Below, in pieces: positions 1 to 40,445 of a DNA stretch of 40,445 bases. The notes under the pieces are model-generated. The model searched no databases. It had not been told where the DNA came from and saw only the letters and a list, made by a program, of their open reading frames with translations. The DNA is from Malassezia furfur (Eukaryota): assembly GCA_052055015.1 (NCBI GenBank), contig JBQJIT010000052.1. One strand, 5' to 3'. Made by a program: the position numbers and the translations under genes. Numbering within the stretch: position 1 is the first letter of the stretch; every line of letters starts with the position of its first letter.

Positions 1-492
1 CCCTCTCCCTCGGGCGCCACGCATCATGTGGAGGTAGCTCGAAGGGCCAGCGTGCCCCGAAACGACCATGCCGCGTCCACGACCTCCTGCGTCGTTTGTT
101 GACTATGTCCACCGTGCAGTGGTGATTGGGCTTGTTGGAATTGCTGTATGTGCACTCATGTAACAGGCAAACTAACACCGCGCAGGGCTGGGGCATTTGG
201 CTGACAGGCGCCGTCTATGTGAGCCGCATTGGAAGCACCGAGCGCGTACGTTGGCATGGCCTGTGTTCCTAACCGCAGATCCCGCTGGAGAATGCCATCA
301 ACCGGAATGAGACCATGACGGATGTCGTACGTACGGCACACTAACGCAGGCGCGGCGCGTGCTGGCACAGCGGGGAGCCGCACAAGGCGCCACCTCCGAG
401 TCGGATCCGACCAAGCAAGTCTAGGTACGGTAGCATCGAACGCGTTGGGATCATCTTCCCACCTAGGGCCACGTCCTGCGTAGGCCCTCGTT

Positions 493-1866
493 CTACATCC
501 CATCCCAGGGGCTATGTGCGGCAATGATCTGCTGCGCCGAGGACGCATCGCGCTGCCAACTCGGTGCCTCCCACGTGAGCGGCGCAAGGTCCGACGCGGG
601 GATCGTCTCGATGCTGGCTCGCTGACTCCGCAGCGCATCAGACTCGTAGAGAGCGTCAGTGTGTTCGTACACGAGTCCATGCTCCGCCCCCACAAACTGG
701 AACAGGGGTGATGCCTCGCGTCCAGGGCGGGGCGACGCTCGCCGTGACGGTGTAGCTGAGCCGGGCCTGAGTGTGTGAGCCCAGGAGTCCGCCAAGGGCT
801 CGTTTGTATGTTCCGGAACGAAGCGGGGGGGTGTGAGTCGCTGCATCCCTGGGAACACAATCGCTGGTGCCGGTGCATTCATGTCGCGGGGCGAAGCGTC
901 GTGCAACGCCTGCTTCAGCCGCGCTGCCGAGTCGCGAGGTGGTGTCGCGGATGCCCCAGGCCTGCCGGGTGTTGCGCGGGTATCCGATGCGAGCGTGCTG
1001 GAACTCGACACAAGCGATGGCGGTGTCGAACATGGGTCGATGCTGGCACCGGCAAACGGTGCCTGGTGCAATGGGAACGTGAAGGGCGCAATGGGCGCCA
1101 CCGCTTCCACCTCGGCGCGCGGCGTCGACGAGGCAGAAGGCAGTTCCGCCAGGCTCGCGTTCCGCTGGTGGTGCACAGACTTTTGAATCGGCGTAGACAC
1201 CGACCGACTGCTTGCATGCTGTCGCCGCTGTACAGCTCGTGAGCCTTGCATCAGCACGGTCGAGAGTTCTTCGTTGGATACCTTGTACGTTGGTGTCGCC
1301 GGCACAGGACCAACTTCGGTCAGTCCAGGCGTCGCGGGGTCGTTCCGCGGCATATCACTCTGCTTTCGACGACCCAGTCGGGGAAAATAGGATTTAAAAC
1401 TTCGGCTGCGCGTCACCGATGGCGACGAGCCGGTATCGGCCAGCATGGCACGAGGTTGCGTGCGCGGGGGTGTTGCTTGGATACCCAGCCCATCAAGGCC
1501 GGGGTGCACCGGCGGTGTGCTAGGGAGCTCGGCCGGTGGCAAGAGTGCTTCGTTCCTGGATGTATCGACGACGGGCGACTGTCCTGCTGTACCCGGCATT
1601 TGCCGACGTGCGGTGGTGCTGGAACGTACTAGAGGCGGTGCAGGTATATCGGTACGCCGCGCCTTGGCCTCGCCCATTTCCGGGCGCAGTGGCTTGCCCG
1701 GCGATCGTCCCCACTGAAGGCTTGGCATTGCCCCACGAGCTGAGGCATTAGGCGTGCCTGGCGTGGCATGAGACGTCCCAATAGCCGGAGACGCGTTCTT
1801 TGCAGTATCTTTTGCCTCCCCATTCCGTCTCTCGACCGAGCGCAGGCTGCGCGCACGCCGTAACAT
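493..1866 (-). CDS. Hypothetical Ser/Pro/Arg-rich low-complexity protein; 3' end uncertain (may continue to ~24 via weak introns)
   Basis: Long open frame from ATG at 1866 (MLRRARSLRSVERR...) to TAG at 493. The upstream part of the ORF-track call overlaps the divergent gene, so it was trimmed. No recognisable domain. Confidence 0.6.
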   Translation of the reverse strand: MLRRARSLRSVERRNGEAKDTAKNASPAIGTSHATPGTPNASARGAMPSLQWGRSPGKPLRPEMGEAKARRTDIPAPPLVRSSTTARRQMPGTAGQSPVVDTSRNEALLPPAELPSTPPVHPGLDGLGIQATPPRTQPRAMLADTGSSPSVTRSRSFKSYFPRLGRRKQSDMPRNDPATPGLTEVGPVPATPTYKVSNEELSTVLMQGSRAVQRRQHASSRSVSTPIQKSVHHQRNASLAELPSASSTPRAEVEAVAPIAPFTFPLHQAPFAGASIDPCSTPPSLVSSSSTLASDTRATPGRPGASATPPRDSAARLKQALHDASPRDMNAPAPAIVFPGMQRLTPPRFVPEHTNEPLADSWAHTLRPGSATPSRRASPRPGREASPLFQFVGAEHGLVYEHTDALYESDALRSQRASIETIPASDLAPLTWEAPSWQRDASSAQQIIAAHSPWDGM

Positions 1867-1977
1867 GATACCACCGGGCTTCACGCCACAATCGTAGGAT
1901 GGAGGAACCGCTCCGTTCGGATTACCTAGGCATACCTCCACCCCAGCATTGGCACGTGCACTCCCACCGTCTTGGCA

Positions 1978-4171
1978 ATGAGCAACAGCGTGTCGGTGAC
2001 GCTGGTGCGGCATGCCGCTCTTAGCGGGCCAGGTAAGTACACCGTGTACTGATCCAAGACACATCAGACGAATCGTTTCGGGTACTTGCATCACTTGGCC
2101 GTGCGCTGGAATCGTCTCGGCCCATTGTGATCTACACCGCACCGGACGCATCAAGCGTGCAGACGGCCGAGTCGCTGCTTCAGGTAGGTGCCGCACACTG
2201 ATGCAGGTCAACCACAAATCAAGCTCCAAACTGATTGCTACGGATCTTTTGAGCGAGCAACGGCTTGACGAAATTTCCTCCGAGCACGCACGATGGCTCC
2301 GCACGCTCGAATTTCGCGCTCAGGCAGACAACCTCGACACGCGCGCGACCGCGGTCGTCGAAATGCACGTTTTGCCATGGCTCGATACACCAGGAATGTC
2401 CCACACGGTCCTGGTTGCGGACGAAACCATCTTGCACCGCATCCTCCAGACCATCATGGCACTCCATGGCCAGCCGCCGAACATCCTGCGCGACCCGGCA
2501 CGGCGGATTTTGGCTGTGCACACAGCACCATTACAGCCAGGCGCATACCACCAGCTGCTGCTAGGTGTATCCTCGGGGCCAGACTCCGTGTGCGACGTCC
2601 GCGTAGTCTCCATGAACGAGACTGCTCACTTGCATACGCAACCAGTGGCATACCCCAGCTCGCCGCTCTTTGCTGCGCCAAGTGAACTTGCGCAGCTCGC
2701 ACGAACGCCTGAATCCTCGGCACCGAGCTCGCCCGTGGTGCCTTATCCGCCAGTCTCGCTCCATTCGTTGACACGCTCGACCCACACGCCTCCGTCTCGC
2801 AACACTGAGACGCCGCGGCCCGAGACCGCTAACCGCTCCCATCTCTCCTTCCAGAGCAATCCGTCACCGAGCCCCAGCCGTGGTCGGGCGGGGGTCAGTC
2901 TGGTGTCACTCCCACTCGGCTCTCGGTCGTCGTCGAATACGCCACAACCGCCGCGCAATCTACACCTGTACGATATGTCTACCATGATGCGCTCCATTGA
3001 CAAGTGGGAATCAGCGCGGATCGAGTCCAATGACCTGCCCGAGCCCAATCTATCGCCTCGCACCAGTACCCGCACTCTCGACCACGGGGCCACCTCGAAA
3101 TCGAGCTCGCCATTTCCAGGAAGCGGGATGCTTGGTTTCGGCAATTTTCTCTCAGGAGGTGACTCCTATGGGTCGGCAGCGAGCACGCCTACCTCGGTGC
3201 ACCGTGGGAGTGTGTCCAGCGGGACGTCCACCTCGGTTCTGAATGTCCACGGACAGAGCTCGGCGCCACTGAGTAACGTCAGTGCCTTTGCACAGAGCCT
3301 GTTTGGGCACCATACCCCGACCGGAGCCAGTGGGTCTACCGCAGGCGATGCCATGAGTATCTGGCAAAGCATCTGTGTCCGCATCTTTCCGCTTTTTAAC
3401 CACGAAACACTTGGTTCGCCCGTCGAGAGCATCGCCGACTCCACCGAGGCCTACGTGCGACTGGTGTTTGAGCGTGACGCAGCACAGGCTCTCAGCGTGT
3501 TGGAAGAGAACCTACGCAAGTCGGTTTTGATCGGCCTACTGAGTGTCACTACCAAGCTACAGGGACATGAAGATGCGTCGCTGCTCAAAGGGCTCATGAA
3601 ATCCTGGCAGTTCTATTATGGCACCGTCATACCCTACACCACAGCGTGCTTATTGCCGCTCTCGACCAGTGCAGCCCAGCTGGCCTTTCGGTACCAAGCC
3701 GCGCAGCAGCGACATCTTCCCCCCATCCAGGATGCGGAAGCTAATCCCCAGCGAACAAAAGTACTCCTACCAGCGCAGCAGGGCATTGATATCCGCCGCG
3801 TGATGCTGGTCGCCTTCCGCGATCGTGTTGTGCTACCCATTCACGACTGGTTACTGAACGCGCTGGGCGGAAAGTCTGCCCCTGATCCCTCGTTCCTGTA
3901 CCAGCATGGACCTGATATGGAAGCCGTCTCGAAAGAACTGCGCCCCTACCTGATCCAACTCGTCGGCACCCTCACGGGCCTGCACACAGACGATGCGGCT
4001 CAGGAACGCATGGAGAAACTGAACAAGAACCTTGCCTACAACCCCTCGGTTCCCATCTCGGTTGCGGAGAGCATTTCCCCACAATTCCCGATATCGCCTC
4101 ATGATTCACTGTCGCCTGGTTTCGCACTTAGTGTACACAGCAGTGCGTCGTCCATTCCCTCGGAGCCATGA
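1978..4171 (+). CDS. Fusion protein: N-terminal degenerate histidine-phosphatase (PGAM-like) domain + Ser/Pro linker + C-terminal HbrB domain (Bit61/PROTOR, TORC2 subunit family)
   Basis: Exons 1978-2032, 2059-2183, 2207-4171; introns GTAAGT..CTGATCCAAG (26 nt) and GTAGGT..CTGATGCAG (23 nt) restore frame. N-terminus reads VTLVRHA...IYTAPDASSVQTAE...MNETAHL. C-terminus has IWQSICVRIFPLF, WQFYYGTVIPY...LLPL and IDIRRVMLVAFRDRVVLP, typical of HbrB. Confidence 0.75.
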
Positions 4172-4188
4172 ATGCATTTCGCCCGTAT

Positions 4189-4483
4189 TTAGATCTGGAT
4201 ACGTTGGTAGCGCCGGTTTACGCCCAGTTGGAAAATACAAAATACAGTGAAGAGAAGGTAGACAAAGGCGCTGAGATACAGCGTGGTACCGACGGCCTTG
4301 CCGTCTTTGGGGTCCGAGGTCGATCCCATAAAGGCGGGCCAGTTGTGCGAGAACCCATAGCCGAATACAGTGAGAATAAGGACGCCCGCAAGGGACACAA
4401 TAGTGCAACAGGACGCTGGTCTAAGCGATAGGAAACACACCTTGTCCCGTGCCGACCACCGGTCGGGTGGTAATGGACGCCAT
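4189..4483 (-). CDS. V-ATPase V0 subunit f (RNASEK / yeast YPR170W-B family), 89 aa
   Basis: Exons 4483-4441 and 4415-4189; 25-nt intron 4416-4440. MASITTRPVVGTGQASCCTIVSLAGVLIL...FMGSTSDPKDG...AFVYLLFTVFCIFQ; two TM helices and the RPVV..CCT and DP.DG motifs. Confidence 0.85.
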
Positions 4484-4556
4484 GACGGAGTGGTCTGTGG
4501 ACGGGCACTGAGCACGTCGGGGTGTCACGTGAAGCAGGGTCTATGGTGTCTGCGCT

Positions 4557-5198
4557 TTACCACCAGAGGCGATGGGTCGGGCAATGATAGCCTGACGGAT
4601 TTTTCAGTAGATACTCTTGGTGGTAGGGTTCGGCAATTTTGCTGTGTGAGCATGAAATACGTACAATGCCGATACAGGGACCTGCTGGATCGTGGTCACA
4701 ATGCGTTCACCTTTGGCATCAAAGTGCTTGGCTTGCACATCTTGTGTGACTTGTTGAGCTGTGCGCTCTTGCTCGGGAGTGTGCGCAAAAATAGCACTGC
4801 GGTACTGCGACCCGATGTCCGGCCCTTGCCCGTCCAGTTGCGTGGGGTCGTGCGAACGGTAAAAGAATTCGACGAGCTCAGCGTACGAGACTTGGTTCTG
4901 TGTGAGGGAAACCACGTACGGGATCAAACTCGAATTGAGCCGCCTCCGCATAGCCAGTGCGCTTGGAGCAGACTTGCTCGTATGTCGGGTTGGGGTACTT
5001 TTCCTCGTTGCCACCCACATAACCGACGTCGGACTTGATCAGCCCCTTGTTTTTAAAGTGTTTCATAAAGATGTGCTCGGTGCCCCAGAAGCAACCATTG
5101 GCAAATGTGGCGACGTGGCTGGCAGATGCGGTACTCATTTCTCGGAATACAGATGTTGATCGGCTCAAAATTCGTCGTGCACCAAAGAGGTAGGCCAT
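4557..5198 (-). CDS. msrA: Peptide methionine sulfoxide reductase MsrA
   Basis: Exons 5198-4920, 4897-4665, 4641-4557; introns of 22 and 23 nt. GCFWG active site, [38 protein letters not shown]. Confidence 0.95.
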
Positions 5199-5250
5199 AA
5201 CTAAACGGGCCAAATTCGTGCACGCACGCCCAAAATCCAACCACCTCCAC

Positions 5251-5680
5251 ATGTCATCGACTGGATCGCAGCAGGTCGTGTAAGTCGTGCGTGCTCATAT
5301 AGGTCCACCACGGCTGTGGTGTGTACGCTCGTAATTGTCGCCGGTGCATGGTTTGCCATCACCCGTGTATTTGGCGGGAAGCCGAAACCGGCGACGGGCA
5401 AGTACGATCCCAACACTGGTCTTGGTCGCGGCGCTCCTGGGTTTCGTACGTGACACTGTTGACCACAACAGAAACCAACGTGCGACGCGTTGCTCTACCC
5501 GCAGACCTCGTTGCGCGTATCCGCGCGGGGGAGCAAGTGAGCGCCGAGGAAATTACCGCAGCACAAGAACGTGTTGCAGCGGGTGAGACCACATCTACCA
5601 AACCTGTCAACGAATGGCTCCCTGCCAATACTACCAAAAAGGCACCCACTTCGCGCAGTCGTCGTTCAAAGAAGCAATGA
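5251..5680 (+). CDS. Small single-pass membrane hypothetical protein, 126 aa
   Basis: Exons 5251-5279, 5303-5445, 5472-5680; introns GTAAGT..TAG (23 nt) and GTACGT..CAG (26 nt) give one frame: MSSTGSQQVVSTTAVVCTLVIVAGAWFAITRVFGGKPKPATGKYDPNTGLGRGAPGFQTNVRRVALP...RRSKKQ. Confidence 0.8.
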
Positions 5681-5681
5681 C

Positions 5682-6673
5682 CTACAAATGCTTAAGTACC
5701 CATAATACCAACAAAGCACAGATTGCGCCGCTTAATGTATCAATCACCATCAAAACCCGTTCGTAGAGCTGGATCTTGGTCCGAAATGCGCCAGCCACAC
5801 TGAAGTGAATATGTCCAGTGGATGGCGTTGGCGCTGCCCTTGCACTGGCGGAGAACGTCCGCAGGGTGGCGGATGTCTCCCTTGAGACTGGGTCCGTGGC
5901 AGCTGGATTTGGGTCGAGCATCATCAGGTCAACTTGGTCTGAGGAAGAGACATGAGGTGTGGAAGATGTATCCTGGGCCATTTGTACAGGTTCAGTCGTT
6001 TCTGTGACGGCGAGACCCTTGTTTTGAATGAGCGGTTCTTCTTTCACCAACTGCGCCGCATCATTTCTCTCTTGCACCGGCGCTTGCCTACTCGAGCTCG
6101 CCACAGGTTCTTCATGGCGCTCATGTGGCAAAAATACTCCATTGTCACATGCACAGAGCGAGCAGGTCCATGCTTTTGATCTGGCGATGAGTGTCGTAGA
6201 CATACTGTTTTGCTAGATTCTCGCGGTCTTCAGCAGTCATGGACACGGCACCGACACCCGCTTCGTCCTTGGAGGACATTAAGGATTGCACACTCAGAAG
6301 AGCTGTTCGTATCCCCCATGCCGGCTGCCAAGTTTCTTCGTGGAATCCAGTGAAAGTGAGACAGATCTGGGTGAGCAAGAGTAGGCATACCTTTTGATTC
6401 ACCTCCCATCGTCCGTTGGGCGTCAGGAAGAGAACATCGGGTGGCCGAAAAGGGTACTCAGTGGGCAACAAAATCTTGCCGTGGTACAAGCCCTCTTCAA
6501 ATACGGTATCTTTGGGCCCACGCAGGGTAAAATGCCATTCGAACAAATTATCCTGTATCAGACTCGAAGCGTACCTCTGTGGGCACCGCCCGATATTCGG
6601 GACTCGGATCACTTTCGAGCTCCTTGATCTCGGACATGATCCGCTTCATGGCGGATGCATTTTTCTTGCTCAT
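5682..6673 (-). CDS. UBC6: Tail-anchored ubiquitin-conjugating enzyme E2, Ubc6/UBE2J family
   Basis: Introns 6553-6574 (22 nt), 6367-6390 (24 nt, in frame) and 6181-6205 (25 nt). DNLFEWHFT, YHGKILLP.EYPFRPP, FLTPNGRWEVNQKICL...HEETWQPAW; hydrophobic C-terminal anchor. Confidence 0.9.
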
Positions 6674-6875
6674 CACGACACAGGTGACCGCCGGAGACAA
6701 CGATGCGACACGCTCTCCACTCCACGTCACACTGGGTGCGGGGAAAAAAAAAATCCATTTACAGAAATCGTCATCATCACTACGGGCTAGAAATACAGCA
6801 GCGTTGAGACTGCGAAGGGCCGTTTACCTGTTGGAGGCATTCCGTCAAAAGCAAAACGAAACCACGAAGACAAAT

Positions 6876-8111
6876 TTAGTTCGCCACTGCAACTGGGCGT
6901 GTGGGGCGCACAGGCGCGTGTCGGTGGTTTGACCGCGGCTCGTTAGTGCAGCCGTGCCGAGCAGGATTAGAGTTCGTGTTGTTGTAAAGAGTGACGTCGA
7001 CACCACCAATGTTTTCGTGGTCGTGACCATCTGCGCCCTTCTTTGATTTCCCTTGGCCATAGGCACGCACCCGGAGGCGTTCCCATTCGCCAGCGGTGGG
7101 TGGTGCCAAACCTTGCTTCTCGCGCTCTGCAAAGAAGTTCCGGTTCTTGTAGGCCTCGCGAACAAGGGGCGAGTCGGTGAGCGGGGTGAGCGGAACGTCG
7201 TCGTTGAAGAGGGCAAAGTAGAAAAGACCCAAGCGGTTGAAATGCGCCTGGTCCTCCGGCGGAGCCACAACACGGTGGATCGTGGGCTTCAGGTAGCCAC
7301 CTGACAAGAAGTGCATTGCATCTCCCAGGTTAAGGACAAGTGCATTTGGGCGGTAACGCACCATACGCCACTTGTTATCCGGCATTAGCACCTCGAGCGA
7401 GGTGATGGGCTGCGACCAGAGGATCGAGACACTGTTGAAGTCGGTGTGGCCCTGAAGACGAACACCACTGACCTTGTCGTCCTCCTCCTTCGGAGCAGGA
7501 CGGTACAGTGCGTATCGCAGAAGGTCTAGGCCGCGTTTCTCCGGCTCCTTGGACAGGTTCCACAGCGTGTCAACCGGCAGCTTCAACACGAGCGAAAGGA
7601 CGTTAAGCACCTTGCGAAGGATCACGTCGTGGTTAAACACGGCGAATTCGTGGATCTCATCGATGAGCGGCTGCATCTGCACGGGGAAACGCGCACGCTT
7701 TTCCGGCGTAAACGTCTGTGAGCCGAAGTTCAGCTGCTCGATGCGGTCCTTTACACCGTCGATCTGCCAGTGGCCCATGGGCTTGTAGCCGACAAAGCTG
7801 CCTGCATTCAGCATGTCGGCAAGGCAGCGTTTCTTCTCATCGTCCGTGACATTGTCAAAGGCGTATTGGCCAATGGCAAACTGGCGCAGGACCTTTTCGT
7901 ACGGAAGGCCGTGGTTAATGGCATAGATGAATCCGTCTTGCGAAAACGCGGTGCCGACCTGCTCCACAACCTCGTTGGGGATCTGGTCAAACTCGTCGCC
8001 TTGGACCTGAGACAAATCCAGAGTGTGCAATGGGGCCCAGTCGAAGTCTTCCTTCTTTGACGGGGTCGGAGGAGTCCAGGGAGGAATCGGGTGCGACGAT
8101 GCAGCGCTCAT
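6876..8111 (-). CDS. 2-oxoglutarate/Fe(II)-dependent oxygenase (isopenicillin N synthase-like superfamily)
   Basis: DIOX_N-like LDLS...GFIYAINHGL; HTD...TIHRVV facial triad; NLGDAMHFLSGG. First ATG at 8111. Confidence 0.85.
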   Translation of the reverse strand: MSAASSHPIPPWTPPTPSKKEDFDWAPLHTLDLSQVQGDEFDQIPNEVVEQVGTAFSQDGFIYAINHGLPYEKVLRQFAIGQYAFDNVTDDEKKRCLADMLNAGSFVGYKPMGHWQIDGVKDRIEQLNFGSQTFTPEKRARFPVQMQPLIDEIHEFAVFNHDVILRKVLNVLSLVLKLPVDTLWNLSKEPEKRGLDLLRYALYRPAPKEEDDKVSGVRLQGHTDFNSVSILWSQPITSLEVLMPDNKWRMVRYRPNALVLNLGDAMHFLSGGYLKPTIHRVVAPPEDQAHFNRLGLFYFALFNDDVPLTPLTDSPLVREAYKNRNFFAEREKQGLAPPTAGEWERLRVRAYGQGKSKKGADGHDHENIGGVDVTLYNNTNSNPARHGCTNEPRSNHRHAPVRPTRPVAVAN

Positions 8112-8544
8112 CTTGCTTCTGGTGGTGGGGAAATGAGAAATGGTTTGTTCCCACAAGTTTTATATGATTCATGAACACGGTTTCCGTTCCCGTTCATCTC
8201 GCGAAATCGATCACATCAGACTGCGAACGTGCGGCTCTCCGTTCAAGCGAACGTGTGCAAGTGCAGAACCCGGTGGCGTGCTTCCCCACGCAGTGACGTG
8301 ATCGTCTCGCATGGGCCACTTTGCGTCTCCACATTATGTCCGTGGCACCCACGTGAGGATCACCGATCTAGATAGGCACAGCCACGTGTAAAGAGCTCTG
8401 GCACGCATAAGCGGCGCACCCCTACATTCGGTCGCTTAATTTGGTTGACGCCCATCAGCCCAGGGGTTGGCGCGCGTGGATTGGCTCAATACGCGGAGTC
8501 GCGCGCGCGGCGCGCGCCGCCCGACCGTTTCCCTCATCCACACC

Positions 8545-9772
8545 ATGCTTCGCGTGGGTGGGCGTACCGCGATGACACAGCTGGCTCTGTTCTATGCCAC
8601 CCTGCTGGGCATGGTTGCGATGGTCTCGGCGGATGCGTACCCATACTCCACAACATGGGTGCCGAAACCCTCCTCGCTCCCCCAAAAGTCGGAAGACAAA
8701 CAGACTGGAACCAACTCGTGCGGAACGGGCTCGAACCAGACATCCATGTGCCAAAACCTCTACATCAACTCTGCCACGGACTTTTGCTTGTGGGGCGGAC
8801 CAGGCCCTGTCGCCAAGGGTGTCGGTGAGTCGGAGCGTGAGGTAGTGAGCTACTGCACCAAGTCAGGTCGCGGCACGCGTCTGATTCCGGACGGCACGCT
8901 GAAGAGCGTGCACTTTGTCAAGACGCCTCACTATGTGCAAGTCAGTGGAACGGGCTCTTTTGACAAAATTTTCTTCACGAATGCGGGCGGTGGTGGAGAG
9001 TTGGACCCGCACGGACCTGACGAGATGGGCAACCCGCGTGGTGGCCTCGTGTTTTCTGACGCATTCGGCCATGGCCTGATGCAAGTACACGAATGGGTAC
9101 GTTCGCTAAACGTGTGTTTGTGCTTACTGTCAGAACAGCTTTATGGACGGCAAGTCTTACTGTCTCCGGGCCTGCCCTGACGGCGACTCAGCGTATCAGT
9201 ACTGCAAGAACATTTACGACGAGTTGGGCTGCAATTTCAATATGCCTACAGGCCCAGACCGACTCGGTGTGTTTGAGTCCTGCGAGGGTGATGACGCCGA
9301 AATTGTGGGCGTCTATACCAACAATGGAAGCGTATCGACCTTTTTCGAATCTCAAACGTCTACGGGCGTGCCTATTCCCAGCGCAAAGCCCGCCCCCTCT
9401 GTGAGCAATTGCTACACCTTTGCGTCGTCCCTGATGGGCGGGTCGCTGAAGCACCCGTTCCGTAAAGCTGCTCTGGAAACACCTATTTCTCTTGGCACTT
9501 CCTCTTCCGCTTGGTGGTCCTCTTCGTCATCCTCTTCGTCATGGTCGTCCTCTTCTTCCTCTTCCTCTTCCTCTTCCTCTTCCTCTTCCTCGTCATCAAC
9601 GTCCACCCCCACAACGCTGGCGACGTCGCGGCCCTCAGTTGTTGCCGCGACCTCTTCCAGCACTTCCCCGCTTCTCAACCTCAGCAATGGCAGTGTTCAT
9701 GTGCATGCCGCTTATGTGATACCCATGGCAATTGCGGTTGCTACTCTCTTGATCGCGTGTTTAATGCTCTGA
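8545..9772 (+). CDS. Secreted, probably GPI-anchored mannoprotein of the Cryptococcus MP88 / macrophage-activating glycoprotein type
   Basis: Signal peptide (start 8545 or 8572); 37-nt intron 9097-9133. Cys-rich domain DFCLW..P, YCTK.GRGTRLIP.G, GGGELDPHG.D..GNP.GGLV, YDELGC.FNMP; poly-Ser stalk; hydrophobic C-terminus. Confidence 0.8.
9554..9589 (+). repeat. (TCTTCC)6 coding microsatellite encoding poly-Ser
   Basis: Six perfect TCTTCC units within a longer Ser-codon tract (~9497-9600). Confidence 0.9.
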
Positions 9773-10024
9773 TATAGTTATAGTTCCTTGAACCACTCCA
9801 TTTGTGAATCGAAATCGGGCTTGCTGTCCAACAAGCATATAGGACACTGCCTGTTCCTGTGACGTGTTTAATAAGCATTATGAGTCCGGTGTGTAGCGTT
9901 GAAATCGGACTGTCCCGCCAAGATTTTTTTTGTTGAGAAACGCATTTCACATGCAACCCCACACCCGCGCTACTGGCACTTGGTATTAAAGGGAATTCAG
10001 GCGAGGGGTTACTACACATCCGAA

Positions 10025-11032
10025 ATGACCTCCACGGCCAATTTGAACCGACCTCGACCGGGTGCGGACTCTTGGTTGAAGTCTAAGAATCTTCCGCTCG
10101 GGCCCCGGATCATCCGTGCGTTGGGTATACTTGCGCCACATGCGGAGGATGTTCCTAAGTTCGGTCCCGAGACCAAAGTTCCCGTGTTTAGTGAGTGGAA
10201 CCAAGCGGTATACCTTGTCCCATGTGCACTTGCACCATTCACCGTGCGGTATCTCTACTATAACTTTGTCGATCAATCCATGCCGAATGCATGGACCATG
10301 TGGGTTATGCTCTTCTCCTACACACTATTGTTCGGCATGTCGTTTGTTCGGTTCCTGAACCGTCTAGCGCTCAAACACGGGTACCTGGATGGTGGCGTTG
10401 GTCGCGACACAGTTCCACTCTCTCAAACCACCAAGGTCGCTCTGGAGGCGATTGGCGGCTTGACTCTTCGGCCGGCCCTGGCCGTCCTGTGCGCCTATGA
10501 CCCGCAGGCAAAGCCTGAGCTCAGCCTGTGGCTTCCGTTCCAGCTTTTTATCTTCACTCTAGTGGAAGACTTTTACTACTACTGGCTCCACCGCGGCTGC
10601 CACGAAGCGGAAAGTGCCTGGCACTTTCACCGTCTACACCACACAACAAAGCATCCCACTACGATGCTTCTCGGATATGCGGACGAAATTCAGGAATGCT
10701 TTGACATTTTCCTTGTTCCGTTTGTTTCTTGGCTTACCTTCCCTCTTTCCTTTGATGCCATGACCGTGTGGATCATCATCCATATCTCTATTCAACTTCA
10801 CGGTCACAGTGGGCTTCGTCTTCATTATGGTACGATCCTGACGGGGCCATTTTTGCGCCCATTCGGTCTGGAAATTGTGGGTGAGGATCACGATCTGCAC
10901 CACCGCCATGGTTGGAAGGACTCCTACAACTATGGGAAGCAGTCCAACATGTGGGACACCTTGTTTGGCACCCGTGGTGAGCGCATCGAATGCATCCCCG
11001 ACCGCTTGGACCACACTAAGTTTATTTCTTAG
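10025..11032 (+). CDS. Fatty acid hydroxylase / sterol desaturase superfamily protein
   Basis: Histidine boxes YYWLHRGCH, HFHRLHH, GHSG and HDLHH; NYGKQ..WD.LFGT; several TM segments. ATG at 10025. Confidence 0.88.
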   Translation: MTSTANLNRPRPGADSWLKSKNLPLGPRIIRALGILAPHAEDVPKFGPETKVPVFSEWNQAVYLVPCALAPFTVRYLYYNFVDQSMPNAWTMWVMLFSYTLLFGMSFVRFLNRLALKHGYLDGGVGRDTVPLSQTTKVALEAIGGLTLRPALAVLCAYDPQAKPELSLWLPFQLFIFTLVEDFYYYWLHRGCHEAESAWHFHRLHHTTKHPTTMLLGYADEIQECFDIFLVPFVSWLTFPLSFDAMTVWIIIHISIQLHGHSGLRLHYGTILTGPFLRPFGLEIVGEDHDLHHRHGWKDSYNYGKQSNMWDTLFGTRGERIECIPDRLDHTKFIS

Positions 11033-11175
11033 AAATGTTACATACTCATTCTGTTTTGCCATAAATACCTAATTGAATGACGACCATTGATTGCGCCGCA
11101 TTTCCGTCGAAAACAGTGTTTGGATGATGCTTGATACAACTACATGGCAAAAACGAAACTATGCACAACTCTGCT

Positions 11176-12540
11176 TTAAAATACAATCATGTCACGACGG
11201 GCGATCTCAAAACGACGGCGCATTTGGCCCAGTAGTCGCTGACGTCGACTTCCGCTCGCGGCTTGATCGACAGGATACTCGCTGACCACATAATTCTGGC
11301 CATTCAAAATGGGATTCAGTTCCCGAGGCATCTGAATTTGGATCCCTTTCCCGAGCGAGACTTTGCGGCCTTCCTTGGAAGACTGGCGGCGTGGCGCGAC
11401 ACCGTTCATTGAAGTAACCGACATCCAGTCTTCCAAATCGTCCTCGTCGTCTTCGCTCACGGGCGGGAGATTGTGCCCTCGCTTGTCCCCCTGTAGAAGC
11501 AAGCGCCCAAGCGCACGGCGCACGAGCATACTGCGTCGGATATGAGGGATATCGAGCCCTTGTTGTTTGCAGTACTCGAGCTCCTCCATATAGGCTTTGC
11601 GCCATGCCTCCGGGGCACTGTACCATAGTTTGTACACAGCATTCGATACCAACCGGCGAGCGCGCGCATTCTTGGCAACTTGCTTGGGGTCTGTTTCGGC
11701 GCCCAGTGACTTCAGCGCGTCACGCTCCTCCAGTTCGTCGGCGCTGTCGAGCAGTCGGGTCGCCTCGTCGATAACGGCCTGACGCTCCAGCTCGCGCTTC
11801 TTAGCCTCTGCCTTCAGCTTGAGAGAGCGTCGGTAGAGCCCACGAATGCTTTTGTATGCCCACACAATGTGCATTGGGAGTGTGATTATCCCGAATACTA
11901 GCGGCCACCAGCTTGCCTTGCTTTGATCGACGTACCGACCGGTTGGGATCACGAACGAGTATAACAGGCAAAGGTGAATGACGATCCGCGTGGCCAGGAA
12001 AGAAAGTGTGAAAGCCCAATAGGAACGCAAACGAGGATTTAGCACACCGATTCCCATGATCCATGTTGGCAGTTCCATGATAGCGGAAAACGCAAAGGCA
12101 TGCGACCAGTGATTGACAATCCAGCTAATACATAGCATGGAATAAAGGGTATGATGTACCCATCCGCTGGAGAAGTTGACAAATTTCCGGTAGCAGATAA
12201 ACCCAGTGCTCAAGTCGGAGACGAGGTAGGCAATAAAGAAAAGGCACACGGGGTCGGCAATTGATTCGCGATGCGGAGACATTTTCTGCCAGTTCATGCC
12301 CGTGTAAAAGAAATCAAACACAAAGGGTATAGACATGAACGAAACGACAAATGCCGAGAACGTCGTAATGATCCAGGACCGTTTCCGCATCTGCTCCTCG
12401 CTTTTACCCGCATACAATGTGCGGCTCAGCAGCTGGTATACCGCCTGTATAAGCGTGAAGAACACGAGAAATTTGTGAAAATAGCGGCTTTGCAACGCAA
12501 TGTCTGCATACGACGCAACGGAGTGAGTCTCGAGCTTCAT
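11176..12540 (-). CDS. TLC (TRAM/LAG1/CLN8) domain membrane protein
   Basis: Multi-TM N-terminal half with [23 protein letters not shown] and FLATRI motifs; charged C-terminal tail. Confidence 0.8.
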
Positions 12541-12671
12541 CGTGCTCCGCTGGTCGCAGGGGCTGGGAGATTGGGTGCACACGAAGGTGTCGCACGTCGA
12601 TTGGACTCCACGTAAATTATGGATCGCACGTGCGTTCAACACTGCAGTGTGGAGGGCGCAGCAAGAACACT

Positions 12672-13882
12672 ATGGCAGGTCTTGGGGCGGATGAGTTTGC
12701 GCGGTATAGCCGGCAACTGCTCTTACCTGGTTTTGGGCTCCAGGCACAGACCGCACTTAAAGAAGCGCGCGTGCTAGTGGTGGGTGCTGGTGGGCTTGGT
12801 TGCCCTGCTGTACAGTATTTGGCGGCCGGTGGTGTGGGCCACATTACCGTGGTCGACGCAGATGTCGTCGAGACGAGCAATCTTGCGCGTCAGATCCTGC
12901 ACACTGACGACCGTATTGGTATGAACAAAGCCGAATCTATTGTACAAGCAGTCAAATTGTATGTCCCTACAACTCATACAGGCTGAATCCACATGTCGGT
13001 GTCGAAGCATACCCCTCGCTATTTACAGCGCACAATGCGGTCCAGCTGATCCAAGGCCACCATCTGGTGCTTGACTGTACAGACAATGTCATGACACGAT
13101 ATCTCATCTCGGATGCCGCAGTTCTTTCGGGAAAGCAGGTTGTAAGTGGGGCTGCTCAGGGCTACGATGGGCAACTTGTGGTGCTTCACAAAGAGTACGG
13201 GTCAACGCGGGGTCCATGTTACCGCTGTCTCTTTCCTGAGGCTCCTAGACCCGAGCACACACAGTCGTGCGATGATGGTGGTGTGCTGGGCACAGTAACA
13301 GGACTCATCGGTACACTCCAAGCGATCGAGACGATCAAATTGCTGACGCACGTCGGAGAGGTAACGTCTCCGACAATGCTGTTTGCCAGCCCCTTTTCTG
13401 AGACACCCTTTCGCAACGTTCGGATTCGTCCAAGGCAAGTAAGGCGGTGTCGGGCCTGTGGTGACCAGGCATGGGTGTCCGATCGTATCAAGGACCTGAC
13501 TGCGGAGGATTATACATCCTTCTGTCGACTGACGGAGCCACCGCAGTTTGATGTGCGTAGCGAGGACGTGGACGTCCTCCAAAGGCGGACCCTTGCCGAG
13601 GGCGATGCACTGGTCGTCGATGTACGACCTCCGCACGAGTTTGCTATCACAGCCCTAGATGACTCACGGAACCTCCCAATCGAGATGGTCCGTGCCGACC
13701 CGGGTGCAGCAGCGGCATCGCTGCCGCCCAAACAGCCCGTGTTGGTCGTTTGTCGTGCCGGGAATGACTCACGCGAAGCGGTGCATTTGCTGCAACTTGC
13801 AGATCCTTCGCGCGCGTATGCCAATGTGGGCGGAGGACTTCGGGCGCATGCCCGTCGTGATCCCACATTCAAAATGTACTAA
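12672..13882 (+). CDS. UBA4: Uba4/MOCS3 adenylyltransferase-sulfurtransferase (Urm1 activating enzyme)
   Basis: 23-nt intron 12959-12981. [44 protein letters not shown]; rhodanese domain CRAGNDS. Confidence 0.93.
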
Positions 13883-16800
13883 GATGCCGGCGGCTGTACT
13901 AAGTCCTTGTGCAAGACATCGATTACCAATGGATCGATGCTGGCGAGTGCATGGTGCAGGATTGCGCCGCTCTCGGTATTTTGAGGGTGCGCGGCCAGCG
14001 CCATGTTGAGAGACGTAGAAATGTACGGCCGCAGGGGTTCGGTGACCACAGGGTCCTTTTCCATCAGTTGTTCGGAGCGTTTGGCTGTCGGGCTGGTATC
14101 TTCCAATGCGCCAAAGACAGAGCCCAACAGCCCGAGTTCGAGCTCGTCATCGAGGTCTTCGGAGGCGCCCAGTTGGTCCGGGGATTGCTCGCGCTCGTAC
14201 AGGAGTGAATTGCCACGGGGGTCCTCGACGACTTGGCCAAGAACGTCGGTCCAGACGCCAACCATCTCTGGAACAAGACGCAAAACATCGACATCCTCGG
14301 CACTGGTCGCGCCACGCAGCAAGCTTGCGATACCCAACGCAGTGATCTTCATTTTACGCATCGACGCCATGTTCTCCACGCGCCGAAACATGGCCGGGAG
14401 CAACAGGGTCCACAGGGCTCCTGGATGCGAGCCCTGCAGCGCGCTCTGCACCGAGAGCTTGTCTTCCAGCGCCTGTGCGATGACTGGCGCACTGGCACGC
14501 ACCAGTTCGTGAAAGTAGGGGGCAGGGAGGCTGTAGGCAAGGCGGCTCAGCAAGCACACAAACTTAGTGGCAATCACAGCTGACTCCTCGTCGCGGAGCA
14601 ATGTGGCCACAAGCATGGCAAACAGGTTCGTAGAGTGCAGGGCCTCGACAAAGAATCGAAGCGTTTCAGCTCGTCCCTCGGCGGCGAGTGTGCGCAGGTG
14701 ACTTTCGATTGCGCCGAGCGGAGCGACCACCACCGGGCTGTCACGGTCGGCGAACAACGACCCGAGCGCCGCATACATCTCGGCACCAAAACGCTCGAGG
14801 AGGTCCACGGGGGCAAGCAGGCACAGCTCCTCCCAAATGCGACACACAAGCGGTGCATAGTCTGGCTGCAGCACGAGCGGTACCACGGCTTCCGTGAGCG
14901 AGAAGAGTACGCTCGACAGGTGCTGCGTGGCCTGCAGCGCGTGTGCAAATAGCAGCAGTGCATCGTAGCCAAGCAACGGTGCCAAGGCCGGCGTCAAGCT
15001 GTCGTGCACGACGTGGGCCACGGTGGCATGCAGCTCGAGCAACACGGGGCTGTGTGGATCGTGCAGCGATGGTCCCACGGCAATGGCAAGCTTGCCGAGG
15101 AACTCGAGGATGCTTGGCTTCGCACGCGCCTCGGGGTCCTCGTGTGCCCAGAGTGTCGGAATGAGCTGGACGAGGCGCGGCGCGTACGGTGCGGTGCGGG
15201 CACCCATCCGCTCGATCAGGACTGAGAGTGTAGAGGCGACGGTACGGATGCTGCCGACCTCGGTGAGCTCGCCGTCGGCAATCAGGTACACGAGCCCGGC
15301 GAGTGCATCACCCAAAAACGGCTCAAACGTCTCTGCGTCAAACTCGACCGTGTCCGCAAGCGCCATGAGGGAGCGCGCCGCGGCGAGCTGGACTGCGGCG
15401 TCGGTGCGACCCGGTTGGTAGCCCAGCAACTGCACGAGCACACCGTACACGTCCGGCCGCATCTCGGTAAGCACCTGATCGCTCCACTCCCACAGCAGCC
15501 AGGCAATACGCCGGCGGATCACGACCCAGGACGCATCAACGGTAGGCGGGAGCATCATGGCTTCGGGCACGAGCCGCGTGCGGATCGCGTCGGCCATGCG
15601 GTGGATATTTTCGGGCCCCAGCGTCGCGCCGCCAATCTCGTCGTCGTCCTCGGTGAGGTTCGGGTCGAGCTGGTCGCGACACAGGCCAAGCGCCGTGTAG
15701 ATGGCGTCGCGCGCCAACACGGCATCCAGTGCAGTGCAGTCCAAGGAGCGTGCAGCATGGAAGCGCTCAAACACGGTCTCTGCGACATTGGGCACCATGT
15801 CGGGTGTCACGCCTGCACGTACGCTGCGAACGCACCACTCCGACAGCGCCTTGAGTAGGCTCTCGGCGGCGGGCCGGATGTCGAGGTCTGCATCGGCCTG
15901 GGCCTCCTCGATCGCAAACTCCTCCGGGCTTTCCTGCCAGCGCATCAGGTCGTCCGAAGTGAGACGCAGGTAGGAGCCGAGCAAGACATCGACCGCCTCG
16001 ATTTCAAAGTGGGCGCCCGACACGCCTACAAACGGTGAGTCGGCTGGCCGGTTGCGGCGCCAGCACATGAGCGTCGTGCGTACAATCACGAGTGAGAGCA
16101 CGAGCCAGCGGTACGGGTAGGGCACGACGTAGGCTTCGTCAGACGCCGCCTCGGGCTTGTGTAGCGCGGCGGCTGCTCCGTTCTGTGCCGCGGTGCGCAG
16201 CACCGTCCAGTACCACCATGCGACCTCAGACCACCCCGGCCATTGTGCGACCTTGTTGTGCATCTTGTTGACGAGCGCCAAGTGGAATTTCGCATAGACA
16301 GTCATGTATTTGGTCAGCGGCACGACGAGTGTCGCAAGCTGGGCATCGGCGCGCGCGGCTTCTACAACATACAGTCGCAGCTGTGTGAGCGTCTCGAGTT
16401 GGCGCGGCGTGCAGACGAAGAAGGTATACGCCAGGTTGTCGCCCTTGCCCTGGCGCTGCTGCACCTGCACGGAAATGATGCCTGTGTCGGCGAGCGCGAG
16501 ACGGTGGAGCACTTTGAAGAGCAGGTGGCACGCGCGAATCCGCTCGTGAACGCCCGGTGTATGCGACCAGGCAGCAACCGACGCAGTGGTCGCCTCGCGC
16601 AGGTCAAACGTGTCGGCAAACAACTGCTCGAATGCCGGCTGGAGCACGGGGAGCAATGTGCGAGCGAGTTCGGTCATACGCAGCTTTCCTGCAAGCACGC
16701 GCACTGTCTCAAACTCCTTTAGGCACTGACGTAGCACATCGCTCGCGCGCAGCAGCAGAAGCGTGTCCTGTGCAGTCGTGTCCATGGACTCGCCTGCCGA

Positions 16801-17286
16801 CGCGGCGCGGTGGATGGACGCGCATGCCGTCTCGATGGCTTCGCGCATCATCGGAATCAATTTTGGCCAGTCATTTGGGTAGTCGATGCGCGCGATGCGT
16901 GCGATTCCGACGGCTGCCTGCAGCGCAATAGTGCGGTCTGCTTCGTGGAGCACCTGGAGAAGCTGCGTGCGAATCTGTTCCTTGGTCGCGTCGGAAATTT
17001 TCACGGTGCCGCCACGCATCACGCGGGGTCGCCAGAATTTGATCACACCGTTCTTAAAGCGGATGATTGCGAGACGACGCAGGTTGGTATACGCGTCGGC
17101 GTCAGGCCGTGACGCATGGCTGGTGTCAAACGCGACCTGAACGAGTGTGAGCCAATACGCCTCGTCCGCCTCCCAAGCATCGAGCTGCTGGTTGGCCTGC
17201 TGCAGAATGGCCGCATCTGACGTCGACGTTGCCGCTGCGAGCGTGTCGAACAGCGCGCTGGGTGCGAACGCAGGCTCGGCGCGCAT
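13879..17286 (-). CDS. KAP120: Importin-beta family karyopherin, importin-11/Kap120-like
   Basis: 1135-aa helical ORF; IBN_N-like LAIIRFKNGVIKFWR, IARIDYPNDWP, WQESPEEF, RRRIAWLL. Confidence 0.8.
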   Translation of the reverse strand: MRAEPAFAPSALFDTLAAATSTSDAAILQQANQQLDAWEADEAYWLTLVQVAFDTSHASRPDADAYTNLRRLAIIRFKNGVIKFWRPRVMRGGTVKISDATKEQIRTQLLQVLHEADRTIALQAAVGIARIARIDYPNDWPKLIPMMREAIETACASIHRAASAGESMDTTAQDTLLLLRASDVLRQCLKEFETVRVLAGKLRMTELARTLLPVLQPAFEQLFADTFDLREATTASVAAWSHTPGVHERIRACHLLFKVLHRLALADTGIISVQVQQRQGKGDNLAYTFFVCTPRQLETLTQLRLYVVEAARADAQLATLVVPLTKYMTVYAKFHLALVNKMHNKVAQWPGWSEVAWWYWTVLRTAAQNGAAAALHKPEAASDEAYVVPYPYRWLVLSLVIVRTTLMCWRRNRPADSPFVGVSGAHFEIEAVDVLLGSYLRLTSDDLMRWQESPEEFAIEEAQADADLDIRPAAESLLKALSEWCVRSVRAGVTPDMVPNVAETVFERFHAARSLDCTALDAVLARDAIYTALGLCRDQLDPNLTEDDDEIGGATLGPENIHRMADAIRTRLVPEAMMLPPTVDASWVVIRRRIAWLLWEWSDQVLTEMRPDVYGVLVQLLGYQPGRTDAAVQLAAARSLMALADTVEFDAETFEPFLGDALAGLVYLIADGELTEVGSIRTVASTLSVLIERMGARTAPYAPRLVQLIPTLWAHEDPEARAKPSILEFLGKLAIAVGPSLHDPHSPVLLELHATVAHVVHDSLTPALAPLLGYDALLLFAHALQATQHLSSVLFSLTEAVVPLVLQPDYAPLVCRIWEELCLLAPVDLLERFGAEMYAALGSLFADRDSPVVVAPLGAIESHLRTLAAEGRAETLRFFVEALHSTNLFAMLVATLLRDEESAVIATKFVCLLSRLAYSLPAPYFHELVRASAPVIAQALEDKLSVQSALQGSHPGALWTLLLPAMFRRVENMASMRKMKITALGIASLLRGATSAEDVDVLRLVPEMVGVWTDVLGQVVEDPRGNSLLYEREQSPDQLGASEDLDDELELGLLGSVFGALEDTSPTAKRSEQLMEKDPVVTEPLRPYISTSLNMALAAHPQNTESGAILHHALASIDPLVIDVLHKDLVQPPAS

Positions 17287-17382
17287 GGCCGCGGACGGAG
17301 CTGGTGTTCAGCGCCCGATCTGCCCGATACACAGAGGTAGGGCACGGCGGAGGACGCCGCGCCGCGTGGCTGCGGACGCTAT

Positions 17383-19082
17383 TTACGGCTTGAAGCTAGT
17401 GAGGTCCTTGTTGCGCAGCCAGCGGTTGAGCATGTTGAGCGAAACCGCGGGCTGGTCATGCGGCACCATGTGACCCGCATTGTCAATCCACGCAAACGTC
17501 AGGTTGCCCGCATGGTCGCCGGCCTTGACGACCCACCCGGCGCGCTTGGGCTTAAGGCCCTTGCTAAAGGTGTAGAGCGGGACGTTGGTGGCGTTCTGGA
17601 TCTCCTCGTGGAATGGGTTTTCGAACTCGAGCACCCATTTGTGGTTGCCGATCGCGTTGCACATAAAGTCGGCTTCGCCCGCGTAGATCAGCACACGGAT
17701 GCCGTCCTCGAGGAGCGGCGGAAGCAGCGCGGCGCTGTTCACCATCGAGTCGCCCTGCATCATAAATTGCTGATTGAGCTGCATGTTGCAGCTTTGGAAT
17801 TCGACCGAGGATGGCACACCGAACTGTTTCTTGATGTCGGGCTTGTTCATCAGTGTCTCGATCCAGTTCATCTGCGGGTAGCACAGCGCGCCGTCCTTGT
17901 CATGGTCGCACTGCTGACGCACATCGTACAGGTTCACACCGAGGTCCTGGGCGGGGCCGTACAGCGAACCCCAGCAGTACAGCGCAGCAGGCACACACAC
18001 AAGGCGCGTATTGAAGCGGTAGCACTGCTCGATTAGCGTGTTGCACATCTCGGCGCGCTTGTACAGCGACTGACACGTTTCGCTGTCCGGCTCAAACAGG
18101 TGGAACTTGTTCTCCGGCGAGCACGCGTAGTCAGCCACGCTCGAAAACTGCACTTGAGGGTCTGTCAGGCCGTTGCCGATCATCAACGATTCGAGGTTTA
18201 CGTGGACAATTGGCGCAAACTCGGACAGCGACGCTTGCTGGCTGAGCTGCTTGTTCTTCTTGTGAATCTCGGCGCCGATGTGCGGCGCGTAGTGACCGCC
18301 GTACGATTCGGCCGCAACCGTGAGCGGCAGGTGCGCGTACTTGGGAAAGCGCGTTAGGAAGAGCTGCAGGAACGCGTACACATCCTCGGCGGACTTGACC
18401 GAGTTGTCGATTGTCTCTCCCGTGTCCGAGTACGAGTAGCCCACATCGAGCGGCTGGTCAAGGAACAGCAGGTTGGCCTTGCTGTTCCACGCATGCTCGT
18501 TGTACTCGACGCGCTCGCCCTCGTCCGCAATATTGCATGGGCCCAGCTCGAAGAGCATGCCCGTCGACGACGAGCAGCCAGGGCCGCCGTTGAGCCACAG
18601 CACGAGGGGGTCCGTCTTGGGCGACGAGCGGCTCTCGTACAGGATAAACCAAAGGTGTGCACCCTCGCGGATGTCCACATAGCCCGAGATCTGCGTCACG
18701 TCGGGGTCACAGAACGACTTGCGATTCTCGGTCGAGACACGCAGTTGATACCCGGGGAACGCGGGGTGGGCGAGTTTTTGGACTAGGTCAGTGGCGTACG
18801 ATACGTACACAAAACACCGTCCACCAGCTCAGTACCCTTGATCATCCACTCCGGCGCACTTTCAGGCACAAGGTCCGACACGGCGGGCGTATCGAGCGCT
18901 TCGTCCAGGAACGGCACCGGCCACGCCTTATCAGCGACGCCCGTCGCCTTCTGCCACACCAGCGCAATCGAGTTGCGCATACCGCCCACGAGCGAGTCGG
19001 TCAGGGAAGCACGGGCATGAGCCGTCCCCACGACACACACGAGCGCGACTAGCGCAAGAAACCAGGGACGCAAGGCGAGCAT
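17383..19082 (-). CDS. PRC1: Serine carboxypeptidase S10 (carboxypeptidase Y-like) prepro-protein
   Basis: Signal peptide MLALRPWFLALVALVCVV; 26-nt intron 18783-18808. LWLNGGPGCSS, DQP..VGYSY, AESYGGHY, GEADFMCN, AGHMVP.DQP. Confidence 0.9.
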
Positions 19083-19615
19083 TGCGATCCAGGTGGCGAA
19101 GCACAAGCCCGTCGCAACGTGGGGGCCTACTTTCACCGCACGTGACGGGGCAGTGGGCGGCTCGAGCGCCGCCCAGCTGCAGACCCGGAGGCAGTGGTGG
19201 GTCCGGCGCGATGGTCCATTCGTTGCAAAGCAAGCACAACAGCTGGTTGTGTCTGGTACGTAGAGTTACAAGGCGCGAAAAGATTGACCGAATGAAACGA
19301 CGATGTACAGCGTAGGACGCGAGCGAGGGACTACACACGACACGGTGCACACGACACTGGCCCTAGCATCCCCCGGCCCCCCACTCCGGTGGCGACCCTA
19401 TATGCTCCATAAGATCTCGTGCGTCTTCCACTCGCCCTGGCTGCCCGGGCGCGATATGGACGAGCATCCCGGCTGGCTGCGCGTCTCGGCATGCTCCTCT
19501 GCGGCATGCCTACCATCACGTGACACGCTCGTGGCGATGTCGACGCGGCCGGCGCGCCATCGTGCAGGGTCCGCGACGCGGCGCTAGCATGCGCTTGGAA
19601 TAGGACGACGGGAGG

Positions 19616-22600
19616 ATGGATGAATACAATGCGGGACTAGGGTTTGACCCGTCTGCAAACACAGGCAATGCTCGTGAGCTGCCTGCTGGGTTTGACCAGA
19701 CATGGGCATCGTCGTCGTCGACATCGAATAACCAATTCGATACACTGGAAGCGACACAGGCACTTCTCGAGGCGGCGGCGAGCGGAAAAGACTGGCAACC
19801 ATCGCTGGAGTACTTGCCGCAGAACTATGCGCCGATTGACCTCACTACCGAGGACGATGAGGATCTCGATGAGCCGATTCACGTCGAGACGCGCATGGCG
19901 CCTGCCGCCACTGCGCCACTGCGCCGGAATGCGTACGTGCCGCCCGCGCGGAGCGCAGCGATGCCTCCCAAATGGGCATGCATCGGGATCATCTTCCCCT
20001 CCGTGTTATGCATGTACGGCCTCCCGCCTGAGCTGCAGTTGCAGGGCGTTCCGGGCGAGTTTCCCGAGGTGGACCCCGAGTGGGAGAGCCTAACGTTTTG
20101 GGGTGAGCCCGGGTACCGTCCAGTTGCGATTCACGAAGGTGCAAAGCCGGAGGGCGCTGCTGGTGGGCAGGGCCTGCTGGCGGGCAACCAGCGGCTCGGA
20201 CTGCAAGTCTCGACGCTGCTGCCCGGCTCGGACGACTTATTGCCGACCGACCCCATGGGTAAACCCGAGATCTTGAACGAGTTCGGCACGCTGTCGGACA
20301 AGTACAGCAAGGTGCTTGAATACTTCATGGGTCAGGGTCAGGTGATGACCATTTCGCGGTGCAAACTCGTGAGCCCGATGAAGGCCCAGGCGTTCACACA
20401 GGCAATCGAGACGCTACTTTTTGTGCCCGAGACAAGCGTCGCGATCGTTGTCGGGGCGCTTACGCGCGCGGGCATCTTCCTCGAGACGCCCGACGCGTAC
20501 AACCCGAGCGACTTTCCCGACATGCCCAAGCTGCTCAATGTCGAAGACATTCAGCCGCGGACACGCCCTCGGTCTCGATTCGCGCCGTTTACCTACGCTC
20601 ACAATACGCCGTACGGCGGCTCGCTCGATACCTACAGCTCGGTCGGCTCGCTGGGTGCGCCGCCGATGACCAAGGAGATGCTTGAGGAGGAGCAAAAGGC
20701 CCAGATTAACTCGTTGTACGACAGCCTGAAAGGCAGCGAGAGCCTGGCTCAGACCGAGCCGGGGCCACTGATTGCTGCCAAGCTGTTCCCTCACCAAAAA
20801 CAGGCGCTGACATTCCTGCTAGAGCGCGAGCGCGAGCGGCGGTTTGAAGAACTACTGGAGCGTGACGCATCGTCCAACACACCAGATCACATCTCGCTGT
20901 GGAGTGTCGTGCAGCAGGGCGGGCGGATTCAGCGCTACCAGAACATTGTGACGCAGACGATGATCGACCGACGCCCCGGCATCTGTCGCGGGGCAATCCT
21001 GGCTGATGACATGGGACTGGGCAAGACGATCACCGTGATTTCTGTCATTGCCAAGACCATGCCCGATGCCGCGGCATTTGGCGCGAGTGAGCTGGAGCCC
21101 GATGCGTGGATTGACGACGAGCCGCAGCTCGTGGGCGACTCGCGCAACCGGCGGAGCGCCGAGCAGGCGCGGCGCGAGGAGCTGCGCTGCCGCAGCCGCG
21201 CGACGCTGCTCGTATGCCCGCTGTCGATTGTCTCCAACTGGGAATCACAGATTCGCGAGCATTGGGACCCCGAGCAACAGCCATCGATCTATGTATACCA
21301 CGGGAGCGGCCGCCTGAGCGACCCTCATGCACTGGCCGACCACGACGTGGTGATCACGACCTACTCCACGCTTGGCTCCGAGTTCTCCAACCAGACAACG
21401 TGGGCAGCTGCGGCTGGGCGCAATGACAAGGACGACGAGCTGGTCGAGGTCGATGCAGACGGCGCGCCGCTCACCAAGAAGCGGCGCAAGACGGCCGAAG
21501 CGCCCAACACGTGCCAGCGGATCGAGTGGTTCCGCATCGTGTTGGACGAGGCGCACATCGTGAAGGAGTCGCGTACGTGGCAGTCCAAGGCGGTGTGCAA
21601 TCTGTCTGCACCACGGCGCATCTGCCTGACGGGTACGCCGATCCAAAACAAGCTGGACGATCTGTACGCGCTGATCCTCTTTTTGCGGCTCGACCCCTTT
21701 TCTGACCGCGCGGTGTGGAACCGCTTCTGTCGTGACAAAAAACACCTCTATTTGAACCAGTCGAAGAGCAAGGATGACGAGCTGCTTGACCCCACCTCGC
21801 TCGTGCGTGTGCAGACCATCATGAAGTTTTTGACACTGCGCCGCATGAAGTCGGACCGGCGCCCCGACGGGCAGCTGATTCTGTCGCTGCCGCCGCGCGC
21901 ATCGCGCATCGTCAAGATCGCGTTCAGCGAGGCGGAGCGCACCAAGTACCAGCGCCTTCACTCGCGCTTCCGCGAGGAGTTCGAGGAGCACGTCGCGGGC
22001 GGCACGGTCGGCACCAACTACGCCACCATCCTGCACGAGATTCTCATTCTCCGCATGATGTGCGACTCGGCCGAACTGGTCGAGGACTCCAAGGACTCGG
22101 GGCGCACGCGCTTTGAGATGGAGGACCTATCGCGTGCCATCCGCGAAGACGGCCTGACGCGCCGCCGCGCCGTCGAGTTCTTCACGCTGCTGAGCGACAG
22201 CATGCTTGCGCTGTGCAACTCGTGTGGAGCCGAACTACCGCCGCTCGGCGCCCCGGCCGACGACGCACTCGACGGCGCGCCGCGCAAGAACGATGCGCGA
22301 CAGCCGGTCGTGACTCGCTGTCAGCATACCTTCTGCGCGCCGTGCTTCCACGCGCAAGTTGGCTCAGGATGGCCCAAGCCCGCGAAGGAGGCGCACCACG
22401 TGTGCCCGTGCTGCGGCACGGATCTCCATCTGATCCTCGACGCCATTGCGCTCGGCCCCGCGGATGCGGAGCTGGCCGAGAACGGGGGAACGCCGCCGCC
22501 CAAGAACGGCTCGCGGCTGCTGGCAGTGTTGGACGAAAAGACCAAGGCCCCGCGCAGCCCCGGCACAATGTTCCTGCCCGACGACCCCGCGTCGTGGCCC

Positions 22601-23260
22601 GAGACATGGAGCAGCAAGGTGCGGGCGCTGCTCATGGACCTCGTGCCGTTCGCCAAGGGGAACCCGGCGTCGCAGCTGTTCGATCCCGAGGCGCCCGTGC
22701 TCGAGCACGTCGCAGTGAGCGCCGGCACGGCCGACACCCCGCCAATCGTCGAGGTGCGCGCGGCAGCCGACCCCGACGAGAAGCAGCGTCCGCCGGTCAA
22801 GTCAGTGGTGTTTAGTCAGTGGACGCGCATGCTCGACAAGGTCGGCGCTGCGCTCGATCACGCGGGCATCCGGCACCGCCAGCTGGACGGCACCATGAGC
22901 CGCGTACAGCGCGAAGAAGCATTGCACGCCTTTAAGACGGACCCGGGCGTCGAGGTATTCCTCGTGTCGCTGCGTGCCGGTGGGTTCGGATTGAATTTGG
23001 TGTCGGCATGCCGTGCGTACCTCATGGACCCATACTGGAACCCGGCGGTGGAGAACCAGGGGCTGGACCGCATCTACCGCCTGGGCCAGGAGCGTCCCGT
23101 GATCATGACCAAGTTTATTGTGCAGCAGAGCATCGAGGAGCAGATGCTCGAGCTGCAGCGGCGTAAGACGGAGTTGGCGAACCGCGTGGGCGCGCGCCGG
23201 CTCACTGGCGACGATGCCAAGCGCCAACGCAACGAGGAACTCAAGTTGCTCTTTTCGTAG
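19616..23260 (+). CDS. SNF2-family helicase with inserted RING finger (Rad5/Rad16/HLTF-like)
   Basis: LADDMGLGKT, LDEAH, LTGTPIQN, RING CNSC..CQHTFC..C..CPCC, VVFSQW, SLRAGGFGLNL, DPYWNP..E.Q..DR..RLGQ. Confidence 0.9.
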   Translation: MDEYNAGLGFDPSANTGNARELPAGFDQTWASSSSTSNNQFDTLEATQALLEAAASGKDWQPSLEYLPQNYAPIDLTTEDDEDLDEPIHVETRMAPAATAPLRRNAYVPPARSAAMPPKWACIGIIFPSVLCMYGLPPELQLQGVPGEFPEVDPEWESLTFWGEPGYRPVAIHEGAKPEGAAGGQGLLAGNQRLGLQVSTLLPGSDDLLPTDPMGKPEILNEFGTLSDKYSKVLEYFMGQGQVMTISRCKLVSPMKAQAFTQAIETLLFVPETSVAIVVGALTRAGIFLETPDAYNPSDFPDMPKLLNVEDIQPRTRPRSRFAPFTYAHNTPYGGSLDTYSSVGSLGAPPMTKEMLEEEQKAQINSLYDSLKGSESLAQTEPGPLIAAKLFPHQKQALTFLLERERERRFEELLERDASSNTPDHISLWSVVQQGGRIQRYQNIVTQTMIDRRPGICRGAILADDMGLGKTITVISVIAKTMPDAAAFGASELEPDAWIDDEPQLVGDSRNRRSAEQARREELRCRSRATLLVCPLSIVSNWESQIREHWDPEQQPSIYVYHGSGRLSDPHALADHDVVITTYSTLGSEFSNQTTWAAAAGRNDKDDELVEVDADGAPLTKKRRKTAEAPNTCQRIEWFRIVLDEAHIVKESRTWQSKAVCNLSAPRRICLTGTPIQNKLDDLYALILFLRLDPFSDRAVWNRFCRDKKHLYLNQSKSKDDELLDPTSLVRVQTIMKFLTLRRMKSDRRPDGQLILSLPPRASRIVKIAFSEAERTKYQRLHSRFREEFEEHVAGGTVGTNYATILHEILILRMMCDSAELVEDSKDSGRTRFEMEDLSRAIREDGLTRRRAVEFFTLLSDSMLALCNSCGAELPPLGAPADDALDGAPRKNDARQPVVTRCQHTFCAPCFHAQVGSGWPKPAKEAHHVCPCCGTDLHLILDAIALGPADAELAENGGTPPPKNGSRLLAVLDEKTKAPRSPGTMFLPDDPASWPETWSSKVRALLMDLVPFAKGNPASQLFDPEAPVLEHVAVSAGTADTPPIVEVRAAADPDEKQRPPVKSVVFSQWTRMLDKVGAALDHAGIRHRQLDGTMSRVQREEALHAFKTDPGVEVFLVSLRAGGFGLNLVSACRAYLMDPYWNPAVENQGLDRIYRLGQERPVIMTKFIVQQSIEEQMLELQRRKTELANRVGARRLTGDDAKRQRNEELKLLFS

Positions 23261-23979
23261 CTACCGACAGATGCGCGGCGCAACGCGTTCTACGTCACGA
23301 AACGTAAGGCTCACGCGTCGCTCGCGCACAAGGGGCGCCGCATCGCACAGCGCTGAATCGCGCAGCGCCGCACGATTCGCGACCCGCGCGAGGTCCGCGA
23401 CCGTATCGTGTTCGCGTGGTGCAATCCCGTGCAGGTAGCGCGTGTAGGCCGCGCCGTGCGTGATGAGTAAGCTGCGCGGCTCCTGGAGCAGCGAGAAGCT
23501 GGGGGTGCTCGGCGTGGCGTCTTCGGTGCGCTCGTACACGTCGAGCAGGATCGGTGCACCAAGGCTGATAGTCGCCACCACTGGGTAGTACGCCGGTCCG
23601 TCGTTGTGCGGCAAGATGCCCTGCCCGGGCATATACTCGTTCACCAAGCAATGGTTCGGCGCGCCGTGCCGGCTGTTCGCAAACACGCCCGTCGCCGCGA
23701 TGCGAGCAACCAGTGCGGGGAACTCGGTGAGGAACGGCGGCATCGGCTCAGCGATGAGCGCGCCGGAGCGCTCGGCGAGCTGCCCACCGTAGTACTGCAG
23801 CCGGCGGTGTGCGAGCTGCTTCCATTTGGGCTTGGGCGCGGCATCGATCTGGGTGAGCAGCACGGATAGCACACCTTGCCCAGCAAGTATGCCTCTTCTT
23901 CGGACGTGATAAATTCGGGCACGTATTCAAACGCCTCTGCGTCGTGCGCGTCGGCGCCTGGCACCGGCACACGGACCAT
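23261..23979 (-). CDS. AlkB-family 2OG-Fe(II) dioxygenase, ALKBH6-like
   Basis: 26-nt intron 23849-23874. YVPEFITSEEE, RRLQYYGG, PNHCLVNEY.PGQGI.PH.DGPAY, YLHGI, RVSLTFR. Confidence 0.88.
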
Positions 23980-24028
23980 GTGTGCGGGTGGAGGGTGGAG
24001 GCCGTGGCACTGTACATCGCGTGCTCGT

Positions 24029-26911
24029 CTACACAAGGTGGTCGCCTACATACCCCATCCGGTCGATCTCCATGCTGTGGTGCGCGGGTGCGGACATGCA
24101 CATCTCGGGTGGCAGCAGGGTCGCGGGCAGCGGCTCGACGCTCTCGGGCGCGTCTTCGGTCATGAGCGACGCCGAGGTGTCCGGCGACGCATGGTCCGTC
24201 GGCCGATCGGCCGCACGGAGCACTTCGGTCATGAACGCCATCTCATCCTCCTGGATCATGGCACCTCGGAAGCGCACCACCATCCGGTCGCCCGCACGCT
24301 CATCGGACGCGGGTGGTGGCGCATAGTACTTGGACGCCGGCAGCGGGTAGGGCGCGCCGTGCTCCGTTTCCTGGCTAAACGCCGGCAGCTGGTCGAGCTC
24401 GTCGGCACGCAGACCGCGGCGCATCATGTCGCGCACCACTTGCACCGCAGGGATCTCAAGCAGCTCTGCGGCGGTCGGACGCAGATAGGGCTGCGACGAG
24501 AGCAGGCCGGTGATGATGCCCTGCATCGCGGGGCTCAATGTGTCGAGGCGTACGTCGGAAAAATCGTCGCTGCGCAGCTTGTGCCAAGGCTCGCCATTGT
24601 CCGGGATCTCGACACTGCAAGCGGCCTCGAGCAGGATCAGACCGAGCGCAAACAGGTCCGCGGGCTTGCCATACTTGGACTCGAAGATGACCTCGGGCGC
24701 AATGTACTCGCGGTCGCCTTCGCGCTCCAGCGAGAGCACCTGGCTGCCCTTGCGATGCTGACGCGTGCCGCGCCGCCGGGGGCGCTCGGGTGCGGGCGCA
24801 GACGCCGGGTCGTCGTGCGCCCCGCCAAACGCAAACGGCGTCGAGGTCGTCGGCACGCCCCACGGCGCAGGCGCAGCCTGCGACGGTGATGAGGGCGGCG
24901 TAAAGGACAAGTCGCTGATGCTTTCGCCGTCGCGCGGGAGAAACTTGCGCGTCTCGAGCTGGGCGCCGGCGAGGATCTCGCGCGTGGTGCACCGAGGCCA
25001 GCGCGTCGCCATGCCAAAGTCGGTGATCTTTAGACTGCCGATCTCGGTGATGAGCACATTGGCTGGCTTCAGGTCGAGGTGGAGCACATTGCTTTTGTGG
25101 ATAAAGTCGACGCCCGCCGCGAGCTCCGCGAGGATCTTCCAGAGACGTGCCTCGTCGAGCGGGCCGACCTGCCGGCCGTACTCGGCCAAGACAAAGGCGA
25201 GCGAGCCGAGCGGGCACAGCTCCGTCTGCAGAAACAGGAACCCGTCCTCCTCCCACGCGCCGAGCAGCTCCACAACGTTGTCCGCGCCAAAGAAGGGGTC
25301 GTGCCATGTGTTGCGCCGCTGGCGGAGCAAGCACAGCACGTCGACCTCCTCGAGGCGCCGGATACGGTCTTTGGGCCCCAGGTACGCGCGCTTCATCCGC
25401 TTCACCGCTGACACACGCCCGGTCGCCTTTTCGCGCACACGGACCACCTCGCTAAACTCGCCCTGGCCCAGCACGGACTCGGTGACGTACTGCTCCTCGA
25501 ACTGGCTCACGCGACCGGCGCACCGATTCCGTGCGTGCGCCGGCTCGCTCTGCGCCACCGTACTCGCGCGGGCGGGGGGCGGCGTCTGCAGCGCCCCCAC
25601 GGGCTCCGAATGCCGTGGGCGCGGTGCCTTGTGCTTGCGTGCCTGTGTGCCGCCATACGGCTGCGACGGCGTGCCAGCAGGCACCGCTTCGAACCACTTG
25701 AGATGCGCCGAAGGCTTGCGCGTCGGTGTAATGGGCGTCATCGCCTCGGGCGATGTCTCCCCGAGCGCCGGCAGCGGACTCGCCTCGGAGCCGTACAGCG
25801 AGCCGGTGTGGAGCACGGTCGGGGGTGCAGCGCCTAGGCCCAGGCCCGACGTGTCGCGCGCCGTGGGCGTGTCGTACCCTGCCGTCTCCCATGACAGGCG
25901 TGGCGGCGGCACAACATGCGTGCCGGGACCGCCTCGGGACGCCAAGGGCGACGCAAAGCAGTTGTTCGGCGAGTCCATTGCCCTTGCCGGCGTCGGTGCC
26001 TCGGTCATGGGTGTGTCTTGCAGCTCGTCCATGGGCTGCGGTGCGGGTGCCATTGCCACAAACGGATTCGGCGCGACATGGGCGTGGCGCGAGCGCCGCA
26101 CTGGCTGCTCGCGGCGCAGGCTCGGGAGGCTGTAGTCGGCCTCGCTCGCCGCAGGCCGCGACGGCGACTCGGGGTTTTCAAACACGTCGTTCGGGTCCCC
26201 TGTTGCGCGCGGCTCATCCAGAAAGGGCGGCGTAGGCGAGGTCACGGGTATCCGCTCGCTGGCCGAGCGATGGTGTCTGCGAAGGTCGGTGCGCGGCAGG
26301 CCCAGCCCGAGGCCGTGCGCGGCCATGCGGGCCCGCGGCGCCTCGGTGTTAGGCATGTGGAAGGTGGCGGAAAGACTGGTCTTTGGTGGCGTCGGAAACA
26401 AGGGCGAGCGCGACGGAAAGACGCCCCCCATCGACCGCCCGCGGCGATGGGTGCGCGCCGCCGACGCAGCCTCGGTCATGGAGAACGTGGGCTTCATGGG
26501 CGTGTCGGGCATCACGGCATGGCTCTTTTTCGTAAAGCTGCGATCCGCCATCGCGGTCTCGACCACTTCGCGCAGCGGCCGGCCGTGCAACAGACTGTCG
26601 CGACTCGGCAGTGCGGGCGGATCGCGTGGCTGGATGGGGCGCAGCACGCCCAGGGACGATGCACGCTCCATATCCACACCTTCTCCATTCCCATAGCCAC
26701 TGTGTGCGACATCTGCGGCGGATTTCGCGTTGGGCATCATGCTCCGCCGCCGTTTGGAAACGAGGCCATTCGACGTAAACGCGGCTTGCAGTGGCCGCAC
26801 ATTCCGGAACGTCTCAGAGGTATTGGGAGTTGCGGATACTTGGGTATGTGCGGGTGCGAGAAAACGGTCGCCTCCCATTCGAGCCGCGGGCGGCGTCGCG
26901 GCACGGTCCAT
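24029..26911 (-). CDS. WEE1: Wee1/Swe1/Myt1-family protein kinase
   Basis: LGQGEFSEV, HLDLKPAN, DFG, EGDREYIAPE, P.NGEPWHKLRS.DFSD; long disordered N-terminus with PDTPMK. ATG at 26911 chosen. Confidence 0.9.
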   Translation of the reverse strand: MDRAATPPAARMGGDRFLAPAHTQVSATPNTSETFRNVRPLQAAFTSNGLVSKRRRSMMPNAKSAADVAHSGYGNGEGVDMERASSLGVLRPIQPRDPPALPSRDSLLHGRPLREVVETAMADRSFTKKSHAVMPDTPMKPTFSMTEAASAARTHRRGRSMGGVFPSRSPLFPTPPKTSLSATFHMPNTEAPRARMAAHGLGLGLPRTDLRRHHRSASERIPVTSPTPPFLDEPRATGDPNDVFENPESPSRPAASEADYSLPSLRREQPVRRSRHAHVAPNPFVAMAPAPQPMDELQDTPMTEAPTPARAMDSPNNCFASPLASRGGPGTHVVPPPRLSWETAGYDTPTARDTSGLGLGAAPPTVLHTGSLYGSEASPLPALGETSPEAMTPITPTRKPSAHLKWFEAVPAGTPSQPYGGTQARKHKAPRPRHSEPVGALQTPPPARASTVAQSEPAHARNRCAGRVSQFEEQYVTESVLGQGEFSEVVRVREKATGRVSAVKRMKRAYLGPKDRIRRLEEVDVLCLLRQRRNTWHDPFFGADNVVELLGAWEEDGFLFLQTELCPLGSLAFVLAEYGRQVGPLDEARLWKILAELAAGVDFIHKSNVLHLDLKPANVLITEIGSLKITDFGMATRWPRCTTREILAGAQLETRKFLPRDGESISDLSFTPPSSPSQAAPAPWGVPTTSTPFAFGGAHDDPASAPAPERPRRRGTRQHRKGSQVLSLEREGDREYIAPEVIFESKYGKPADLFALGLILLEAACSVEIPDNGEPWHKLRSDDFSDVRLDTLSPAMQGIITGLLSSQPYLRPTAAELLEIPAVQVVRDMMRRGLRADELDQLPAFSQETEHGAPYPLPASKYYAPPPASDERAGDRMVVRFRGAMIQEDEMAFMTEVLRAADRPTDHASPDTSASLMTEDAPESVEPLPATLLPPEMCMSAPAHHSMEIDRMGYVGDHLV

Positions 26912-27079
26912 CTCGTGCGAGCAGCGCACGGGTGGATGGCTGGAGCGAAACGCGTGTCCCGCGCACGACGCGTCCGACGCGTGCCCGCGTGCAAAACATG
27001 CCTTACATAAGATTAGATCAGCACCCCTCAAATGTGGACGTGGGGCGCCGCAACGCCGAGAGATCAACACTGCGCCTGC

Positions 27080-28907
27080 ATGTCGCACCCTGAGCAGCCC
27101 CCAGCGGAGGTGTCCCCGCCGGCGGACACCCGGACACCCACGCAGGAAGAGACTAAAAATGCACAGCAGCCACCTCAACCGCCGCCTACACCAGAACAGC
27201 TCATCGCTTCCCTCCCATGGCCGTTCGGTGAGGAAATGGGACCCTACCAGCTGCACACCGAAAACTTCCGATGGCACGAAGCCGAGCCCGGCACGTACAC
27301 GCGAGGACTATGGGGCGGAGAGATGTACCAGGAACGCAGGTCAGGCACAACGGGACGGTACGTTGACATTGGTCTCACTCAGCGCCGACGACATGATTAC
27401 CGGTACGCTCTTGCGTCTTCCGACAGGGCTCGACCCCGACCGGTTCGTGGAGCTGCTTCGCGTGGCAACCATGCAACTCCGCTTTGATTTACCCATTCTT
27501 GCAACGACAATCGAGCTTGGACGCATCCCCATCCCCATGCTTCCGTCTTTGGTGTACCGAGCGACTGACTACGCCGGCGTCGAGGCCTGGGCCAAGAAGG
27601 CCTTTTTTGTGCACAGCCCACAGAACGACGAGGAGAAGCAGCAGTCGCTCGAAGAACGCACTGAGCTTATTCGCAAGCGCCTCGCGCTCGAACAGCTCGA
27701 CGTGCAAAAGTGCGCAAAGGTTACGCATGTCGTCCTCACCGGGCGCAGCAACGAAGTCGCCGTCCTGGTCTACTGCGCGCACGCCATCTCGGATGCCAAG
27801 ACCGAACTTTTGGTCGTACGCAAGGCATTTGAGTACATCGATGCATACCTCCAGGAACCCAATCCGTTGCCTGAGTCGCATCCTTTGCACCCGTCGCAGC
27901 TGCCATGGGGCGAAGAGGTGGCGCGCCTGCCACCTTGTCTGCATGAGCTGTACGGAATCGAGATTGACGCATTCAACCGCGAAAAGGCCACAGAGCATGC
28001 CAACAAAATTATGCGAGCACACTCGCTCCGTCTCGATGAGGGTCGCCCGCCCAACGAGGGTCTTTGCAACACGAACCACACCACCGTGACGTTGAGCGAG
28101 GAAGAGAGCTCCTCTCTCTACCGTGCCGTTAAGTCCAAAGGCTGGACGGTCACCCAGGCCGTGGATGCGGCTCGGCACATGGCCTACGTGGAAATGCGCC
28201 GCGGATACCTCGAGAAAAAACGCAAGGAACCTATTCCGGAGGCGCTGCACACCAATTTTTTGATGCCCATGGACGGCCGCACGTATTTCAAGGGGGAATG
28301 GCAAGGTAAGGAGTTTGCAGGGAACGCTACATCGGGCTTTGTCACCATCCTCCCGCTGCGGGACCCCTACTTTACACCAGCGGACGCCGAGCGCCGTTAC
28401 TACTTTTGGCGCAAGACGCGCGACCTTGACCAGGTGCGCGTCTTTTGCAAAGTGACCGACAAGCTCGCGCACATGTACCGCGAGGCGAGTGAACAGCTCA
28501 TTGAGGCAACAGCAGGCATGACTCCCCTCTTGATGGTAGGCAAAGTCATGAGCCCCGAGTATCCCCCGGCGGACCTCGCCCCTGAAGGGTTCAGCTCGGT
28601 GGGTGTACTGGAGCGTACACTGCCGAACGAATTTCCTTTGAAGGGATATAACGAGCCGATTCACATCACGGAATGGTTTGTGGGACTCACCATGTCGCGT
28701 CACATCTTCAGCTTGCAGTTCTCCATGCACGTCTGGTCCTTCCGAGGCAAAGTCCACCTTTCTGTCATCCACACGGATCACTTCTCCCAGGAGTATACAC
28801 GCAAATTTTTGGAGGTCATCAAGACGACACTACTGCTGTTTGCCGAAGCGTATGATCCGCTCGCCCCCCAGCCATCGCACTTCATCGACCGATGCGTTTG
28901 CATGTGA
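27080..28907 (+). CDS. CoA-dependent acyltransferase (HxxxD, CAT/condensation-like fold; Tri3/Mac-type) with C-terminal CaaX
   Basis: 25-nt intron 27358-27382 joins MSHPEQPP... to ADDMITG.... Motifs LRFDLPILA, HAISD, PMDGR.YF and FSSVG; ends CVCM-stop. Confidence 0.7.
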
Positions 28908-28910
28908 GCA

Positions 28911-29634
28911 TTATCCTAGCAACTCGTCGAGATAGTCTTGCATAGACTGCTGCTGCTGCGTTGGTTTGGGCACCACAGAGCCAGGCTGGGGTGGCTGATC
29001 CACAGAAGAAAGGAATGCATCCACATCCAAAGCATCCTTACTGGTATCCGACGGCCGCAACCGAGGCGGCGCCGCAGATTTGGCGCTCGATGAAGACGCC
29101 GCCCCAGTACGTCGCCTCCAGGCGGCCACACCAGTCTTCTGGGTGGTTCCCGAGCCCAAACGCGCTTTCAGTGCTGTGTGAGCCTGGTAGTACATACATC
29201 GCGATTCTTCGGCTGCATCCTTCTCTTTCAACATGGCCAGCAACTCGTCGGAGGACATTGGCGGCGGTGCGGGACCATCCTCTGGCTCCGGCTCTTCTTC
29301 GTCCGATGCCACGTCAAATTGCGGCTTGGCATTAACATCAAGTGCTTTAATCTTGGCATTGAGTTTGCTCAGGTCAACTTCTGGTTCTGGCTCAACTTCT
29401 GGATCAGTCGTGCGACTTGCCTGCGTAAGGGTCCACTGCTTCCTCCTCGTAGCGCCAAGCATTGTCTTTCATCTTGGGTCGGCGCCGGTAGTCATCGCCT
29501 TCGTCGGCGCTGTTGGACATCTCGGACTCGGATACATCTTGTGTCTTCTCTGTGTCGTTTTTGTTCGTCGAAATTCCCTTCTTGGCCTTGTAGCGGCGTG
29601 AGGCACGCGCCTTGTATTTGTTCTGCAACACCAT
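28911..29634 (-). CDS. Hypothetical charged protein, possibly AVEN/CER16(RIPR)-like
   Basis: GC-AG intron 29399-29420 (22 nt) and in-frame GT-AG intron 29174-29197 (24 nt). MVLQNKYKARASRRYK..., DNAWRYEEE, C-terminal MQDYLDELLG. Confidence 0.7.
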
Positions 29635-29673
29635 CACGGTGGACTGTGCGTGTGCGGTCTACCTCCACTTACC

Positions 29674-31254
29674 ATGCCGCCCTTCCGCTTGGCCGACTTC
29701 CAGGCCGAGCTGGACCGTCTCGTGTCAGACCCAAACAAGCCGCACAAGTACCAGGATAAGGCCATTGCAGAGCGACTTTCGGAGGAAGACCCATTACGCT
29801 CTTTGCGTGATGGTTACGAGCTCCCGCGTCTGCGTGACATCACCGGCGATGCGTCGATCTCTCCTGAGCTGCCCGCCTACTACTTTTGCGGCAACTCCCT
29901 CGGACCGTTGGCGAAGAAATCACGCACGTATCTCTCGGAAGAGCTGGACATATGGAGTCGGTTTGGTGTGAATGGCCATTTCGATCATTTGCATCAGCGG
30001 CCTTGGGCCAGTATCGATGAACGCGTCGCTCGTTTCGCTGCCGAGGTAGTGGGCGCAAAGCGATCGGAGGTCGCCGTGATGGCTACGCTCACACAAAACT
30101 TGCATACCATGCTGGCGACCTTCTATCGACCGAATGCACAAAGTCCCCCTAACGGACGCTACAAAATCCTGTACGAACGCCGTGCGTTCCCGTCAGACAA
30201 GTATGCATTGGACTCGGTGTGCCGCTTGCAGGGACTGGATCCTCGCGAGTGCCTCGTGCCGCTCGAGCCACGGGAAGGAGAAACTTACATACGCACGGAA
30301 GATATCCTCAAAGCCATCGAACAGGTCGGTCAAGCAGGCGCGATGATCTTCTTGGGCGGTGTGCAGTACTTCACGGGGCAGCTGTTTGAGCTGGAACCCA
30401 TCGCCAAGGCGGCCCATGCTGCTGGAATGATCATTGGCGTGGACCTTGCACATGCTTTCTTGAATGTGCCTCTGTCTCTCCATGACTGGGGTATCGACTG
30501 GGCCGTGTGGTGCTCGTATAAATACGGTTCTGGTGGCCCCGGTGGGATTGCTGGCATGTTCATCCATGAGAAATGGGCCTCTGAGAATCTTGCCCGCCCT
30601 TCAGGATGGTGGGGCCACAACCGGTCTACTCGCTTTACCATGCCCGAGGAATTTGACCCGATCCCGGGCGCAGCGGGCTGGCAGGTGTCCAACCCCTCGG
30701 TAATGGATGTGTCCGTCTTGATCGGTGCTCTCGAAACAATTTGGGAGGGGGTCCAGGCAGCAAACCCCTCGGACTCGGGCCTTGCACGGATTGGCACGGA
30801 CGAGGATACGGCCGCACGTGAAAAGGCGACCAGCATTGGATGCGGACGACTTATGCCGTCGTTGCGCACCAAGGGCCAGCGTCTGACGGCCTACCTAGTC
30901 CTCTTAATGGGACGTGACGGCTTTGACCTCGAGCAGTACGGCGTTAAACTGAGGCTCGTTACTCCTAAGGATCCCGAACAACGCGGATCACAGCTCTGTA
31001 TCCAGTTTTTGGACAACGCTGCGCAACAGCCTGTCCGCAATGGCAACGACAACGTCGCCCGATCTATGTCGGGCGACACGTTGTTGGGACGTGTCGTGCA
31101 CCTTATGGAGAAAAAGCGCGGCGTGATCGTGGATATGCGATACCCCGATGTACTACGCATGGCGCCACTTCCGGCATTCAATACCTATGCCGAGGTGTAC
31201 TATGTCATAGACACTCTCGCCTGGGCCTTGCAGCAGGTAGGCCCTTCCTTGTAG
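29674..31254 (+). CDS. BNA5: Kynureninase (PLP-dependent)
   Basis: YFCGNSLG, EVAVM.TLT.NLH, AFPSD.Y, GVQYFTGQ, DLAH, WCSYKY..GGPG, GWWGH, SNP, QRGSQL, R.AP.P..N. Confidence 0.95.
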   Translation: MPPFRLADFQAELDRLVSDPNKPHKYQDKAIAERLSEEDPLRSLRDGYELPRLRDITGDASISPELPAYYFCGNSLGPLAKKSRTYLSEELDIWSRFGVNGHFDHLHQRPWASIDERVARFAAEVVGAKRSEVAVMATLTQNLHTMLATFYRPNAQSPPNGRYKILYERRAFPSDKYALDSVCRLQGLDPRECLVPLEPREGETYIRTEDILKAIEQVGQAGAMIFLGGVQYFTGQLFELEPIAKAAHAAGMIIGVDLAHAFLNVPLSLHDWGIDWAVWCSYKYGSGGPGGIAGMFIHEKWASENLARPSGWWGHNRSTRFTMPEEFDPIPGAAGWQVSNPSVMDVSVLIGALETIWEGVQAANPSDSGLARIGTDEDTAAREKATSIGCGRLMPSLRTKGQRLTAYLVLLMGRDGFDLEQYGVKLRLVTPKDPEQRGSQLCIQFLDNAAQQPVRNGNDNVARSMSGDTLLGRVVHLMEKKRGVIVDMRYPDVLRMAPLPAFNTYAEVYYVIDTLAWALQQVGPSL

Positions 31255-31333
31255 CTTGGTAGCTCTCGGCCGAATATTCATCGCCGTTGGTTCGGCCCGC
31301 GGCTTGTCGCAGCCTAACGACGCGGTTTACTCG

Positions 31334-31592
31334 ATGGCTTCTGCGGCTCTGAGTGTGCTTGGTTACGCCGGCTTTGGCTTCCTGGCGCGTTGCTACGCGC
31401 TGGGAATTCAGAAACGCAACATTATGGACAGTACGTCGCCCTGGCACCTCACTAATTGCAGACTTCACGGGTCATGTCCTGTTTGCCGGCGCTTTCGGTG
31501 CTCTTGGCTACTGGCTTCATGGCGTGAAGATTTCGCAGCAGGAGCTCCTTGAGCGGAAACAGAAGGAGCTCTCTGAACGCCGGCTGGCTTAA
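31334..31592 (+). CDS. Mitochondrial complex I accessory subunit (fungal 14 kDa / NDUFC2-like), 75 aa
   Basis: 31-nt intron 31431-31461. MASAALSVLGYAGFGFLARCYALGIQKRNIMDNFTGHVLFAGAFGALGYWLHGVKISQQELLERKQKELSERRLA; two TM helices plus a charged tail. Confidence 0.75.
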
Positions 31593-32076
31593 GTATCCTT
31601 CTCCAGAAGACATTAGACGTGTTCATTCTCGGCGATCAAGTCTCCCCTACCCCTGGCGCTTGGTCGTGAATCTATGGCCAATCTTACCTGTCACACCCAT
31701 GCTTTGCTGCCAGAGTACGCATGAATACGCACATGTCGAAGAGAATCCTACTTGTAGCTTGCAAACTAAAACATGTCCACTTGTAGATCACGCTGCGTAA
31801 CCTCACGAGTGCGCTCATGGACCGTTGTCGGCTGTGCCCCCGTCGCAAGCGCCAGCCACGGCGAGTATATCGCACATAACGGTTCCACTAACAAGTCGAG
31901 GCAAGCATCACATATTCTGCGATACATAGTCTACAGGAAGAACCAGAGTAAAACACTTACGCCTGGGTGATATCGTCCTTAAGACCGAATCATTGGCATG
32001 AGGCCAATTACCATGAAACAGCAGCTCTATACAGCCGCAGTAATATTTTGGAGAATGACAAGTACAAAGACTTTGT

Positions 32077-32856
32077 TTAGGGGAGGTTCTTGTCCACGCG
32101 CTGCTTGCGCTCGCTGAGGCGCTTGGCAACCAGGTCGTAGTACTCGGCCTTCTCGACCTCCTTCTTCTTGATCTGCTGCTTCTTCACGCGCTTGTTGTCG
32201 CGCTTGCGCTGGAGACGCTGAGGAGTAATGAGACGCTGGATCTTGGGCGCCTTGGTGTAGGGCTTGGCACCCTCCTTCTTGGGCTCAATGGTGCGGCGGA
32301 TAACGTACTTGCGCACATCATCCTCCTTCGAGAGGTTGAAGAACTTGCGAATGTCTGTAGTGTAAGCAATCCCATAAGATCATACGTACGGTTGGCACGC
32401 TTAGGACCAAGGCGCTTGGGGACAGCGCTGTCTGGGTCGGTCAGACCGGGAATCTCCTGCTCGCCCTGCTTGACGATGATGCAGTGCAGGGCCTGGATAT
32501 CAGGGCCAACAATGCAGCCGCGGACGGACTTCCGGCGGCGCTGACCGGTGCGGCGCACACGGTAGCACGAGTCGCCCTCACCGAGGAGGAGGCGAACACG
32601 GTAGGGAAGCAGAACACCCTGCTTCATAGGGAAACCCTGCTTGTCGTTACCACCGCCGATACGGAGGACGTAGCCCTTCCACTCGTCACCGAGCGAGTCG
32701 ACCTCAACATCCTGGGACATGCGCTTGTCGTAGAAGCAGCGCCTGAAAGTGTTAGTACATGTGCGACCAAAACGGGACGACGTACACGTTGCGCTCATCA
32801 AGGAACTCAAAAGACTTCTGCGCGCCCGTGGCAGGGTTGGCAACGTTGAGCTTCAT
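32077..32856 (-). CDS. RPS6: 40S ribosomal protein S6 (eS6)
   Basis: MKLNVANP...; introns 32743-32785 and 32355-32389, plus a 5'-UTR intron 32857-32903. [39 protein letters not shown]. Confidence 0.97.
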
Positions 32857-32986
32857 CTGTTATTGTGTTAGTATACGGTCAAGAAAGGTGCTCGGAGACC
32901 AACCTTGCGAAGGTTTCACGAAGTGTGATGTGCAAAGAGCCGCGCCTGGCGCATACCCCTCGAAAACCTGGCCGCACGAAGTTCAT

Positions 32987-33038
32987 CACGTGTATACAGT
33001 TTGTACTGTATTCATTCACGTGAATTCAATGTCACGTG
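32987..33038. promoter_or_regulatory. Bidirectional RPS6/RPS13 promoter with three TCACGTG E-boxes
   Basis: CACGTG at 32987, 33017 (inside the palindrome ATTCACGTGAAT) and 33033; TACAGT-N4-ACTGTA inverted repeat at 32995-33010. Confidence 0.6.
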
Positions 33039-33102
33039 CCCTTTTGCATCGGCTCGAGAAGGCGCGCTTGCGAGCCTCACCTCACCTCGTTCAATAGTCA
33101 CC

Positions 33103-33640
33103 ATGGGTCGCATGTACTGTACGTGGTTGACTACTCCAACAGACCATACTAACACACAGCGAAGGGAAAGGGCATTAGCAAGTCGGCTCTGCCTTACCGC
33201 CGCACTCCTCCGTCGTGGCTGAAGACGACGCCCGAGGAGGTCGTGCAGCAGATCGTGAAGCTCGCCCGTAAGGGTGTTACCCCCTCGCAGATCGGTGCGA
33301 CCCTCCGTGACAGCCACGGCATCGCGCAGGTCCGCTTTGTGACGGGTAACAAGATTCTGCGTATCCTCAAGAGCGAGGGTCTCGCCCCTGAGATTCCGGA
33401 GGACCTGTACCACCTCATCGTATGTATCTGTGATGGGCCTTCGTATACTAACCATTGCAGAAGCGTGCCGTCGCTGTGCGCAAGCACCTCGAGCGTAGCC
33501 GCAAGGACACGAACGCCAAGTTCCGTCTCATTATCGTTGAGTCGACTATTCACCGCCTGACTCGCTACTACAAGACGACCGGTGCTCTTCCGCCGACGTT
33601 CAAGTACGAGTCGTCGACCGCCTCGACGCTTGTGGCTTAA
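33103..33640 (+). CDS. RPS13: 40S ribosomal protein S13 (uS15), 151 aa
   Basis: Exons 33103-33118, 33160-33419, 33461-33640; two 41-nt introns with [45 protein letters not shown]. Confidence 0.97.
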
Positions 33641-34029
33641 GTATGATATTCCCTGCGAAAGGCGTTGGCGTATGGCTCTATATGCCAATTCTCTGACTGT
33701 TCTTTTCGAAGGATGGGAAGAGCATGCTTGGATTGGTACTTGTCCAATCTATTTTGCAAATAGACGCACAGCTTTCGCGTTTGTATGTTTGCAATCCAAA
33801 ATTCTTGAGGATACTTCTGGGTACGGCATGCTTGGGCCGAGAATGGCACTGCGTCATATCTTAGGTCGTTCCAAGCCACGGGCTCGGCCCTCCGCCAAGT
33901 GACGAGACCCTGGCTTTAGGATTTTTAAAATAATTTGGATAACTCCCTATTGGATCGGCACGAGAGACCAACGTCGGCTAATTATACCCCGCGGTACCTG
34001 CGAAGGAAAACGTCTCACGGCCTCTCGTC

Positions 34030-37000
34030 ATGGCAAAGGACTGCGCTGGCGCGGGTTCGCCTCTGGGCGTCCCATCGCCACTGTCGCTGACTCCGAGCGG
34101 CCCGTTCGAGCGTCATACCCCGTCCACTCATATCCAGCCCATGGCGCCAGCGCAGCACGGCCGCGTCGCAACCGACCAAGATGCTCATCACGAGTTTAGC
34201 GATGTTGAATCACTGTCCTTACCAAGCGCTAAGAGCTTCACAAGCGAATCAGCGAAAAGTCCTCGCGATTCTGGCGGCAGAATAGGGACCCCCGCGCACC
34301 GGAGGCCACCCTTGCATCTTTCTCCAGATCTGTTCCAGCGTCCTGCTGTAGTCACAGCCTCTGCCATTTTATCTCGTTCAGGCAGACTTCACCCGATACC
34401 CCACACCCGTAACAGATCAGGCTCACTGAAGACCGATTCTGATGTCGGCTACTTTGCTTCGATGCAGCGCAGGTCATCTACGCATTTCTCCGATGCAGAG
34501 CATGGGGCAGCTGAGAACGACGAGGATGAAGATGAGCTGGAAGGTTCTACCTTTAACTCAATCCCTGCAGTGCTCAAGGATGTATGGAACGACGACCAAG
34601 AGTGCTCACAGGGCAAAGCGAAGAAAGGAACGAAGCACACGGGAAGCGCCATTGAGGCCATCGGTGCTTTATTTTTGCATCAAGACAGTGCTGGTCGACT
34701 TGATCAGCTGAGTCTTGAGCGTCATGGAAAGAACCAGGACAAAGCAGGATGGCCGCTACGTATGCCCCTATGGTTAACCATGTTTGAGGCACGGGCTTGG
34801 CTCGATTCCATGTCTCGCTGGCTTCAGCAGGCTGAATCCACTACAGAAATGCGCGGGGAGTCCAAAAAGAGGAAGAAGACGCCTGCCCCAAAGCGGGAAG
34901 AGGCGTACGAAAACCTTCCGCCTACGCCTGTTGCGATGCCAGGGTCCTACATGCGAGACTTTGATGACAGTCTCTTGCTTCCTCCGCCTTTGTTAGATGA
35001 AGGCAGTGACCCCCGAAGCTTTGAGGGAATCTTGGGCGTACGCCGTATGCGGGAACAGCAACAGCGAAAGAAGCGCCTCGATGCGCTGCGTGAGCGGAAC
35101 CGGCCAGCGCACCGTGTGGATATGCTTACGGCCTTCTCCAACTTTGTAAGATCGGCCAAAGCTTCTGAGACACGGCATGGCCAGCCGCAGGCTAAGAAGC
35201 GTCGTCGATTCGGATTAGGAATGGATGTGCGCAATGATTACCCCGAAAGTCCCACGCGTGAAGAAGTGTTTGCGTCGTTGCGCTCCGAATGGGCGAAACC
35301 GCGTCGATTTCCTTCTGCCAAAACGGAGCCAGACATTGATGTGGTCTCTGATGACGAAACACATGCCAATAGCAGCGCAATGGCACCCACGCGTCCCTTG
35401 CTACGCCGCAATGCAACAGCGGAGCCCTATACCAGACTCACCCGACCATCAATGGAACAGAAGGATGCTGGGACTGCACCCGCATCGCCCCTATGGAACG
35501 AGACCATGACAGAAATGAATGATGAGGAAGCATCTAACGCCACAAAAAATGAGAAAGTGTTGTTGTCCACGCCGGAACAGCGAACTGAGCTACCCTTCCC
35601 TACTGGTCCTTTGGAAGAACTTGCCACTCAAACAACTTATCGCCTGACTCCGCGGGCCATGTTGGATCGCGCCAAAACTGGCTCCCTATCCAATTCGCCT
35701 GCCACGACTCGCTCAGGTGATAGCAGCAGTCGTCAAGTGACACCCGGCAAAACCACCGAGACGCCAGAGAAAGATGCACATCTGAGCAGCATGTGGATGG
35801 TTGTGTCGTGGGTGTTTGTGGGCGTCACATTCATCCCCGAGTTCATTGTCTTTTTGCTAGCGCATCTGCTCGATTTCGTTATGGATGTCTACGAGGTGCT
35901 TGCGCAAACCCTGTGGTTCCTGCGCTGGCTTTGGCTCAATGTCACGGGCCGCACCGTACTAGGCCGCTGCTTTTATGAGGCATACACCTTATTCCAATCG
36001 GAATGGGCGTATGTTGCCCGTGAAGACCATGAGGGACGAGGTGAGCGACACAAGAAGCTGCAGCGGATCCCCATCATTCATGGACGCAAAGGACTGAGTG
36101 CATTTCAAGTGATTCGCGGTCTTTTGGAGCTCGCCTGTATCCAGGCTGTGACTCGGGAGCAATATCAGCGCGAGGGCGCCGGGCTTGAACGTTTCCACGA
36201 TTGGCGGAAGAAGACGACGGCACCACCAACACCAGCTCTGCAACCCGAACAGGAGCAAGGGGACGTTTCTGATTCTGATGAGGACGACGATCTTGTCGTG
36301 ACCAACCGCACTAACGATATTTTGGAAATTTCACGCACCACAGCGCGCGTGTCTGGTCGGCGTGCCTCTAAGTCTTCTGAAAATGGGGCTAAGCGACTTG
36401 ATGCAGCGTACTGGCTATGGAACGAAGATAACGCGGCGCTGGTACGCAATGTCAAGTGGGCATCACAGCTTGCCATGTCTGCATATGGCTTGCAAGTGCT
36501 CATCGTGGACTTACCCCCGGTGTTTACGCCATCCGGTCGCCAGTTCCCTCAGCAGACCTTTGCGCATCTCTCGCGTCTTGATGCGGACGACGTCTTGCAT
36601 GCCGATATCCAAACGCTTGACGAAGAGGCGTCGTATTCGCCAACATTTTACATTGTCCGGGACATGCGGCACAAGGTGGTGTGCGTTGCTGTCCGCGGCA
36701 CGCAGAGCTTTGCGGATATCGTGGTTGATCTGGACTTGCGCACCGAAGACATCACCTCGACACTGTCAGAATGGCGCGGCGTCGACCTCGAGTCGCACTC
36801 GGAGCGATTCGCCTATCATGCAGGAATTTGGCGGGCGGCGCGTGAGCTTGTCAAACCCGGGTCTACCCTGTTCTGCAAGCTGTGCGATGCCCTGAACGAG
36901 CACCAAGACTTTGGTGTGGTGTTTGTGGGCCATTCGCTCGGCGGTGCCATTGCCAGTGCCGCGGTGATTCTTCTGTCCGAATACCACATCGACGAGCCCG

Positions 37001-37794
37001 GGCTGGAGCCAGATCCCACCAAAGGCGTCTGGCGTACGTCTGGACTCAGTGGTTTCCCCGAAGGCCGCCGCATCCGTGCCATAACGTTTGCACATCCATC
37101 TACGGTGTCGAGCAATCTGTCGACGCGCACGTCTTTCGGAGCGGTCCCACTCGTGACGACGGTGATCCTCGGCAGCGACATCATCCCACGTTTTGGCCAC
37201 GGCCAAGTGCGCGAACTGCGCCGCGTGCTGGGTGCCCTGACACGTGTACGCCGGCGCCGCGCACGTGTGTCGACGACAATCAGCAACAAGAAGAATGGCT
37301 CCGAAGACGAGGAGGCAGTTGTACATGTCTTGCGCCGCTACTGGGACTGGATATCAATTTGCCGAAACGACCGCCCTGACGCGGTCATGCTGGACCGGAA
37401 GCGTCGGCTTGAGGCGCTGTTTTGGCGACTGCGATGCGAGGTTGAGGACGATCTGTACTCGCGTGCCAAACGCCGCTTTGACGAGCTACAGTATCGGACC
37501 AACTTACCTAATTCGCCCTGGATACGTGCACAAAACAGCGAGCCAATCGAGCTACACACTCTATCCCAACGGCGTCAGCGGCTGGGTGACGCGACGCTGA
37601 GTAGCGAAACAGCGCTGGGGGGGCCCCTCGTGCCCGCCGGTCGCGTGCTTTGGCTGGAAAAAGGCGAGCTGTACAACGTGACGAATCCCATGTCGTTTTT
37701 CAGTCTGCCCGATCTTCAATCTACCATGTTCTTGGACCACTTTCCGGCAGCGTATGAGGAAGCGATCTTGGCATTGGGTCGCTCGGCGACTTAA
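34030..37794 (+). CDS. Class-3 lipase (DAG-lipase-like) with long disordered N-terminus and a hydrophobic segment
   Basis: VAVRGTQSFADIVVDL, YHAGI, VGHSLGG nucleophile elbow, DIIPR, FLDHFP..YE. Confidence 0.85.
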   Translation: MAKDCAGAGSPLGVPSPLSLTPSGPFERHTPSTHIQPMAPAQHGRVATDQDAHHEFSDVESLSLPSAKSFTSESAKSPRDSGGRIGTPAHRRPPLHLSPDLFQRPAVVTASAILSRSGRLHPIPHTRNRSGSLKTDSDVGYFASMQRRSSTHFSDAEHGAAENDEDEDELEGSTFNSIPAVLKDVWNDDQECSQGKAKKGTKHTGSAIEAIGALFLHQDSAGRLDQLSLERHGKNQDKAGWPLRMPLWLTMFEARAWLDSMSRWLQQAESTTEMRGESKKRKKTPAPKREEAYENLPPTPVAMPGSYMRDFDDSLLLPPPLLDEGSDPRSFEGILGVRRMREQQQRKKRLDALRERNRPAHRVDMLTAFSNFVRSAKASETRHGQPQAKKRRRFGLGMDVRNDYPESPTREEVFASLRSEWAKPRRFPSAKTEPDIDVVSDDETHANSSAMAPTRPLLRRNATAEPYTRLTRPSMEQKDAGTAPASPLWNETMTEMNDEEASNATKNEKVLLSTPEQRTELPFPTGPLEELATQTTYRLTPRAMLDRAKTGSLSNSPATTRSGDSSSRQVTPGKTTETPEKDAHLSSMWMVVSWVFVGVTFIPEFIVFLLAHLLDFVMDVYEVLAQTLWFLRWLWLNVTGRTVLGRCFYEAYTLFQSEWAYVAREDHEGRGERHKKLQRIPIIHGRKGLSAFQVIRGLLELACIQAVTREQYQREGAGLERFHDWRKKTTAPPTPALQPEQEQGDVSDSDEDDDLVVTNRTNDILEISRTTARVSGRRASKSSENGAKRLDAAYWLWNEDNAALVRNVKWASQLAMSAYGLQVLIVDLPPVFTPSGRQFPQQTFAHLSRLDADDVLHADIQTLDEEASYSPTFYIVRDMRHKVVCVAVRGTQSFADIVVDLDLRTEDITSTLSEWRGVDLESHSERFAYHAGIWRAARELVKPGSTLFCKLCDALNEHQDFGVVFVGHSLGGAIASAAVILLSEYHIDEPGLEPDPTKGVWRTSGLSGFPEGRRIRAITFAHPSTVSSNLSTRTSFGAVPLVTTVILGSDIIPRFGHGQVRELRRVLGALTRVRRRRARVSTTISNKKNGSEDEEAVVHVLRRYWDWISICRNDRPDAVMLDRKRRLEALFWRLRCEVEDDLYSRAKRRFDELQYRTNLPNSPWIRAQNSEPIELHTLSQRRQRLGDATLSSETALGGPLVPAGRVLWLEKGELYNVTNPMSFFSLPDLQSTMFLDHFPAAYEEAILALGRSAT

Positions 37795-37962
37795 TATGTG
37801 GAGCGAATCAAATTGACGGCGTCATGCGCAATTTTTTGTTTCCAGTAGGTCATAACCGATAGGGTGCTTGGTACTCTGGGACTCGGCACGTTTCCCAAAA
37901 ATTGTGAAACCGTGTATCTCGGTCCGGGGTGCTCATCAGATCTTCGACGTCGACCACGTCGG

Positions 37963-39579
37963 ATGGAGTGCTGGACGAGTCGCAGGATGGGGGCGCTTAG
38001 AGCCCACCCCCACGCGCCACACTCGACCGACTTGTGCGGCGCGCGCTCGTCCGGGTGCACGCTCGAGCACAGTGGATGCAAGGATACAACGATCTGTTAC
38101 GACCCACATTGTGCATTGCCAGCATGCGATGCCTACTCTCTCCAAAATGTCCTGACACTTGGTATGGCCGCGTGCGAGCAGCCGAGTACGTCGGCGCCCA
38201 TGCACCCGGCGAACAATACGTGTGTTTCTACCTGCAGCGTGCCTTGCGTCCTTGAGGCCTGTCCTGAACCGCATTGCATGCTGCCACAGGTATCCAACTC
38301 AAATGAGTGTATCAGTGTGTGTGATGGCTACCTCGACGGCGCGGCGGCATGCTCTTCGATGTGCTGTGACGGTTCAGACCTCATGTGGCCGTCACTGCCC
38401 CCTCTCCACTCCCCTGTGTCTGCCTGCTGCGCCGGCCAATGCACGACATCGGATGACTGTACCTGGGCGTCGCAGAATTGTGCACCTACGTCCGTATCTC
38501 CGTGCTATACGGGTGCGCCGGCCCCGTGTACGACGCCGAGCGAGGCGACCTCGAGCTCAGGACAAAGTATATCCACGGCGTGTTCGACGCCGATGCAGAC
38601 GGCCTGGCACGAACCACCGAGTCGCGTCCCCGACATTTTTCCCTGCCAATGGGCCGAGTGCGATGTCCAGGCATCGACGATCGAGGCGTTGGCGGCCCAT
38701 GTGCGCCAGACCCATGCGGAGCAGGCGCAAAAATGGCCGGCCGTATTGCAGGCCGGGTGCTTTCCTTATCTCTCCTCAACAGCATGGGAATTGCCGCTCC
38801 CCCACGACGGGCATTCTCATCCACATACGCCGACGGTGCCCAAGACCGAAACAGGGTCGGCGGCGTGGTCACCGCTCGCAGACCTGGCGTGCAGTGCCGA
38901 TATGACGCCGCTGCTGCCCCTGGACACAGCGTGTCTGTGCCCTCCTCCTGCGCCTGGTAAAAAGCCCCATGCATGTGGGTGGGAGCACTGTGACCAGAGT
39001 TTCTCGACGCATGCTGAGCTTACCGAGCACATTGCGCGCGACCACATTGGGTCGGGCAAGAATGAGTACGAGTGCCGCTGGGTGGGCTGCAAGCGTGCCG
39101 AGGAAGGGCGCGCCTTTTCGCAGCGCCAAAAAGTGTTGCGGCACATGCAGACCCATACGGGCGACCGCCCGTATGTGTGCCGCGTGTGTGAGAAGCGCTT
39201 CTCGGAGCCGGCGACGCTTACGCAACACATGCGCATCCACACACAAGAGCGGCCATACAAATGCGACTTCCCCGGGTGCAACAAGTCGTTCAGTGTTGCG
39301 GGCAGCCTGACGATTCACAAGCGCACACACACGGGTGACCGTCCGTTTGTATGCCCCGTGCAAGGTTGCGGCAAGCAGTTTGCCGAGAGTAGCAACCTCA
39401 ACAAGCACATGCGCATCCACCGCGGCGACCGGCCCTTTCAGTGCCCCGAATGTGGGCGCGACTTTGCGCGCCTTGATCAGCTCGGGCGTCACCGCAAAAT
39501 CCATGACGCGAAGCGCGCCACTTTGACGCGTACACAGGCCGAGACGCCGATAGTGCCCATATCCGTTGTAGACGATTAG
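37963..39579 (+). CDS. ZAP1: Zap1/ZafA-like zinc-responsive C2H2 transcription factor (start codon uncertain)
   Basis: CxW..C fingers, HIGSGK..YECRW, FSQRQKVLRH, FAESSNLNKH and FARLDQL.RH match the Zap1/ZafA finger array; Cys-rich N-terminus. Confidence 0.8.
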   Translation: MECWTSRRMGALRAHPHAPHSTDLCGARSSGCTLEHSGCKDTTICYDPHCALPACDAYSLQNVLTLGMAACEQPSTSAPMHPANNTCVSTCSVPCVLEACPEPHCMLPQVSNSNECISVCDGYLDGAAACSSMCCDGSDLMWPSLPPLHSPVSACCAGQCTTSDDCTWASQNCAPTSVSPCYTGAPAPCTTPSEATSSSGQSISTACSTPMQTAWHEPPSRVPDIFPCQWAECDVQASTIEALAAHVRQTHAEQAQKWPAVLQAGCFPYLSSTAWELPLPHDGHSHPHTPTVPKTETGSAAWSPLADLACSADMTPLLPLDTACLCPPPAPGKKPHACGWEHCDQSFSTHAELTEHIARDHIGSGKNEYECRWVGCKRAEEGRAFSQRQKVLRHMQTHTGDRPYVCRVCEKRFSEPATLTQHMRIHTQERPYKCDFPGCNKSFSVAGSLTIHKRTHTGDRPFVCPVQGCGKQFAESSNLNKHMRIHRGDRPFQCPECGRDFARLDQLGRHRKIHDAKRATLTRTQAETPIVPISVVDD

Positions 39580-39619
39580 TCCCAGTCTGCTGTCGTCCTT
39601 CTTGCATCCGTGTGGAGGA

Positions 39620-40444
39620 ATGCCTGCCGAGGCCGAGAAGGCGGCGCCGCGGCAGGTGGCCGGGCATCCGGGTGTGCTGCTTGCATCGGAGCATGCCACG
39701 CAGGTGGTAAAACAATGTCCTGCACAAGAAGCGCACTTTTACGAGCTGGTGGACCGCGGCACAGAGCCGGAACATGCACTAATGCGCGCGTGCATGCCCC
39801 GGTGCTTCGGCATCCGGGTGGACGGCGCTAGCGTGTCCGGCTGGGCGCCGCTTGCCACGGACGCGCCGAATGCGGTGCGCATCGAGAACCTCACGCATCC
39901 CTTTGTGCATGCAGACGTGTGCGACATCAAGCTCGGCACGCTGCTGTATGATGAACGCCCAGGCTACACGGACGATGCGAAGATAGGGCGGATGCAGCAC
40001 AAGGCGCGCACAACGACCAGCGGCGCATACGGGATGCGCATCGCAGGCTGGACGACATGGGATGGGGAGCGTTATGAGTTTGTCGGCAAGGAGCCCGGCA
40101 AGGCCGCACAGACGCTCGACGACATGGCCGAGCTGCTGGCACGCGCCCTGCGAACGCACGCGGCGCCGCGCCGGCATACGATCGCGCGGGCGCTACTGCC
40201 GCGCGTGCAGGCACTTCGTGCGCGCGTCGCCCAGGTACCTGCCCAACTGCGGAGCACGAGTGTGCTCCTGGTAGTCGAGGGCGACGACGCGGCGTTGGAG
40301 CGCGCGCAAGATACCCCCGCACAGGTGTGCGATGCACGCCTGATCGACTTTGCGCACTCGCGCTGGAGCGTCGAGGAGGGCGTGGACCAAGGCGTGCAGC
40401 GTGGGCTCGCGACCTTGGCGCAGATCTTGGAGCTATGGTGCTGA
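39620..40444 (+). CDS. Inositol polyphosphate kinase (IPK family; Ipk2/Arg82-like)
   Basis: QVAGH, E..FY, ENLT..F....V.DIKLG, STSVLLV.EGD, LIDFAH. Confidence 0.88.
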   Translation: MPAEAEKAAPRQVAGHPGVLLASEHATQVVKQCPAQEAHFYELVDRGTEPEHALMRACMPRCFGIRVDGASVSGWAPLATDAPNAVRIENLTHPFVHADVCDIKLGTLLYDERPGYTDDAKIGRMQHKARTTTSGAYGMRIAGWTTWDGERYEFVGKEPGKAAQTLDDMAELLARALRTHAAPRRHTIARALLPRVQALRARVAQVPAQLRSTSVLLVVEGDDAALERAQDTPAQVCDARLIDFAHSRWSVEEGVDQGVQRGLATLAQILELWC

Positions 40445-40445
40445 G

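Follow-up and report, generated by a model that had tools for sequence, protein, structure and literature searches.

The locus studied here raises the question of what stands in front of the HbrB domain in a Bit61/PROTOR-type protein of Malassezia furfur, and whether a phosphatase-like N-terminus in such a protein could still hydrolyse phosphate esters. Bit61/PROTOR is a peripheral accessory subunit of TOR complex 2 (TORC2), and Bit61 is dispensable in yeast. The window, i.e. the whole stretch of DNA that was analysed, comprises 40,445 nucleotides. A preliminary description of the locus had proposed that the open reading frame (ORF) track misses the true N-terminus, which would lie behind two micro-introns. 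Joining 1978-2032, 2059-2183 and 2207-4171 on the plus strand yields a frame of 2145 nt (714 codons and a stop) that is free of internal stops and in which all four peptide blocks quoted in that description are found. The ATG at 1978 is the sole ATG after the in-frame stop at 1927-1929. The gene model is made up of the following parts.

1978..2032, plus strand: exon 1, which holds the start codon and, from the histidine-phosphatase-like domain, the first beta-strand and the RH(A) motif
2033..2058, plus strand: predicted intron 1, 26 nt, with a GTAAGT donor, a CTGAT branch-like site and an AAG acceptor
2059..2183, plus strand: exon 2, with a helix, the second strand (IVIYTAPD) and the next helix (SSVQTAE); Ser in place of the second catalytic Arg
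2184..2206, plus strand: predicted intron 2, 23 nt, with a GTAGGT donor, a CTGAT branch-like site and a CAG acceptor; sequence GTAGGT...CTGATGCAG
2207..4171, plus strand: exon 3, a single open frame of 654 codons plus a stop that runs from the phosphatase-like domain (C-terminal two thirds) through the linker to the HbrB domain

The features of exon 2 were assigned by profile alignment to PhoE and TIGAR together with a residue-column table. Elsewhere in the window, a 23-nt candidate intron at 327-349 is near-identical in style to intron 2.

Comparative evidence indicates that the spliced three-exon model is right and bears out the claim of a missed N-terminus. Orthologues from other Malassezia have N-termini homologous to the two N-terminal exons and open like exon 1 with 3-5 residues followed by V-T-L-V-R-H, and a database protein (P0003) is 100% identical to exon 3. 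An 88% identical orthologue (P0004) has in-frame insertions of 9 and 8 residues, as against gaps of 26 and 23 nt in the window, so that the frame-breaking length changes fall exactly in the proposed introns. Intron 1 splits an Asp codon after its first base, G2032, with which exon 1 ends. A second in-frame CAG acceptor at 2067 would give a 35-nt intron 1 and three residues fewer; since residues of the M. yamatoensis NCBI model (P0007) align to codons 2059-2067, the acceptor at 2058 is favoured. Because a scan with a loose micro-intron pattern does not discriminate by itself (11 matches vs 8.2 ± 3.0 in shuffles), support from intron style was taken from the neighbouring MsrA gene. There, a 22-nt intron of the same style as introns 1 and 2 (4898-4919, minus strand) has to be removed for joining both halves of the MsrA/PMSR domain, which provides a positive control. 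Very short introns occur in Malassezia genes according to a review (PMC7426719).

At its C-terminus, the protein clearly carries an HbrB domain, which as judged by sequence is probably related to yeast Bit61, in agreement with the preliminary description.

3356..3850, plus strand: HbrB-like domain (PF08539), Pfam match with E 7.2e-32 and 111.2 bits (cut-off 22.7); residues 384-548 of P0001

The Pfam match covers profile positions 5-164 of 166, and PF08539 is present in 13/13 full-length relatives listed. The modelled helical core of the region extends over ~3338-4036, with helices at pLDDT >90. Among solved-structure sequences, the only match at E<=10 was S. cerevisiae Bit61 (9rsq_E), a direct but weak match (E 0.0063) over 221 residues that involves Bit61 residues 322-535. 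The HbrB model searched against fold libraries returned no Bit61 chain, the best matches being cullin repeats. The next-nearest named relative by profile is a Hypsizygus protein annotated as TORC2 subunit bit61. The gene is thus described as a Malassezia HbrB-domain protein of Bit61/PROTOR type, for which TORC2 membership would follow by homology. A 2025 preprint gives a structure-based argument for Bit61-Protor1 orthology and reports that the HbrB domain of Bit61 binds the Avo3 helical domain (10.1101/2025.07.02.662585).

The N-terminal ~215 residues appear to adopt a branch-1 histidine-phosphatase fold, which is supported by orthologue Pfam matches, by a family profile and by structural modelling, as had been proposed.

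2207..2632, plus strand: remainder of the histidine-phosphatase-like domain, with VLVADE (Asp at the position of the second catalytic His) and the conserved hairpin, whose last residues are NETAHL

Of the two families named in the preliminary description, Pfam recovered HbrB in the window but not His_Phos_1 (PF00300), which was absent from the three window-derived pieces submitted (the product of exon 3, the first 144 residues of that product, and exon 2); the N-terminal matches of these pieces were PAS_4 noise only (E 0.011 and 0.15). When 14 orthologues were analyzed, one exceeded the His_Phos_1 cut-off of 21.7 (P0017, 25.0 bits) and P0007 lay just below it (21.0 bits). A 14-sequence profile compared with solved-structure sequences (E<=10) gave five matches, all to branch-1 histidine phosphatases: PhoE twice (0.018-0.019), TIGAR twice (0.075 and 0.23) and phosphoserine phosphatase (0.78), each of them weak, with E above the usual 0.001 threshold. 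An earlier 5-sequence profile had found no phosphatase among these sequences, its one match there being to an unrelated ion channel (E 1.3). In a language-model feature search, 29/30 matches have a family set made up of His_Phos_1 alone; the 30th has His_Phos_1 on all members and His_Phos_2 on 26% of them. The Atlas model of P0017 matches clusters of both families, HbrB (TM 0.68) and His_Phos_1 (TM 0.69).

The fold itself was modelled by AlphaFold on residues 1-241 of P0004, whose database sequence reads through both introns, from 14 aligned sequences and with moderate confidence (pLDDT 70.6, pTM 0.70; 37 residues below pLDDT 50). In this model, a three-layer alpha/beta fold with the strand order characteristic of branch 1 is present. 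Foldseek returned 225 matches at E<=0.001, with a branch-1 enzyme in each of the matches listed and TM-scores of only 0.37-0.55; the fold relatives include the protein phosphatases PGAM5, SixA and Sts-2. The sequence link to phosphatases is nonetheless remote, since a scan of 1.84 billion representatives with the N-domain profile gave no canonical phosphatase among 13 matches (E<=0.001), of which 12 were members of the family under study or fragments of them and one was an unrelated repeat protein.

We then consider the catalytic pocket of this domain, in which two of the four phosphate-pocket residues are lost in the window. The RH dyad, i.e. the N-terminal RH of the RHG motif, is kept (L-V-R-H-A, residues 9-13), and the Malassezia family consensus aligns there to T-I-V-R-H-G of TIGAR. 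The second pocket Arg, of the SPLxRA motif, is absent, with Ser in the column of the PhoE Arg; the second pocket His, of the SHG motif, is also absent, with Asp of an ADE stretch in the column of the His of PhoE T-H-G. The residue calls of the preliminary description are therefore reproduced by the profile alignment and the column table. In the histidine phosphatase superfamily, the second pocket Arg and the second His are each needed for efficient catalysis. Across the family, five rows of the column table besides that of the window retain RH; it is lost in two orthologues with a confidently aligned N-terminus (P0007, CP; P0016, RY) and is also absent from P0020 and P0008, whose rows are doubtfully aligned. 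No orthologue has Arg in the exact second-Arg column, P0017 alone having one a residue away. Only two orthologues keep the second His, the column otherwise holding D, N, S, G or A; of these two, one (P0007) is devoid of RH and the other has no N-terminus in its model. Both catalytic histidines together are kept in no orthologue examined. A Glu of the window (LLSEQRL) is aligned to the Glu that serves PhoE as general acid; the alignment is of low confidence in this stretch, and the column is not conserved in the family. The strongest conservation of the domain is found in its C-terminal beta-hairpin (PLxPGAYHQ...VR...LxExAHL). Taken together, the pocket losses and the lack of any orthologue with both histidines indicate that the N-terminal domain is most likely a non-catalytic module. 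With RH kept and a Glu perhaps at the general-acid position, residual chemistry or phosphate binding would be possible.

The linker between the phosphatase-like and HbrB domains is ~240 residues long, variable and probably disordered for the most part, and includes two short conserved motifs.

2957..3010, plus strand: linker motif 1, NLHLYDMSTMMRSIDKWE, with invariant Y, D and S columns in 15 orthologues
3269..3310, plus strand: linker motif 2, LSNVSAFAQSLFGH, with invariant N, F and A columns among orthologues

The first is modelled as a helix at model residues 11-22, with low confidence (pLDDT of the block 51-55), and the second as a helix at 110-119 (pLDDT of the block 37-52).

The explanation that we consider probable is that of a Malassezia Bit61/PROTOR-type TORC2 subunit with an N-terminal degenerate, non-hydrolysing branch-1 histidine-phosphatase domain, which acts as a structural or protein-binding module. 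The usually disordered Bit61 N-terminus would have been replaced or extended by a descendant of a branch-1 histidine phosphatase (PGAM/TIGAR/SixA fold). This domain would have lost the hydrolysis of phosphate esters; retained for a structural or protein-binding role, it would present the C-terminal hairpin, rather than the phosphate pocket, as its conserved face. The linker, with its two conserved short motifs, would tether it to the HbrB domain, and homology with yeast Bit61 suggests that the latter docks at the periphery of TORC2, on the helical domain of Avo3/Rictor.

Two of the alternatives concern the gene as a whole. It is scarcely credible that the composite gene is an artefact, with the phosphatase-like and HbrB parts as separate products or with upstream exons lying outside the gene. 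Exon 3 alone, a frame of 654 codons without interruption, encodes both HbrB and the hairpin half of the phosphatase-like domain, so that the fusion of the two domains is independent of splicing. The NCBI models of two species place both domains on one polypeptide, as do several predictions made from ORFs only. An extended ORF on the minus strand (493-2151, counted from its first ATG) does overlap exons 1-2 and would favour such an artefact, but as a competing gene over these exons it was rejected for the overlap: exons 1 and 2 have a GC content by codon position (0.63/0.53/0.65) that mirrors exon 3 (0.61/0.50/0.66), whereas GC3 of the minus frame falls to 0.52 over exons 1-2, as compared to 0.68-0.69 further downstream in the same ORF, the translation of the overlap is not protein-like, and the ORF has no Pfam match. 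That the architecture is as described while the Malassezia protein is no TORC2 subunit, its HbrB domain acting in another polarity or growth pathway, is rather unlikely. HbrB is named after an Aspergillus polarity gene, which would fit such a role, as would the weakness of the Bit61 match. Sequence links within the family are also weak (PMC9555796). On the other side stand the bit61 annotation of the Hypsizygus relative, the fact that Bit61 is the only match among solved-structure sequences, and the binding of Avo3 by the HbrB domain of Bit61 together with the argued Protor1 orthology (10.1101/2025.07.02.662585).

The other alternatives grant the pocket a function. The domain may be a sensor without turnover, in which the RH dyad binds a phosphorylated metabolite, a lipid head group or a phosphoprotein and signals to TORC2; this we regard as unlikely. 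The fold is a phosphate-binding one, RH is present in six rows of the family and a Glu may occupy the general-acid position, yet the pocket is not conserved across orthologues, which argues against a conserved phosphate-binding role, and conservation is concentrated in the C-terminal hairpin, although a conserved ligand site would be expected to be the best-preserved part of the domain. A direct metabolite input to TORC2, as suggested in the preliminary description, is unsupported. TORC2 is viewed as a master regulator of plasma-membrane lipid homeostasis (PMC9555796). In the lipid-dependent Malassezia, the domain could be a lineage-specific TORC2 receiver which binds a phosphorylated lipid head group, a metabolite or a phosphoprotein, or recruits a partner via the hairpin, and tunes TORC2 at the membrane, a proposal that we judge decidedly unlikely. 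Highly improbable is a still-active phosphatase in which the RH dyad and basic residues recruited elsewhere in the fold act on a TORC2-related substrate: the nucleophile His and its adjacent Arg are present and protein phosphatases are among the fold relatives, but replacement of half of the pocket (Arg to Ser, His to Asp) is accompanied in close relatives by loss of the nucleophile itself, which is unexpected for an enzyme under selection. A degenerate, non-hydrolysing domain on a Bit61-type subunit is therefore the reading that we retain.

The fusion is likely to be a genus-level Malassezia addition, as suggested by five named species (M. psittaci, M. yamatoensis, M. vespertilionis, M. nana and Malassezia sp. 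CBS 17886) and by the absence of other matches. A word search with the HbrB region gave three close relatives, and a full-family profile search gave nine proteins, four of them outside the Malassezia group of the family. The Bit61-type proteins of Hypsizygus and Coprinellus have PF08539 only, with low-complexity N-termini. The same two-domain architecture is seen in M. yamatoensis MYAM1_000365 (P0007) and in Malassezia sp. CBS 17886 MSPP1_001154 (P0017), both labelled hypothetical protein; in the pocket, the former has lost RH and kept the second His, while the latter, compared to the window, keeps RH and has an Arg shifted by one residue from the second-Arg position. The preliminary description knew this architecture neither from yeast Bit61 nor from human PRR5. 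No paper on the fusion was found, and in the databases P0017 already has precomputed PF08539 and PF00300. The N-terminal domain would be an uncharacterised Malassezia addition to Bit61, with an architecture that is not entirely unseen.

Malassezia is a dominant fungus of human skin and is amenable to genetics. For the biology of the genus, a feature of a growth-control complex that is specific to it is of some interest. In Malassezia, gene calls made from ORFs miss N-terminal exons that are followed by introns of 22-26 nt; this affects at least two database entries of the gene, P0003 being truncated and P0004 reading through both introns. The function of Bit61 and PROTOR is termed obscure or mysterious in the TORC2 literature (PMC9555796; 10.1101/2025.07.02.662585), and a folded domain on such a subunit in one genus offers a concrete handle on it. 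On the decidedly unlikely receiver reading, the domain, taken as a natural gene fusion, would also hint that in other eukaryotes Bit61/PROTOR proteins act jointly with a member of the histidine phosphatase family. A moderate pay-off is to be expected, the domain being probably catalytically dead, its pocket non-conserved and the subunit dispensable in yeast.

With respect to known systems, the Malassezia domain differs from PhoE, TIGAR, PGAM5, SixA, CobC and fructose-2,6-bisphosphatase in that the second Arg and the second His are replaced; its cap region is a variable insert, and its sequence relation to branch-1 histidine phosphatases lies at the edge of detection. The histidine phosphatase domains of TFIIIC tau55 (Tfc7) and of Sts-1/Sts-2 (UBASH3) keep the catalytic set, and their partner domains and complexes are unrelated to TORC2. 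Our literature searches found no paper joining HbrB with a histidine phosphatase, nor Bit61 with Malassezia or phosphoglycerate mutase; among the matches listed on TORC2 in Malassezia, none deals with a Bit61-phosphatase fusion by title or abstract. Human PRR5/Protor-1 and PRR5L/Protor-2, to which no sequence match of the Malassezia protein was obtained, are assigned to the same HbrB family and argued to be Rictor-binding Bit61 orthologues, and the accessible text of these sources mentions no phosphatase-like domain for them (PMC9555796; 10.1101/2025.07.02.662585). The yeast-mammal HbrB link has been contested, according to the review (PMC9555796). Like the protein of the window, S. cerevisiae Bit61/Bit2 and S. 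pombe Bit61 have a C-terminal HbrB domain preceded by a long, poorly ordered region. In yeast Bit61, the N-terminal 287 residues are not resolved in the structure, and a folded N-terminal domain is not described in the accessible text of the preprint (10.1101/2025.07.02.662585). In contrast, the N-terminus of the Malassezia protein is predicted by modelling to be a folded, histidine-phosphatase-like domain.

The plus-strand gene at 1978-4171 encodes one polypeptide, in which a domain of histidine-phosphatase fold is followed by a long linker, of low confidence in the model and bearing two conserved motifs, and by an HbrB domain. The two parts are fused whatever the splicing, since the hairpin half of the N-terminal domain and HbrB share a single open frame within exon 3.

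The ATG at 1978 is the sole ATG of its short frame, lies downstream of an in-frame stop (1927-1929) and opens a frame that reaches a GTAAGT at 2033. A second frame of 41 codons (2061-2183) reaches a GTAGGT at 2184, and a long frame of 654 codons opens at 2207 and ends with the stop 4169-4171. Segments 1978-2032, 2059-2183 and 2207-4171, joined by script, gave 2145 nt and 714 codons with no internal stop. The three-exon reading in the preliminary description was thus confirmed as open throughout, and every peptide block it had quoted was recovered in the joined frame. The excised pieces, of 26 and 23 nt, both carry a GTADGT-type donor, a CTGAT branch-like site 5-6 nt before the acceptor and an AG end. 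Use of an alternative in-frame acceptor at 2067 would cost three residues, and acceptor 2058 was preferred because the NCBI model of M. yamatoensis aligns residues to those three. When the window was aligned with P0004, an orthologue from the databases, both gaps were insertions, of 9 and 8 residues opposite the 26 and 23 nt, and the flanking exons aligned residue for residue; frame-breaking length differences therefore occur only inside the proposed introns. Gene calls of the ORF type go wrong here: the call P0003 begins at an ATG within intron 2 and is missing exons 1 and 2, and P0004 translates both introns, each of which stays in frame in the strain or species concerned.

Support for such tiny introns comes from three indirect lines, namely a Malassezia source, an internal control in the neighbouring MsrA gene and the P0004 read-through. 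Very short introns in Malassezia genes are described in a review (PMC7426719). The MsrA neighbour (peptide methionine sulfoxide reductase, 4604-5294, minus strand) is split into two overlapping frames, which match positions 2-59 and 57-130 of the Pfam PMSR profile, and removal of a 22-nt GTACGT...CACAG segment (4898-4919, minus strand) joins them cleanly. This predicted intron is an internal positive control for tiny introns in the window, and it is among the shortest spliceosomal-type introns with domain-continuity support known to us. A loose micro-intron pattern scan of the window was given no weight, because it was not discriminating (11 matches vs 8.2 ± 3.0 in shuffles). Three closely spaced candidates, each with a GTAYGT donor, a CTAAC branch-like site and a CAG acceptor, suggest that the left end of the window holds a putative plus-strand gene interrupted by several tiny introns:

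146-185, plus strand, candidate micro-intron of 40 nt
246-278, plus strand, candidate micro-intron of 33 nt
327-349, plus strand, candidate micro-intron of 23 nt

A minus-strand ORF running from its first ATG at 2151 to 493, divergently oriented to the Bit61-like gene, overlaps exons 1 and 2 of the latter. It has no Pfam match and is rich in Ser, Pro and Thr overall; its translation abounds in R, H, C and W over the overlap and is Ser/Pro-rich farther on, and its GC3 is 0.52 over the overlap vs 0.68-0.69 in the distal part. Codon-position GC of exons 1 and 2 on the plus strand (0.63/0.53/0.65) is like that of exon 3 (0.61/0.50/0.66). Further ATGs of the minus-strand ORF lie at 1866 and below; should it be a gene, one of these is its most likely start, which would leave an intergenic space of only ~110 nt. 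One other neighbour is an ordinary one, with no evident link to the Bit61-like gene:

6876-8111, minus strand, ORF with Pfam 2OG-Fe(II) oxygenase and DIOX_N domains

One database protein matches the exon-3 product at 100% identity and a second at 88%, and proteins from M. psittaci, M. yamatoensis, M. vespertilionis and M. nana share 29-45% identity with it. Pfam placed HbrB on its residues 384-548 (E 7.2e-32, 111.2 bits, cut-off 22.7), and all 13 relatives listed carry this family. The sole match at E<=10 among sequences of solved structures was the S. cerevisiae TORC2 subunit Bit61 (9rsq_E), a weak one (E 0.0063, 221 residues aligned, to Bit61 322-535), and a search with the family profile also retrieved a protein of Hypsizygus that bears the name TORC2 subunit bit61. 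A 2025 preprint (10.1101/2025.07.02.662585) divides Bit61 into an unresolved N-terminal part (1-287) and an HbrB domain (288-543), with the Avo3 helical domain as its only binding site; it places Bit61 at the TORC2 periphery, accessible to membrane-bound factors, treats Protor1 as its orthologue on structural grounds and describes its function as poorly understood. A review from 2022 (PMC9555796) is more sceptical about a link between the yeast and mammalian proteins, and describes the function as obscure. We infer from homology that the protein may be a TORC2 member in Malassezia.

The phosphatase relation of the N-terminal domain lies, by sequence, at the edge of detection yet is consistent. 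The Pfam search bore out the preliminary description for HbrB in the window; the window's own fragments gave no His_Phos_1, which was found among 14 scanned orthologues in P0017 of Malassezia sp. CBS 17886 (25.0 bits, cut-off 21.7; PF00300 is also in its precomputed database annotation). P0007 of M. yamatoensis fell below the cut-off (21.0 bits, profile positions 24-167 of 194). A 5-sequence domain profile recovered no phosphatase among sequences of solved structures; with a 14-sequence profile, all five chains at E<=10 were branch-1 histidine phosphatases, with weak E-values (PhoE 0.018 and 0.019, TIGAR 0.075 and 0.23, phosphoserine phosphatase 0.78). A language-model feature search gave 30 matches, mostly basidiomycete "phosphoglycerate mutase" clusters; 29 shared one family set, His_Phos_1 alone (score 0.93), and the other had His_Phos_1 on all members and His_Phos_2 on 26%. 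In the Atlas model of P0017, the C-terminal part matches an HbrB cluster and the N-terminal part His_Phos_1 clusters. A fold was also modelled on P0004 residues 1-241 (88% identical, both read-through insertions kept) with 14 aligned sequences. Strands and helices alternate as expected (pLDDT 70.6, pTM 0.70), and Foldseek returned 225 matches at E<=0.001; among the matches listed, all were branch-1 (CobC, TIGAR, GpgP, PGAM5, fructose-2,6-bisphosphatase, PhoE), with modest TM-scores of 0.37-0.55. The predicted structure argues more clearly for the phosphatase fold than the sequence does, and the two-domain architecture proposed earlier is supported by the profiles and model for one domain and by Pfam for the other.

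HMMER alignments set the family T-L-V-R-H-A opposite TIGAR T-I-V-R-H-G, Y-T-A-P-D-A-S-S-V-Q-T-A-E opposite PhoE Y-T-S-T-S-G-R-A-L-E-T-A-E, and V-A-(D)-E opposite PhoE V-T-H-G. The second pocket Arg is therefore Ser in the window and the second His is Asp, as had been called from the sequence. The Glu of L-L-S-E-Q-R-L falls opposite the PhoE general-acid Glu, in a poorly aligned, non-conserved stretch. The RH pair is kept in the window and in the orthologues P0004, P0012, P0017, P0018 and P0019, and is replaced in P0007 (CP), P0016 (RY) and, in doubtfully aligned rows, P0020 and P0008. No family member has Arg in the exact second-Arg column, P0017 having one a residue off. Only P0007, which lacks RH, and P0006, whose model lacks the N-terminus, retain the second His, and no orthologue examined has both histidines. 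These replacements support the pseudo-enzyme reading of the preliminary description, and residual enzymatic activity is very improbable. The further idea of a metabolite sensor, possible in species keeping RH, is weakened by the drift of the pocket among orthologues; we consider it unlikely, and direct metabolite input to TORC2 is unsupported.

Strong conservation in the domain lies in its C-terminal hairpin (PLxPGAYHQ ... VR ... LxExAHL). The linker, otherwise variable, holds two motifs nearly invariant across 15 orthologues, which look like binding motifs folding on a partner:

2957-3010, plus strand, linker motif around YDMSTM.RSI.KW
3269-3310, plus strand, linker motif around NVSAFAQSLF (N-V-S-A-F-A)

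An agaricomycete Bit61-type protein carries a Y-D-S-K-L-V-S-R-E-M stretch that may be related. The phosphatase-like domain is probably catalytically dead and retained for a non-catalytic role, with the conserved hairpin face, not the pocket, as its probable functional surface. The HbrB domain may, as in yeast, dock on the orthologue of Avo3/Rictor and would thus hold the N-terminal domain at the TORC2 periphery, where membrane-bound factors can reach Bit61 according to the preprint.

Against 1.84 billion representative proteins, the domain profile gave 13 matches at E<=0.001, 12 of them family members or fragments and one an unrelated repeat protein, with no canonical phosphatase among them. 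All named members were Malassezia; the Bit61-type proteins of two agaricomycetes, like two further long proteins, carried only PF08539 and low-complexity N-termini. The protein is an uncharacterised variant within a known family of subunits, apparently at the level of the genus. Literature searches found no published description of the architecture, which automatic domain annotation already picks up in a single record. Precedents for a branch-1 histidine-phosphatase fold fused into a non-metabolic protein are found among the fold matches, in the tau55 domain of TFIIIC and in Sts-2.
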